Assembly: GCA_027622665.1 (NCBI GenBank) | Contig: JAQBYT010000008.1 | Location: forward strand, 71,382-135,381 | Length of the DNA stretch: 64,000 nucleotides | Reading direction: 5' to 3' | DNA from: Verrucomicrobiota bacterium | Lineage (GTDB): Bacteria; Verrucomicrobiota; Verrucomicrobiia; Opitutales; Seribacteraceae | Shown: positions 1 through 64,000 of the stretch, in pieces | Numbering within the stretch: position 1 is the first letter of the stretch | Layout: every line of letters starts with the position of its first letter | Position numbers and translations under genes: made by a program | Notes under the pieces: model-generated | Told to the model about the DNA's origin: nothing | Databases searched by the model: none | The model's input: only the letters and a program-made list of their open reading frames with translations

Positions 1-2133
1 CATGAAGATGGCCAGGGCTGCGAGAAGTCCGGCCCAGAATCGGTCTTCGGAGAATAGGCTGATGGGCTTACCGGACACATGAGAGCGAACCACCGCAACG
101 AAGGCTAACTCGGCAAAGACAAACCATGTCCAGATTGCCGCCACGGTGCCCGCCACTATAGGTGAGGTCCATCCTCCGACCATGGCTAGAGCAAGAACGA
201 GATAGAGTCCCAATGTGAGCAAGAGCTTGATGCCTGCTTTCCTGAGGACGGAGGGGTCGTGTCCGCCGAGTTCCGTCCAAGTGAGCTTTCCTTTCTCCTT
301 GTCGGGCTGTGTGTTGAGACTGACCACGATATGAAGCACAAAAGCGATGATGGACGCGAGGAAGGCGGCGTGAAAGAAATTCAGCTTCGGACCGAACATC
401 TCGACTATCCAAGGAATGTTGGCGAAGGTGAGTTCGTAGAGGGAAGACCAAGGCGCTCCTTGGGGCGGGGCGAAGGCAAAGGAGAAGAAGAGTCCGCTGA
501 GGATTGCGGTAATGCCTCCTGCTCCGGTCGCCCGCTTCCAGAACATTCCGACCAAGAAGGCTACCACCAAGCCGGATACCAGTTTCATCTGGTTGGCCGC
601 CACGTAGATGAAGAAAGGAGACTTGGAGTTCGGGTCCATGATCAGAATGGAGACTAGTCCGGCGATAACGATAAAGATGGCGATCCATATGCGACCGACC
701 CAAATCAGTTTCCTTTCGTCGGCGTTGGGATTGATATATTTCTTGTAGATGTCGAAGGTGATGATTGTCGCGGCGGAATTGAGCATTGAGTCGACGGTGG
801 AGAGGATTGCGCCGATCAGCCCCGCCGCGACCAGACCCAATACACCGAAACCAATGGGCTTAACGTACTGCGTGAGCAAAGTGATGAAGACGTCGTCGGA
901 AGCCACGTTCATGTTCTGTTTCTTAAACAAATAGTATGCGGCGATGCCGACCCCGATGGAAAAGAAAGGGATGAGCAACTTGAAGAAGCCGGCCGTTATA
1001 ATCCCGATGCGGGCTTCCTTGTCGGTGCGAGCCGACAAGGCTCGTTGCACGATGAACTGATTGGTACCCCAATAAAAGAAGTGAAGCACCATGAGACCGC
1101 TCAGCATGCCTGTCCAGGGGAGGCTAGGGTGGTCGCTAGGTTCGTAGAGGTGCATTTTTTGGGCATCCGCCGCTGCTGCTGCGTCCATGGCCCGCATGCC
1201 CGACCACCCCCCGACCTCGGGTAAGCCGAATACGATGAAAGCCACGGTAAGCCCACCGATCAGCATAAGGATGGACTGTATGACGTCGGTCACGATGACC
1301 GCGCGTAGCCCGCCGAATATGACGTAGGCTCCTGTCACAAGCGCCATGATGATGATGCCGAGCATGTAGTATTGGGGATCGACGTCGCCGGGAGCGATGT
1401 CCGGGTTATTCGAATTCCCTCCCTGAATCAGAACGGTGGGCGGAGTGGTCGCGTTGTACTCGGACCCGTTTGCGGAAAGAGTAATGGAGCTGACCCAACC
1501 ATCCTCGGATATGACCGCAGTGGCCTCCGCATCAACACCCTTGTAATCCTCGGGACCCTGAATGGTAACCTTCGGTGTCGATGAGTACTTTCTGCCGGGG
1601 GAAGTGATCTTTATCTCGGAGAGGGATCCATTGGTGTCGACGACCGCTTCCGCTACAGCTTTGCGGCCCGTGTCGCCCTGGAGTAGTCTGTTGACTGAAC
1701 GCGAGCCGTAGTAAAATCCGGGTACCATCTGAACGACCACCATGATGACGATCATGACGATGGCGAAAGCCATGCGACTACGGTCGTCGTAGCGTCTCCC
1801 CAAGTATTCGCTCAGGGTGTAGACGTTCATCTTTCGATAAACGGGCAGGAAACCGTAGCAAAGCAGCAGCAGTCCGGCGATGGCGGTGATCTCGAATTGA
1901 CTCTGTGCAAAGCCAACGAGGTAACCTACGCCCATCATGCCGGCGATGTGGTTGGCGGATACATTGGATCCGAATATGGAGCCTGCCACTCCCCACCATC
2001 GCGTGGTTCGACCGGCGAGGAAGTAATCCTCGGAACTTTCACCCCGTCGGCTGGCCCAGAGACCAATGCCCATGACGGCAGCGAGTGAACCAAAGAAGAT
2101 GAACAGATCGGCGGTGGAGAGGAAACTTTCCAT
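1..2133 (-). CDS. Sodium:solute symporter (SSS/SLC5 family), 3' end runs off window; carries an extracytoplasmic beta-repeat insertion
   Basis: Hand translation from ATG at 2133: MESFLSTADLFIFFGSLAAVMGIGLWASRRGESSEDYFLAGR...GGLRAVIVTDVIQ...YWGTNQFIVQRALSA...AILSTVDSMLNSAATIITFDIYKK. These are canonical SSS motifs; the frame stays open to position 1. Not in the ORF track because there is no stop in the window. Confidence 0.93.
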   Translation of the reverse strand, partial: MESFLSTADLFIFFGSLAAVMGIGLWASRRGESSEDYFLAGRTTRWWGVAGSIFGSNVSANHIAGMMGVGYLVGFAQSQFEITAIAGLLLLCYGFLPVYRKMNVYTLSEYLGRRYDDRSRMAFAIVMIVIMVVVQMVPGFYYGSRSVNRLLQGDTGRKAVAEAVVDTNGSLSEIKITSPGRKYSSTPKVTIQGPEDYKGVDAEATAVISEDGWVSSITLSANGSEYNATTPPTVLIQGGNSNNPDIAPGDVDPQYYMLGIIIMALVTGAYVIFGGLRAVIVTDVIQSILMLIGGLTVAFIVFGLPEVGGWSGMRAMDAAAAADAQKMHLYEPSDHPSLPWTGMLSGLMVLHFFYWGTNQFIVQRALSARTDKEARIGIITAGFFKLLIPFFSIGVGIAAYYLFKKQNMNVASDDVFITLLTQYVKPIGFGVLGLVAAGLIGAILSTVDSMLNSAATIITFDIYKKYINPNADERKLIWVGRIWIAIFIVIAGLVSILIMDPNSKSPFFIYVAANQMKLVSGLVVAFLVGMFWKRATGAGGITAILSGLFFSFAFAPPQGAPWSSLYELTFANIPWIVEMFGPKLNFFHAAFLASIIAFVLHIVVSLNTQPDKEKGKLTWTELGGHDPSVLRKAGIKLLLTLGLYLVLALAMVGGWTSPIVAGTVAAIWTWFVFAELAFVAVVRSHVSGKPISLFSEDRFWAGLLAALAIFM

Positions 2134-2210
2134 AATTTGCAGTGTAAACGCTGTAGTCCCTACAAGGGAAACGCAAAATTCACCTTTGAGAAGAAGCGAT
2201 GCGGAAGGCT

Positions 2211-3767
2211 TTACGCTTTTGCGCCAAGTGGGAGACGACCGCTGGCCTTGGCTTGCTCCCTAAGATAGGTCGCAGTTTCTCCAGACAGGGAAGTCAGTTG
2301 CTCGTCGGTCATTCGCCAAGACCAGTTGCCGAATGCGTGACCCGGACGATTCAATCGAGCTTGCGCGCCGAGGGAGAGTATATCCTGCATGGGGACGACA
2401 CAAAGGTTGGAGACGCTACGATAGGCCGCTCGCAAAAGATCCCACGGGACGTCTTCTCCCGAGACGCTGAGGTAACTCCGGAAGTTGCCTCGAACTTCCT
2501 CGTCGGACGATTCGTACCATCCCCTTGAGGTGTCGTTGTCATGCGTCCCCGTATAAAGAACCAAGTCATTGGACAGGTTGTGAGGCAAATAAAGATTGGC
2601 GGCATCGCCATCGAAAGCGAACTGAAGCACGGCCATTCCGGGCAGGTTCGTTGACTTGCGGAGAGCATGTACTCCGTCATTCAACAATCCGAGATCCTCC
2701 GCTAGAAAGGGGAGGGCGGGAAAACGCTTGAGTACGGCTTCGAAAAATTCGCTGCCCGGACCCGACTTCCAAACGCCTTCACGAGCGTCATCGTGGTCGG
2801 CAGGAATGCTCCAGTAATCGTGAAACCCACGAAAATGGTCGATTCTAGTGACGTCGAACAGGTCGTTTTGGGCTACCAACCGTTCCAACCACCATGTATA
2901 GCCTTCGGCTTGGTGGACAGGCCAGTCATAGAGAGGGTTTCCCCATAGTTGTCCGGTGGGGTTGAAGTAATCCGGCGGGACTCCGGCCACGGCAGTGGGC
3001 AATCCAGTGGTTATGTCTAATAGAAAAAGATCCGGACGTTGCCAAACGTCTGCACAATCGGGTGCCACGTAGATGGGAAGGTCTCCAAGCATGGATATTT
3101 TCCGAGAAGAAGCGTAGGCGCGCAGGGCTTTCCACTGACCGAAAAAGAGGTATTGTAGGAAATAATGCAGGTTTATCTCTTCCACAAGTTCTGGATCGCT
3201 CAATCGGTGACAGGCTTTGTCGAAGGTACGCAGCTCTTCGGGCCATAGCCACCATGGCCTTTTCTCATTTTCGGCCTTAAGAGCGCAAAAAAGGGCATAA
3301 GATTCGATCCATGACCTCTTTTCTGCAATGAATTCCTGATATGAGCCGTACATTGACTCAAGTTCCTCTTGATTGCTTTCGAAGCGAAGAGCGGCTTTTT
3401 TCGCCACGAGCCAAAATCTTTCGTATAAATCACCGTAATCAACGAAATCCCAAGGTAGAGCACGCAAGGCAGACAGGTCGTCTTCGTCCACCAGACCGAC
3501 CTCCAGAAGAGGATTCCAGTCTAGGAAGTATGGATTTCCCGCAAAGGACGAAAAGGATTGGTAGGGTGAATCGCCAAAGCTGGTCGGTCCGACGGGGCAT
3601 ATCTGCCAATGACCGAACCCCGCCTCCGATAGAAAGTCGATCAGTACGCGGGAAGGTTTTCCAATATTTCCAATTCCGAACTCTCCGGGGAGGGACGACA
3701 AGTGCAGAAGTAGACCAGTCGAGCGCTTCCTTAGCCAGTCAGGTATTTCGGGGAGGGATGCACCCAT
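2211..3767 (-). CDS. malQ: 4-alpha-glucanotransferase (amylomaltase, GH77)
   Basis: GLLLHLSSLP, SPYQSFSSFAGN, GQLWGNPLYDW, RIDHFRG, AEDLG, YTGTHDNDT, NWSWR motifs; start ATG 3767 chosen (ORF open to 3791). Confidence 0.95.
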   Translation of the reverse strand: MGASLPEIPDWLRKRSTGLLLHLSSLPGEFGIGNIGKPSRVLIDFLSEAGFGHWQICPVGPTSFGDSPYQSFSSFAGNPYFLDWNPLLEVGLVDEDDLSALRALPWDFVDYGDLYERFWLVAKKAALRFESNQEELESMYGSYQEFIAEKRSWIESYALFCALKAENEKRPWWLWPEELRTFDKACHRLSDPELVEEINLHYFLQYLFFGQWKALRAYASSRKISMLGDLPIYVAPDCADVWQRPDLFLLDITTGLPTAVAGVPPDYFNPTGQLWGNPLYDWPVHQAEGYTWWLERLVAQNDLFDVTRIDHFRGFHDYWSIPADHDDAREGVWKSGPGSEFFEAVLKRFPALPFLAEDLGLLNDGVHALRKSTNLPGMAVLQFAFDGDAANLYLPHNLSNDLVLYTGTHDNDTSRGWYESSDEEVRGNFRSYLSVSGEDVPWDLLRAAYRSVSNLCVVPMQDILSLGAQARLNRPGHAFGNWSWRMTDEQLTSLSGETATYLREQAKASGRLPLGAKA

Positions 3768-3950
3768 TAAAACTTCAGTTCCCAAAGCCAAAAGCGATAC
3801 GATTTACCCTGATTGGACATAATACATATTGTGCGAACCATGAACCCTTAAGCAATTATAGCACAATAACTTGCACAATTAAACAATTCGGTACTATTTC
3901 TCAAAACGATTAATATCTAGTCTTGGTTTTCGAGAAATCCGTCGATTCGT

Positions 3951-5360
3951 TTATTTCGAAAGTCCCCAATGATTGGTGAACGGATAATAGACAAATAACG
4001 CCCGACCCACGATTTGTTGTTCAGGTACGAAACCCCACATCCGACCATCCAGACTGTTTGGAGAATTGTCACCCATTGCTAAGTAGAAGTTTTGTCCGGT
4101 TGGATTTGTGGAACGATCTGTTTTCTTAGGAACGCGAAGTGGAGATTTGTTGGAAAGCAAGCCATCAGCTCGATATCCTGGATATTTTGTGGTGTTTTCC
4201 GCCTGTGGGTTTTGGGCGAGGTTTTCGACGCGCTCTCGATTCATCCTGAACGCGTCCACGCCCTCGATTGGTTTTCCGTTCCTGTACAGAATCCCGGGCG
4301 TGCCGCCGCGAAGATCTGTTCCATTCGTAAATATGGTATCGGGTACGCGGATCTCCATTTCATCGCCGGGTTCCCCGACAAGTCTCTTGATGTAGTATTT
4401 GTCTTCACCAATTGAAGATCGAGTCGGAATATCTAATTGTCTATTAACCTCGTCTATTCCCTTGGTTTTGAATACGGCGGGATCCCCGGAACTGGGGCGA
4501 ATGAAGTTGTAACTCATCCGGTCCACGAAAAGCGCATCGCCGAGCAGGATGTCAAAAGCAAGCACGACGTCGCCGGCCTTGAACGAATTTTCGCTCAGCC
4601 TTAACCTGCCTGAGTTGTACAAACCCGGCGGTTGCGGAATGATTTGCGGAAGTCCTCTCAAGTCGTCGATTCCGGCAAATTTTTTGGCCAGAATGGTATC
4701 AAGGTCGAACTCCGAGGGAACGTTCAGCACATGCTTCTTTCCGCCGATTTCAAAAACATATTCCCTAATGGGACTGGGAAATACGAAGAATTTTCCATTT
4801 GGAAAATTTTCCGTGGAAAAGCGAAAACTGCCGTTGTCTTGAAGAACCAGAACCAACTCTCCATTCGATTGAGCCTCTAGGCGATGATGAGATGCTCCAA
4901 GCGTTAATTTGTCGAGGATTCGACTCCCCATGCCCGGCAGTTCGTCATCTTCTTCGTATAGGTTGGGTTGCATCCCGTTGTAGGTAGGGTACATCGAGTT
5001 CGTGGGGATGATGAAGGGCTGAATGAAAAAACTACGGATTCCAATAACCACAATGGCAGCAACGAGCAGCATCTCGATGTTTTCGACCCAGCTTTTCTTG
5101 TGGTAATAGTCTCCTCCGCACTTGTCCGAGATCTCGTAGAGGTCTGTTGCTTTTTCTTCCAATTCTGCAGTCGTGACGGTCTTTTCACGAATCGCTTTGT
5201 CGAGTCCGACCAGTCGGTTTTCGAACTTCTCGACATCTTCGTCGGGCAATAGGTCTCGTCTGTAATCAAAGGCTTTCTGGGCCAATCTGAGGATTTCCTT
5301 AGCTCCCTTCCTCATCGATCTGGTCACGGGTTTGTTTTCTGGATTAGAAGGTTTTGTCAT
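3951..5360 (-). CDS. lepB: Signal peptidase I (long form)
   Basis: TM segment then PFIIPTNSMYPT (Ser), YYIKRLVGEPGD (Lys), MGDNSPNSLDGRMWGFVP; downstream of lepA. Confidence 0.93.
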   Translation of the reverse strand: MTKPSNPENKPVTRSMRKGAKEILRLAQKAFDYRRDLLPDEDVEKFENRLVGLDKAIREKTVTTAELEEKATDLYEISDKCGGDYYHKKSWVENIEMLLVAAIVVIGIRSFFIQPFIIPTNSMYPTYNGMQPNLYEEDDELPGMGSRILDKLTLGASHHRLEAQSNGELVLVLQDNGSFRFSTENFPNGKFFVFPSPIREYVFEIGGKKHVLNVPSEFDLDTILAKKFAGIDDLRGLPQIIPQPPGLYNSGRLRLSENSFKAGDVVLAFDILLGDALFVDRMSYNFIRPSSGDPAVFKTKGIDEVNRQLDIPTRSSIGEDKYYIKRLVGEPGDEMEIRVPDTIFTNGTDLRGGTPGILYRNGKPIEGVDAFRMNRERVENLAQNPQAENTTKYPGYRADGLLSNKSPLRVPKKTDRSTNPTGQNFYLAMGDNSPNSLDGRMWGFVPEQQIVGRALFVYYPFTNHWGLSK

Positions 5361-5386
5361 ATCAAAGTGGTATTTGCAGAAGTAGT

Positions 5387-7186
5387 TCAGTTTCCGCTCT
5401 TGAGAATTTGTACAAATGCTTCTTGCGGGATACTGACGTTGCCGATTTGCTTCATTCGCTTTTTCCCCTTTTTTTGTTTCTCGAGGAGCTTTTTCTTGCG
5501 TGAAATGTCACCGCCGTAGCATTTTGCGGTAACGTCTTTGCGCATAGCCGATATGGTTTCTCTGGCAATGATTTGTCCACCCACCGAGGCCTGCAGGGCA
5601 ACTTTAAACATTTGTCTGGGCAGAATTTCCTTCAGTTTTTCGCAAAGTACGCGCCCACGAACTTCGGCTTTTTCGCGATGAACGATTGTTGAAAAAGCAT
5701 CCACGATTTCGGAGTTCACCATGATTTCCATGCGTTGTAGGCTCGACGTCTGGTATTCCGCCATGTCGTAGTCCATGGAACCGTAACCGTGGGTGATGCT
5801 CTTGAGGCGGTCGTTGAAGTCCACCAATATTTCGTTCAAGGGCAAGGAACAGATGAGCATGACGCGGGTTTCGTCGATGGTTTCCGTATTGTTGCAGATC
5901 CCACGCTTTTCGCTCACGAGAGCGAGTATGTCCCCGATGCTGTCGTTTGGAGCCAGAATTCGAGCCAGAATCGTAGGTTCTTCGATATGGGATATTTCCG
6001 TAACTTCCGGAAGTTCCAATGGGTTGTCTATCTCCTTGAGTGTTCCATCGGTAAGGCAGACTCGATAGACGACGCTCGGATAAGTCGAGATCAAGTCCAG
6101 ATCATATTCTCGCCGCAAACGCTCCTGGATTATTTCCATGTGCAGGAGACCGAGAAACCCGCAGCGGAAACCAAAACCGAGAGCCGCAGAAGTTTCCGAC
6201 TGAAAAGTGAAGGCGGCATCGTTCAGACGCAACTTAGCAACGCTTTTCTTCAGCTTTTCGTAGTCGTTGGTATCGAGCGGATAAAGACCGCTGAACACCA
6301 TGGGCCGAACTTCCTTGTACCCCGGCAGCATTTCGGTGGCCGGATCTTGAGCGGAAGTAATGGTGTCCCCGATCTTGATGTCGGCTACGTCTCGGATACC
6401 GGTTACGATGTAGCCCACTTCGCCTTCTCTCAACTGTTCAGTAGGCACGGGCTGTGGACAAAAACGTCCGATTTCCTTTACCTCCGTCTTCCTCCCGTCA
6501 CTCATGAGCACTATAGAGGAATTTCGAGCGATACTGCCCGAAAATACGCGAACGTAACATATGACTCCCTTGTAGGAATCGTACTGGCTATCGAACACAA
6601 GCGCCCTACTCTGCTTGCTTCCCGTCCAGCGAGGTGCAGGTAAGCGCCGGACTACGGCTTCCAATATTGCCTCGACTCCCAATCCGCTTTTCCCGCTTGC
6701 GAGCAAGGCATCCTCGGCCGGAATAGCCAGAACGTCCTCAATTTGCCGAGAAACGCGATCCACGTCGGCGCTGGGCAAGTCCACCTTGTTGATGACGGGG
6801 ATGACTTTCAGACCTTGGGCATCTGCCAATTGCGCGTTGGCCAAGGTCTGAGCTTCCACTCCCTGCGAGGCGTCGACCAAAAGCAAGGCCCCTTCACAGG
6901 CAGCAAGACTCCGTGAAACTTCGTAGGAAAAATCAACGTGACCGGGTGTGTCGATGAGGTTGAAGAGGTATTCGTCTCCTTTGGCATCCCGATAGGTCAT
7001 GGAGACGGGATGACTCTTTATCGTAATACCCCGCTCCCGCTCCAAATCCATGGAATCGAGCAGCTGTTCCTTCATCTCTCTCTTCAACACCGTCTTGGTG
7101 CTTTCGAGCAGCCGATCGGACAAAGTTGTCTTGCCGTGATCGACATGAGCTATGATGCAGAAATTTCGAATCCTTTTGACGTCCAC
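5387..7186 (-). CDS. lepA: Translation elongation factor 4
   Basis: IRNFCIIAHVDHGKTTL, ERERGITIK, DTPGHVDF, GFRCGFLGLLHM, KDVTAKCYGGDISRKKKLL; GTG start at 7186 inferred. Confidence 0.97.
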   Translation of the reverse strand: MDVKRIRNFCIIAHVDHGKTTLSDRLLESTKTVLKREMKEQLLDSMDLERERGITIKSHPVSMTYRDAKGDEYLFNLIDTPGHVDFSYEVSRSLAACEGALLLVDASQGVEAQTLANAQLADAQGLKVIPVINKVDLPSADVDRVSRQIEDVLAIPAEDALLASGKSGLGVEAILEAVVRRLPAPRWTGSKQSRALVFDSQYDSYKGVICYVRVFSGSIARNSSIVLMSDGRKTEVKEIGRFCPQPVPTEQLREGEVGYIVTGIRDVADIKIGDTITSAQDPATEMLPGYKEVRPMVFSGLYPLDTNDYEKLKKSVAKLRLNDAAFTFQSETSAALGFGFRCGFLGLLHMEIIQERLRREYDLDLISTYPSVVYRVCLTDGTLKEIDNPLELPEVTEISHIEEPTILARILAPNDSIGDILALVSEKRGICNNTETIDETRVMLICSLPLNEILVDFNDRLKSITHGYGSMDYDMAEYQTSSLQRMEIMVNSEIVDAFSTIVHREKAEVRGRVLCEKLKEILPRQMFKVALQASVGGQIIARETISAMRKDVTAKCYGGDISRKKKLLEKQKKGKKRMKQIGNVSIPQEAFVQILKSGN

Positions 7187-7278
7187 TATGAAAAGAGTTG
7201 ACCAAGCAAAATTTCCTGCCGAAAAGAGCAAGACAATTGCGGGTATTAAAAAAAACTAATTTTTAAGATTTATTAAGA

Positions 7279-8169
7279 ATGGACAAGAATCGACTTAAGG
7301 GAACACACACAGCTCTCATCTCGCCGATGTTGGATGGGAAAGTGAACTTTGCCGATCTCGAGCGTCATGTCGAACGGCAAATCGCTTCCGGCATAAACGG
7401 ACTGGTGCCCTGCGGCACCACGGGGGAATCCCCTACCCTGTCATCCGAGGAACACCTACGGGTCGTGGAGGTAATCGTGAAAGCCTCGGCAGGCCGAACG
7501 CCCGTCATTGCCGGGACCGGAGCCAATTCAACCGCCGAGGCACTGCATCTTACTAAAGCTGCCGACAAAGCCGGGGCGGACGCCTTCCTCCTAGTGGCTC
7601 CCTATTACAACAAGCCGAGTCAGGAAGGCCTCCTCGCTCATTTCGGTGCTATCGCCGAAATCACAGAAAAGCCAATCGTGCTGTACTCAATTCCTTCCAG
7701 GTGTGGTATCGAGATATCCACTTCCACCGTTGCTCGTCTTTACGAAAAGCATCCGCACATCTGCGCTCTCAAGGAAGCGGGCGGACGATCCGCGAAGGTT
7801 TCGGATACCGCGGTCGCCCTCGGGTCTGACTATGTTATCCTTTCCGGCGACGATGCTCTCACCCTGCCCTTCATGGCTTGCGGCGCCTCGGGCGTAATTA
7901 GCGTCGCCTCTAACATCTACCCGGCTACAGTCGCCAAAATGGTCGACCTCGCCGAAGCCAACGACTTCGATGCTGCCCGCAAAATCCATCTCGAGTACCT
8001 TCGCGTTTTCGGCGAACTCTTCATCGAGCCGAATCCCGTCCCCGCCAAGTTCGTCATGAAGTCTTTTGGAATGATTGAGTCCGACGAAGTTCGCTTGCCC
8101 TTGTGCAACCTCCAGCCGGAAAATAGCGAGCGCCTAGCTCAGCTCGTCAAAGATTTTCCCTTGGACTAG
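7279..8169 (+). CDS. dapA: 4-hydroxy-tetrahydrodipicolinate synthase
   Basis: GTTGESPTL, PYYNKP, LYSIPSR, LKEA, SGDD, EPNPVPAK; followed by dapB. Confidence 0.96.
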   Translation: MDKNRLKGTHTALISPMLDGKVNFADLERHVERQIASGINGLVPCGTTGESPTLSSEEHLRVVEVIVKASAGRTPVIAGTGANSTAEALHLTKAADKAGADAFLLVAPYYNKPSQEGLLAHFGAIAEITEKPIVLYSIPSRCGIEISTSTVARLYEKHPHICALKEAGGRSAKVSDTAVALGSDYVILSGDDALTLPFMACGASGVISVASNIYPATVAKMVDLAEANDFDAARKIHLEYLRVFGELFIEPNPVPAKFVMKSFGMIESDEVRLPLCNLQPENSERLAQLVKDFPLD

Positions 8170-8210
8170 CAACATATCGAATTCCCGCTTATCTTTTACC
8201 TTCCTGTAAA

Positions 8211-8951
8211 ATGTCATTAAAAATCATGCTAAACGGAGCTCGGGGTCGAATGGGTCGGGCCATTGCCTCCATCGCCGACGAAAAGGATTGTCAAATCGTA
8301 GCTGGCGTCGACTTGGGCGACGACCCTGCTGCCGTAATCGATGATTGTGACGTCGTGATCGACTTCAGCTTGCAAGAGGCCACCTTGCCCGTAGCCAAGT
8401 TGACCGCCGATCGCGGCAAGCCCATCGTGATCGGCACCACCGGCCAATCCGCCGAGGATCGCGAAGCCATCACCGCCCTATCCTCTCGCATACCCATGGT
8501 CTGGGCGGGAAACTTCTCAACCGGCGTCAATCTCCTCTTCTACCTCACCCAAAAGGCGGCCGAAATCCTCGATGCCGAATCCGATTTCGATCCCGAAGTC
8601 ATAGAAATGCACCACCGTCACAAGCAGGATGCCCCGAGTGGGACGGCCGAACGCCTTTTGGACATTCTAAAGGAATCACGAAATTTGGTAGATACCGATG
8701 TCGCCCACGGTCGCCAAGGGATCACTGGCGAGCGTCCCGCTGCTCAAATCGGCTCCCATTCCCTCCGCGGGGGCGATGTTGTGGGCGATCACCTCGTCAT
8801 GTTCGCAGGAATCGGCGAACGCCTGGAACTCACCCACCGGGCGACCGACCGCGTGATTTTCGCCGCAGGAGCCCTTCGTGCCGCCAAATGGGCGGTTACT
8901 CAGCCCGCAGGTTTGTACTCCATGCAAGACGTTCTGGGACTCACCGCATGA
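8211..8951 (+). CDS. dapB: 4-hydroxy-tetrahydrodipicolinate reductase
   Basis: GARGRMG, IGTTG, EMHHRHKQDAPSGTA, RGGDVVGDH. Confidence 0.96.
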   Translation: MSLKIMLNGARGRMGRAIASIADEKDCQIVAGVDLGDDPAAVIDDCDVVIDFSLQEATLPVAKLTADRGKPIVIGTTGQSAEDREAITALSSRIPMVWAGNFSTGVNLLFYLTQKAAEILDAESDFDPEVIEMHHRHKQDAPSGTAERLLDILKESRNLVDTDVAHGRQGITGERPAAQIGSHSLRGGDVVGDHLVMFAGIGERLELTHRATDRVIFAAGALRAAKWAVTQPAGLYSMQDVLGLTA

Positions 8952-9003
8952 ACCCGCTTCCTTCGTCCCAATTATTTATTTCCTTTTTCTTAGCTTTTTT
9001 CTG

Positions 9004-9606
9004 ATGATAGCCACCATTCGCGGAATCCTCTTGGAGTGCCAAACAAACCTTGCGGTCATCGAAGTCGGAGGCATTGGCTACGAAGTAAACGTCCCGCTCA
9101 CAACCTCGGAAAAGCTTCCCGCCCTAGGCAAGGAAATCAAGCTCCACACGCATGCCTCCTATCGTGAGGACGCTCAGACCCTGTACGGTTTCGCCGATCG
9201 CGAATCTCGCGACTTCTTTCGCCTCATCGTCGACAAGGTTTCCGGCATCGGTCCCCGAATCGCGATAAACCTGCTGGGCTCGCTATCCCTTCCCACTCTC
9301 AAGAGCGCGATTGCGGCAGGAGATATCGGGCTCCTCTCCAAAGCTCCCGGTCTCGGCAAAAAGACCGCCGAGCGCATCGTGGTCGAGCTAAAGGACAAGG
9401 TGCTGCCTGCAGGCTCGATGATCGCCGCTCCCGCCGGAACCACTGCCCCACCCTCTTCGCCCGGAGCCTATCAGGACGCCCTGACCGCACTTCTTACCCT
9501 CGGATACAAGGCAACCGACGCCGACAAAGCCGTCAGGCAGGCTGCCGACGCCCTAGGCGCCGAAGTCAGTACAGAGGAACTGATCCGAAAGGCCCTCGGT
9601 CGCTAA
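9004..9606 (+). CDS. ruvA: Holliday junction branch migration protein RuvA
   Basis: MIATIRG, GGIGYEV, REDAQTLYGF, VSGIGPR, PGLGKKTAERIVVELKDK, ALLTLGY. Confidence 0.96.
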   Translation: MIATIRGILLECQTNLAVIEVGGIGYEVNVPLTTSEKLPALGKEIKLHTHASYREDAQTLYGFADRESRDFFRLIVDKVSGIGPRIAINLLGSLSLPTLKSAIAAGDIGLLSKAPGLGKKTAERIVVELKDKVLPAGSMIAAPAGTTAPPSSPGAYQDALTALLTLGYKATDADKAVRQAADALGAEVSTEELIRKALGR

Positions 9607-9709
9607 ATTCCATTTGACGAACAATTTCCCGCCCATTCTTCAGAGGAAGGCCTTTCCATGCGCTTGACTGCGAATATTCAGGGACAGGATCTGATACTGG
9701 AATTCTCGT

Positions 9710-9843
9710 GCTGGCCAAGGCTTACTCGTAGTACCCGATCGCCTTGTCGTATTCGCCCTTGCAGAAGTAGGCTGAACCGATGTTGTTGTAGTTGGTGGTG
9801 ACGGAGGGATGCTCCGCCCCAAGCGTCTTCAGAGAGATAGCCG
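9710..9843 (-). pseudogene. Isolated tetratricopeptide-repeat (TPR_12/kinesin-light-chain type) gene remnant
   Basis: AISLKTLGAEHPSVTTNYNNIGSAYFCKGEYDKAIGYYE*ALA: one typical repeat with an in-frame TAA (9722-9724) where Lys is expected; no intact start or further repeats. Confidence 0.75.
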
Positions 9844-10052
9844 AGTCTTTCAAGTTTGGATTATGTACTAGCTCGATGCAACAGTTTTGCCCACGGTGCA
9901 AACTTGGGAACTTTTTATGTCGGAGCAAATAGACTGTGAGTGAATGTGAAATCGTGGCAAAAGAGATTATTCGTCATAACTTGTTTGCTTGTGAAAGACG
10001 GGATGAAGGGAGTAGAGTCCAATAACTAACTTTTTCTTTGATTCTGTTTTTT

Positions 10053-11333
10053 ATGAAAAGCCCAATATTGTTTGTTTCCATTTGGGTTAGCACCGCTGCT
10101 ATCGCCTTCTGGCTGGGTACATGGTTTTCAAATAAAGATACTGCCTCCATTCAGGTTTCCGAGCGACAAACAGCCTCTAATTCACAAGTATCAGGAGATG
10201 GCGACTCCCTGAATTCCTCGAACATCGCTCCTTCCGGACTTGCCGTTGAAGCTGAAAACTCGATTTCTTCCGCAGCAGAAAATTCGGCTCAAACCGAAAA
10301 GGTGATCGCCTTGCCGCCTAACTTGCGAAGGGCCATGAAGGCAAGTGGGTTGGTGGAGCGCTTGGGTGCTTATCTTGATGCCGTCCGAGCCATGGACGCA
10401 GGGAATGCGAAGTTGGTAATCGCCGCATTTGAGGCTCTTCCTACAGGATATGGTCGGCATCTTGAGATGAAACTGCTTATGCGCAGTTGGGCGACCTTCG
10501 ATCCCGTTGGAGCCCTCGCTTATGCAAATGAAAAATTAGACGCCAAGAGCGAACGGCGCTTTGCCGTTGCGGAAGCTCTGGCGGAATGGGCTTCCCTTGA
10601 TTCGCAGGCCGCTTTCGAGTGGGCCAAGAACAACAATGACAATCAAACTGGTGACAACCCCCTACTTGCAGGAGTAATTAAAGGCGTGGCCGAAAAAGAC
10701 TTGGAAGCGGCGACCGCTATGTTTTTCGAACTTCCGAATGGGAACGCTCGCTGGCAAGCCTCCAATCATCTCGTCCAGAAGTACGTCGAGCTTGGAGTGG
10801 ACGAAGCCATCGCTTGGGCCGACCAAATTCCGCGAGACGAACAGAATTTCCGTGAGGTTCTGTTGGGCCAAATCGGTTCTCAAATTGCAAGAAAGGACCC
10901 CGGACGGGCGGCGGAATGGTCCGACACGATGGAAGCGGGAGACGGACGCAACAGGATAATCAACACCGTTCTCGGACAATGGGTCGGAAAGGATGCGAAA
11001 GCTGCAGCGGACTGGAGCGCCAAGATCGAAGACGTTGGCACCCGTCAGCATGCAATGACCCAGTTGACGAACTATTGGGCCGTTCGTGATCCTGTGGCCA
11101 CGGCTCAATGGCTAAACGACTTTCCGCGATCAACTGAAATGGATCCCGTGGTTGGCACATTCGTATCGCGCATTTCGGGACGAGATCCTGCGGGGGCCGT
11201 GGATTGGGCTCGATCGATCGTGGATCAGAAGAAACAGGATACGGCTCTCCGGCAAGCCCTCACCGCTTGGCGTCGCATAGACAAGGTTGCTGCAGAGAAC
11301 TGGACCAACGCAAACGCCCCTCACTTAAAGTAG
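10053..11333 (+). CDS. Membrane-anchored/secreted helical-repeat protein of unknown function
   Basis: N-terminal hydrophobic segment, Ser-rich linker, then repeated W...DPxAAxxW units (DPVGALAY, DSQAAFEW, DPGRAAEW, DAKAAADW, DPVATAQW, DPAGAVDW). Confidence 0.8.
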   Translation: MKSPILFVSIWVSTAAIAFWLGTWFSNKDTASIQVSERQTASNSQVSGDGDSLNSSNIAPSGLAVEAENSISSAAENSAQTEKVIALPPNLRRAMKASGLVERLGAYLDAVRAMDAGNAKLVIAAFEALPTGYGRHLEMKLLMRSWATFDPVGALAYANEKLDAKSERRFAVAEALAEWASLDSQAAFEWAKNNNDNQTGDNPLLAGVIKGVAEKDLEAATAMFFELPNGNARWQASNHLVQKYVELGVDEAIAWADQIPRDEQNFREVLLGQIGSQIARKDPGRAAEWSDTMEAGDGRNRIINTVLGQWVGKDAKAAADWSAKIEDVGTRQHAMTQLTNYWAVRDPVATAQWLNDFPRSTEMDPVVGTFVSRISGRDPAGAVDWARSIVDQKKQDTALRQALTAWRRIDKVAAENWTNANAPHLK

Positions 11334-11377
11334 GCCCCGCTTCCGATAAAAGGTAGTGGAGGTTAAGTTTTCGGCAA

Positions 11378-13630
11378 TTAACTCAGGCTAACGGCATCGA
11401 CGTCGAGAACATCGATGATGTCCTTGTCCATCGGGAATTCTTCTCGGAGTTTCTTCAGTACGGGAACCAATCGAGTGACCGATTCGGTAAAGTACCAAAG
11501 ATGGAAACGGTAGCGCCCCTTCATCTTTTCGATCGGAGCGGGAGCAGGACCTCGAGTTTCAACGTCGGACGGAAGCTTGCCTTCAATGTGCCGCACCCAT
11601 TGCTCGGCGAAAAAGAAGGTTTTGTCATCGTTGCGACCGCGAAAAAGGTGCCGAATCAGATGCCGGTAGGGAGGGTAAGAGAATTCCTTTCGCTGCTCCA
11701 GTTCATCTTCCAGAAACCCTTTCAGGTCAGATCTGCGAGCGTACTGAATGCTAGGGGCATGAGGAGCAAAAGACTGAACGAAGACCTCCCCTGCACGATC
11801 ACCTCTACCTGCCCGGCCTGCCACTTGAACAAGTAATTGAAAGGCCCTTTCCGATGCCCGGAAATCCTCCATGCGGAGAGGCAGGTCGGCGTCGACAACC
11901 CCAACCAGCGTGACGTTTGGAAAGTCTAAGCCCTTGGCAATCATCTGGGTGCCCACAAGGACGTCGATCCTACCCTTTCGGAAATCGGCGAGAATTTTGC
12001 GGAAGAGATTTTTGCGGGTCATCACGTCGGCGTCGATTCGAACGACGACGGCATTACGGGGAAGCATGTCTCGGGCAATATCCTCGATTCGCTGCGTGCC
12101 GTGCCCCTTTCGAATGATTTCCGGGGATTGGCACGATGGGCAAACTCTGGGAGCATCCCGTTGGTGTCCGCAGAGATGGCAGCGGAGACGACTGTCGGTC
12201 CGATGGAAGGTCAAGGAAATGCTGCAGTGCTTGCATTGCTCGACATGCCCGCATTCGGGGCAGAGCATGGTGGTGTTGAACCCTCGCCGGTTTAGAAAGA
12301 GAATACTTTGTTCGCGGGCGGCGCAGCGCTGTCGCAGGGCTTCCACGAGTGGTCGTGAAAGCACGGAATTTGAATCCCTTCTAAGAGCTTCGCGACGCAT
12401 GTCCACGATGTGCACGACAGGGAGTTCCCGACCATCTATGCGATGAGTGAGTTCGATTATGCCGTATTTGCCGGACCGAACGTTTCGAACAGACTCTAGC
12501 GATGGAGTGGCGGAACCGAGCACGCAAGTGGCACCGGCCAGCATTGAACGGTATACCGCGACGTCCCTACCGTGATAACGCGGGGTCTCATCTTGTTTGT
12601 AGGCGGGCTCGTGCTCCTCGTCGACTATCACCAGGCGCAGGTTTCGCAATGGAGCGAAAACAGCGGATCTCGCCCCCACGACGATACGGGCTCGTCCTGA
12701 CGCGACGGAGCTCCAAGCATCAAGACGTTCACCGGCGGAAAGGTGACTGTGCCAGACGACGACCTCCGTGTCGTCTTCCGAAAAACGGCCGCGCAATCGA
12801 GCCACGGTTTGTGGAGCCAAGGCCACCTCGGGGAGTAGAAAGAGAACGGACCCGCCCGACAGCAGAGCATCCTCCATGGCAGCAAAGTAGACCTCCGTCT
12901 TGCCCGAACCGGTGATTCCTTGTAATAGGCGAACCGCAAATTTCTTGGATTTTACGCAGGCTCGCAGTTCCTCGGCGGCGACGGTTTGCTCATCGGTGAG
13001 CTTGGGAGCTTCACGTGCAACTTTTTCTCCTGTATCAAACTCATCGTCATAGGCGACTCGATTCACTTTTTCTCGATTTTCCAAGACCAGCCCCTTCTCG
13101 ACAAGTCCGTCGCAGGTGCCCGCACCTACGCCAAGTGCTTGCAATGTAGCTTCACGGGGAGCCGGATTACTTTGCTTTCTCAGAAATGCGAGTAGCTCGG
13201 CTTGCTTGGGAGCTCGAGACACTAGAGCGGTCGCTTCTTTCTCGGGGATTTTACGATTAATTTCAATCAGTCGACGAGTCTTTTCCTTGGCTCCATCACG
13301 AACGGCGGCGGGAATCATGGCTTCGAGGACGGTTTCCTGCTTGGCGGCGTAATAGTCGGCCAACCAGCGGGCCAGAGAAATGAGATCGGGAGTGAGGACG
13401 GGTTCTTCTCGAGCAAGGGTTATGAGAAACTTCAACTTTGACGCTTCCGGTTTCACCTTTGGGATTAGGCTTGTGACGATGCCCATCACTTGCCTCCTGC
13501 CAAGAGGAATTCGAACCAATGAACCGATCGCCAATCTTCCGCAAAAGGGAAGAGGCACGGCATAGGTGAGAGATTGGTCGAAACCGGACAGAGGCAAAAC
13601 CTCGACCAGTTCGTCGCGAGGTGTAGTCAT
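11378..13630 (-). CDS. priA: Primosomal protein N' (replication restart helicase)
   Basis: GITGSGKTEVY, DEEHE, four CxxC Zn knuckles, GTQMIAKGLDFP, QVAGRAGR; start ATG 13630 just after the upstream gene. Confidence 0.96.
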   Translation of the reverse strand: MTTPRDELVEVLPLSGFDQSLTYAVPLPFCGRLAIGSLVRIPLGRRQVMGIVTSLIPKVKPEASKLKFLITLAREEPVLTPDLISLARWLADYYAAKQETVLEAMIPAAVRDGAKEKTRRLIEINRKIPEKEATALVSRAPKQAELLAFLRKQSNPAPREATLQALGVGAGTCDGLVEKGLVLENREKVNRVAYDDEFDTGEKVAREAPKLTDEQTVAAEELRACVKSKKFAVRLLQGITGSGKTEVYFAAMEDALLSGGSVLFLLPEVALAPQTVARLRGRFSEDDTEVVVWHSHLSAGERLDAWSSVASGRARIVVGARSAVFAPLRNLRLVIVDEEHEPAYKQDETPRYHGRDVAVYRSMLAGATCVLGSATPSLESVRNVRSGKYGIIELTHRIDGRELPVVHIVDMRREALRRDSNSVLSRPLVEALRQRCAAREQSILFLNRRGFNTTMLCPECGHVEQCKHCSISLTFHRTDSRLRCHLCGHQRDAPRVCPSCQSPEIIRKGHGTQRIEDIARDMLPRNAVVVRIDADVMTRKNLFRKILADFRKGRIDVLVGTQMIAKGLDFPNVTLVGVVDADLPLRMEDFRASERAFQLLVQVAGRAGRGDRAGEVFVQSFAPHAPSIQYARRSDLKGFLEDELEQRKEFSYPPYRHLIRHLFRGRNDDKTFFFAEQWVRHIEGKLPSDVETRGPAPAPIEKMKGRYRFHLWYFTESVTRLVPVLKKLREEFPMDKDIIDVLDVDAVSLS

Positions 13631-13637
13631 TGTTTCC

Positions 13638-15047
13638 TCAATTTTTGCGCAGGTCGTAGCAAAGGATACGGGTCGGGGTGTTGGACATGCGATCAGTGTC
13701 GTTCTGCATAACGTAAAGAAGTCCTCGAGAAACCGCAGGGAGAGTCCATGTGCCCGAAGCAAAGAAAAGTTGGGCTTTGGAGAGAATCTTCCAACCCTTT
13801 GGAGACAGATCAAGCCATAGGAGACTGCCCAATTCTGAAAGACATAAGTAATGCCCGTCGGCACGAAGAAGCGAGGCGCGAAAGGCTTCGAGAGGAAGCT
13901 TTCGACCCTGAACTTCTTGCTCCCATGCAATGCGGTTTCTCCATACCTCCTTGCCCGTGTCCACTTCAACGCAAACCATCTCAGCTCCTTGCTGATGCCT
14001 GCCGCTCACTCCATAAAGATGGCCGTCGAAAAGTATGGGGGTCATCCAGTGAATATTGAAGTCGGGCTTCTTCCATAGCACCTTGGCGACGAACTTTTCG
14101 TTGAACTCGACGAGTACGCCACCTAATTCGTAGCACTCGGAAAGGAACACCCGGTTCTTGCCAACAGGCACGGGTGGCACAGCATTGGCAGACTCGTATT
14201 TATCCGCCCGCCATGGGAAACGAGCGAGTTTCTCGCCTGTTTTGGGATCAAGAACCAAGAGCCCTCCTTTGGGTGGACGACTTTTTCCTCCGGTTAATAC
14301 GAGACAGACCTCTTTGCCATGGATCCTTGCCAGAGTGGGAGAAGAGTAGCTAGCACCCCAGGAATCTTTTGCGATCCACGCCTGTTTGCCTGTCTTCTTG
14401 TCAAAGGCCACGACGCACCGATCTTCCGAACCGCCTATGTTAAGGATCAACTTGTCACCCGCAACGATCGGGTTTGACCCTTTTCCAAAGAAGTATTCGG
14501 GAACGGCGAATTCCTCGGCCAAGTTTCGATTCCAGATGAGTTTTCCCGTCTCGAGGTTTAGGCAGGTCAACCAAGCGGTTACTCCGTGCAGGTACACGTG
14601 CTCCCCATCAATGACAGGGCTAGTGCGGGGACCGTTTGAATAACCGTAGCGATCCCTGTATTCTACGGGGTATTCGTAACTCCAATAGCGCTTGCCGCTC
14701 TCGGGATGAAGGCACTCCACCGTTTCCTTTCCATTCAGTCGGTGAAAAAGGACTAGCCGTTCTCCCTTGATTCCCGGCGAGGCGTACCCTTCGCCTTTTT
14801 CTGCCTCCCAGAGGAGAGTGGGTCCTGCGGGCAACCATTTCTTAATCAAGGGTTTTTCGGTCGAAACGGCATTGTCTGCAGGTCCGTTGAAACGAGGCCA
14901 GTCATTCGTAACGGCTCCTTTCCCCAAGGGTTCGGGACCTTTATGAAAGGTGAGCCGGTCGAAAGGCAGAGGCGATGTCAGTTCATCGCCGGAAAGCCCA
15001 GATGACGTTAATAAGTAGAATAGAAAAAGAAAGGAAAAGCACTGCAT
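13638..15047 (-). CDS. Secreted PQQ-like beta-propeller protein (BamB/PQQ_2-like)
   Basis: Signal peptide, DWPRFNGP, repeated CL-x-x-x-[ST]GK-x-x-W blades, GPRTSP, ASYSSP. Confidence 0.85.
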   Translation of the reverse strand: MQCFSFLFLFYLLTSSGLSGDELTSPLPFDRLTFHKGPEPLGKGAVTNDWPRFNGPADNAVSTEKPLIKKWLPAGPTLLWEAEKGEGYASPGIKGERLVLFHRLNGKETVECLHPESGKRYWSYEYPVEYRDRYGYSNGPRTSPVIDGEHVYLHGVTAWLTCLNLETGKLIWNRNLAEEFAVPEYFFGKGSNPIVAGDKLILNIGGSEDRCVVAFDKKTGKQAWIAKDSWGASYSSPTLARIHGKEVCLVLTGGKSRPPKGGLLVLDPKTGEKLARFPWRADKYESANAVPPVPVGKNRVFLSECYELGGVLVEFNEKFVAKVLWKKPDFNIHWMTPILFDGHLYGVSGRHQQGAEMVCVEVDTGKEVWRNRIAWEQEVQGRKLPLEAFRASLLRADGHYLCLSELGSLLWLDLSPKGWKILSKAQLFFASGTWTLPAVSRGLLYVMQNDTDRMSNTPTRILCYDLRKN

Positions 15048-15186
15048 TCAATCAAAAGTTGGTGCACCCTTCCCTTCCAAGCAATCCGAAATGCATAAAA
15101 AGGAAATCATTCCGTACTTGTAATGCATCCACTAGATCTTCTATTTAGGGATGATTAAATCGTCTTTCTGATCACACCTTTCTTTT

Positions 15187-16893
15187 GTGAAGAACATCGT
15201 TCATTCGATTCCAAGCGTTTTTAAGCATCGCAACAAAACGCGCAACGCCTCGCGCATTTTTTGGTTCGTCCTAATTCTGCTTTTCTTTGTGTCTGTCCAT
15301 ATGGCGGTCTACAGGCACTTGATGTCGGCGGAACTGCTTGTAATTGGAGAAACCCGAGACATAAACCTCGTGGAAAGTTTTTATTGGGTGCTGACCACAA
15401 TGTCCACCCTGGGTTACGGCGACATTCACTTTGTCGGAGACGGTGGTCGAATTTTCTCGATGGTAGTTATGTTTACGGGCGTCATCTACCTATTCATTGT
15501 CCTTCCGTTTTTCTTCATGGAGTTTCTGTATAAGCCCTTCATGGAGTATCAAACCGGAGCTCGCGTACCTCGAAAGTTTGACCCAGTCGAGAAACCGCAT
15601 GTAATCCTGACTCACTATGATTCCGTAAGCCACGCGTTAATGGAAAAGCTCCGGCAATTCGGCTACCCCTTCGTTATCATTGTGGAAAAGCTGAATGAGG
15701 CTCTTGATATTCACGATATGGGCATGCCCGTTATGCTCGGGAGTTTGGATGAAATCGAAACTTTTAATAAAGCCTCTATTCACAATGCCGCCATGGTCGT
15801 CGCGACCGACGACGACATCCGCAACGTCAACATTGCATTTCGGGCCAAAGACGCCGCCCCCGACGTTACTGTCGCCGCCCATTGTTCCCGTGCCGGCTCC
15901 GAGGACGTACTGACCCTTGCCGGGGCTGATCACGTGATTCGCAACGCCAAGCAGATGGGCACATTTCTTGCCCGCCGTATTTCCTGTACAGATACGCGTA
16001 CCCACGTAATCGGCTCTTTCGACGAAGTTCTTATCGCAGAAGCAACCATTCACGGCACTCCACTGGTCGGTCTTACACTCAAGGAAACAAAGCTTCGCGA
16101 GGACTTCGGTGTCAATGTCGTAGGTATGTGGGAACGTGGACACTTCGACAACCCCGATCCTGATGCCGTATTGACAAATCACACCGTTATCCTTCTCGCC
16201 GGAACGGAAAGCAACTTCTCGAGTTATGACGAAAAATTCTGCCACTACGAGACCAACAACTCACCGGTCATCATTATCGGCGCAGGACGCGTGGGCCGTG
16301 CCACGGCCTCTGCCCTAGAAGAAACCAAAGTGCCTTATCGCGTCGTCGAGACTGACGAGGTGAAGGCCAGTAAAGTCAAGGATGCCATACTTGGGGACGC
16401 TGCCGAGCGCTCTGTCCTCGAGCGAGCCGGGATAAACAAGGCTCCCGCCGTCGTGATCACCAGTCACAGTGACGCAATCAACATCTATCTCACGATATAC
16501 TGCCGGAAACTTCGTCCGGACATTCAAATCATCACGCGAGCTTTCCTTCACCGAAACGTGGAACCTCTGCACCGAGCGGGAGCTGACTACGTCATGTCGC
16601 AGGACCACATGGGTGCAAACACCTTTTTCAACCTCCTCAACCGTGCCGAAATCCTCATGGTCACGGAAGGTCTAGACGTATTCAGCCAGAAGACGCCTCC
16701 CGCCCTCGTCGGCGTCTCCGTAAAGGATTGCAATATACGCGAAAAGACCGGTTGCAGCATTGTTGCCATTAAGCACGTGGCAAAAACCATCATCACCCCT
16801 TCCCCGAACGATACCTTCTCAGAAGACGGCGAGATCATCCTCATCGGCGACGAAGCAGCTGAAAAAGAGTTCGAAGAAAAGTTCGGTAGCTGA
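15187..16893 (+). CDS. Potassium channel with tandem RCK (TrkA_N/TrkA_C) domains
   Basis: TTMSTLGYGD selectivity filter between two TM helices; two RCK_N/RCK_C pairs (IIGAGRVG in the second). Confidence 0.92.
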   Translation: MKNIVHSIPSVFKHRNKTRNASRIFWFVLILLFFVSVHMAVYRHLMSAELLVIGETRDINLVESFYWVLTTMSTLGYGDIHFVGDGGRIFSMVVMFTGVIYLFIVLPFFFMEFLYKPFMEYQTGARVPRKFDPVEKPHVILTHYDSVSHALMEKLRQFGYPFVIIVEKLNEALDIHDMGMPVMLGSLDEIETFNKASIHNAAMVVATDDDIRNVNIAFRAKDAAPDVTVAAHCSRAGSEDVLTLAGADHVIRNAKQMGTFLARRISCTDTRTHVIGSFDEVLIAEATIHGTPLVGLTLKETKLREDFGVNVVGMWERGHFDNPDPDAVLTNHTVILLAGTESNFSSYDEKFCHYETNNSPVIIIGAGRVGRATASALEETKVPYRVVETDEVKASKVKDAILGDAAERSVLERAGINKAPAVVITSHSDAINIYLTIYCRKLRPDIQIITRAFLHRNVEPLHRAGADYVMSQDHMGANTFFNLLNRAEILMVTEGLDVFSQKTPPALVGVSVKDCNIREKTGCSIVAIKHVAKTIITPSPNDTFSEDGEIILIGDEAAEKEFEEKFGS

Positions 16894-16912
16894 TGTTTTC
16901 TCTTGAATCGTC

Positions 16913-18220
16913 TCAATTCCAACTTGCAGAAGTTTCCGCCAGAAGCCATTCGGCGTTGGTCAAGGCATCGTAGGCAGCTTCAATCCAAGCATGGTGATTT
17001 TCTGAACCCGAGAAACGAACACGAGAGTCGGGAGCGAATATTTCGGGAAAGCGCTCGGGGTCTTTCATCATGCCGCGAACGGCCCGATCGGAAAGATAAA
17101 TAAGCGTGGCCAGAGGTTCGCATACTCCCGCTTTCCACGGTTCCCGCCAATATTCCACTGCGGTTGACATGATTACGGGGAAGCGTCCTTTCCGCATCCA
17201 ATCCGCACCTACGGCGGCATTGTCATAGCCAAGTTGAGCGATCTCTCCGTTACGATTGATCGGTGTCGTAAGTTGACCGAGGAAACCACTTGAGTTTTCA
17301 TCTCGTCGCCGTTGGAGAATGGTGCGACCTATGTCACGGAGGAGGGCCGTAGCATATGCGAATGATGGGTTCTCACCGACCTCGAGCGCCATGGTCTTGG
17401 CCACGCAAGCTCCGCAATAGGCTCGCATCCAGTAGTCCTTCTCTTTGAGACCGTATAGGTCGAGATCGGAGTGGGACACTTCGTTCTTGAGAATCATTTC
17501 CGCTACGCGTCTCACTTCGGAATGTCCGCCACGAGTAAGGGCTTCATCAATGGAATGGCAGGGATCAAAAAAACCGTAAAAGGAACGGTTTCCGAGTTTC
17601 ATGACTTGGGCGGCAAAAGACGGGTGATTCCTAGCGAGTTCACCGAGGCGACGAGCCGATTCCTCGAGAGAAAAGGGCTTGTCGAGAGTTCTCCTCAGTC
17701 GCCGATTTAGGTCGGTCCCCGAGGAGAGACGTCTCCCCTGCCCCACAACTTCCTCGATTTCGGGAGCACGACTGAAGTACGACTCCGAACCTACCGTACT
17801 TGATTGACCCGCCCATTTTGTGATTTCTTGATTAAGGAGCGAACGAGCATGGAGTTCCGACTCGTGAAAGGCACGTTCCACTTGGGCTAAGAGTTCGCGT
17901 GGTTCGGCAACCTTGTTAACAAAAGCAAAAGCGTGCCTGATCATAGCTTCTCGGGCTACTTCGGGGTTGGCCTTTGCCGTATGGACGATGACCCGCAACT
18001 CGCTCCATCTGTGGAGGAGGGCGGGAATGAGTTCGAGCACGTCCATGTCTTCCAGATGCAAACCCACGATAGCAACAACCGGGGATTTGATTTCCTTTCG
18101 ATCCAGAACTTCTGCGGCTGTTCCGTAAGAGACCGAAGCAAAGCCCTCCGCGTCAAGTTGACGCGAAACAAAACTGCAAACGTCGGGGTTGGCGTCCACT
18201 ATGAGAATCGGCGTTTTCAT
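16913..18220 (-). CDS. Atypical receiver domain + HDOD domain signalling protein
   Basis: Receiver-like N-terminus (ILIVDAN..., VIVHTA, FAFVNK); HDOD-like C-terminus (PSFAAQVMKLGNRSFYG, SIDEALTRGG, AYATALLRDIG, LGYDNAAVGA). Confidence 0.8.
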   Translation of the reverse strand: MKTPILIVDANPDVCSFVSRQLDAEGFASVSYGTAAEVLDRKEIKSPVVAIVGLHLEDMDVLELIPALLHRWSELRVIVHTAKANPEVAREAMIRHAFAFVNKVAEPRELLAQVERAFHESELHARSLLNQEITKWAGQSSTVGSESYFSRAPEIEEVVGQGRRLSSGTDLNRRLRRTLDKPFSLEESARRLGELARNHPSFAAQVMKLGNRSFYGFFDPCHSIDEALTRGGHSEVRRVAEMILKNEVSHSDLDLYGLKEKDYWMRAYCGACVAKTMALEVGENPSFAYATALLRDIGRTILQRRRDENSSGFLGQLTTPINRNGEIAQLGYDNAAVGADWMRKGRFPVIMSTAVEYWREPWKAGVCEPLATLIYLSDRAVRGMMKDPERFPEIFAPDSRVRFSGSENHHAWIEAAYDALTNAEWLLAETSASWN

Positions 18221-18346
18221 GATAGGATTCAACTAGGTCAACTGTTGAGTCCCCATTTGTCATGACTCGGTTATCTTGCTTCTGCAAACGCATCGGGTAT
18301 TTTCTTTAACAAAATTTCATGTAGACTCTCGATTTTAAACTTTCGC

Positions 18347-19579
18347 ATGAACAAAAAAGAACAAGAAAAACCAAATGATGGAGCGGCTCGACTTACCTTC
18401 CGGTACGATTTGCTTCGGAGCACGATGACGGGTGTTCTGGAAACAGGCTTTTCCACTTTCGGGTTACTGGTTGCCATCAGAGCCTTCGAATCTTCGGAAA
18501 CTTGGAAAAGCCTGCTTTCGGGAGCGGTATCGGCAGGTTTGTTGGTTGTTCCTTGGGTAATGGGGATTGCCGCTCGGTCTCGTATGAACGTGACCACCTT
18601 CGGGGCGTGCCTAATGGTTTTGTGCGCAGGTTCCATAGCCGGTGCGGTTGTTGCCGAAGGCGCGGTTAGCTTTACGTTCTTTCTTGTGGCGGCTCAACTC
18701 TGCGTGGCTCAATTACCAAGCTTGATGATTCATGTCTACAGTCTCAACTACGCTCCTGAAGAGCGAGGTAGACGCTTGTCTTGGAATATTATCGTATCCG
18801 CTCTCATCGGCATGACGATTTCTTACGGTTTTGGTGTGTACCTTGACCGAAATCCGGAAAATTATTCATGGATTTTTGCGGGAATGGCCTTGGTGGCGCT
18901 TGCTTCCGCGGCGACCTTACTTCCCATTCCTTCCCTACCACTGGACCTGCCGAAGAAAACACAGGTGTCCTTTTTCTCAGGGTTTTCCATCGCATGGGAG
19001 GACAAACTCTTCGGACGGATGCTCTGTGGGTGGATGGTCATGGGGTTTGGGGTACTGATGACTTTGCCACTGCGTGTTGAGTATCTTGCCGGCGAAGGAG
19101 GATTGGGAATGAGTAACGAGGAAGTGACTTTAGTTGCCGTGGTCGTGTTTTCCATCGCTAGAATCTTGAGTGCCCGCCTCTGGGGGGGGTTGTTCGATCA
19201 CCTCCACTTCATCGGATTTCGTCTATTGCTGAACATATTCCTGCTTCTCGCTTCACTTGTCTATTTCAACGCCGAGAGTTTCATCGGAGTTTGCATAGGA
19301 GCAACATTAGCCGGAATTGGAACTGGTGGTTCTTCGATCGCGTGGAGTTTGTGGGTGACGAAACTAGCCCCCAAAGGACGTGAAGCCGAGTACATGGGAG
19401 CTCATGTCGCTTTTACGGGAGTAAGGGGCGTGCTGGCTCCTTTTCTGGGTTACTGGGTGTTGTCGAAGGCAGGCTTTTCGGGAGTGGCTTGGATCTCGGC
19501 ATCACTCATCTTGGCATCTTCGTTTATGTTTGCCGCAGTTTTGCGGCACCCACGATTTCGGCTCGATAGTTCCAATTAA
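18347..19579 (+). CDS. MFS transporter
   Basis: 410 aa with about 12 hydrophobic segments; YAPEERGR loop; WGGLFDH motif-A-like segment. Confidence 0.85.
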   Translation: MNKKEQEKPNDGAARLTFRYDLLRSTMTGVLETGFSTFGLLVAIRAFESSETWKSLLSGAVSAGLLVVPWVMGIAARSRMNVTTFGACLMVLCAGSIAGAVVAEGAVSFTFFLVAAQLCVAQLPSLMIHVYSLNYAPEERGRRLSWNIIVSALIGMTISYGFGVYLDRNPENYSWIFAGMALVALASAATLLPIPSLPLDLPKKTQVSFFSGFSIAWEDKLFGRMLCGWMVMGFGVLMTLPLRVEYLAGEGGLGMSNEEVTLVAVVVFSIARILSARLWGGLFDHLHFIGFRLLLNIFLLLASLVYFNAESFIGVCIGATLAGIGTGGSSIAWSLWVTKLAPKGREAEYMGAHVAFTGVRGVLAPFLGYWVLSKAGFSGVAWISASLILASSFMFAAVLRHPRFRLDSSN

Positions 19580-19705
19580 GGTGAAATTCTCGCCGGATGG
19601 GTTTGCTGAATATCGAGCTGTTTTTTGGAAGCGAGATCGGAATTAGAACATTGTGCTAATGTAACGATTCGGCAATAATCTACTCTAATTAAAGCATTTA
19701 TCGAC

Positions 19706-21598
19706 TTGAGCATGACCCCTCTTCACACTTTTTGCCAATGCTGCAACCGATTAGTCTTCGCGGTACTTTTATTATTTTGCGTAGCGAGTTGTAGAACAAG
19801 TGAGGTGGCAATCATGCCTTCGGAAAAGTCTCTCGACGACTTTTCGAATCCCAACCAGTTGGGGACATATGAACTCTGGCAAAAAGTCATCGAGGAAACG
19901 GAAATCGAGAAAAAAGCGAAACTTGTGCTTTTGGATCATGGGGATGAAGCTCTTGCTGCCCGCATCAACCTAATACGTTCCTCCACAAAAAGCGTCCGAA
20001 TTCAGACCTTCAATTGGAAAACGGATGAAACTGGCCGTTTCGTCCTTTGGGAACTCTTGCGTGCAGTGAAGCAACGCGGGATTCAGGTGGAAATACTCAT
20101 CGACCAGATGTTTGGGGAGCAGGATCCCCAGATGGTCGCCTTCCTCGCCTCTTTCGACCCCAATTTTCGTATTAAGTTCTATAACCCGACCTTCAACCAG
20201 CTGGACCCATCCACCATAGAACAACTTGCCGATTTAGCCTACGATTTTCACGCCTTTAACGTACGTCATCATAACAAGTTGTTCATTGTGGACGATCAAC
20301 TCGTAATTACGGGAGGTCGCAACTACGCGAACCGTTATTTCGATCGTGCCATCGGTTTGAACTACAAGGATCGTGACGTCTTGGTCGTAACTCCGGATCC
20401 CGAAGCTGCCCTGAATTCCTTTCGCGAGTATTGGGAATCGGATTTATCCGTGTCCTCGAGAGATTTGGAGGATATTCGTGAACTGATAGAAGATCAAGAT
20501 TTCCCATCTCTTCTTACCAAGGAAAACTTTCGGCTGAATCACCTCTTTGGCGAACTTGCGAAAAGGGCAAGTGAAGAAAATTACGTCACCGATATCTTCA
20601 TCAAGCCAATGGCGTTTGTTGAGGAAATCAAATGGGTTTTCGATTCTCCCGACAAAACCGTTCAATCCCCCGAATCACAAGCCAGCGTTGCTCAAGAATT
20701 GGCAGAGCTAGTGGCGAATGCCAAAAGAGAAATCTTCATACAATCCCCTTACGTCGTATTGAGCGAAAAAGCCATTGCTCTCTTCCGTGAGATCAAAGCC
20801 AAGAACCCCGATCTACGGATTGTCGTATCAACAAATAGTCTAGCGGCAACGGACAGCTGGACCACCTATGCGGCCAATTACAAGGAAAAGCGGCTTTATT
20901 TGGAAGAACTTGGCTTCGAGATGTGGGAATTCAAGCCGATGCCGCCGGATATTCACAAGATGATGGCCTACGATGCCCTTCTCTCTCGCCGACCAACAAA
21001 CGATGAAATTGTCAATTACCGTAGGATTCCTTTCAAGATCGATAAATCCCTTCCGGCATTCCCGTTCAACTCAGAGGCTTCGGAAAAAACTATTTACCGA
21101 CTCGATCGCCGAAACGACCACCTGCGCACCCCTCCTTTTCTGTCAATGCATGCCAAATCTATGGTCATTGACGAAGAAGTCGCCTATGTGGGTTCCTTCA
21201 ATTTTGACCCTCGCTCGGTCGACTACAATACCGAAGTCGGTCTTATCGTTAGGGACAAGGCATTCGCTGAAAAACTTCGCCAAAGCATCCAGTTGATTGC
21301 ATCGCCCGCAAATAGTTATCGGATTGCGATCCAGAAGGGATTTCCAGTAATTCGCACATTCAACAGAATTCTTAATCGAATTTCGGAAAGCTTACCCCTT
21401 CTAGATCCTTGGCCCTTTCGAATCTATTCCTCTTTTCGTCTTAGGCAAGGCATGGAACCGGTACTGCCATCCAGTCCCATGTTTTACGAGAATTGGGAGG
21501 ACGTTGGCAATTTTCCACAACTTGGTTTTTTTGCCCGCAAGAAGGTGGCGGCACGTCTTTTCAAGAGTGCTGCAATGATTCTAAAACCCTTGCTCTAG
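19706..21598 (+). CDS. Phospholipase D family protein (ClsC/YmdC-like), possible lipoprotein
   Basis: Two HxKxxxxD motifs (HNKLFIVD...GGRN; HAKSMVID...GSFNFDPRS), STNSLAATD; VASC lipobox-like site. Confidence 0.9.
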   Translation: MSMTPLHTFCQCCNRLVFAVLLLFCVASCRTSEVAIMPSEKSLDDFSNPNQLGTYELWQKVIEETEIEKKAKLVLLDHGDEALAARINLIRSSTKSVRIQTFNWKTDETGRFVLWELLRAVKQRGIQVEILIDQMFGEQDPQMVAFLASFDPNFRIKFYNPTFNQLDPSTIEQLADLAYDFHAFNVRHHNKLFIVDDQLVITGGRNYANRYFDRAIGLNYKDRDVLVVTPDPEAALNSFREYWESDLSVSSRDLEDIRELIEDQDFPSLLTKENFRLNHLFGELAKRASEENYVTDIFIKPMAFVEEIKWVFDSPDKTVQSPESQASVAQELAELVANAKREIFIQSPYVVLSEKAIALFREIKAKNPDLRIVVSTNSLAATDSWTTYAANYKEKRLYLEELGFEMWEFKPMPPDIHKMMAYDALLSRRPTNDEIVNYRRIPFKIDKSLPAFPFNSEASEKTIYRLDRRNDHLRTPPFLSMHAKSMVIDEEVAYVGSFNFDPRSVDYNTEVGLIVRDKAFAEKLRQSIQLIASPANSYRIAIQKGFPVIRTFNRILNRISESLPLLDPWPFRIYSSFRLRQGMEPVLPSSPMFYENWEDVGNFPQLGFFARKKVAARLFKSAAMILKPLL

Positions 21599-21661
21599 AG
21601 GATTTGCAGACCATTTATTCGTTGACTATAAACCGCCGAGCTTGTTCTAGTATAATTCTAT

Positions 21662-22285
21662 ATGAAACAAGTATTCTTTAGTCATTTTCTTTGTTTCCTG
21701 TCTCTCTTCTGGTTTACTTCCGTATCCGCCAAGTCGCGTCTTGGAGAGTACTATCTGGGATTTGGATATTCCATGGCGGATGGAGACAAGCAATCGTCAC
21801 ATGATACTGGAGATATTCTCTCCATCATGGCAAACAGTCCTGCCACTCAGTCTGCCGATTGGCGTTTGGCGCTGGAATACGGAAACTACGATTTGGTTCC
21901 TGATGGAGACAAAACTTCTTGGGGGCTAACCTTGGATTACATAATGCATTACGATGACTATGTCTTTCAAAACGGTATGTTTCGTCCTTATTTTGGCATC
22001 GGTCTCGGTTACTTCAGTGATGGTGCCAAAATTCATCTGAACGACAACGGCTTTAACTGGAGTCTAATGGTGGGTTCGGAAATGTTGTTTACTGATGATC
22101 TATCCATGTACTTCGGTGGTAGTTTCTACGGGATGTGGAGCGATTTCGGCGACAATGACTGGAAGTGGGACGTCGGATTCACTTGGTGGATCAACGATAT
22201 TCATGGAATCTCGATCGATTACCAACGTCCCGCCGAGAAAAACATGAACTTCATCGGTCTTAAATACCTCTACTCTTGGCAGTAG
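21662..22285 (+). CDS. Small outer-membrane beta-barrel protein
   Basis: Signal peptide, alternating aromatic beta strands, RPYFGIGLGY, C-terminal YLYSW. Confidence 0.8.
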   Translation: MKQVFFSHFLCFLSLFWFTSVSAKSRLGEYYLGFGYSMADGDKQSSHDTGDILSIMANSPATQSADWRLALEYGNYDLVPDGDKTSWGLTLDYIMHYDDYVFQNGMFRPYFGIGLGYFSDGAKIHLNDNGFNWSLMVGSEMLFTDDLSMYFGGSFYGMWSDFGDNDWKWDVGFTWWINDIHGISIDYQRPAEKNMNFIGLKYLYSWQ

Positions 22286-22300
22286 TCCTGTTGGACTTGT

Positions 22301-26764
<4,464 letters not shown>

Positions 26765-26896
26765 GGGATAAAACTAAAAGATGGAGCATTCTCTTTAAAA
26801 GGCTCGGGAAGTCAACGCCGAGTTTAAGAGTGTATTCTTGGCATGAACGCGAGAATTCATATATTTAGAAGGGCAAAGAAACATACTATCAGTACA

Positions 26897-27748
26897 TCAA
26901 TCGAAGACCACAGTCTTGTTTTTGTAGACGAGAATTCGGTTCTCAAGCTGTCGACGCACGGCCGTAGCCAAGACTATTTTTTCAAGATCACGCCCTTTGG
27001 TGATGAGGTCCCGCACGCCGTTGCGATGGCTCACTCGATTAACGTCTTGGCAAATGATTGGCCCTTCATCCAGTACCGGGGTAACGAAATGTGCGGTAGC
27101 CCCGATAATCTTGACGCCTCGACGATAAGCTTGGTGGTAAGGTTTTGCTCCTGCAAAAGAAGGAAGAAAGGAATGGTGGATATTGATAACTGGGCAATCG
27201 ACTTGATTCAGAAAATTCTCACTGAGAACTTGCATGTAACGAGCAAGCACAACCAGTCCCACGCCTTGTTCGCGTATGAAATTGAGTTGAGCTACTTCTG
27301 CCTCGGCTTTGTTTTCCTCCGTGCAGGGAATATGCAGAAACGGCAGCCCGTACTTCTGCGTGGGATGATCAAGGTCGGGATGATTCGATACCACGCCGAC
27401 TATTTCACCTCGAAGTTCCTTGGCTTTCCAACGAAGAATCAGGTCGTGAAAACAGTGGTCGGCCTTCGACACGAAAAGGACGACGGGAGGGCGTTCGTTC
27501 GAGAGAGCAGTACGAACCTTCATCCCGAGCTCTTTTTCGACCATTTTGGCGAAGAGATCAGATTCCGCATCGAGGTCTTCGTCTTTTGCTGCATGCCACT
27601 CGACGCGTTGAAAAAATACGTCCTCCTCACGATCGAGATGCTGGTCCGCATGGAGCACGTTGCCGCCCCTGTCATGAATCCATCCGGCAATCCTCGCCAC
27701 TATTCCCGGACGATCGGGACCATGCAAAAGCGCTACGATGGATACCAT
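26897..27748 (-). CDS. purU: Formyltetrahydrofolate deformylase
   Basis: ACT domain (PDRPGIVA), LARYMQVLS, INIHHSFLPSF, GVKIIGATAHFV, LDEGPII. Confidence 0.96.
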   Translation of the reverse strand: MVSIVALLHGPDRPGIVARIAGWIHDRGGNVLHADQHLDREEDVFFQRVEWHAAKDEDLDAESDLFAKMVEKELGMKVRTALSNERPPVVLFVSKADHCFHDLILRWKAKELRGEIVGVVSNHPDLDHPTQKYGLPFLHIPCTEENKAEAEVAQLNFIREQGVGLVVLARYMQVLSENFLNQVDCPVINIHHSFLPSFAGAKPYHQAYRRGVKIIGATAHFVTPVLDEGPIICQDVNRVSHRNGVRDLITKGRDLEKIVLATAVRRQLENRILVYKNKTVVFD

Positions 27749-27755
27749 GGGAAAA

Positions 27756-30700
27756 CTAACTGCTGAGAGCTCTCGCATATTCCTGAAGAGACTTTACTTC
27801 GAAATCCTTTTCCTTCAGTGATCGAATACCTTCGAGTGCGGCAAAAGCGGAACCTAATGTCGTCATTACGGGAACACCATAGAGGACCGCTTCGCTCCGA
27901 ATTCCGTTTTCGTCGCGGCGAGGAATCAGTCCAAGGGGAGTGTTGATTACTAGCTGAATCTTTCCGTTCTTAATAAAGTCGGCAACGTTCGGTCGCCCTT
28001 CGCTAATTCGAAGAATATGTTCCGCGACAAGGCCGTTTTCACGAAAGAACTTAGCGGTTCCTTCTGTGGAATAAATATTAAAGCCAAGATCCGACAGTCC
28101 CTTTGCAATTACTAGAGCTTGTGTCTTGTCGGCATCCTTCACACTAATGAATGCGTTCCCCTCAAGGGGCAGAGATGGTTTGGCGGCCATTTGGGTTTTG
28201 GCGAAAGCGAGACCGAAATCTTCGTCCTGTCCCATCACTTCCCCCGTGCTTCTCATTTCTGGCGTTAGTACGATAGGAGATCCCGGAAAGCGATTGAAGG
28301 GGAAGACCGATTCCTTGATCGCCCAATGCCGGGGGATTATTTCTTCAGTAAAACCGAGTTCCCGTAAAGTTGCTCCCGCCATAACTCGGGCTCCGAGCTT
28401 GGCCAAGGGAACGCCGATCGCCTTGCTCACGAAAGGGATCGTTCGAGATGCTCGAGGATTCACTTCTAAGACATAGAGTTTGCCGTCCTTTATCGCAAAC
28501 TGTATGTTCATTAGGCCCACAACGGATAACGCACGTGCCAATGAATAAGTGGCTTGGCGAACGGTTTCAATCATTTCCTGAGAAAGGTCGTGAGGAGGTA
28601 AAACCATCGCCGCATCCCCACTGTGAACACCTGCAAACTCGATGTGCTGGAGCATGCCTCCCACGACGTGAGTTTCGCCGTCGGAGATGCAATCAACGTC
28701 GAGCTCGATTGCGTCTTCGAGGAACTTGTCGAGAAGGACCGGCTTGCCGGGAGCCACGGCAAAGGTCTCAGCCAAGACGTTGTCCAGTTCCTTTTCGTCG
28801 TAAACGATGAACATGCCTCGCCCCCCGAGCACAAAAGATGGTCGAAGCAGGACAGGATAGCCGATGCGGCTTGCGGCAGCTCTGGCGGCATCGGCTTCGA
28901 GGGCTGTTTCATTGACGGGTTGCCGAAGACCAATCTCGTCTAGAATACGTTTGAATTTTTCACGATCCTCGGCGAGGTCAATGCTTTCGGGCGAAGTCCC
29001 GATAACCTCGACACCATTCGCCTTCAGTCCCTCAGCTAAATTAAGAGGAGTCTGGCCTCCGTACTGGACAATGGCTCCATCGCATTCTTCCTGTCTGTAA
29101 ATTTCGAGAACGTCTTCGAGAGTCAAAGGCTCGAAGTACAGGCGATCAGAAACATCGTAGTCGGTGGAAACGGTTTCGGGGTTTGAATTGACCATCACGG
29201 TCTCGATGCCAGCTTCACGAAGCGCAAAGGAAGCGTGCACGCAACAGTAGTCGAATTCGATACCTTGTCCAATTCGGTTGGGTCCGCCTCCTAAAATCAT
29301 CACTTTCTTTTTAGTGGAACGGACGAGTTCGTTTTCATCACCATAGGAAGAGTAAAAGTAGGGAGTGAAGGCTTCGAATTCAGCCGCGCAGGTATCGACT
29401 AGGCGAAAGGTAGTTTCAATGCCTTCCTTCATGCGATGTTCACGAACTACAGACGAAGAGACTCCCCAGTAATCGGCCAATTGACGGTCCGAGAAACCAT
29501 ACTCCTTTGCTCGACGCAGAGCCGTGGCATCAATGCCCATGAGAGAGTTGTCTTTTAGCTCTCGTTCCATTGCATGTATGAGGCGTAATTGTTCCAAGAA
29601 CCATGGATCGATTTTTGAAGCGGCATGAATCTCTTCCACATTCATGCCTGCCGAGAAAGCCTTGTGGAGATAAAGCGTTCGCTCGGCAGAAGGTCTTGAA
29701 AGGCCAAATCTCAGGGCGGATGGATCAAGTTCGAGGTCGGCAAGTTTTCCCGCCTCGAAACCCTTGAGACCAATCTCCAAGGACCTCATAGCCTTCTGGA
29801 AGGATTCTTTGAAGGTTCGACCGATCGCCATGGCCTCACCTACGGATTTCATGGTGGAAGTGAGGGTGGAGTCCGTTTCGGGAAATTTCTCAAAAGTAAA
29901 ACGGGGAACTTTAGTGACAACGTAGTCTATGGATGGTTCGAAGCTGGCGGGGGTTTCTCGGGTGACGTCGTTGCGAAGTTCGTCCAATGAATAACCAACG
30001 GCGAGTTTAGCTGCAATTTTGGCAATGGGGAAACCAGTTGCCTTTGAAGCGAGCGCCGAGCTTCTGGAGACTCTCGGATTCATTTCGATCACGACCATTC
30101 TACCGGTCTTGGGACAATTGGAAAACTGAATGTTGCTGCCTCCAGTTTCCACGCCGATTTCACGAATACATGCGAAAGAAGCGTCTCGCATAAGCTGGAA
30201 TTCTTTGTCCGACAAGGTCATTGCAGGAGCAACGGTAATGGAATCGCCGGTATGAACTCCCATGGGATCGAAGTTTTCAATCGAGCAAATGAGGACGCAC
30301 TGATCCTTGAAATCGCGCATGACCTCCATTTCGTACTCCTTCCATCCCAGCAAGCACTCTTCGACAAGAATCTGCCTCACCGGCGAGGCATCCAGACCCT
30401 TGCGGACCATTTCGTCGAATTCCTCTCGATTGTAGGCAATTCCGCCGCCCGTACCACCAAGAGTGAACGCAGGCCGAATGATAAAGGGGAAGTCTCCCAC
30501 TTCTTGAAAGCCGGATTGTGCCTGTTCCAGAGTATTAACAGCTATGGATTTTGCCACATCGAGACCGATTTTGATCATGGCTTGCTTGAAGAGTTCACGA
30601 TCCTCGCCCTTTTTGATCGCATCCGGTTTGGCGCCTATCATCTCCACGCCATGCTCATCAAGAATTCCCGCCTCGAAGAGCTCGAGTGAAAGATTTAACC

Positions 30701-30983
30701 CGGTTTGGCCTCCAAGGGTCGGCAGCAGAGCATCGGGTTTTTCCTTCTCTATGATCTTTCTAACGGACTCGACAGTGAGTGGCTCGACGTAAGTGGCGTC
30801 GGCAAATTCCGGATCCGTCATGATGGTGGCCGGATTGCTGTTGACCAAAACTACTCTATACCCCTCTTCACGGAGGGCTTTGCAAGCTTGGGCTCCACTA
30901 TAGTCGAACTCACAGGCTTGCCCAATAATTATGGGGCCTGAGCCAATGATCAAGATCGTCTCGATGTCTGTGCGTTTTGGCAT
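27756..30983 (-). CDS. carB: Carbamoyl-phosphate synthase large subunit
   Basis: [46 protein letters not shown]-terminal MGS domain. Confidence 0.98.
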
Positions 30984-31020
30984 ATTTGAATTGTTCTGAA
31001 ATAGGTAATGTTCAGGGCAC

Positions 31021-31050
31021 AAAAAAGAGGCTCCCCGAATAGGGAGCCTC
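31021..31050 (-). terminator. Rho-independent terminator downstream of the small Cys-rich gene
   Basis: GAGGCTCCC-cgaata-GGGAGCCTC perfect 9-bp stem followed by T6 on the minus strand. Confidence 0.85.
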
Positions 31051-31087
31051 TCCTTAAGAGATAAATCTCAAATTGTGAAATGAATAA

Positions 31088-31408
31088 TTAGACTTCCTTT
31101 GGGGGAGTAGATGCCTCGCCCTTGCATTTGGCGCAGCAGAATCCGATTGTTACCGTCTTCTTGGCGGGTTTGCCGGTAACTGGGCATTTTTTGAAGTTAC
31201 CCTTGGCTTTCAACGCAAGCTTGGGATCTTTGGCGACCTTTTTGGCACAGTTTCCGCAGCATACGCCGACGTCAACGGTTTGGTCGGCATTGACAGCTTT
31301 TCCGGAAATTGGGCACTCTTTGTTGACGGGGGCAGCAGCTTTCTTAGCTCCAAAAGAGAAGGCAACGCAGATTGCGAGAGCAGAAGCGATAGCAAGTATT
31401 TTTTTCAT
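31088..31408 (-). CDS. Small secreted protein with two TRASH/YHS-like Cys motifs
   Basis: Signal peptide MKKILAIASALAICVAFSFG; CPISGK...GVCCGNC and CPVTGK...GFCCAKC; has its own terminator. Confidence 0.85.
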   Translation of the reverse strand: MKKILAIASALAICVAFSFGAKKAAAPVNKECPISGKAVNADQTVDVGVCCGNCAKKVAKDPKLALKAKGNFKKCPVTGKPAKKTVTIGFCCAKCKGEASTPPKEV

Positions 31409-31524
31409 TATGTGGAATCCTTTTTTATGATTATTTTATCGAACAAGTTGAGAACAAGTTGAGAGCCATAATGTAGACTCACTTGAATTCGTTCAAGACA
31501 AATTACTGCGATTCAGGCAATTTC

Positions 31525-32190
31525 TTATGCGATGGGCGGAAGGTTTCCTCCGCCGGAAAATTGAGCGATGGCATCCTTTATCTTCAATTTTCCGGATACC
31601 ATCCGAATAGTTTTGCCAATGGTCAGGTAATTTCGCAGGCATTCGATTATGGCGTCTGCGACGTCCTCACGGGAAATGGTTGCGTGCCGTTCCAAGTCTT
31701 CCGCCACTTCAATGCGCCCTGTTCCGGGTTCGTCCTGCAACCTGCCCGGTTGCAAAATGACATAGTCCAAACCACTAGCCCGCAAGTGGTTGTCGGCTAC
31801 CCCCTTGGCCCTTAGGTAATGGCGGATACGATCGGATTCGGATTTCGGATCCGCGCCAATGGCACTCACCATAACAAATCGCCGCACTCCGTCTTTTACG
31901 CAATCGTCGATAAGCCGCATCGCCGCGTTTTGGTCGACGTCGATAGTCTTCTCAGGGCCCGTGTTGGCGCCCGAACCAGCGGTGAAGACTACTGCATCCA
32001 TACCCGGCAAGAACTCCGAAATGCCATTCTCGATATCCCCCACCACGGAAGGCACCCCAAATGCGGTAAACTTCATTTGCTGGCGTATGTCTCGTATTAC
32101 AGCGACGGGAGAGAAATCATGAGCGGCCCACAATTTGCCACTCAACAACGTCCCCACCTTTCCATTGGCACCGACTATCAGAACCTTCAT
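31525..32190 (-). CDS. Atypical SDR / NAD(P)H-binding oxidoreductase
   Basis: GANGKVG, VVFTAGSG, FVMVSAIGA, YLRAK, ISREDVA. Confidence 0.9.
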   Translation of the reverse strand: MKVLIVGANGKVGTLLSGKLWAAHDFSPVAVIRDIRQQMKFTAFGVPSVVGDIENGISEFLPGMDAVVFTAGSGANTGPEKTIDVDQNAAMRLIDDCVKDGVRRFVMVSAIGADPKSESDRIRHYLRAKGVADNHLRASGLDYVILQPGRLQDEPGTGRIEVAEDLERHATISREDVADAIIECLRNYLTIGKTIRMVSGKLKIKDAIAQFSGGGNLPPIA

Positions 32191-32283
32191 TTCGCCTAAC
32201 CTACTTCATCGGGGAGGAAATGCAAGGGTCGCGGCAAATCGTTTTTTATCGTCATTCGGTCCGCCTATCCATAATGGGGTGAT

Positions 32284-33807
32284 GTGGAAAATATCGCGCA
32301 GTCCGCAGTTCGTACCCGAGTGGCTCCATCCCCAACGGGCGACCCGCACGTCGGGACCGCCTACATGGCGTTGTTTAATCTTGTCTTTGCTCGCAAGCAT
32401 GGCGGGCAGTTCATTTTACGCATCGAGGACACGGACAGAGCTCGATCCACCGAAAAATCGGAAAAAGCCATTCTCGACTCATTGGGTTGGCTAGGTCTGC
32501 AATGGGATGAAGGTCCGGACGTCGGTGGCGATCTCGGTCCATACAGGCAAAGCGAACGTCTCGACATTTATGAGGTCCATGTCCAGAAACTGCTTGAGAA
32601 CGGAAGTGCCTACCGCTGTTTTTGCTCATCCGAACGCCTTTCCGCACTTCGCTCTGAGCAAATGGCCAATAAGGAAACCCCTCGCTACGATGGTCACTGC
32701 CTTTCTTTAGACCTCGAGGAAGCTGAAAGCCATGCTTCTGGGGGGACTCCCTATGTGGTGAGACTAAATGTCCCCACTGAGGGAGAGTGCATTTTTCGGG
32801 ACGAGCTTCGCGATGAGATTCGAATAGCGTGGTCGCAGGTCGACCATCAAGTGCTCAGAAAGTCCGATGGATTCCCCACCTATCATCTCGCCAACGTGGT
32901 CGATGATCACCTGATGGAGATCACCCACGTCATTCGAGGCGAGGAATGGATCAACAGTGCTCCCAAGCATATTCTTTTGTACGAAGCTTTTGGGTGGGCG
33001 CCTCCAACATTCATTCATCTTCCACTCCTTCGCAATCCCGACAAGTCGAAGCTTTCCAAGAGAAAGAATCCCACGAGCATCTTCCATTACCGTGACGCGG
33101 GTTTTTTGCCGGAGGCAGTCGCAAACTACCTTGGGATGATGGCCTATACCCTACCCGATCAACGAGAAATCTTCTCCATTTCGGACATGTCGGAAACTTT
33201 CGACTCCTCACGCATCAGCTTGGGCGGGCCCATTTTCGACGTAACCAAGCTCAAGTGGCTCAATGGTCGATATCTCCGGGAAAAATTATCCGCTAATGAC
33301 CTTCTTGCTCGACTAAGCGAATGGAAGTACAACGACGAATTTCTAGGCAAGGTTCTTCCCCTCGCCCTACCCCGACTGGAAACCTTTTCCGACTTCGCTC
33401 CACTTGCCTCATTCCTATTTGCCGAAAAGGTGGAGATAGATGCGGAATCAATCTCGGGCAAATTGGAATCGGCAGATGCCGCAAGACTTATCAAGATAGC
33501 AGAATGGGAGTTCGAGAAACTCCGCGAATGGAAAGGCGAAGCGATAGGAAATGTGTTCAACCGCATAGCCGAAATAGAGGAATTGAAGCTGAAACAACTT
33601 ATGCCTACGTTTTTCGTTGCGATAAGTGGTTCCAGCGTTTCTCTTCCGCTCTTCGACGCCATGGCGATTCTGGGGCCCGATCTTTCCCGCAGCCGTTTGA
33701 GGCAAGCCTTGGATGTGCTGTCCGAAGCAGGTCACGGGCTTAGCAAAAAAGGGCTGAAGGCCTTGGAGAAAGAATACCAAGCCAAGTATGGGATTCGCGT
33801 AGATTAA
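32284..33807 (+). CDS. gltX: Glutamate--tRNA ligase
   Basis: RVAPSPTGDPHVG, RIEDTD, HVIRGEEW, KLSKR. Confidence 0.97.
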   Translation: MENIAQSAVRTRVAPSPTGDPHVGTAYMALFNLVFARKHGGQFILRIEDTDRARSTEKSEKAILDSLGWLGLQWDEGPDVGGDLGPYRQSERLDIYEVHVQKLLENGSAYRCFCSSERLSALRSEQMANKETPRYDGHCLSLDLEEAESHASGGTPYVVRLNVPTEGECIFRDELRDEIRIAWSQVDHQVLRKSDGFPTYHLANVVDDHLMEITHVIRGEEWINSAPKHILLYEAFGWAPPTFIHLPLLRNPDKSKLSKRKNPTSIFHYRDAGFLPEAVANYLGMMAYTLPDQREIFSISDMSETFDSSRISLGGPIFDVTKLKWLNGRYLREKLSANDLLARLSEWKYNDEFLGKVLPLALPRLETFSDFAPLASFLFAEKVEIDAESISGKLESADAARLIKIAEWEFEKLREWKGEAIGNVFNRIAEIEELKLKQLMPTFFVAISGSSVSLPLFDAMAILGPDLSRSRLRQALDVLSEAGHGLSKKGLKALEKEYQAKYGIRVD

Positions 33808-33832
33808 TTGGAAAACCTAAAATTTCGAAAAC

Positions 33833-35521
33833 ATGTCCGAACTTCAGGATTCTCAGAAAGAAGCCCCAATCGATTTCATTCGTTCCATTGTCCATGAGGA
33901 AGTCGAAGCAGGAAAAAACGACGGTCGTGTGCACACTCGATTTCCGCCCGAACCCAACGGTTACCTCCACCTCGGACACGCAAAGAGCATTTGCCTGAAT
34001 TTTGGCGTTGCCGATGAATTCGACGGGTTGTGCAACCTGCGGCTTGACGACACCAACCCCGTCGCAGAGAAGACGGAATATGCCAATGCCATCATGGAAG
34101 ACGTTCGCTGGCTCGGTTTCGACTGGGAAGACCGACTTTGTTATGCCTCGGACTATTTCGATCAACTTCACGAATGGGCCATACAATTGATCAAGGCCGG
34201 GAAAGCATACGTATGCGACCTTTCCGCCGAAGAAATGAGGGAAAAAAGAGGTACCTTGACCAAACCCGGCGAGAACTGTTGCTTTCGTGAACGTTCCGTT
34301 GAAGAGAATCTAGATCTCTTTGGCAAAATGAGGGATGGAGAGTTTGAGGATGGTTCCCATACCCTGCGGGTGAAGATCGACATGTCTTCCCCCAACCTGA
34401 ACATGCGAGATCCAGTGATCTACCGTATCGTGCATGCCGCGCATCCTCGAACGGGAGACAAATGGAAGATTTATCCATCCTATGATTTCGCTCACGGACA
34501 ATCCGATTCAATAGAAGGCATTACGCATTCCCTTTGTACATTGGAGTTTGAGGACCATCGCCCGCTGTATAATTGGTTTTGCGAAAACCTCGGAATTCAT
34601 CATCCCAGACAAATCGAATTTGCCAGGCTAAACCTCAATTACGTGGTCATGAGCAAGCGCAAGATGCGGCGTTTGGTTGAGGAAGGTCACGTATCCGGTT
34701 GGAGCGACCCGAGAATGCCCACGATTCAAGGATTGCGACGCAGAGGTTATACACCCGATTCGATTCGCAACTTTTCAGAAAAGGTGGGAGTGGCCAAACG
34801 CGATAACATGATCGAAGTCGCCCTGCTTGAACACTGCCTCAGAGACGACTTGAACAAAAAGGCTTCTCGCCGAATGGGAGTTCTCAGACCGCTCAAGGTC
34901 GTCATCGAGAACTATCCTGAAAATCAGGTCGAGGAACTGGACGCCATAAACAATCCGGAAAATCCGGACGCTGGTTCTCGAAAAGTTCCCTTCTCGCGAG
35001 AGCTTTATATCGAATGCGAGGACTTCATGGAGGATCCGCCTAAAAAATTCTTTCGCTTGGGTCCCGGACGTGAAGTGCGCTTGCGCTACGCCTACTATAT
35101 AACCTGCAACGACGTAGTGAAGGACGACAATGGTGAAGTCGTCGAGCTGCGATGCTCTTATGATCCCGAGACCAAGGGCGGGGATTCTCCCGACGGACGC
35201 AAGGTCAAGGGCACCCTGCACTGGGTAAGCGCATCCAAGGCATTGAATGCCGAGGTTCGGCTTTATGATCGTCTCTTTTCGAAAGAGAACCCGGAAGACG
35301 GTGACGACTTCACGTCCAACCTAAATCCTGATTCGCTGCAAACACTCCGCGACTGCAAATTGGAACCGGCTCTCGCTCGGACCGAGTCCGGCGTGTCCTT
35401 TCAGCTAGAGCGCCTCGGTTACTTTTGTCTCGATTCCAAGGACTCTTCTCCCGAAAACCTTGTTCTAAACAGGACCACGCCACTCAGGGATTCTTGGGCC
35501 AAACTTCAAAAGAAAGGATGA
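33833..35521 (+). CDS. glnS: Glutamine--tRNA ligase
   Basis: [46 protein letters not shown]. Confidence 0.97.
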
Positions 35522-35648
35522 ATGTCCTTTTTCTCTGACTTCATTCCACCCTCTTTTTCAAGCTTGCAAAAAAATCTTAAACATCAATCGTTTCACTCAA
35601 TTAAACAAACGACTCCATACCGTCGTAAACCAGTACAACAGACAAGAC

Positions 35649-37214
35649 ATGAGTAATCAAGAGACCGCACCTAACATGAAGCTCTTTTGGGGATGCTTCA
35701 TCGCACTAATTACCACAGCTTTTGCTTTTATCACGAGGGCTTTCCTTGTGAACGACCCATCGTTTTGGCAGGCTACGTTTGCCTTGGATCAAGTTCAGGC
35801 TGGTGAATTGTTCGGTGCTGGAATTTGGCCGTTTGCCATAAGCATTATTATCTTTAGCCTGATTATCGACAATGTCGGTTACAGAGCGGCCATGCTCTTC
35901 AGTTTCGTTTGTTATGCCCTTTATGCGGTTTTTGCATTCCATGCGTACGGCATCGTAAATGCCGAGGGACTTGAAGGAGAAAGCCTGAAGGCCGCTCAAG
36001 CGAATGCATACAACTACTTGTACTGGGGTTCCGTAATTCTGGGACTGGGTAATGGTACGGTTGAGGCATTCATTAATCCGGTAGTTGCCACCATGTTCAA
36101 CAAGGACAAAACCAAATGGCTCAACATTCTCCACGCAGGATGGCCCGGCGGACTTGTTCTTGGGGGCGTTTTGACGATACTCTTGGGTGCGCAAGCCGCG
36201 GAAGATTGGCGAATATTGATCTACCTCATCGCCATACCCGCAGTCATTTATCTGGTTATGCTTTTCAAGGCGGAATTCCCGGTCAATGAGCGTGTTTCAG
36301 CAGGTACGAGTTACATTGAGATGTTGGCGGAGTTTGGCGCAATTGGTGCATTGATCGCCTCTTTCCTCATTTTCAATCAACTTGGAATGGTATTTAGTTG
36401 GGGTGGAGGTGTTGTGTACGGCTTAACGGCAGTAGCGACAGTGGCCTATGGATTTTATTGCAAGTCACTGGGACGGCCAATACTGATTTTCCTGTGCATT
36501 ATCATGATGCCTCTTGCTACAACCGAATTGGGAACAGATGGTGTGATTTCCGGTTTGATGGAAGAACCGATGAAAGCAGCAGGTCAACATCCTCTTTGGG
36601 TGTTGATTTACACCTCTGCAATAATGATGGTTCTTCGATTCTGGTTTGCTGGTCCGATCATCAAGAAACTAACACCTTTAGGTCTTCTGGCAACGTCCGC
36701 TGCTCTTGCCATTCTAGGACTATACCTGCTCAGTTCCGCCAAGGGCTTGGCTGTCATCTTCGCCTGCGCCACCCTTTATGGCATCGGCAAAACCTTTTTC
36801 TGGCCAACTATGCTGGGGGTCGTCTCGGAGCAATGCCCAAAGGGCGGAGCTCTGACGCTCAACGCCATCGCAGGAATTGGTATGCTGACTGTCGGTATTC
36901 TTGGCGGACCCGTAATCGGCAAGATGACGGAGGACTCCATCAAATCTAAAATAGATTCGGCCGACCCCGCTACCTATGAGAAAATCTCCAAGTCCGATTC
37001 TTACTTCTTGGGGGAATATACCGCAGTAGATAGCAAAAAGGTTGCCGAACTTCCTGAGACTGAGAAAAAGGCAGTCGGAGAACAAATGAAAGAGGGTAAG
37101 CAGGGGGCTCTTGCCAGAGTTGCGATCTTCCCTGTCTTCATGCTAGCATGCTATTTGGGCTTAATCTACTACTTCAAGAGAAGAGGTGGATATAAGCCTG
37201 TTGAGTTGGGCTAG
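35649..37214 (+). CDS. MFS transporter (probable sugar permease)
   Basis: Multi-TM; GNGTVEAFINPVVAT, LHAGWPGG, TELGTD, FFWPTMLG; adjacent to a Gfo/Idh/MocA gene. Confidence 0.88.
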   Translation: MSNQETAPNMKLFWGCFIALITTAFAFITRAFLVNDPSFWQATFALDQVQAGELFGAGIWPFAISIIIFSLIIDNVGYRAAMLFSFVCYALYAVFAFHAYGIVNAEGLEGESLKAAQANAYNYLYWGSVILGLGNGTVEAFINPVVATMFNKDKTKWLNILHAGWPGGLVLGGVLTILLGAQAAEDWRILIYLIAIPAVIYLVMLFKAEFPVNERVSAGTSYIEMLAEFGAIGALIASFLIFNQLGMVFSWGGGVVYGLTAVATVAYGFYCKSLGRPILIFLCIIMMPLATTELGTDGVISGLMEEPMKAAGQHPLWVLIYTSAIMMVLRFWFAGPIIKKLTPLGLLATSAALAILGLYLLSSAKGLAVIFACATLYGIGKTFFWPTMLGVVSEQCPKGGALTLNAIAGIGMLTVGILGGPVIGKMTEDSIKSKIDSADPATYEKISKSDSYFLGEYTAVDSKKVAELPETEKKAVGEQMKEGKQGALARVAIFPVFMLACYLGLIYYFKRRGGYKPVELG

Positions 37215-37305
37215 TTCATTCTCTCGGTTTTGACCTCAGAGGGGGTAAATCCTATTTTAGGGACAACCTTTCTGTACAGCTAAACCTAAGCAAGTTTCAC
37301 GTATT

Positions 37306-38472
37306 ATGGCTAATAAAAAACCTCTTCGTATCGGTCTCATCGGATATGGCTTCATGGGCCGTACTCACTCCAATGCCTTCCGAAAGGTTTCCAACTTCTT
37401 CGATCTAAAGCATGAACCTCAGCTAGCTGCTGTTTGCGCTAGGAACAAGGATCGAGCGGAAGCCTTTGCTGACCAGTGGGGATACGAATCCGTGGAAACC
37501 GATTGGCGAAAACTAATCGAGAGGGACGATATAGACGTCATTGACATTGCTGCGCCAAACAATGTCCATCATGAGATTGCTATCGCGGCTGCTCAAGCGG
37601 GCAAAGCTATTCTCTGTGAAAAGCCACTAGCTCTGGACTGCAAGGAAGGCGAGGCAATGGTTAGAGCGGTCGAGAAAGCCGGAGTGCCGAACATGGTTTG
37701 GTATAATTATCGTCGAGTTCCCGCAGTAACCTTAGCAAAGAATCTTATCGACGAAGGTCGCCTTGGTAAAATTTATCACTATCGGGCCAACTTTCTTCAG
37801 GACTGGACAATCGACGCCGACCTTCCCCAAGGTGGCGAAGGCCTCTGGCGCCTAGACGCCAAAGTGGCCGGTTCCGGCGTCACAGGCGATCTCCTCGCCC
37901 ACTGCATAGACACCGCCATTTGGCTCAACGGGCCCATTGTTGAAGTCTCCGCCATGACAGAGACTTTCGTTAAGGAAAGGATTCACAGTGCAACTGGTAA
38001 GAAGCAAAAAGTGACCATTGATGACGCCTGCGCTTTCCTCGCCAAGTTCGCCAACGGTTCACTGGCCATATTCGAGTCCACTCGTTACGCACGAGGGCAT
38101 AAAGCCCTCTACACCTTTGAGATCAACGGAGCCGACGGTTCCCTCGCCTGGGATCTCCAAGATCTGCACCGGCTCGACTACTACGAGTACGACAAGGAGG
38201 ACAAGCAAACCCGCGGTTGGCGCTCCATTCACGTCACCGACGGCGACCACCCCTACATGGACAAGTGGTGGGTACCCGGGCTAAACATCGGTTACGAGCA
38301 CACCTTCATCAATCAGTTCGCAGATTTCGTGGAAGGTCTCAGTTCTCGCAAGAAGCGCCCACTTCGACCAGATTTTCGGGACGCTCTCGAAACCCAGTAC
38401 ATCTGTGAAGCCGTACTGGACTCGGGGAAAACCGGTCGTTGGAAAAAAGTAGGAGCGATCAAGGCGAAGTAA
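37306..38472 (+). CDS. Gfo/Idh/MocA family oxidoreductase
   Basis: [32 protein letters not shown]. Confidence 0.93.
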
Positions 38473-38505
38473 ACGCGCCTTACTTTTGGTCTAAAAACGG
38501 TTTTC

Positions 38506-39117
38506 CTAGTTCAAGGAAAGTCGTTCTCGAAGAGAATCCATCAGTTTGCCCAAGGCTCGAGCTCGATGGCTAATTTTAGCTTTCTCATCGGAAGATATTT
38601 CAGCAAAAGTGTTTGAACTTTCCTTTGGAAGAAAAAGGGGATCGTAGCCAAAACCGCCCGAACCTCTGTATTCTCGAAGAAGAGTGCCTTCGCATGTCCC
38701 GGAAAAAGTTTTGCACAGTCCTTCGCCCACAAGCGCGAGGACACAACGGAACCGACAATCTCTTTCCCCATCGGGGACTTCCGTCATATCGCTGAGCACT
38801 TTTTCATTATTTGCCTTATCGTTGCAGGTATCGCCGGCGTAACGGGCCGAAAGAATGCCCGGTTGTCCATCAAGGTGATCGATCTCTATCCCGCTATCGT
38901 CGGCTAGGTAGAGAGCCTCCTCGGGACCTTGCGGACGAAGGGCTTCGGCCTTGAGGATTGCATTTGCCTCAAAGGTGTCTCCCGTTTCATCGACCTCGGG
39001 CATCCCGCCAATAAGATCTGCGGAACAAACCTCGCAACCATCAAGCCCTGCTTGTTGAAGAGCAATTCGCAATTCACTGAGTTTGTGTTGGTTTCCGGAA
39101 GCGAGATAGATTTTCAT
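38506..39117 (-). CDS. rdgB: Non-canonical purine NTP pyrophosphatase (Ham1 family)
   Basis: ASGNQHK, TFEANAILKA, ADDSG, SARYAG, GFGYDPLF, ISHRARA. Confidence 0.95.
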   Translation of the reverse strand: MKIYLASGNQHKLSELRIALQQAGLDGCEVCSADLIGGMPEVDETGDTFEANAILKAEALRPQGPEEALYLADDSGIEIDHLDGQPGILSARYAGDTCNDKANNEKVLSDMTEVPDGERDCRFRCVLALVGEGLCKTFSGTCEGTLLREYRGSGGFGYDPLFLPKESSNTFAEISSDEKAKISHRARALGKLMDSLRERLSLN

Positions 39118-39133
39118 AAAAAGTGGATGTTTC

Positions 39134-40243
39134 TCAATTTGAGAAGTTCAAAAATCCGCGAGTTAAGGAATCTTTTCCCAGTTTTGTGAATTGAACTTTT
39201 TCAGTAAGTGGAAAGTCCGAAAGTGGGGGAACCTGAACTGCACCGGCATTTGGAAAGGCTTTGGGTGATTGATACCAAAACAAATAGTCGACGGCTTTTT
39301 CTCTTAGCATTTGACGAGCAACTTTGGCTCCACCCTCAAAATAGACGCCCGTGAGGTCCTCGTCGGCTAGAGTCTCTCGAAGCTTAGAGTAGGAAAAACT
39401 TCCCCTGGAATCCAATGGTAGTTCGCGAATAGTGACACCTGCATCGATGAGACGAGTACGACGGAGATCGGTATCCGAGCTAGCTTTATCGGTAACGACA
39501 AGGGTACGTTCACTAAAGTTATCCGAATACACCTTTGGCAATATTCCTGTTTCTGGAACGGAGGACAGTTTCCCGTCGAGGATGATGCGGCGAGGGCACC
39601 AGGTTACGCTGGCCAAACGTGCGGTGAGACTCGGATTGTCCGCGACCACGGTTCCAGCCCCAATTGCAATTGCCGGAAAAAGCCTGCGCCAACGCATGAC
39701 GTCGGCGCGGGCCTCTTCACCTGTAATTACACTAGTTTCCCCATGCTGTTCCGCGATCTTGCCGTCCTTGGTTACAGCAAGCTTCAGGGCAAAAAAGGGC
39801 CGATTATGAACGATTTGATAATTAAAGATAAGGTTCAGATCCGAACAGCTTTCGGCGAGCGATCCTTCGGTCTCGCATACTTCGATACCGGCTTCACGGA
39901 GTTTGTCCAAACCTCGCCCGGCATGGACGGGATTGGGATCAAGTGCTCCAACCATGACTCGTCTGACGCCTCTTTTGACAATGGCTTCCACACAGGAACC
40001 TGTCCGGCCGCTTGTGGAACAAGGTTCCAAGGTGACGTAAAGAACGGCATCGGAGCTCGGTGGTCTGCCAAGGTTCTCGAGAGCTACGATTTCAGCATGC
40101 CGATCACCTACCCGAGCATGGTATCCTTCCGATACGATTTCGTCATCTTCGACGATTACTGCACCTACCATCGGGTTAGGATGTGTTTCACCCCAAGCTT
40201 TCTTGGCAAGTTCAAGAGCGCGTCCTAGATATCGTTCGTCCAT
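39134..40243 (-). CDS. ribD: Riboflavin biosynthesis deaminase/reductase
   Basis: PNPMVGA, HAE, TLEPC...C, DNPSLTAR, EGG; start could extend to 40264. Confidence 0.94.
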   Translation of the reverse strand: MDERYLGRALELAKKAWGETHPNPMVGAVIVEDDEIVSEGYHARVGDRHAEIVALENLGRPPSSDAVLYVTLEPCSTSGRTGSCVEAIVKRGVRRVMVGALDPNPVHAGRGLDKLREAGIEVCETEGSLAESCSDLNLIFNYQIVHNRPFFALKLAVTKDGKIAEQHGETSVITGEEARADVMRWRRLFPAIAIGAGTVVADNPSLTARLASVTWCPRRIILDGKLSSVPETGILPKVYSDNFSERTLVVTDKASSDTDLRRTRLIDAGVTIRELPLDSRGSFSYSKLRETLADEDLTGVYFEGGAKVARQMLREKAVDYLFWYQSPKAFPNAGAVQVPPLSDFPLTEKVQFTKLGKDSLTRGFLNFSN

Positions 40244-40333
40244 ACCTGTTATAGGGGGGGGCACCGATTCGGGTAGGTGCTGTCGAGATGATTACAGGAT
40301 GTATCGACGGTTTCAGCTAACGCCTCAAAGGCT

Positions 40334-41122
40334 TTAGCCACGAGTAAGCTGAATGCCTACGGGACAATGGTCGGAGCCATGAATTTCGGGTAGGATGAAG
40401 GCGTCTCGAAGTGAGGGGCAAAGATCTTCCGATGTGACAAAGTAGTCTAATCGCCATCCCACATTGCGAGTGCGGGCTCCGGCACGATAAGACCACCACG
40501 AATAGGCGTCCGATACCTCGGGATGAAAATGGCGAAAAGTATCGAGGAACCCGTCTTGAATAAGCTTGGATATACCCTCCCGTTCTTCATCCGTGAATCC
40601 TGCGTTCGTCCTGTTCGTCCTAGGATTGGCCAAATCTATTTCCATGTGAGCGACGTTTAAATCCCCGCAAAGAATAACCGGTTTCGTTTTCCGAAGTTCT
40701 AGGAGGTAGGATCGGAGGGCGGGATCCCAAGATTGATGTCGATACTCGAGCCGAGACAGATCGCTCTTAGAATTGGGGACATAGGTGTTCACTAGGTGGA
40801 AACCATCAAATTCGCAGGTAATGATGCGACCCTCTCCCGAATGCGAACCATCCCCCGGGATGTCGATGGATACGGACAGTGGTTTCTCCTTAGCGAAAAT
40901 GGCAGTACCCGAATAACCGGGTTTCTCAGCCAAGTGATAACGACGGAAAGCATACCCGAAGTCATCCTCCGGAATGCAACTCGGATTAAGCTTCACTTCC
41001 TGAAGGCAGACGATGTCGGGGTTGCGCTTGCGAATAAATTCGTCAAAGCCTTTTTTCCGACAAGCTCGAAGACCATTCACGTTCCAGGATATCAGTTCAA
41101 TAGTGGATGCAACGATAGACAT
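40334..41122 (-). CDS. xth: Exodeoxyribonuclease III / AP endonuclease
   Basis: SWNVNGLRA, CLQE, GYSG, GDLNVAH, GWRLDY, GSDHCP. Confidence 0.95.
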   Translation of the reverse strand: MSIVASTIELISWNVNGLRACRKKGFDEFIRKRNPDIVCLQEVKLNPSCIPEDDFGYAFRRYHLAEKPGYSGTAIFAKEKPLSVSIDIPGDGSHSGEGRIITCEFDGFHLVNTYVPNSKSDLSRLEYRHQSWDPALRSYLLELRKTKPVILCGDLNVAHMEIDLANPRTNRTNAGFTDEEREGISKLIQDGFLDTFRHFHPEVSDAYSWWSYRAGARTRNVGWRLDYFVTSEDLCPSLRDAFILPEIHGSDHCPVGIQLTRG

Positions 41123-41218
41123 TTGACAAAAAATATTTAAAGAAAGAGGGTTGGCAAGTTTACTGGAATCGAGTAACCATTTGGTCTTTAAACTACTACT
41201 CTAGCAACAACTGAATTC

Positions 41219-41776
41219 ATGCCATCACCCTCCGACATTCGAAAAGGGCGCGTAATCGTATATCAGACCGCCCCTCATCTTGTCCTTGAAATGTTGCATC
41301 GCACCCAAGGTCGTCAAGCCGGCTTTGTGCAAACCACCTTACGTAATTTAGAAAGCGGTTCTACCACTACGACAAAGTTTCGTTCCACCGACAACGTAGA
41401 GTTTCTTCACACAAGTACCGTAAAGCTCGAATACAGTTATCATGACGTAGATGGCTATCACTTCATGGATACCGAAAGCTATGAGGACACTCTTTTTGGC
41501 GAGGTCCTCATCGGGGCCGACAAACGGTTTTTAGTGGAAGGTAACTCCTACGACGTACTTTTGATAGAAGGGAAAGCCATTCGGTTACAATTACCCGCTT
41601 CCGTTGAGGCCGCGGTGATCGAATCTCCCGATGCAGTACGTGGAGACACGGCCAGCAATGTTCAGAAACCCGTTACCATTGCATCCGGGATGATTGTTCA
41701 AGTCCCTCTATTCATTAAGAAGGATGAAGTCATAAGGGTAAGTACCTCAGATGGTTCTTACCTCGGTCGTGCCTAA
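41219..41776 (+). CDS. efp: Elongation factor P
   Basis: HRTQGRQAGFV (Arg at the tip), YHFMD..YE, VRGDTA, VQVPLFI, YLGRA. Confidence 0.93.
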   Translation: MPSPSDIRKGRVIVYQTAPHLVLEMLHRTQGRQAGFVQTTLRNLESGSTTTTKFRSTDNVEFLHTSTVKLEYSYHDVDGYHFMDTESYEDTLFGEVLIGADKRFLVEGNSYDVLLIEGKAIRLQLPASVEAAVIESPDAVRGDTASNVQKPVTIASGMIVQVPLFIKKDEVIRVSTSDGSYLGRA

Positions 41777-41860
41777 GTTGATTAGCAGTCAACCCTCTAA
41801 GGGGAAGCATTTAGAATCGACAGATAGCAGATACTACTCTTAAAAACTGCAAAATAAAAT

Positions 41861-43195
41861 CTAGGCCACTCGCTCGACCACCAAGGGAGCGGGATTAGGG
41901 CGCTTGGGAGCAAGACGATAAGAAGCCTTGAAGTATTCCATAGCCGCTTCGAGGCGGGCTTCGTCGTTGTAGTGGATTTGCATGAGAGGCTCACCTTGTT
42001 TCATTTGGGTGCCGACCTTGCAAAGTTCAGCCACTCCTGCAGCGCCGTCCAACTTGCCTTTTTCGTCAAAAGCCAGCATGTGTACGCCGCGAGCCAATTG
42101 CCCGGAGTCAATAGTGTGTACATAACCACGTTTGGGTGCTGGAAGCTTTTTGACATATTTGGCCTGAGGAAGCTTTTCGGGGTCGTCGATACAGTCTGTT
42201 TCCCCACCTTGCGCTTCCACCATTTGCTTGAATTTCTCGAGAGCGGAACCGTCTTCCAAATGTTGTCGCACCGTTTGCTTGGCAGAAAGAGTTGAGCCGG
42301 CAACGCCTGCTAGCCGAACAATTTCCATGCCCAATTTCATAACGAGCTCTTGCAAGTCTTCAGGGCCTTCACCTTTAAGCAATTCAATGGCTTCCTTGAT
42401 TTCGAGGGCAGTGCCCACGCAATTACCTAGAGGCTGATTGGCATCGGTCACAAGAGCGACACAACGCCTTTTCAAAGATCGACCCACACGGGTAAGGGAT
42501 CGGGCAAGCTGCTTGGCATCCTCGGGGTTTTTGATAAAGGAACCTTTTCCCCATTTGACGTCTACCACAACCCCCTCTGCGCCAGAAGCGAGTTTGCGAC
42601 TCATGGCTCCTGCCGTAATGAAAGGTATGGAAGGTATCGCTCCAATTTTCTTTCTAAGTGTATAGAGAAGAGACTCGACAGGTGAAATTTCCTTGTGACG
42701 TTCAACGAAGATACAACCGATTTTTCTCACTTGTGCACCGAACTCGTCGATATTACAGGATGTCTTGACCTTAGGAATGGACGATAACTTATCCAACCCG
42801 GAGATGAGAAACTCCTCGTCGATTCCATTCATCATGGGCATGGCAACCCCGGCAGCTGCAGCCAGAGGACCGAGAACCAATGAGGTCTTGTCTCCTACTC
42901 CTCCCGTGGAATATTTCTCGATTTTCGGACGAGACACGTCGGAGAGCTCGACGACCTCTCCCGAAAGCATCATTTCCTCGGCAAACGTAGCTGTTTCCTG
43001 AGCAGACATCCCTTGGAAATAGACCGCCATGACCCACGCAGCCTGCTGGAACTCAGGCATTTCATCGTCGAGAATCGAATCAACCAAGAAACGGATTTCG
43101 TCTTCGGAGAACTCTCCTCCGTCCCGTTTTTTCTCGATTAAGTAGGTAAAGGACGGTTTGGTGTTTTTTCGAGAATGTTGACTTGCCTTAGACAT
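41861..43195 (-). CDS. Thymidine/pyrimidine-nucleoside phosphorylase homologue with divergent active site
   Basis: IEKKRDG, STGGVGDKTSL, DVKWGKGSF, NQPLG, FKQMVEAQGG; key motifs altered (see findings). Confidence 0.88.
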   Translation of the reverse strand: MSKASQHSRKNTKPSFTYLIEKKRDGGEFSEDEIRFLVDSILDDEMPEFQQAAWVMAVYFQGMSAQETATFAEEMMLSGEVVELSDVSRPKIEKYSTGGVGDKTSLVLGPLAAAAGVAMPMMNGIDEEFLISGLDKLSSIPKVKTSCNIDEFGAQVRKIGCIFVERHKEISPVESLLYTLRKKIGAIPSIPFITAGAMSRKLASGAEGVVVDVKWGKGSFIKNPEDAKQLARSLTRVGRSLKRRCVALVTDANQPLGNCVGTALEIKEAIELLKGEGPEDLQELVMKLGMEIVRLAGVAGSTLSAKQTVRQHLEDGSALEKFKQMVEAQGGETDCIDDPEKLPQAKYVKKLPAPKRGYVHTIDSGQLARGVHMLAFDEKGKLDGAAGVAELCKVGTQMKQGEPLMQIHYNDEARLEAAMEYFKASYRLAPKRPNPAPLVVERVA

Positions 43196-43349
43196 ATGAG
43201 AAGCCTCCAGAGACTAGGTCTTATTTGTTTCGTGGGTAGTTACAAGGTCTTATTTACTAATCGATTATGATGCAGAATGTCGAGCTTTTTTTTGCTGATT
43301 GAAAAGACCGCTTGACGCTTTCCCTCTCAGGCGTTGGATAGCCGACCAC

Positions 43350-45098
43350 ATGCAAATTAGCTACGATTTGACCGGGGTGCTTGAGCGCACCCTTCGCGAA
43401 ACCGCTTCTCGTACCGATGGATTCGACGAGAACTTCTCTCCAGAAATACGCCCTGCCGACCTTCGTTTCGGTGATTATCAAGCCAATGGAGTCCTTCCCT
43501 TTGCCAAGAAGCATGGCTTGAATCCCAGAGAAATGGCCGAAAGGCTGATGGAGGCACTGGGAAAGGACGAATCACTGGATGTAGATATTGCAGGCCCGGG
43601 TTTTCTGAATTTCCGCTTTACTCCGGCCTTTCGGTTGGCATGGATGCAAAAGTATTCAAGCATTAACGATTTCCGCGAGGCTTTCCAAGTAGGTCGTAAG
43701 CCCTTTCGGGTGGTGGTCGATTTCTCCTCCCCGAATACCGCGAAACAGATGCATGTGGGGCATATCCGATCTACAATAATAGGCGACGTCATTGCCCGCC
43801 TCCTTGATTTTGGTGGAAACGAAGTGACGCGAGACAATCACATCGGTGACTGGGGCACGCAATTCGGCATTCTCATCCTTGCAATAAAACGATCAAAAGC
43901 CGATCTCGACGATCTCGACGCAGACGGCATTTCCAAGCTTGAAGATCTATATCGCGAGGGAAACCAGTTGATCAGCGAAGACGAATCCTTACGCAAGGAA
44001 GCTCGTTCCGAACTCGTTAAGCTTCAGCAAGGGGAAAAGGAAAACTTGGCGATATGGGAAAAAGTGAATGCGATAAGCTTAGCCTCTTTTTCCAAGGTGT
44101 ACGATAGGCTTGGCATCCGTTTCGACACAATCCTTGGTGAAAGTTTCTACCGGGACAAAGTGGATGCCGTCTACGAGGGATTAACCAAACACGCCATTTG
44201 CGAGAAAAGCGAAGGGGCGATGGTCGTCTTCCACCAGGAACACAAGCGTTTCGCCAAGCAACCATTCATTGTGCGGAAGTCCGACGGGGCCAGCAACTAC
44301 GCCACCACTGATCTCGCTACCGTGTGCTATCGCACGGACGAACTGGGTGCCGAGGAGGTCGTTTACATAACGGACGGTCGCCAGCAAGACCACTTTTCTC
44401 AACTGTTTCTCACCACTGAAAAGTGGTTTGCCGCCGAGGGAAAGACGGTGCCACGCCTTCGTCACGTGTGGTTCGGCACAATCCTAGGCGAAGACAACAA
44501 GGCCATCAAAACACGGGAGGGACAACCCGTAAAACTTATCGATCTTCTCGACGAAGCTATTTCTCGGGCAAAGGTTATCGTTAGGCAGAAGAATCCCGAA
44601 CTCGACGAAATCGAGATGGACAAACGCAGCCGAATCATTGGTTTAGGCGCCGTTCGCTACGCCGATCTCTCCCAGGATCGTACGCTCGACTATGTTTTTT
44701 CATGGGACAAGTTGCTTGCCCTTCAGGGTAATACCGCACCATACCTCCAATATGCCGTTGCCCGCATCCGAAGCATCTTTCGTAAATTGGAAATGGAACC
44801 CGAATCCGGCGAGGAGGATGCTTCCGCTCCCGTCACCGAGTCTGAAAACGTTCTGGCCCGAAAGTTGATTTATTTTCCTTCTGTTCTCGAACAAACTCAG
44901 CGAGAGCTCAAACCGCATCACCTCTGCGGTTACCTGTACGAACTCGCTACCGACTTCAGTTCTTTCTATAACTCCGACAAAGTGCTGGTCGATGAACCTG
45001 ACGTGCGAGCCCGTCGTACGCTACTATGCGCCAGAACTTTGTTGATTCTGGAAACGGGGATGGACCTGTTGGGGATTGAGACTTTAGCCAAAATGTGA
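43350..45098 (+). CDS. argS: Arginine--tRNA ligase
   Basis: FGDYQAN, AGPGFLN, FSSPNTAKQMHVGH, HIGDWGTQFG, GNTAPYLQYA. Confidence 0.97.
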   Translation: MQISYDLTGVLERTLRETASRTDGFDENFSPEIRPADLRFGDYQANGVLPFAKKHGLNPREMAERLMEALGKDESLDVDIAGPGFLNFRFTPAFRLAWMQKYSSINDFREAFQVGRKPFRVVVDFSSPNTAKQMHVGHIRSTIIGDVIARLLDFGGNEVTRDNHIGDWGTQFGILILAIKRSKADLDDLDADGISKLEDLYREGNQLISEDESLRKEARSELVKLQQGEKENLAIWEKVNAISLASFSKVYDRLGIRFDTILGESFYRDKVDAVYEGLTKHAICEKSEGAMVVFHQEHKRFAKQPFIVRKSDGASNYATTDLATVCYRTDELGAEEVVYITDGRQQDHFSQLFLTTEKWFAAEGKTVPRLRHVWFGTILGEDNKAIKTREGQPVKLIDLLDEAISRAKVIVRQKNPELDEIEMDKRSRIIGLGAVRYADLSQDRTLDYVFSWDKLLALQGNTAPYLQYAVARIRSIFRKLEMEPESGEEDASAPVTESENVLARKLIYFPSVLEQTQRELKPHHLCGYLYELATDFSSFYNSDKVLVDEPDVRARRTLLCARTLLILETGMDLLGIETLAKM

Positions 45099-45142
45099 GG
45101 CGGATTTAGATCCTCCCAAAATCCGATCTCCGAGATTTTTCT

Positions 45143-45718
45143 CTAGTACTCGAAAAATTGGATGGACTGAGCTTCGGAGCTAAACATCTTCCACTTTTGA
45201 CCATCGCGCTTGAGGGTGTGGATGATCGTGACGCGATTGTCGCGGAAAGCGGCGTTACCCGAAATTTTCTGTGTCGCTTGCGTGACTTTAATCCGAGCCT
45301 CGTCCCCACGAACGTCAACAACTTCGGTCTTTTCCAAGGTATACTTGAGGCGAAGTCGGGCGAAAATGTAGCGCATCATGTCACGAGAACTTTCGAAGGT
45401 GGGAGATTCGGGATGTATCGTCGCCATCGCCATCGTCAGATTCCTCTTTGAACAGGCGTACAGGTTGCTCGAAATGACATCCTTTATTTCCTTAGCCGTG
45501 GCGGGGTCGACTTCCGCGGGTTTGTCTTTCGGTTTCCCTCCTGGGGGGGGGAGCTCGGCGCCTGCCGCAGGAAGAATCCCCGCACCCGTGCCGGCGGGAA
45601 CCGTCGTCGTTGGTTTTCCGGGAAGCGGGGAACCAGGCAAGTCCTGTGCCATAAGGTTCGCATCGAAAGCGAAGAACGCTGAGGCAAAGGCGAAAAGTGG
45701 GATTCGCAGAAAATTCAT
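45143..45718 (-). CDS. Secreted protein with Pro-rich linker and NTF2/SnoaL-like domain
   Basis: Signal peptide, PG-rich linker, helix then beta strands (DEARIKVTQ...IIHTLKRDGQKWKM). Confidence 0.7.
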   Translation of the reverse strand: MNFLRIPLFAFASAFFAFDANLMAQDLPGSPLPGKPTTTVPAGTGAGILPAAGAELPPPGGKPKDKPAEVDPATAKEIKDVISSNLYACSKRNLTMAMATIHPESPTFESSRDMMRYIFARLRLKYTLEKTEVVDVRGDEARIKVTQATQKISGNAAFRDNRVTIIHTLKRDGQKWKMFSSEAQSIQFFEY

Positions 45719-45954
45719 ATTTTAATGATACTTGGTCTAGAATTATTGTAAATTCATAAGACACACGAGCGGGCATGGAAAGTCAAGCCTCCCAAGTAAA
45801 AGCTAAGGATCGCAATCTATCGACCTAAAACTGCTATTCGCGTCTTGTTGGAAATATAGTCGTTCAGGTTTTAAGACTGCGAAAACAACGACTTCTTTAG
45901 AAAAGTATAATTTTCGGAGAAGAAGGACAGGGTCTAGCTACGAAATCTAATCGT

Positions 45955-46272
45955 TCAGCTGAATGACTTTCCGCAACCGCAAGTCGATTGAGCATTTGGA
46001 TTGCGAATCTCGAAACCTTTGCCCGCCAAGCCGTCGTCGAAGTGAACCTCGGAGCCACCGAGATAGGACAAACTGTCGGTATCGACGGCAAAAGTAACTC
46101 CGTTGGATTCCTGCACTTTGTCACCATCTTTGAGTTTGTCGAAACTCATTCCGTACTCGAAACCGGAACATCCGCCCGGTTCGACGAAAATACGCAGCAT
46201 TTTTGAAGTATCCCCTGCTTCGACGGTCATTTCACGCAATCGAACTGCGGCTTGGTCGGTTAATGTTATCAT
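45955..46272 (-). CDS. A-type Fe-S cluster carrier (IscA/ErpA/HesB family)
   Basis: MITLTDQA, GGCSGFEY, NPNAQSTCGCGKSF. Confidence 0.95.
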   Translation of the reverse strand: MITLTDQAAVRLREMTVEAGDTSKMLRIFVEPGGCSGFEYGMSFDKLKDGDKVQESNGVTFAVDTDSLSYLGGSEVHFDDGLAGKGFEIRNPNAQSTCGCGKSFS

Positions 46273-46282
46273 GTTTTCATTA

Positions 46283-46313
46283 TTGCATTGAACGCAGGTA
46301 TTAGTCAATGCAA
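46283..46313. promoter_or_regulatory. Inverted repeat upstream of the Fe-S carrier gene (candidate operator)
   Basis: TTGCATTGA-N13-TCAATGCAA, perfect 9-bp arms, about 10 bp from the ATG. Confidence 0.5.
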
Positions 46314-46363
46314 CGCGTAGTGGCTTATTAATACTTGAATTCTGAGGGAAAGAATAACGAGTA

Positions 46364-46379
46364 AGCGTATGTCGTGCCA
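46364..46379 (-). promoter_or_regulatory. Candidate sigma54 -24/-12 promoter
   Basis: Minus strand TGGCACGACATACGCT: perfect TGGCACG, exact GG-N10-GC spacing, TT replaced by AC before GC. Confidence 0.45.
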
Positions 46380-46474
46380 ATTGAAGTTAGCCCGCTCACT
46401 TTTTTGCGAAGGTTCTTGCCTTATTCGTGTGGTTTTTCCTACTCTATAAGCCCTGCAACTAATGTTATTAAACA

Positions 46475-47455
46475 GTGAAACACATTTTCAACGAAGTCCA
46501 CTACGAGCTCACCCATAAAATCGCGGAAGGTGGCATGGGCATGGTCTACGAAGCCGTGCAGCAAGGAATTGGCGGTTTCCGCAAGGTCGTAGCCATCAAG
46601 CTGATTCGAGAAGAGTATTCAGCCATCGAGGAGTTTCGTAACAACTTCATAGGCGAAGCCAAACTGGTAGCCGACCTAATCCACACCAACATTGTACAGA
46701 CTTACCACCTCGGCAAGATCGGGGAGCAGTACTTCATGACGATGGAGTTTGTCGACGGGTGGAACCTGGAGGAGCTGTTGGATCGACATGTGGAGACCGA
46801 GCAATACATTCCTGCGGATTTGGCTGTATTCATCGTGTCTCGCATTGCTCGAGGGCTTGGGTATGCCCATCGAAAACGCGACGAGCAGAATCGGTTGCTC
46901 GGTATCGTGCATCGCGACGTGAACCCAAAGAACATTATGATGGCCAAGGAAGGCGACGTTAAGTTGACCGACTTCGGCATAGCCAAGGCCTTGGATATCA
47001 TGTACAATAAGGAAGGTGAAGTGATTGCGGGGAAGGACGAGTATCTTTCTCCCGAACAAGCTCGTTGCGAGGTCACCGATCACAGAGCCGACCTCTTCTG
47101 CTGCGGCATAGTTATGGCTGAACTTCTCTTGGGCTACAACCCCTTCGAGGCAATGGAATCCGAGGAAACCATCAAGAATATCCTCGAAATGGAAATTCCG
47201 AATTTCCCCGATCTTCGACCCGACATTGAGCCAAAGCTCAACGAGATACTGCACATGGCCTTGAAGAGACCCCGCGAAGAACGCTATCAATCTTCCGAAG
47301 CAATGCTTACTGAATTGGAGAGTTTTATTTACGGCAAAGGCTATGGCCCCACCAACGAAAAACTCGCTGCCTATGTCCACGACTTATTCGGTGACGATGG
47401 CCAAGACGCCGCTCTCCGATGGCATCGTGGCGAAACGCCCTTTCCCGACGTTTAA
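46475..47455 (+). CDS. Soluble Hanks-type Ser/Thr protein kinase
   Basis: [29 protein letters not shown]; no TM or sensor domain. Confidence 0.93.
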
Positions 47456-47501
47456 CCAATCGTGCCGTTTGCCAGGCAAGCCATAAAGCCCGCCCATAGT
47501 C

Positions 47502-49055
47502 ATGGCCAGCCAATCACAAGGTCTTCGCCAAGTTCAAAAACAGACTCAGAATCTTGTTCTGGCTCCACAACTAAGGCAGTCCCTAAAAATCCTCCAAGTG
47601 CCCGCTCAAGAACTGCGGACAGCCATACTCGAAGAACTTCAGACCAATCCCGTTTTGGAGGAATTGTCGGGAAACGATGAAAGCCTCGATGCTGAAGTGG
47701 CGGAACATGATTCTCCGGAGTCGCCCGAAGAAAACCTAGGAAACGAAGAGATCGGCGACTATCCCGGCGACGCGGACAGCGAAGTTAATTCCGATAACTC
47801 CGACGATTCAGATCGTGAATTAGGCGAAAACCTAGAGGAAATGAACTTTGACGACAAATTCGCCGTTCTCAACGAAATGCAGGAAGACCTGCGCGAATAC
47901 TATGAGGCTGAATACGAGGGCGAGTCCCAGTTGGCCAATTCGCAAGCCGATGAAAAACGACAGTTTTTCTTCGACTCTCTTGTCGAGGAAACTTCCCTTC
48001 AGGAACACCTTATGGGGCAATTAAAGCTTTCCGACGTCACCGAGAGCGAGCTCGAGGCTGGTCGCTACCTAGTCGGAAGTCTTGACGAAAACGGATTTCT
48101 GTCGGCCCCACTTTCAGATCTAGCGTTGACTTCGGAACTCCCTCTCGCTGATCTGCAAAACGCTCACAAGGTGCTCAAGACCTTTGACCCTTCGGGTATC
48201 GCCGCTACCGACCTGCGTGAATGTCTCTTGCATCAACTTGAGCAAAGTGGCGAAATCGATTCTCCAGCCTGCGTAGTGGTTCGCGATCACTTGGACCTGC
48301 TGCTTCGTCGGCGCGTACCCGATCTTGCGCGAAAGCTTTCCCTGCCCAATGACCATATCCACGAACTGATCGAGCGAATCGCCGAACTGGATCCTGCTCC
48401 GGGTCGGCGATTCTCCATGGACACAAACCATTCGATCTCACCCGACGCGACCGTTGAGCGGATTGGCGACGAATGGGTCATATCCCTTACCAACGACTTT
48501 ATTCCCCGTCTTCGGATAAACAAGACCTACAAGGATCTCATTGCTAAAGGTAAGCTTGAACCCAAAGAGAGAGATTATATCCGAAATCAAATGCGATCAG
48601 GAAAATTTCTCATAAATGCAATCGAGCAGAGACAGAACACCATCGAGCGGATCACCAGAAAGCTGATCGAGCGTCAGACGGAATTTTTCGAAGAAGGTGT
48701 ATCCAGCCTCAAACCCCTCACTATGGCCGAAATGGCCGAGGAAATAGGTGTTCACGAAACCACCATTTCTCGAGCTATCTCAAGCAAGTACCTACAGACT
48801 TCGCACGGGATCTTCCCCTTCAAGTACTTTTTCACCCACGGCTACGTCGGTAAGGACGGAGACCTCGTGTCCAACACGAGCGTCAAGGAACTGATTGGCT
48901 CCATCATCGAGAAGGAAGACCCTACCAAACCTCTCAGCGACCGAAAAATAGTCGATATTCTCGCCGAACGCGACATGACGCTCGCTCGTCGCACAGTGGC
49001 CAAGTACCGTGAGCAACTAGGTATCCTCCCGACCAACCTTCGTCGTCGCTACTAA
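47502..49055 (+). CDS. rpoN: RNA polymerase sigma-54 factor
   Basis: Gln/Leu-rich region I, HETTISRA, RpoN box ARRTVAKYR. Confidence 0.97.
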   Translation: MASQSQGLRQVQKQTQNLVLAPQLRQSLKILQVPAQELRTAILEELQTNPVLEELSGNDESLDAEVAEHDSPESPEENLGNEEIGDYPGDADSEVNSDNSDDSDRELGENLEEMNFDDKFAVLNEMQEDLREYYEAEYEGESQLANSQADEKRQFFFDSLVEETSLQEHLMGQLKLSDVTESELEAGRYLVGSLDENGFLSAPLSDLALTSELPLADLQNAHKVLKTFDPSGIAATDLRECLLHQLEQSGEIDSPACVVVRDHLDLLLRRRVPDLARKLSLPNDHIHELIERIAELDPAPGRRFSMDTNHSISPDATVERIGDEWVISLTNDFIPRLRINKTYKDLIAKGKLEPKERDYIRNQMRSGKFLINAIEQRQNTIERITRKLIERQTEFFEEGVSSLKPLTMAEMAEEIGVHETTISRAISSKYLQTSHGIFPFKYFFTHGYVGKDGDLVSNTSVKELIGSIIEKEDPTKPLSDRKIVDILAERDMTLARRTVAKYREQLGILPTNLRRRY

Positions 49056-49094
49056 AAGCCGCAAATGTCTCAATAATCGGCGATCTCCCGCACC

Positions 49095-49760
49095 ATGAAC
49101 ACCGCCGACGCATTGTCCGGACTCCGTTTGCCGCTTCTTATCGACGCCTCCTCGCAGGTTCAGATCGGAATTCCCGACTCCAAGGGTTGGCTCAGCTTAG
49201 TAAGGGAGGAGAAACCAGCCTTGGAATCTCTCTTTGTGGCGATCCCAAGATCTCTCGGAGAGATCGATGCCTCCATCTCAGCAATCGATGCCATTCTATT
49301 TTGCGAAGGTCCCGGATCCACACTCGGACTCCGTGTTGCCGCGACGGCGGTAAAAACCATCCTTCGGGAAAACGAGCCATCCCCCACCCTTTTCACCTAC
49401 AATGCTCTCGATCTCGCCGCCATTATGTCTAACGACTTCTCGCGCCCCATATTGGCACCTTTCAGGAAAGGGAAAAGATTGCTACGCAGCCCAATCTCGG
49501 GTTCCGCCATCGGCTCTATCGAAGTTCTCGAAGAACCCATTTCGGAATCACTCTCGAAGGAAGCCCTTCACCTTCCATCTCTTCGGGCGTGGGAAACTGT
49601 GCCCGAACACTTGGACGTCCTCGACTACGATATTTCCCGCATCGCCGGTCTCTCCGGATTAGCCCCGATCCTGCGACCTGCTGAGATACCGGAGGTTTTC
49701 ACGCCTCTGCCTGCCGAGTTCCGCAAATGGGAACCCACCCGCAATCTATCGCCTAACTAG
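49095..49760 (+). CDS. tsaB: TsaB/YeaZ-like t6A biosynthesis protein (divergent)
   Basis: LLIDAS, IDAILFCEGPGSTLGLRVA (compare GPGSFTGLR). Confidence 0.75.
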   Translation: MNTADALSGLRLPLLIDASSQVQIGIPDSKGWLSLVREEKPALESLFVAIPRSLGEIDASISAIDAILFCEGPGSTLGLRVAATAVKTILRENEPSPTLFTYNALDLAAIMSNDFSRPILAPFRKGKRLLRSPISGSAIGSIEVLEEPISESLSKEALHLPSLRAWETVPEHLDVLDYDISRIAGLSGLAPILRPAEIPEVFTPLPAEFRKWEPTRNLSPN

Positions 49761-49766
49761 AATGGC

Positions 49767-50888
49767 ATGCGTTGCTGGGCCGAAATTGACCTTGCCGCCC
49801 TCGAGCGCAACCTAGGACTGATCCGGGCCGCCTTGCCTCAAGGCATTCGCTACGTATCGGTGGTCAAGGCGGATGCCTACGGGCATGGCATCCATCCCAC
49901 CGCGGCTCGCCTCATGCAAAGCGGGGTCGATCTCTTTGCCGTGGCCAATGTTCGCGAAGCCACTGAAATTCGCGAGATGGGCTCGGGTTGGCCCATTCTC
50001 GTACTCGGTCCCTTGTTGCCCGAGGAAGACCAATCCCTCGCCACTCACGATCTAATCGCCACCATATCCTGCGCCAATGAACTGGATCGCTTTGCGGCAG
50101 TTGCCCGAGAAGCAAGCAAAACGCTCCCCATACAGCTAAAAATAGACACCGGAATGGGCCGAATGGGAGCTTGGTGGGAAGACGCCGTTGCCCTTCTTCA
50201 AGACGCTCAGTCAAGACCCGAACTGAAACTGGAAGGCGCCCTCACCCACTTCGCCGACCCCAAGGACATTGAATTCACAAAGAATCAACGAAAAATCTTT
50301 CTCGATATCCTTCGAGAGCAAAATCTTCTCGGCAATCCGGATTTTCTGGTTCACGCCGACAATTCGTCCTCCCTTCGCACGCTTTCCTCCGACGATCCCT
50401 GCAATGCCGTTCGGATCGGTCTCCACCAGTTCGGAATCTCCCCACCCGCAGGTTCCCCCCTCGCCGATCTCAAGGTCGATCCCGTATTTTCCTTTCACGC
50501 CCGGTTGGCTCTGGTGAAAAATCTTCCTGCGGGTGCATCCGTCAGCTATGGCCGGGAATATGTCCTCGAACGGGATTCACGCATCGGCATATTGACCGCG
50601 GGCTACGGAGACGCCATTCCCCTGCCTTGCGGAAATCGAGCGGATGTCCTCCTGCGTGGCCGTCGCCATCCCATCGTGGGACGCGTGACCATGGATCAGA
50701 CTCTCGTAGACCTTACCGACGCCGATGAAGACCTGCAACCGGGAGAAAACATAACGTTAATCGGTTCGCAAGGGAGTGAACGGATACCGCTAACGGAGCT
50801 TGCCGCTCATTCGGACACCTCCCCATGGGAACTCCTGTGCTCCGTCACCAAGCGCGTGCCACGCGTCTACAAGACGACGCGGACTTAG
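49767..50888 (+). CDS. alr: Alanine racemase
   Basis: VVKADAYGHG, KIDTGMGRMG, VSYG, GYGD, GRVTMDQ. Confidence 0.96.
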   Translation: MRCWAEIDLAALERNLGLIRAALPQGIRYVSVVKADAYGHGIHPTAARLMQSGVDLFAVANVREATEIREMGSGWPILVLGPLLPEEDQSLATHDLIATISCANELDRFAAVAREASKTLPIQLKIDTGMGRMGAWWEDAVALLQDAQSRPELKLEGALTHFADPKDIEFTKNQRKIFLDILREQNLLGNPDFLVHADNSSSLRTLSSDDPCNAVRIGLHQFGISPPAGSPLADLKVDPVFSFHARLALVKNLPAGASVSYGREYVLERDSRIGILTAGYGDAIPLPCGNRADVLLRGRRHPIVGRVTMDQTLVDLTDADEDLQPGENITLIGSQGSERIPLTELAAHSDTSPWELLCSVTKRVPRVYKTTRT

Positions 50889-50907
50889 TCGGACCGTTTA
50901 GCCCGTA

Positions 50908-51582
50908 TCAGAGGTCTACGTTGCCCTTCACCTTTTCGACGATGCCGTCTAGCTCGGCAATACAGGCGGCGCGACGGTCATAGGCGTGCTGCCCGTCCTC
51001 GGGGCAACCGTAAGGCGACACCCAGCCCATCCCCTTTTCCTCGTGGGTCTTGTGCACCTCCCGAAGCCAACCCGCGATTTTCTCCAGATTGGCGAGTATG
51101 CGATTACCTTCTTGTGGTTCCTCATGCGGATTCCCATAGGGAGCTCGGCTCACGACGTTGCCTTCCTCGTCCTTCGATTCCTCCCAAGCTATCTCGGCCG
51201 TCTCGCACGACTCCCAAAAATGAATCTTTCCAAAATCCACGCAACCCTCGGTCACCGCTTGAGCCATAGCCTCGATCTCGGGCACGGCCACCTCGGCAAA
51301 GGATTCCTCGCCCTCGTCATTCTCCACTTTCCTTTCGGCGTCCTCGAGCAGGCGAATCTTCTCGTCAAAGGCTGCGGCCACGGCCTTAACAAAAGAGTAG
51401 TTCACTTGTGCCTTCAAGTCCCCGTCGAGCATCAAGTCGACATAGTCGAAATCGAGTGCCTGAGAGCCTTGCGCGTCCTCTGCCTCGGATTCCTTCCCAT
51501 TCTCGGCAATGGTCTCTTCCGGAATTAGGTCGTCGTCGTCCCGAATGGAAGAGCTATCGGTTTCAGCATGTGGTTCGTTCAT
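50908..51582 (-). CDS. Acidic hypothetical protein
   Basis: 224-aa Glu/Asp-rich ORF with coding-like codon pattern; no recognised family. Confidence 0.65.
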   Translation of the reverse strand: MNEPHAETDSSSIRDDDDLIPEETIAENGKESEAEDAQGSQALDFDYVDLMLDGDLKAQVNYSFVKAVAAAFDEKIRLLEDAERKVENDEGEESFAEVAVPEIEAMAQAVTEGCVDFGKIHFWESCETAEIAWEESKDEEGNVVSRAPYGNPHEEPQEGNRILANLEKIAGWLREVHKTHEEKGMGWVSPYGCPEDGQHAYDRRAACIAELDGIVEKVKGNVDL

Positions 51583-51733
51583 ATGGAGCAAGTAGTTAAA
51601 AATACTCTTGTTAAGCTGTTAAGGCGTTGCGGGCAATTCCTTTTGACGGTTCAGTCTGAAATCGGATTTCCACAACTTTTCATTTCTCTTTATTGGAATC
51701 GTGATTTAGAGAGAGGGTTGCTAGAATGTTTTT

Positions 51734-52534
51734 TTAGTTATGGGGCTCGGGTGCGGCGTGGCGGACAAGGGCGGAGGAGCGTTGGTAGAGTACGTCGAAG
51801 ACAGTTCCGGGTTGGACGGATTTTCCTTTTCTGACGGCGTCTTTGTCGGTAGGCAGGTCAACCATCGTTACTTCGCGGATGAGTAAGTATTTGGCGGAGT
51901 AGTCCTCAAGGATGCCCCATTCCTTGCAGGGCTTGTCGATGGTTCCGCTTTCAACGACTATGTGCCGCCCGCGATAGGTTTCGAGGACAGGTTCCCAGGC
52001 GTTGGGTATGACGCCGGTTAGGGATTGGCTCATCTCGGAGAGTTTCTTGTCGGCGTTCTTGACGTCGGACAGGTTGCTGCCCTTGGTGAGGGCGCCAATG
52101 ATGACGTTGAGGGACTGCCCGAAGGCATCGCGCACCATGTTGTAGAGGTTGAGGGAGGCGCGGCGGGTGCGATCGAAGAAGTTCGGGTTGCGGATACGGG
52201 CGAGGATTCGACGCCGGTCGGCGCCCGCACGGGTGTCCTCGGGGGGCGTCGGACGAGCGATGCAAGTGAGCTTGTCGACCTCGGCTTGATGAAGGACGAG
52301 CGAAGACACGAGGCCTGAGGCTTCTTTTCTGGGTTTGTCGTAGAGGAGTTCCAACCCGCTGGCGAATGGTCGAAGGATGCCGGCCCGCCAGAGACCGTCG
52401 GTGCGCCGCAGGAATACGAGATCGCCCTGAAACTTCTTAAGGCATGCGTCCCTGGCACGTCGCTTGAGAGCCGCACCGAGTAGAGCGGCGGCGAATAAAA
52501 AGATAACTGGAAGCCAAAAAGCGAGTGTAGTCAT
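51734..52534 (-). CDS. Hypothetical protein with N-terminal membrane anchor
   Basis: Hydrophobic N-terminus then KRRARDACLKKF; GC-rich codon usage; divergent from the lipoprotein gene. Confidence 0.75.
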   Translation of the reverse strand: MTTLAFWLPVIFLFAAALLGAALKRRARDACLKKFQGDLVFLRRTDGLWRAGILRPFASGLELLYDKPRKEASGLVSSLVLHQAEVDKLTCIARPTPPEDTRAGADRRRILARIRNPNFFDRTRRASLNLYNMVRDAFGQSLNVIIGALTKGSNLSDVKNADKKLSEMSQSLTGVIPNAWEPVLETYRGRHIVVESGTIDKPCKEWGILEDYSAKYLLIREVTMVDLPTDKDAVRKGKSVQPGTVFDVLYQRSSALVRHAAPEPHN

Positions 52535-52714
52535 GTATTTTTTAAGGAAAATGAATAAGTCAAACAATAATGCCACTAGACTGTAGTCATGATGAGTGTA
52601 TTTCATCAATTTTCATCCAAAATAATTATGGGAAGCAACGTTATTGATTTTTTTCCGGGCTTGCCGGATGGCGGATGGGTGTTTTGAATTAAGCCAATAA
52701 TCCTTTTCGCCACC

Positions 52715-53830
52715 ATGGTGATTGCCCAACGCCCAAGTCCACGCCTTTTACTTTTAGCGATCACCGCTTTCCTGTTCGGCTGCGGTGGCGATACGGGCGA
52801 AGAGGAAACCCCACCGGTAGACCCGGAATCGCCCGCGGTCAAAGAGCCGGCGACGCCCCCGAAACCCGTGGTGCCCGCGGCACCCCCAATCGTATACGTC
52901 GAGGAACTGGACCAATTCCAAGAGTATTTCAAGGAGCAGCACGACACGAGTTTCAGCCACACGCGAAAGAAGAACTATTGTAGTTTCACGGCGGGCAAGG
53001 CGGGCATGCCCATACGGATAGCGCTGTACGGCAAACCCCATTTCGCTACCTCGGACTTCTATGGATCCTCCATGAGCGGGGTGTTGCGTGAGGGCAATCC
53101 GGAGCGTGGTCTTAAGATAGCGAAGTGGAGCTTGTCCCGCGACGACGTAGTCTCCGAATTGGCGACACAGGGCTTGAGCGAGGTTGATTACGGCTGGATA
53201 GACGTAAAGTTTCAAGAACCGACAGCTCCACTTGAAATCGGGAAGAAGTATTTCGTGGTTTGCGAGCGGATTGCAGACGGGAAGCATTTTTTCGGTGCGT
53301 TTTCCTTCGGTGAGGGCAACCCCTATGCGGGTGGCAGGCACTGGCTGCATCCCGAGCATGACTTGGTGTTTCGCAGTTATGTGGGGAATGAAGAAAAACC
53401 AGTGCTCGAAGCACCAGAGACCAACGCCACGGAACCACCCGATCCGAAAGGGATTCCGATTACGCCATCGGTTCCTTCCCCGCAATATTCCGAGGACAAA
53501 AAGAATGTCGTCCCCCCTTTGGCTCCCGTTTCAACGCCACCTAGTCCAGTTGCTCCTGCTCCTGCTTCACCGGTCGCACCCCCGACTCCCGCACCACCTG
53601 TCGTGCCGCCGGGGCCACCTCAACCCAGACTGCGAAGTGTCATTCCGCTGGAGAAAGGGCCACTGGAAGAGATAGTTTTTCCTCGTAAATCGGGCGGGCT
53701 TGAAGGAACGAGGTCTTTGCCCTTGCCCTTGCCGCCTCCTCTGCCAAAGGCAAACGAAGCCACCGCGAACGGGGATCTCAACAAGACTAAGCGGCGCGGG
53801 TTATTGCCCGGCCTGTTTCCGCGCAAATAA
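52715..53830 (+). CDS. Predicted lipoprotein: beta-rich domain between Pro-rich linkers
   Basis: LFGC lipobox; central domain FTAGKAG...GWIDVKFQEP...IGKKYFVV...NPYAGG...DLVFRSYV; long Pro-rich tail. Confidence 0.75.
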   Translation: MVIAQRPSPRLLLLAITAFLFGCGGDTGEEETPPVDPESPAVKEPATPPKPVVPAAPPIVYVEELDQFQEYFKEQHDTSFSHTRKKNYCSFTAGKAGMPIRIALYGKPHFATSDFYGSSMSGVLREGNPERGLKIAKWSLSRDDVVSELATQGLSEVDYGWIDVKFQEPTAPLEIGKKYFVVCERIADGKHFFGAFSFGEGNPYAGGRHWLHPEHDLVFRSYVGNEEKPVLEAPETNATEPPDPKGIPITPSVPSPQYSEDKKNVVPPLAPVSTPPSPVAPAPASPVAPPTPAPPVVPPGPPQPRLRSVIPLEKGPLEEIVFPRKSGGLEGTRSLPLPLPPPLPKANEATANGDLNKTKRRGLLPGLFPRK

Positions 53831-53997
53831 GTTCGTTTGGCTTAGTGGACTCCGAAAGGGTTTATCCAAAGGCATCCGGCTCTATCTGGTGAGGAAACGA
53901 GCCAATCCTATTCTCTAATTAGTCTCCTTTTTTCTCGAAGTCTCGGCGGACTTTTGGGCGAACCGGACGCTCGGCCTGAATATCAATTACTTCATGA

Positions 53998-54510
53998 TCA
54001 TGCGGTATGGCGATGACTTCCTCGAAATCCTGATTTACTCGTCCCAGCATAAAAAAGCGCATTGCAGAGGCCATCCCCATTGTCATTCGACCCGTTAAGC
54101 CTGCCGAGAGGAGGATTGCTCTTGTGGGAATGGGCAGAGTTGGAGACCGTGAGTACGCCTCCCCTCGAGTTCGTTGTCACGCTGCCCTCGCTCCGGACAT
54201 TGATAGGCAGGATGAGATTCAATACGGAGGTGGCGATTGCCAGCCTCGTTCGGGCCTAGGGCGGTTTTGATGACGTTTTCAAAAGTTTCCCTGAGAAGAC
54301 TAAATACAGCGGGAGAGAAATAGGAGTTCGCCGCGCCTTCTGTTGGAAGCCCTTGCATGGTTTTTCGAAAATCGGGATCGTCGCGCAAGTTCGGTTTCGG
54401 GATAAAGAGTTTTTCCACGAAGTTCTTTCTCGTGGCCAAGACAAGCTTTCCGCTAGGTCGATGATGGAGTAGACGGGTTAGTAGACGGCAAATCCTTGGG
54501 CAGCTTCTCC
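53998..54510 (-). pseudogene. Frameshifted gene remnant
   Basis: Protein-like text continues across frames: KLPKDL / IID / LATRKNFVEKLFIPKPNLRDDPDFRKTMQGLPTEGAANSYFSPAV / NLILP...GSVTTNSRGGVLTVSNS; no single intact ORF. Confidence 0.55.
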
Positions 54511-54602
54511 TCCAACTGCAAGCCCACCTTTGCCTCGGACTGGCAATCCAGAACCCACATATTCGTCCATCTCACCTTGTGTCTTTTGATGCTGATTTCC
54601 AT

Positions 54603-54650
54603 GTATTGTTGGCAGTATTGTTGGCAGTATTGTTGGCAGTATTGTTGGCA
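54603..54650. repeat. 12-bp tandem repeat x4 (GTATTGTTGGCA)
   Basis: Four exact copies read directly. Confidence 0.97.
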
Positions 54651-54708
54651 GGACAACCTCCTGAAAGTTGACATGATTTGAGATGAAATGACAATTTACT
54701 AATGCAAC

Positions 54709-54740
54709 AAAAAAGCACATCCCATTGCTGAGATGTGCTT
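54709..54740 (-). terminator. Hairpin/terminator downstream of tRNA
   Basis: AAGCACATC...GATGTGCTT stem with T-run on the minus strand. Confidence 0.7.
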
Positions 54741-54768
54741 ATTTACTGGGGAAACCGCTAATTCAATA

Positions 54769-54845
54769 TGGTACCAAGGGTGGGACTCGAACCCACGACC
54801 CACGGATTATGATTCCGTTGCTCTAACCAACTGAGCTACCCTGGC
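54769..54845 (-). tRNA. tRNA with CAT anticodon, probably elongator tRNA-Met (Ile2 not excluded)
   Basis: GCCAGGGTAGCTCAGTTGGTTAGAGCAACGGAATCATAATCCGTGGGTCGTGGGTTCGAGTCCCACCCTTGGTACCA: 77-nt cloverleaf with encoded CCA; lacks initiator hallmarks. Confidence 0.95.
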
Positions 54846-54998
54846 ACAAAGTAAAAGAAGACATGGTAAGAAGACGAAGAAAGAGAGTCAAGTTTCAAGC
54901 CTTTGGAGAAAAGGGCAAATGGGGGTTTGCCCTTTACGAGCATCCCGTTAGTTAACTATTTCGCAGTAAGTAGCTTTGAATATAATTCCATTTCTCAT

Positions 54999-56534
54999 GT
55001 GAATCAAGAAGATCCCACAGTTCTAGTAATCGACGATGACGCCGAAATTCGGTACTCGATTGATCGAGTCCTTACTAAATTGGGGGTAAGGGTCACGGCC
55101 GCAGACAGTGGAGAAACAGGTATCGAGAAAGCCCAAACCGTAAATCCCGACATAATCTTTCTGGATAACCGTATGGGAGGGATTTCGGGCATCGAGACCC
55201 TGCAGCACCTTCGGACGGCGGCTCCGCAGTCTATGGTGATCCTGATGACTGCCTACGGCACCTCGCAAACGGCAATCGAAGCGATGAAGCATGGTGCATT
55301 CGACTATGTATTGAAGCCGTTCGACCTCAAGAAATTGGAGTCGCTCGTGGCCAAAGCCTTGCAGGCGAGCCGCGACATTCGCGCATCAGGTGAGAAAAAC
55401 GATAATCTGCTGAACTCTGCCGATTATTCCGAAGGCATTGTCGGGAGCGGTGATGCCATGCAGAATGTTCTCAAAACGGTAGGTCAAGTTGCTGCCAGCG
55501 AAGCAACGGTCATGGTAACCGGTGAAAGCGGCACGGGCAAGGAATTGATTGCCCGTTGCGTACATCGTCACAGTCACCGCGCCAAAGGTCCGTTCGTTGC
55601 CGTAAATTGTGCCGCCATCCCTGAAAACCTCATCGAGAGTGAATTGTTTGGTCACGAAAAAGGTGCTTTTACCGGAGCGACGAACTCAAAGGCCGGTCAA
55701 TTCGAGTTGTCCAGCGGCGGTACTCTTTTTCTTGATGAGATAGGCGACATGACCCTCCCTACCCAAACCAAGATTCTACGGGCTATCCAAGAAGGAGAAA
55801 TTCAGCGAGTGGGAGGTACGAAGGTAAAGAAAGTCGACGTTCGCTTTCTCGCAGCGACTAATAAGAATTTGGTTTCAATGGTGAAAACCAAGGAGTTCAG
55901 GGAGGACTTGTACTACAGACTGAACGTAGTCACCATTGAGATGCCTCCCCTCCGGCAGCGGATGGAAGACCTTCCCGAACTGGTCGACTTCATCATGCAT
56001 CGGCTGAATAAAGAAAAGAAGACGGGGGTAAAGGAAATATCCAAGGATGCTCTGGATGCCTTATGCAATTACGATTGGCCCGGCAACGTGAGGGAACTGG
56101 AGAACGCCCTTCACGCTGCATCGGTCGCAAGCAAAGGAAAACGCATTCTGGGCAAGGACTTGCCCTCCCTCCTCAACGCAGGCAAGCGATCCACTGGTGT
56201 CCCAGCTCAGGCAGACAAGAATTCTCCAAGCGACGACCGTTCCTCGCCAAATTTCGGATCTCGAATAGAGCCGAAAGCTCGCGAGGCGGACAAAAGCGAA
56301 TCCACCGGCGAAACGATTTCGACGAGCAGCGTCACCGCTTCCGAATCCTTCGACCTCGCCTACGCCAACATACGGGAAATGTCCGATTCGAATCTCCTCG
56401 CGCTCATAGAAAAAGAGATGATTCAAAGGACTCTGGCCGAGACGGGAGGCAATCAAGTCAACGCATCAGTCCTGCTCGGCATCACCCGGGCTACACTTCG
56501 TAAGCGGATCGACGCCTATGGCATTCGTTTCTAG
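54999..56534 (+). CDS. NtrC-family sigma54-dependent response regulator
   Basis: Receiver (VIDDD, FLDNRM, LKPFD), [28 protein letters not shown], Fis-type HTH; GTG start inferred. Confidence 0.95.
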
Positions 56535-56615
56535 GTGGCCTTGCTTCAGGTTTCGACAGTTCAGGATTTTTCTGAAAGTATTCTATTAATTGCTTGAAAG
56601 CATTTTAGACCAATA

Positions 56616-57860
56616 ATGAATTATTTCGACGAACGTATTGTTGTCACTGGCGTGGGGCTCACTTCCCCTCTGGGAGACGATTTGGACACCTTGCGCGAAA
56701 ACCTCTTGGCGGGTCGTAGTGGGGTTACGCGCTTTCCCGTTCGCAATATGGGCGATCTGCCGGCAGGCGTCTGTGAATTCGAAACTACCCGACATCAGTC
56801 CCGCAAACAGCTTCGCGTAGGTACGAGAGCAGGCAGCATAGGTATCTATTGTGCTCATGAAGCTTTTGCAAATGCAGGTATAGAACCAACCGAAGTCGAC
56901 CGATCTCGGATCGGTGTCTACGTGGGCATCACCGAACACGGAAACGTGGAAACGGAAACGGAGGTCTGCCAACTGTTCGACCATTACGATGAAGATGTCA
57001 AATTTTGGACTCACCACCACAATCCGCGAACGGTAGCGAACAATCCCGCCGGAGAAATTACCATAAACCTTGGCCTGACCGGCCCGCACTACACCGTGGG
57101 TGCGGCCTGTGCCGCAGGTAATGCAGGAATCATACAAGGCGCTCAAATGCTTCGTCTCGGCGAGTGTGACGTGGCTCTCGCCGGTGGAGCAAGCGAAAGT
57201 ATTCGTGCCTATGGCATCTTTGCTGGATTCAAGAGCCAAGGGGCTCTCGCTCAACACGAAGACCCCACCAAGGCGAGCCGACCCTTCGACAAGAACCGGA
57301 ACGGGATCGTGGTAAGCGAGGGCGGATGCCTTTACGTTCTCGAACGTCTTTCCGACGCCAAGGCACGTGGAGCTCGAATTCTAGGCGAGATTGCTGGATA
57401 CAGTTTGAATTCCGATGGTACCGATTACGTTTTGCCTAATCCCGAGAGGCAGGAGGAATGCATTCGTCTGGCTTTGACAAAGGCCAGCCTGACACCTGCC
57501 GACGTCGATATTGTGAGCACCCATGCCACTTCCACTCCCCAAGGGGACGAGCAGGAGTGCACTGCCCTGCGAGCCGTCTTCGGAGCGAGCGAGGGAACCT
57601 TCGTGAACAATACCAAAAGTTTTATCGGACACGCCATGGGAGCGGCCGGAACCCTTGAACTGGCAGGCAACCTACCCTCTTTCGATGACGGAATGGTTCA
57701 CGCAACCATCAACGTCGAAGAACTTGATCCCGCCTGCGACCTTCCCGGACTCGTTTGTGATGAAGCGAGAGAGACGAAGGGCGTGGAAGTGATTCTCAAC
57801 AACTCCTTCGGCATGCTTGGAATCAATTCAGTTCTTATCTTGAAAAAGTTTCACAACTAG
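56616..57860 (+). CDS. Beta-ketoacyl-ACP synthase (FabF-like, non-housekeeping subfamily)
   Basis: Cys-His-His triad (GAACAAG, HATST, KSFIGHAMG), SRPFD, NNSFG. Confidence 0.93.
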   Translation: MNYFDERIVVTGVGLTSPLGDDLDTLRENLLAGRSGVTRFPVRNMGDLPAGVCEFETTRHQSRKQLRVGTRAGSIGIYCAHEAFANAGIEPTEVDRSRIGVYVGITEHGNVETETEVCQLFDHYDEDVKFWTHHHNPRTVANNPAGEITINLGLTGPHYTVGAACAAGNAGIIQGAQMLRLGECDVALAGGASESIRAYGIFAGFKSQGALAQHEDPTKASRPFDKNRNGIVVSEGGCLYVLERLSDAKARGARILGEIAGYSLNSDGTDYVLPNPERQEECIRLALTKASLTPADVDIVSTHATSTPQGDEQECTALRAVFGASEGTFVNNTKSFIGHAMGAAGTLELAGNLPSFDDGMVHATINVEELDPACDLPGLVCDEARETKGVEVILNNSFGMLGINSVLILKKFHN

Positions 57861-57887
57861 CCTATCAATATTTCTTTTCCGAATTAA

Positions 57888-58148
57888 ATGGATAAAGAAA
57901 AGGTAAAACAAATTGTCTTGGACATTATTGCCGAGATCGCTCCCGACGAGGATTTGACTGACGTCAAGCCCGAGATTCGCCTGCGAGATCAGCTCGACTT
58001 GGACTCGATGGACTTCCTCGATATTGTAATGGAGTTGCGCAAGCAGCATGGCATTGAGGTTCCCGAAGCCGAATATCGACAACTTGAATCTCTCGATAGT
58101 TCGGCAGAATATTTGTTCCCGAAATTCGAGGCTAAGGCGGTCGCCTAA
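57888..58148 (+). CDS. Acyl carrier protein
   Basis: Acidic 86 aa; LDLDSMDFLDIVMEL phosphopantetheine Ser motif. Confidence 0.94.
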   Translation: MDKEKVKQIVLDIIAEIAPDEDLTDVKPEIRLRDQLDLDSMDFLDIVMELRKQHGIEVPEAEYRQLESLDSSAEYLFPKFEAKAVA

Positions 58149-58167
58149 GCCTTCGCCACCCTACCCC

Positions 58168-59625
58168 TTGCCCGAAGCGCGTCGGAAACCCGAAGCCCTG
58201 GACGGGCAGCATTTCGAAGTAGTCGTCATTGGCGCAGGCATGGCTGGCCTTGCATCGGCTCTTCGCTTGGCCATGTTCGGGAAGAGCGTATTGCTTCTGG
58301 AAAAGCATTTCGTCGTAGGAGGACTAAACAGTTTTTTCGCGCGTGGAGGACGCAAATTCGACGTGGGTCTACACGCCGTAACGAATTTCCCGCCAAACGG
58401 TTCAGCGAAAGCTTCGCCTTTGATTCGCCTCTGTCGTCAATTACGCATCCCGTTCGAGGAACTTGCCCTGTCTCCGCAAAGTTTCTCTAGGATCGCCTTT
58501 CCGGACGTCGACTTGAGGTTCGACAATGAGTTCGCCTTTTTTCTATCCGAAGTGGAACGCCTATTCCCCCGCGAACAAGATCGTTTTCAAAAGCTTCTCC
58601 GGACAATGGAAGCGTTCGATGCATACTCGCCGGAAGTTGCGGGCGACGTCTCGGCTCGCTCTATTCTTAGTGAACACCTTCGAGAACCTCTTTTGATCGA
58701 AATTCTCTTGTGCCCGACCTGCTACTATGGTTCGGCCGTCGAAAACGACATCGACTTCGCGAGTTTCGTAATGCTCTTCGATGCCATTTTTCGCCAAGGG
58801 TTAGCCCGCCCGCTTGACGGCATTCGGCGTTTCCTCGATCCCATTCTCAATCGATATGAAGAAATGGGCGGACAACGCCGGATGAACCTCGGGGTTAAGC
58901 ATATTGTAACGAAAAACGACAATGTGGAACGTCTTGAACTAGACAATGGAGAAAGCATATTCGCGGATCACGTAATTTCCACATGCGGCGTAGTTGAAAC
59001 TGAACGGATGCTTTCCTCCACCTCGCAGGATGAAAACGCCGATGACGTCGGTCGCATCTCCATTCTCGAAAGCATCGCGGTTTTCAAGGAACAGCCCGCA
59101 GACTTCGGTTGGGAGGAGACCATCGTGTTCTATAACGACGCCGACGTTTTTCGCTACGAACGACCGGATGGGCTAACGGATCCGCGTTCGGGCGTCATCT
59201 GCATACCAAACAACTACCGGTATCCCAACGGGGAACAAATGCCTGAAGGTCAATTACGCGTCACCTGTCTGGCCAACTACGAAAAGTGGGTCGCACTCGA
59301 TGAAGACACCTATCGGTCGCAAAAAGAAATCTGCCGAAAAGCCATGCTCGACATTGCTCTTGGCTACCTACCCAATGGAAAGTCCATGGCGGAAGATCTG
59401 GAAGAACGCACCGAACTGCTGGATATCTTCAGCCCCCGCACCATCACAAAGTTCACCAGTCACCTCGATGGAGCCCTCTACGGTTCACCTCGCAAATCAA
59501 GGAATGGTTCAACCCAGTTCAGCAATCTGTATCTGGCGGGAGCAGACCAAGGCTACGTCGGCATCGTCGGGGCAATGTTGGGAGGCGTCGCCGTAGCCAA
59601 TAATCGTATCCTCCGCGGCGATTGA
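58168..59625 (+). CDS. FAD-dependent oxidoreductase, phytoene desaturase/RetSat-like family
   Basis: VVVIGAGMAGL, LLEKH..VGG, FDVGLH, SPRTITKFT..GALYG, NLYLAGADQGYVGIVGAM; TTG start inferred. Confidence 0.9.
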   Translation: MPEARRKPEALDGQHFEVVVIGAGMAGLASALRLAMFGKSVLLLEKHFVVGGLNSFFARGGRKFDVGLHAVTNFPPNGSAKASPLIRLCRQLRIPFEELALSPQSFSRIAFPDVDLRFDNEFAFFLSEVERLFPREQDRFQKLLRTMEAFDAYSPEVAGDVSARSILSEHLREPLLIEILLCPTCYYGSAVENDIDFASFVMLFDAIFRQGLARPLDGIRRFLDPILNRYEEMGGQRRMNLGVKHIVTKNDNVERLELDNGESIFADHVISTCGVVETERMLSSTSQDENADDVGRISILESIAVFKEQPADFGWEETIVFYNDADVFRYERPDGLTDPRSGVICIPNNYRYPNGEQMPEGQLRVTCLANYEKWVALDEDTYRSQKEICRKAMLDIALGYLPNGKSMAEDLEERTELLDIFSPRTITKFTSHLDGALYGSPRKSRNGSTQFSNLYLAGADQGYVGIVGAMLGGVAVANNRILRGD

Positions 59626-59627
59626 CT

Positions 59628-60077
59628 TCAGGAGATCTCGCGAATCAAACCTTCCTGTATCTCGGCCAGCAGGATATACCCGAAATAGGCGACTCGCACG
59701 TTCTGCGGTAAATTTTCGATCCGGATGCGACCGTTCTCCAAGTCCTCGTCGCTCACGGAATTCAAACCGTGTTCACGCAAATGTATTCGCAACTCGGTCA
59801 TTCCTCGTAGGGCATCATCCACATCGTCAACGGGAATCTCGACCTGACCTTGGGCAAGCTTGGGATTCCCCAGCAAACGGGAAAAGGCCAAGCGATCGGC
59901 GCGACCGTCCTCAATCAATCCTTCGCGCCAAGCTGCGTCCAAGTCCTCGTCGCCCGAGTCGGGCGGAGCAAAACGTTCCTCTGCAAACCGTCCACTTGTC
60001 TCTCGAAACACCTTGCCCAAGAAGGGCAGCAAGGCTTCGAGAAAAGAGGGAGAAACCTGAAGCTCGAACTCAATCAT
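59628..60077 (-). CDS. DUF2017-like protein, overlapping clpS
   Basis: Acidic helical protein (DDALRGMTELRIHL...YILLAEIQEGLI); 8-bp overlap with clpS, matching the known clpS-DUF2017 pairing. Confidence 0.65.
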   Translation of the reverse strand: MIEFELQVSPSFLEALLPFLGKVFRETSGRFAEERFAPPDSGDEDLDAAWREGLIEDGRADRLAFSRLLGNPKLAQGQVEIPVDDVDDALRGMTELRIHLREHGLNSVSDEDLENGRIRIENLPQNVRVAYFGYILLAEIQEGLIREIS

Positions 60078-60441
60078 CCTTTTCCAGCGACGCCTGCAGG
60101 CGCCAACGATGCAGTTGGTATACGTAACCTTCGGCTTGCTCGCGTTCTCCGATCCAAAGCACGGACCTACCCAACTCATGCACTTCTTTCATGTGATGGG
60201 TAGCTTGTGTTTCATCGTAACCGAAAACCTTTCTAAACACCATCACGACGTAGCTCATTAGATTTACGGGGTCGTTCACAACGAGCACTTTCCAGGGGCG
60301 AAGCAACTCGTCCTGTTCTTCGGTCTCGACCTCAGGTAGGGTTTCGGTCTCTGGAAATAGTGAGCTAATGATAAGTTTCTGAAAAAAGGTAATGGAGAAT
60401 AGAGAGTTTTCCAACAACGGGAAAGGGGAAAGAATGCGCAA
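60070..60441 (-). CDS. clpS: ATP-dependent Clp protease adaptor
   Basis: PWKVLVVNDPVNLMSYV, MKEVHELGRS, EQAEGY; true start uncertain, probably nearer 60370. Confidence 0.92.
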   Translation of the reverse strand: MRILSPFPLLENSLFSITFFQKLIISSLFPETETLPEVETEEQDELLRPWKVLVVNDPVNLMSYVVMVFRKVFGYDETQATHHMKEVHELGRSVLWIGEREQAEGYVYQLHRWRLQASLEKDD

Positions 60442-60495
60442 ATTCCAATTTTTCCATGCTTGCCTGTTCGCCTCATTATTAGTTTTCTTTCGATC

Positions 60496-62124
60496 ATGCT
60501 AAAAATTCCGACATTCGTCCTTGGTGGATTATTGATCATGACGGGCTTGGTGGGTTATCTCTTCCAAGACCCCAATCTTTCGATAAACATCGTTGGGCCG
60601 CTCGCGGACGATGCCGTGTTCACGCTGTCCGATGGCAACCGGACTCACACCTTGGACAGAGGCTTTGCCTCGAGTAACTCGGCGGGCGAACATGCATTCT
60701 GGTTGATCGAAAGATTGAATCAGAATCACGCAAAGGATCGCTCACAAGGTAATTATGCGGCTAGTGAGAGGCCCGATAATCCCGCTTATAAGGCCCAATC
60801 CTTTTGGTATGCTTCATCCACCGGAGACACCTTGGCTGCGCTGATTGAGAATGCCGAAACCGGGAACCTTATTTCTCTGGATCAAGTCGACGCAAACAAG
60901 TCAAAAGTCCGATTCATCTACAAGAAAGCTGTCGATGGCGACGGTCCCGTCACTCTGACATCGACCAACTGGATGAACGTCGAGGGCGCGCCCGGAGCGG
61001 GAGAACCATTGACTTTCGGAAAAAGTTGGACAGCCCTGATACCTGGGATTATCGCCTTGGTCCTGATCGCTTGCGTGCTCGCAGCCGAAGCCAAGCCCGC
61101 GTTGCGGAAGCACATCATGCACCTTGCCGCTACCGTTGGATTGGTTGGTTTGGTAATGTCCGCCAAGAAGATTATTCCTGCATTCAGCGAGATGGAGTGG
61201 CTGAAGAAGGACCCGAACGGAATCATTCACGCCTCCTCTTTGAAGCCGGTCGTTATGTTCTTCTCCGCCGGTTTGCTGTTCATATTCGTTGTTCTTTGCA
61301 TCCTTTCTTTCATTAACGCCCGCAGGGAAATGGCCGCGCAACCCAAACCAAAGAAAGAGGAAAAGAAAAAGGAGGACGATTTCGAGGACGACGACGATGA
61401 AGATGAGGACGACAACGATGAAGATGAGGACGACAAAGACTCGCTCAAGGCCAAAGAAAAAGCCAAGGACGATTCCGACGACAAGAAAAAGGACGCCAAG
61501 TCCCCCGCCAAGCCTATGGGAGCCACTCCCAAGAAAGGGGAAGGCAAATTGAAGACTTCCAAATCGTCCGAGTCCCCATTGGGCGAAAAGAAAAAATTCA
61601 GGTCGCCGGGAACGCCGAAGTCAATTGACCCCGAAAAGGCAATGAGACCAAAATCCAGCGATGGGCAAAGAGATGGAACGCCCAAACCATCCGAAAAAGC
61701 CAAACCTTCCAAACCACGATCCGGGGAACCCACGCGGGATGAAAAGCCCGAAGCTCCAAAATCGTCCCACCCCGAAAACTCCAAACCTCGGGAAAGCGAC
61801 AAAACCTCGGTTGCCGAAGCGGATACGGAAAAGAATTCGGAACCGACCGAATCCGGAAACTCCAAACCTTTCGAACCACGATCCGGAGAACTTAAGCGGG
61901 ATGAAAAGCCCGAAGTCGAAAAATCGTCCGACCCCGAAGACTCCAAGCCTCGGAAAAGCGACAAAGCTGAGGTTGTGGAGGAGGATAAAGGCACATCGGA
62001 TTCAGATGCCGGAGACTCCAAGCCAGACATAGCCTCTGCGGACGAAGGCAAGGAAGATTCAGGCAAACGCGAGGGCGACAAACAAAAGGAATCGCCAGAG
62101 TCGTCTAAAAAGAAGCAAGACTGA
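60496..62124 (+). CDS. Four-TM membrane protein with inserted soluble domain and long charged disordered tail
   Basis: TM1, about 150-aa soluble segment, SWTALIP...LRKHIMH TM motif, then D/E tract and K/P/S/E-rich tail. Confidence 0.8.
   Translation: MLKIPTFVLGGLLIMTGLVGYLFQDPNLSINIVGPLADDAVFTLSDGNRTHTLDRGFASSNSAGEHAFWLIERLNQNHAKDRSQGNYAASERPDNPAYKAQSFWYASSTGDTLAALIENAETGNLISLDQVDANKSKVRFIYKKAVDGDGPVTLTSTNWMNVEGAPGAGEPLTFGKSWTALIPGIIALVLIACVLAAEAKPALRKHIMHLAATVGLVGLVMSAKKIIPAFSEMEWLKKDPNGIIHASSLKPVVMFFSAGLLFIFVVLCILSFINARREMAAQPKPKKEEKKKEDDFEDDDDEDEDDNDEDEDDKDSLKAKEKAKDDSDDKKKDAKSPAKPMGATPKKGEGKLKTSKSSESPLGEKKKFRSPGTPKSIDPEKAMRPKSSDGQRDGTPKPSEKAKPSKPRSGEPTRDEKPEAPKSSHPENSKPRESDKTSVAEADTEKNSEPTESGNSKPFEPRSGELKRDEKPEVEKSSDPEDSKPRKSDKAEVVEEDKGTSDSDAGDSKPDIASADEGKEDSGKREGDKQKESPESSKKKQD
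61702..62025 (+). repeat. 162-bp (54-aa) imperfect internal tandem duplication
   Basis: KPSKPRSGEPTRDEKPEAPKSSHPENSKPRESDK (from 61702) vs KPFEPRSGELKRDEKPEVEKSSDPEDSKPRKSDK (from 61864). Confidence 0.9.
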
Positions 62125-62151
62125 CCCGAAGCCCATTTATTCCACCCCCCG

Positions 62152-62185
62152 AAACGCCGGCCATCGAGCCGGCGTTTTCATTTTT
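62152..62185 (+). terminator. Rho-independent terminator
   Basis: AAACGCCGGC-catcga-GCCGGCGTTT followed by TCATTTTT. Confidence 0.85.
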
Positions 62186-62299
62186 GGAAGCAATTCGAAA
62201 AGTGTGGATGTCTCCACATGCGCTCTGTTCGAGTTCCATGACGAAACTTCCATAAGTCATTGGTTTTAAATGAATCCGATTTTCTTTTCACTTTTTAAG

Positions 62300-62326
62300 T
62301 AAAGTTTTGTTGGTGTCGGTCGATTG
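62300..62326 (+). promoter_or_regulatory. Sigma28 (FliA)-type promoter of the flagellin gene
   Basis: TAAAGTTT-N11-GTCGATTG vs consensus TAAAGTTT-N11-GCCGATAA; 120 bp upstream of the ATG. Confidence 0.65.
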
Positions 62327-62446
62327 TTTAACATGAAAAAGGCGACAAAAAGGTCGCTACCGCATGCAAGTTTCACTCCCTACAAGGTGTAGGAGGTGAA
62401 GTAAGCGAGAACTGCCTGAGGTTAGTGCCTCAAAGCAGCAAATATT

Positions 62447-64000
62447 ATGTTAGGAGGAAGCGTACAGTTAGCCAAATCGACCTCTCTCTACATGGAGAGC
62501 GCCCACAGGAATTTATCCCGTGGTCTTAACCGCCTGTCCTCGGGAGTCAAGCTATCCACCGGCGTAGACGATGCAGGAGGGCTAGGCGTCTCGATGAATA
62601 TCGGGGCCAAGCTCAAGAAGGCTTTCAAAGTGCGCGAAAATGTGCAAAACGCCAGATCCTTTCTGGAACAACAAGACGCGGCCCTTAGCTCCATGGGCAA
62701 GGTGCTTGACCGTATGGCGGAACTACGCACGAAAATCGACGATGTGGTAGCCGGACGATCTGATCGCGAACTCTACAACAAGGAGTTCAAGGAAATGCAA
62801 TCTGAGATACTCTCGATGAGAGGCAGAAAGTTCAATGGCGTAAGCATCTTTTCAACCGACGCCAAGGATCCCTTGTCCTTTTATATTCCAACCTCCGAGG
62901 ACGGGATTTCCACGCAGGTAGCGATTAACAGAACGGGTTTCTTCGATAGTCTCACCATCGGAAGTTCGACGCCGGGGTCCACTCCTTCCACTACCTTCAA
63001 TGGTGTTATTGGATCTTTCGCGGGAAGCGTACTGGGTAATGCCGGTGGCGCCATCACCTCCGTTACTCGATCCCCCGTGAGTGGTCTTCACGCCACTCCT
63101 ATTGATTTTACGATTGCAGCCGGAGGCACGGTCGCCGATTTTCCCGCCACTCCTCTTATCGGAGCATCCCCTGCCGTCGGCATAACCGTTGCAGCCGGAG
63201 GCACGGTCGCCGATTTTCCCGCCACGCCTCTTATCGGAGCATCCCCTGCCGTCGGCATAACCGTTGCTGCCGGAGGTACTGTCGCCGATTTCTCCGCTAC
63301 TCCGGTGAAGGGAGCCCACACGGCGATTCCCGTAACGGTAGTCGAAGGTACGCGCACCACGGTGACGGCTACGGCACTTCAAGGAACGGGTTCTCGTACC
63401 GAAAACGTAACCGCTTTTGCAGGCGAAGAGATCAGCATCCCAACCACGGTCACCGTAGGTGGTAACGCAGCTGAAATTCCGGCTTGGACTGCAAACCCCG
63501 TGACACCTAACGGAAATCTCTCCCAACAAGGCGTAACCGATAGTTTCGGCAACCTCTGGTTCGTGACCGACGACGGTGTTGTGCAGAAAGTCGAAGGTGG
63601 CGATCCTGCCGCCGCAGGCACGGGGGTTTTGACGACCATCCCGAGCCTTAATGGTGCAGATTACGTTTCAAAGTCCATCATCTTGGATATTTCAGGACAG
63701 GAGTTCATGTTCGTTGCCGGGCAAGACGGTCCAAATGACGCCAGGCTCCATAAGATCAATCTCTCAACCGGCGCCAGACAAGAATTCGCCCAAGTCAGCG
63801 GAGGCAATGAAAAACTACGAGGACTAAGTGAGCAGAATGGAAAGCTCTACATGGCTTACAGTCGAAGTGCGGGATTTGGCCAGACAAGAGGGGAGATCGT
63901 TCGCGTAAACTCCGACATGACCCGAGACAATGGTTGGGGAAATAGTTCCGGAAGGGTCATGAATACCAGTGCGCATATTGGCTGGGATTTCGGCAATGAC
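62447..64000 (+). CDS. Large flagellin-family protein (partial, at least 518 aa)
   Basis: Hand translation: ...RNLSRGLNRLSSGVKLSTGVDDAGGLGVSM...NVQNARSFLEQQDAALSSMGKVLDRMAEL...DRELYNKEFKEMQSEI...KFNGVSIF (Flagellin_N); frame open to the window end; not in ORF track. Confidence 0.9.
   Translation, partial: MLGGSVQLAKSTSLYMESAHRNLSRGLNRLSSGVKLSTGVDDAGGLGVSMNIGAKLKKAFKVRENVQNARSFLEQQDAALSSMGKVLDRMAELRTKIDDVVAGRSDRELYNKEFKEMQSEILSMRGRKFNGVSIFSTDAKDPLSFYIPTSEDGISTQVAINRTGFFDSLTIGSSTPGSTPSTTFNGVIGSFAGSVLGNAGGAITSVTRSPVSGLHATPIDFTIAAGGTVADFPATPLIGASPAVGITVAAGGTVADFPATPLIGASPAVGITVAAGGTVADFSATPVKGAHTAIPVTVVEGTRTTVTATALQGTGSRTENVTAFAGEEISIPTTVTVGGNAAEIPAWTANPVTPNGNLSQQGVTDSFGNLWFVTDDGVVQKVEGGDPAAAGTGVLTTIPSLNGADYVSKSIILDISGQEFMFVAGQDGPNDARLHKINLSTGARQEFAQVSGGNEKLRGLSEQNGKLYMAYSRSAGFGQTRGEIVRVNSDMTRDNGWGNSSGRVMNTSAHIGWDFGND
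63116..63340 (+). repeat. 75-bp (25-aa) coding tandem repeat, two near-identical units plus a diverged third
   Basis: Units start at 63116, 63191 and 63266: AAGGTVADFPATPLIGASPAVGITV. Confidence 0.95.

Follow-up and report, generated by a model that had tools for sequence, protein, structure and literature searches.

The window analysed here, a stretch of 64,000 nucleotides from a genome of Verrucomicrobiota (G000), ends within the 5' part of a gene for a giant flagellin (Table 1). The contig (C26) terminates at the window end, and the C-terminus of the encoded protein is missing for this reason. The preliminary description of this DNA had recognised an open reading frame with a flagellin N-terminal domain, followed by 25-aa repeats and blade-like units. 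Our analysis agreed with these points: Pfam placed PF00669 well above its cut-off (48.4 bits against 26.6, E 1.3e-12), the three blade-like peptides that had been quoted were all present in the translation of 62447-64000, and three copies of the repeat were recovered, with 75-bp units 93% identical across 115 nt. It had also been stated that the gene stands alone. This is correct for its neighborhood, as no flagellar gene was found among the ORFs of positions 54000-64000, but not for the genome, where the gene is one of 14 Flagellin_N matches.

The existence of an own sigma28-like promoter, also proposed earlier, was supported by the conservation of its position, since the site is found at -146 to -148 in the three orthologues checked. 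In the window, 13 of its 16 bases agree with the consensus; equally good sites occur at 51 of 9.03 million genome positions, so that the match alone is weak. In addition, three paralogues present similar sites 130-145 nt upstream. Contigs from RNA libraries of two studies begin at 62346 and 62365, which is a weak hint at most, and contigs from three studies, taken without a silent region as control, span parts of 62346-63576 but also the upstream gene. The leader that follows the promoter-like site gave only a chance match in Rfam (E 0.72), and from its sequence it is possible that it is under the control of CsrA.

Table 1. Location of the features discussed in the text. Coordinates without a prefix refer to the window; the others are preceded by the genome and contig or by the locus.
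Feature	Coordinates	Strand	Remarks
Ketosynthase-like, acyl-carrier-like and desaturase-like genes	56616-59625		consecutive; assigned by eye
Conserved upstream membrane protein	60460-62124		family unassigned; long Lys/Glu/Asp/Pro-rich tail with internal repeats
Sigma28 (FliA)-type promoter-like site	62300-62326	+	-35 TAAAGTTT, 11-nt spacer, -10 GTCGATTG
Leader, ~120 nt	62330-62446		kept in orthologues; apparent hairpins and GGA motifs
Giant flagellin gene, 5' part	62447-64000	+	518 aa, 3' end open
N-terminal D0/D1 flagellin helices	62447-62965	+	aa 1-173; Pfam PF00669 at aa 8-137
Thin stalk arm	62966-63460	+	aa 174-338; 13 strands, each of 11-13 aa and starting with Gly, predicted to act as donors
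Three 75-bp (25-aa) tandem repeats	63114-63303	+	two strands each; blastn self-comparison
BamB/PQQ-like beta-propeller head (modelled)	63461-64000	+	first ~180 of ~398 aa
3' piece with five stalk units and Flagellin_C	G000:C14:53168-54493	-	442 aa; 5'-open frame at the end of C14
Second stalk flagellin	G000:C49:57227-62023 (L011:3228-8024)		PQQ_2 propeller, LamG and nine units; in-frame TAG
Flagellar cluster, oversized hook-junction proteins and FliD-like cap	G000:C3:20920-55135; C8:9870-12775; C15:50912-54410		by eye
Stalk flagellins of 2,077-2,307 aa	L013:648-6947; L014:1755-7985; L016:679-7599
Non-flagellin surface protein reusing the stalk	L021:1-4542 (G009:C6)

The complete protein and the flagellar genes of its host

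Two complete orthologues, P0001 (1,819 aa) and P0002 (1,647 aa), present the same synteny as the window gene, with a convergent secA downstream (G005, G006), and both of them carry Flagellin_N and Flagellin_C. In the host genome, the open frame at the end of contig C14 also faces secA, has 88% identity to the C-terminus of P0001 and carries Flagellin_C. This domain, which had not appeared in the 518 aa first described, scored 39.1 bits in P0001, 42.5 in P0002 and 36.3 in the C14 piece (cut-off 23). Its link to the window is given by synteny and by the natural protein P0178, which is 90.7% identical over the last 107 aa of the window and shares its tail with the C14 piece. The ends of C26 and C14 do not overlap in G000 and the gap was not bridged by contig extension, so the join is drawn from synteny and homologues, which link the two contigs, and not from reads. 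Complete relatives of the window flagellin have 1,485-1,819 aa and, being longer than 1,000 aa, belong to the size class of the giant flagellins. It is almost certain that the window gene encodes a full-length flagellin, whose predicted length is near 1,820 aa. When the propeller half was used as query, matches were obtained in four of eight same-genus genomes and in none of the 52 more distant genomes.

All 59 PDB sequence matches of the N-terminal D0/D1 region were flagellins, and this region is 90-98% identical among seven orthologues; none of the full-length flagellin models of NCBIfam reached its cut-off. One source labelled the protein as FlgL. This label was ruled out by the PDB matches, by the presence of a separate FlgL in the flagellar cluster, and by a tree of 19 rows in which the ten stalk flagellins form one clade (98/100) with FlgL, a long branch, outside of it.

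Flagellar export and filament genes were found in G000, namely FlhA (E 4e-241) and FliS. The flagellar cluster on contig C3 looks complete and includes FliA, MotAB, FliW and CsrA, and FliD is also present, all of them recognised by eye. The hook-junction proteins of the cluster are of unusual size (FlgK-like, 1,083 aa; FlgL-like, 1,065 aa), and the FliD-like cap, split between two contigs, exceeds 2,000 aa. Contigs C1, C3, C28, C30 and C34 have ends that cut through many repetitive surface proteins of very large size, leaving open frames of ~1,900 to more than 4,000 aa. The 14 Flagellin_N and 12 Flagellin_C matches of the genome are not copy numbers, and the former include FlgL. The flagellin repertoire is distributed on C8, C14, C30, C44, C55, C58 and C66 and comprises three or four short flagellins, with canonical ones on C8 and C66, and one of 938 aa. 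Other paralogues bear a flagellinolysin-like insert with HEXXH (C30), a C-type-lectin-like insert or a propeller-LamG insert, and the flagellins on C44, C58 and C42 show apparent frameshifts or stops. The second stalk flagellin, on C49, is interrupted by a TAG, while P0171 (31 members) is intact and identical to it at 1,598 of 1,599 positions; the TAG is therefore strain-specific or an error. A 41-nt stretch upstream of this paralogue recurs ~430 nt beyond the region examined.

Relatives are named as Opitutae/Opitutales in their sources. In the family of the host (f1, G001-G036), Flagellin_C matches were found in 30 of 36 relatives, with up to 21 per genome, as compared with 0-4 in each of 24 genomes of other families. 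Methyl-accepting chemotaxis proteins (MCP) followed another distribution: they were found in one of the 36 family relatives and not found in G000, which is 93.5% complete, against 14 of the 24 genomes elsewhere, including eight of the nine that bear flagellins. CheW was also not found in G000. We speak here of genes not found rather than absent because the genomes are MAGs and kin. As judged from these gene contents, the flagella of the lineage appear to lack chemotaxis. Regarding the habitat, 14 sequencing runs containing at least half of the stretch were aquatic, marine, seawater or estuary metagenomes, and one of them may be its source.

The stalk and the predicted propeller head

The 25-aa repeats had been read as a spacer. 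Count matching and modelling led us to a different view, in which they are not a loose linker but make up the thinner arm of a rod with two arms. The arm of 165 aa ahead of the head corresponds to 13.3 x 12.4 aa, and in P0001 13 units of ~70-80 aa are found after the head. These units would form the thick C-terminal half of the rod, of up to ~975 aa and outside the window. There, a repeat of 152 aa that spans two units, spaced 72/80 in P0001, is the counterpart of the 25-aa repeats. With P0005 and P0007 left out, arm length in the remaining 13 of 15 arms follows 12.3 x units + 2.9 (r = 0.9987); r is 0.92 when the full set of 15 is taken. It should be noted that the arm boundaries were placed by motifs of our own choice, that a 54-aa insert was removed in two rows, that unit matches below 7 bits were dropped, that one row joins two overlapping contigs of G003, and that many rows are kin.

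The rule was also examined in a fresh set of 12 proteins, six of which had a scorable new arm; P0171 was omitted as the twin of the C49 paralogue, and five had no complete scorable arm. Five of the six obey the count rule, three of those five being close kin of one fitted row, and the exception was P0170, with 12.2 strands against 11 units. The count mismatches are thus P0005 (11 strands, 9 units), P0007 (13 and 9) and P0170 (12 and 11). Both P0005 and P0007 retain exactly one copy of the 152-aa (456-bp) repeat, and their mismatch may be due to an assembly collapse of this repeat or, equally, to surplus strands. In G009 and G013 the sides are swapped, in such a way that the first four strands correspond to the last four units, and 10 N-side units to 10 C-side strands. 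Furthermore, the secreted non-flagellin L021 presents five strands and five units, ahead of its cadherin, C-type lectin and LamG domains. Of the three stalk flagellins of 2,077-2,307 aa in Table 1, two exchange the sides of strands and units partway along the stalk, and a pair of propellers and a LamG domain occur in one.

For the complex model, strands 1-4 of the window and the last four units of the C14 piece were used, and the antiparallel register was written down beforehand. The model scored 0.69, whereas the best of three controls, which were unrelated proteins and not composition-matched strands, scored 0.00. As a rough benchmark, for which our own alignments were used, 116 of the 157 solved pairs and two of the 215 mismatched pairs came up to that mark. 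Contact agreement between runs was at least 93% and the pLDDT of the partner at least 81. In the best contacts strand 4 lies against the first unit of the four and strand 1 against the last, with the strands between them in order, by which the predicted antiparallel register was recovered. This model supports a one-to-one, antiparallel pairing of strands and units, and we consider a zipper rod very likely. Along a beta strand each residue advances ~3.3 A, so that the 165 residues of the arm would give the rod a reach of ~50 nm.

The internal repeats escaped blastp and were detected with a profile. Among the 12,604 frames of G000, only the C14 piece and the paralogue on C49 contain stalk units; in a wider search, the profile gave at least 20 matches among 7,999 scored candidates, and all those listed are flagellin-type proteins or fragments. 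No relative of the stalk was found among the PDB sequences (best E 0.13), nor any usable match in the ESM Atlas. The units have no Pfam family of their own and gave only weak matches to Big_6, Filamin and MG2, and a language-model search offered a weak lead, to be taken as a lead only, to Flagellin_IN proteins (0.75).

The propeller was not recognised in the window by Pfam, NCBIfam or PDB sequence searches (best PDB E 0.44). Its fold, which the blade-like units had suggested, was supported by structure prediction and a fold search on the model of an orthologue, of middling confidence, whose best fold matches were BamB, YxaL and WD40 proteins. On this model there is hardly any doubt that the head is a beta-propeller. 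It has 398-408 aa, with the central blades as its least conserved part. Cys, Asp-box, RIP and FG-GAP motifs are absent in the six sequences inspected, no Cys exists anywhere in P0001, and neither P0001 nor P0002 has a peptidase or FG-GAP match in Pfam. We regard a non-catalytic head as quite probable, and its likely role is that of a binder, not a cutter, of its target.

Several known proteins were considered for this head. The PQQ quinoprotein dehydrogenases have a catalytic propeller of ~550 aa with vicinal cysteines, and were discarded because of the shorter head and its lack of Cys in 6/6 sequences. Sialidases carry Asp-boxes and a RIP motif, both lacking in the same sequences. A BamB lipoprotein was excluded since the domain is internal, without a lipoprotein signal, in a protein that in P0001 is Cys-free, and a flagellinolysin was excluded by the peptidase searches in P0001 and P0002.

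Comparison with known systems

The preliminary description knew of no flagellin with this architecture, a claim that went too far, as propeller-bearing (PMC11532411, cluster 55) and giant (PMC6248924) flagellins are already catalogued. What is new is the count-matched zipper stalk, of which no description was found in the literature searched, with subscription papers mostly outside reach.

Cluster 55 of Fields (2024) contains 40 propeller ("WD40-repeats") flagellins based on AlphaFold models alone and shares with the window protein a beta-propeller flanked by Flagellin_N and Flagellin_C (PMC11532411). In its table, the 35 rows examined of these 40 have 545-712 aa, which leaves little room for a long stalk, and many carry FG-GAP_3. 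If FG-GAP-type blades in a whole outer region of ~280-450 aa are taken as the mark of that cluster, the window family differs from it, with no FG-GAP and an outer region of more than 1,200 aa. The same table holds 33 rows with names in Opitut- and 10 in Verruco-, which include peptidase, Lectin_C and LamG flagellins; none of them is in cluster 55, the longest has 679 aa, and no PF13360/PF13570 label appears in the table (PMC11532411).

Thomson (2018) counted 92 PF00669 proteins longer than 1,000 aa and posed the out-and-back folding of their repeats as an open question, in a main text that does not mention Verrucomicrobia (PMC6248924). Those giants resemble the window family in exceeding 1,000 aa and in having repeats in the insert. 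However, they serve as the main flagellins and have two DE regions in tandem, whereas the members of the window family coexist with short flagellins and carry, besides a head, 9-13 asymmetric domains of one strand plus one unit. The flagellinolysins (Eckhard 2017) likewise insert a foreign functional domain in the hypervariable region, and their flagellin assembles into filaments (PMC5595980). Unlike them, the window protein has its head on a long rod, and no HEXXH peptidase or catalytic motif was found in it. A propeller may be among the 61 insert domains reported in that study (PMC5595980). A high flagellin diversity in Verrucomicrobia was described by Hu and Reeves (2020) (PMC7018530).

Propellers of the BamB, YxaL and PQQ_2 types have their fold in common with the window head, which is internal to a flagellin and has no lipoprotein signal, but a shared fold shows no function. 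As for the stalk, domains formed by outgoing and returning segments of the chain are also found in the split D2/D3 Ig-like domains of flagellins and in pili, where donor-strand complementation takes place. The zipper stalk differs from them in that the arrangement is iterated up to 13 times per chain, its polarity can flip inside one protein, and it also occurs in a secreted non-flagellin.

Possible role of the giant flagellin

The reading that we favour, with moderate confidence, is a giant accessory flagellin, with a rigid two-armed rod and a propeller as binder, likely as a minor part of a filament of short flagellins. The gene would be transcribed late from a sigma28 promoter, and its product would leave the cell in an unfolded state by the type III channel of the flagellum. 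D0/D1 would then join a filament made mostly of short flagellins, with the giant protein in small amounts. The chain would run out as a thin strand, the propeller would fold, and the chain would zip back, one unit per strand, with each unit completed by one ~12-residue strand of the other arm in the predicted antiparallel sense. The head would probably bind polymers, particles or cells, for catching or adhering. In the marine MB11C04, flagellar proteins were found in metaproteomes and the cells were mostly unattached (PMC8857213), which argues against surface adhesion if that organism belongs to the same family as G000, which is a guess.

Incorporation into the filament appears likely. In a different scenario, which we consider unlikely, the protein would use the type III system of the flagellum for export but would not enter the filament, D0/D1 acting only as export signal and clamp of a released or cell-associated adhesin or matrix protein. 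Non-filament flagellin homologues are known in Vibrio. Polymerisation is not assured, because the D0 tips have diverged, with ~8 residues at the start and ~15 at the end unlike those of the short paralogues of the same genome, and because the Pfam scores are lower (Flagellin_N, 52 bits against 83-92 in the short flagellins; Flagellin_C, 40 against 58-72). The location away from the flagellar cluster also agrees with that scenario, as does the presence of the stalk (L021) and of the propeller in non-flagellin surface proteins; the latter is the case of P0011, with the same propeller (65%), a signal-peptide-like start, cadherin and DUF285. However, both halves of D0/D1 keep 89-99% identity while the outer parts differ, which suggests a constraint from packing. 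A 50-nm rod is most sensible if it is anchored in a filament, and flagellinolysins and flagellins of more than 1,000 aa do assemble (PMC5595980, PMC6248924).

Another aspect to mention is the variability of the heads. At the sequence level, heads were shown to vary and recombine on a near-identical D0/D1: three head types share 42-50% identity in the middle of the propeller, compared with 90-98% in D0/D1; in P0003 the arm (43-53%) and the stalk (45-47%) have diverged in parallel, but the head shares 92-96% with that of P0001; and P0173 has a different head on the same D0/D1. Base composition, a weak test, gave no hint of a horizontal arrival of the insert. Such strongly diverged heads and stalks, swapped on a constant core, and the many paralogues per family genome could be expected if the filament-borne heads, instead of catching food or surfaces, served as decoys for, or as a shield from, grazers and phages that bind the flagellum. 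We judge this improbable in view of the paralogues with ligand or substrate domains (LamG, C-type-lectin-like, HEXXH) and of the same head in the adhesin-like P0011. Still less probable is a propeller that works as an enzyme in the manner of flagellinolysins, for example on algal polysaccharide, as its best fold matches are non-catalytic scaffolds, it has no Cys, Asp-box or RIP motif, and its central blades are the least conserved. Finally, a flexible Thr/Gly/Pro spacer followed by self-contained Ig-like units at the C-terminal side is hardly credible: the low-complexity composition, the weak Pfam matches and the three count mismatches would suit it, but the count matching, the cases of swapped polarity and the one-to-one complex model speak against it.

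Returning to the accessory flagellin with its zipper rod, the most surprising parts are the count-matched rod itself and a family-wide flagellin repertoire in genomes where chemoreceptors were not found. The rod offers a testable answer to how a bulky head can be held tens of nanometres out with both ends of the chain in the filament core, and in this way addresses how the repeats of giant flagellins may fold, which had been asked but not settled (PMC6248924). The stalk accepts different heads and inserts (propellers, LamG) and is therefore a natural scaffold for flagellar display. As a tentative and still doubtful picture, this marine family of Opitutales may have turned the flagellum into a non-chemotactic capture brush, in which a dozen or more flagellins would display proteases, lectins and propellers, some of them on a self-zipping rod whose length would change through matched duplications flanking the head, and which would be reused in secreted adhesins. 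For the ecology of this lineage of marine heterotrophs, found in seawater and estuary metagenomes, the results suggest flagella used for capture or adhesion rather than for chemotaxis.
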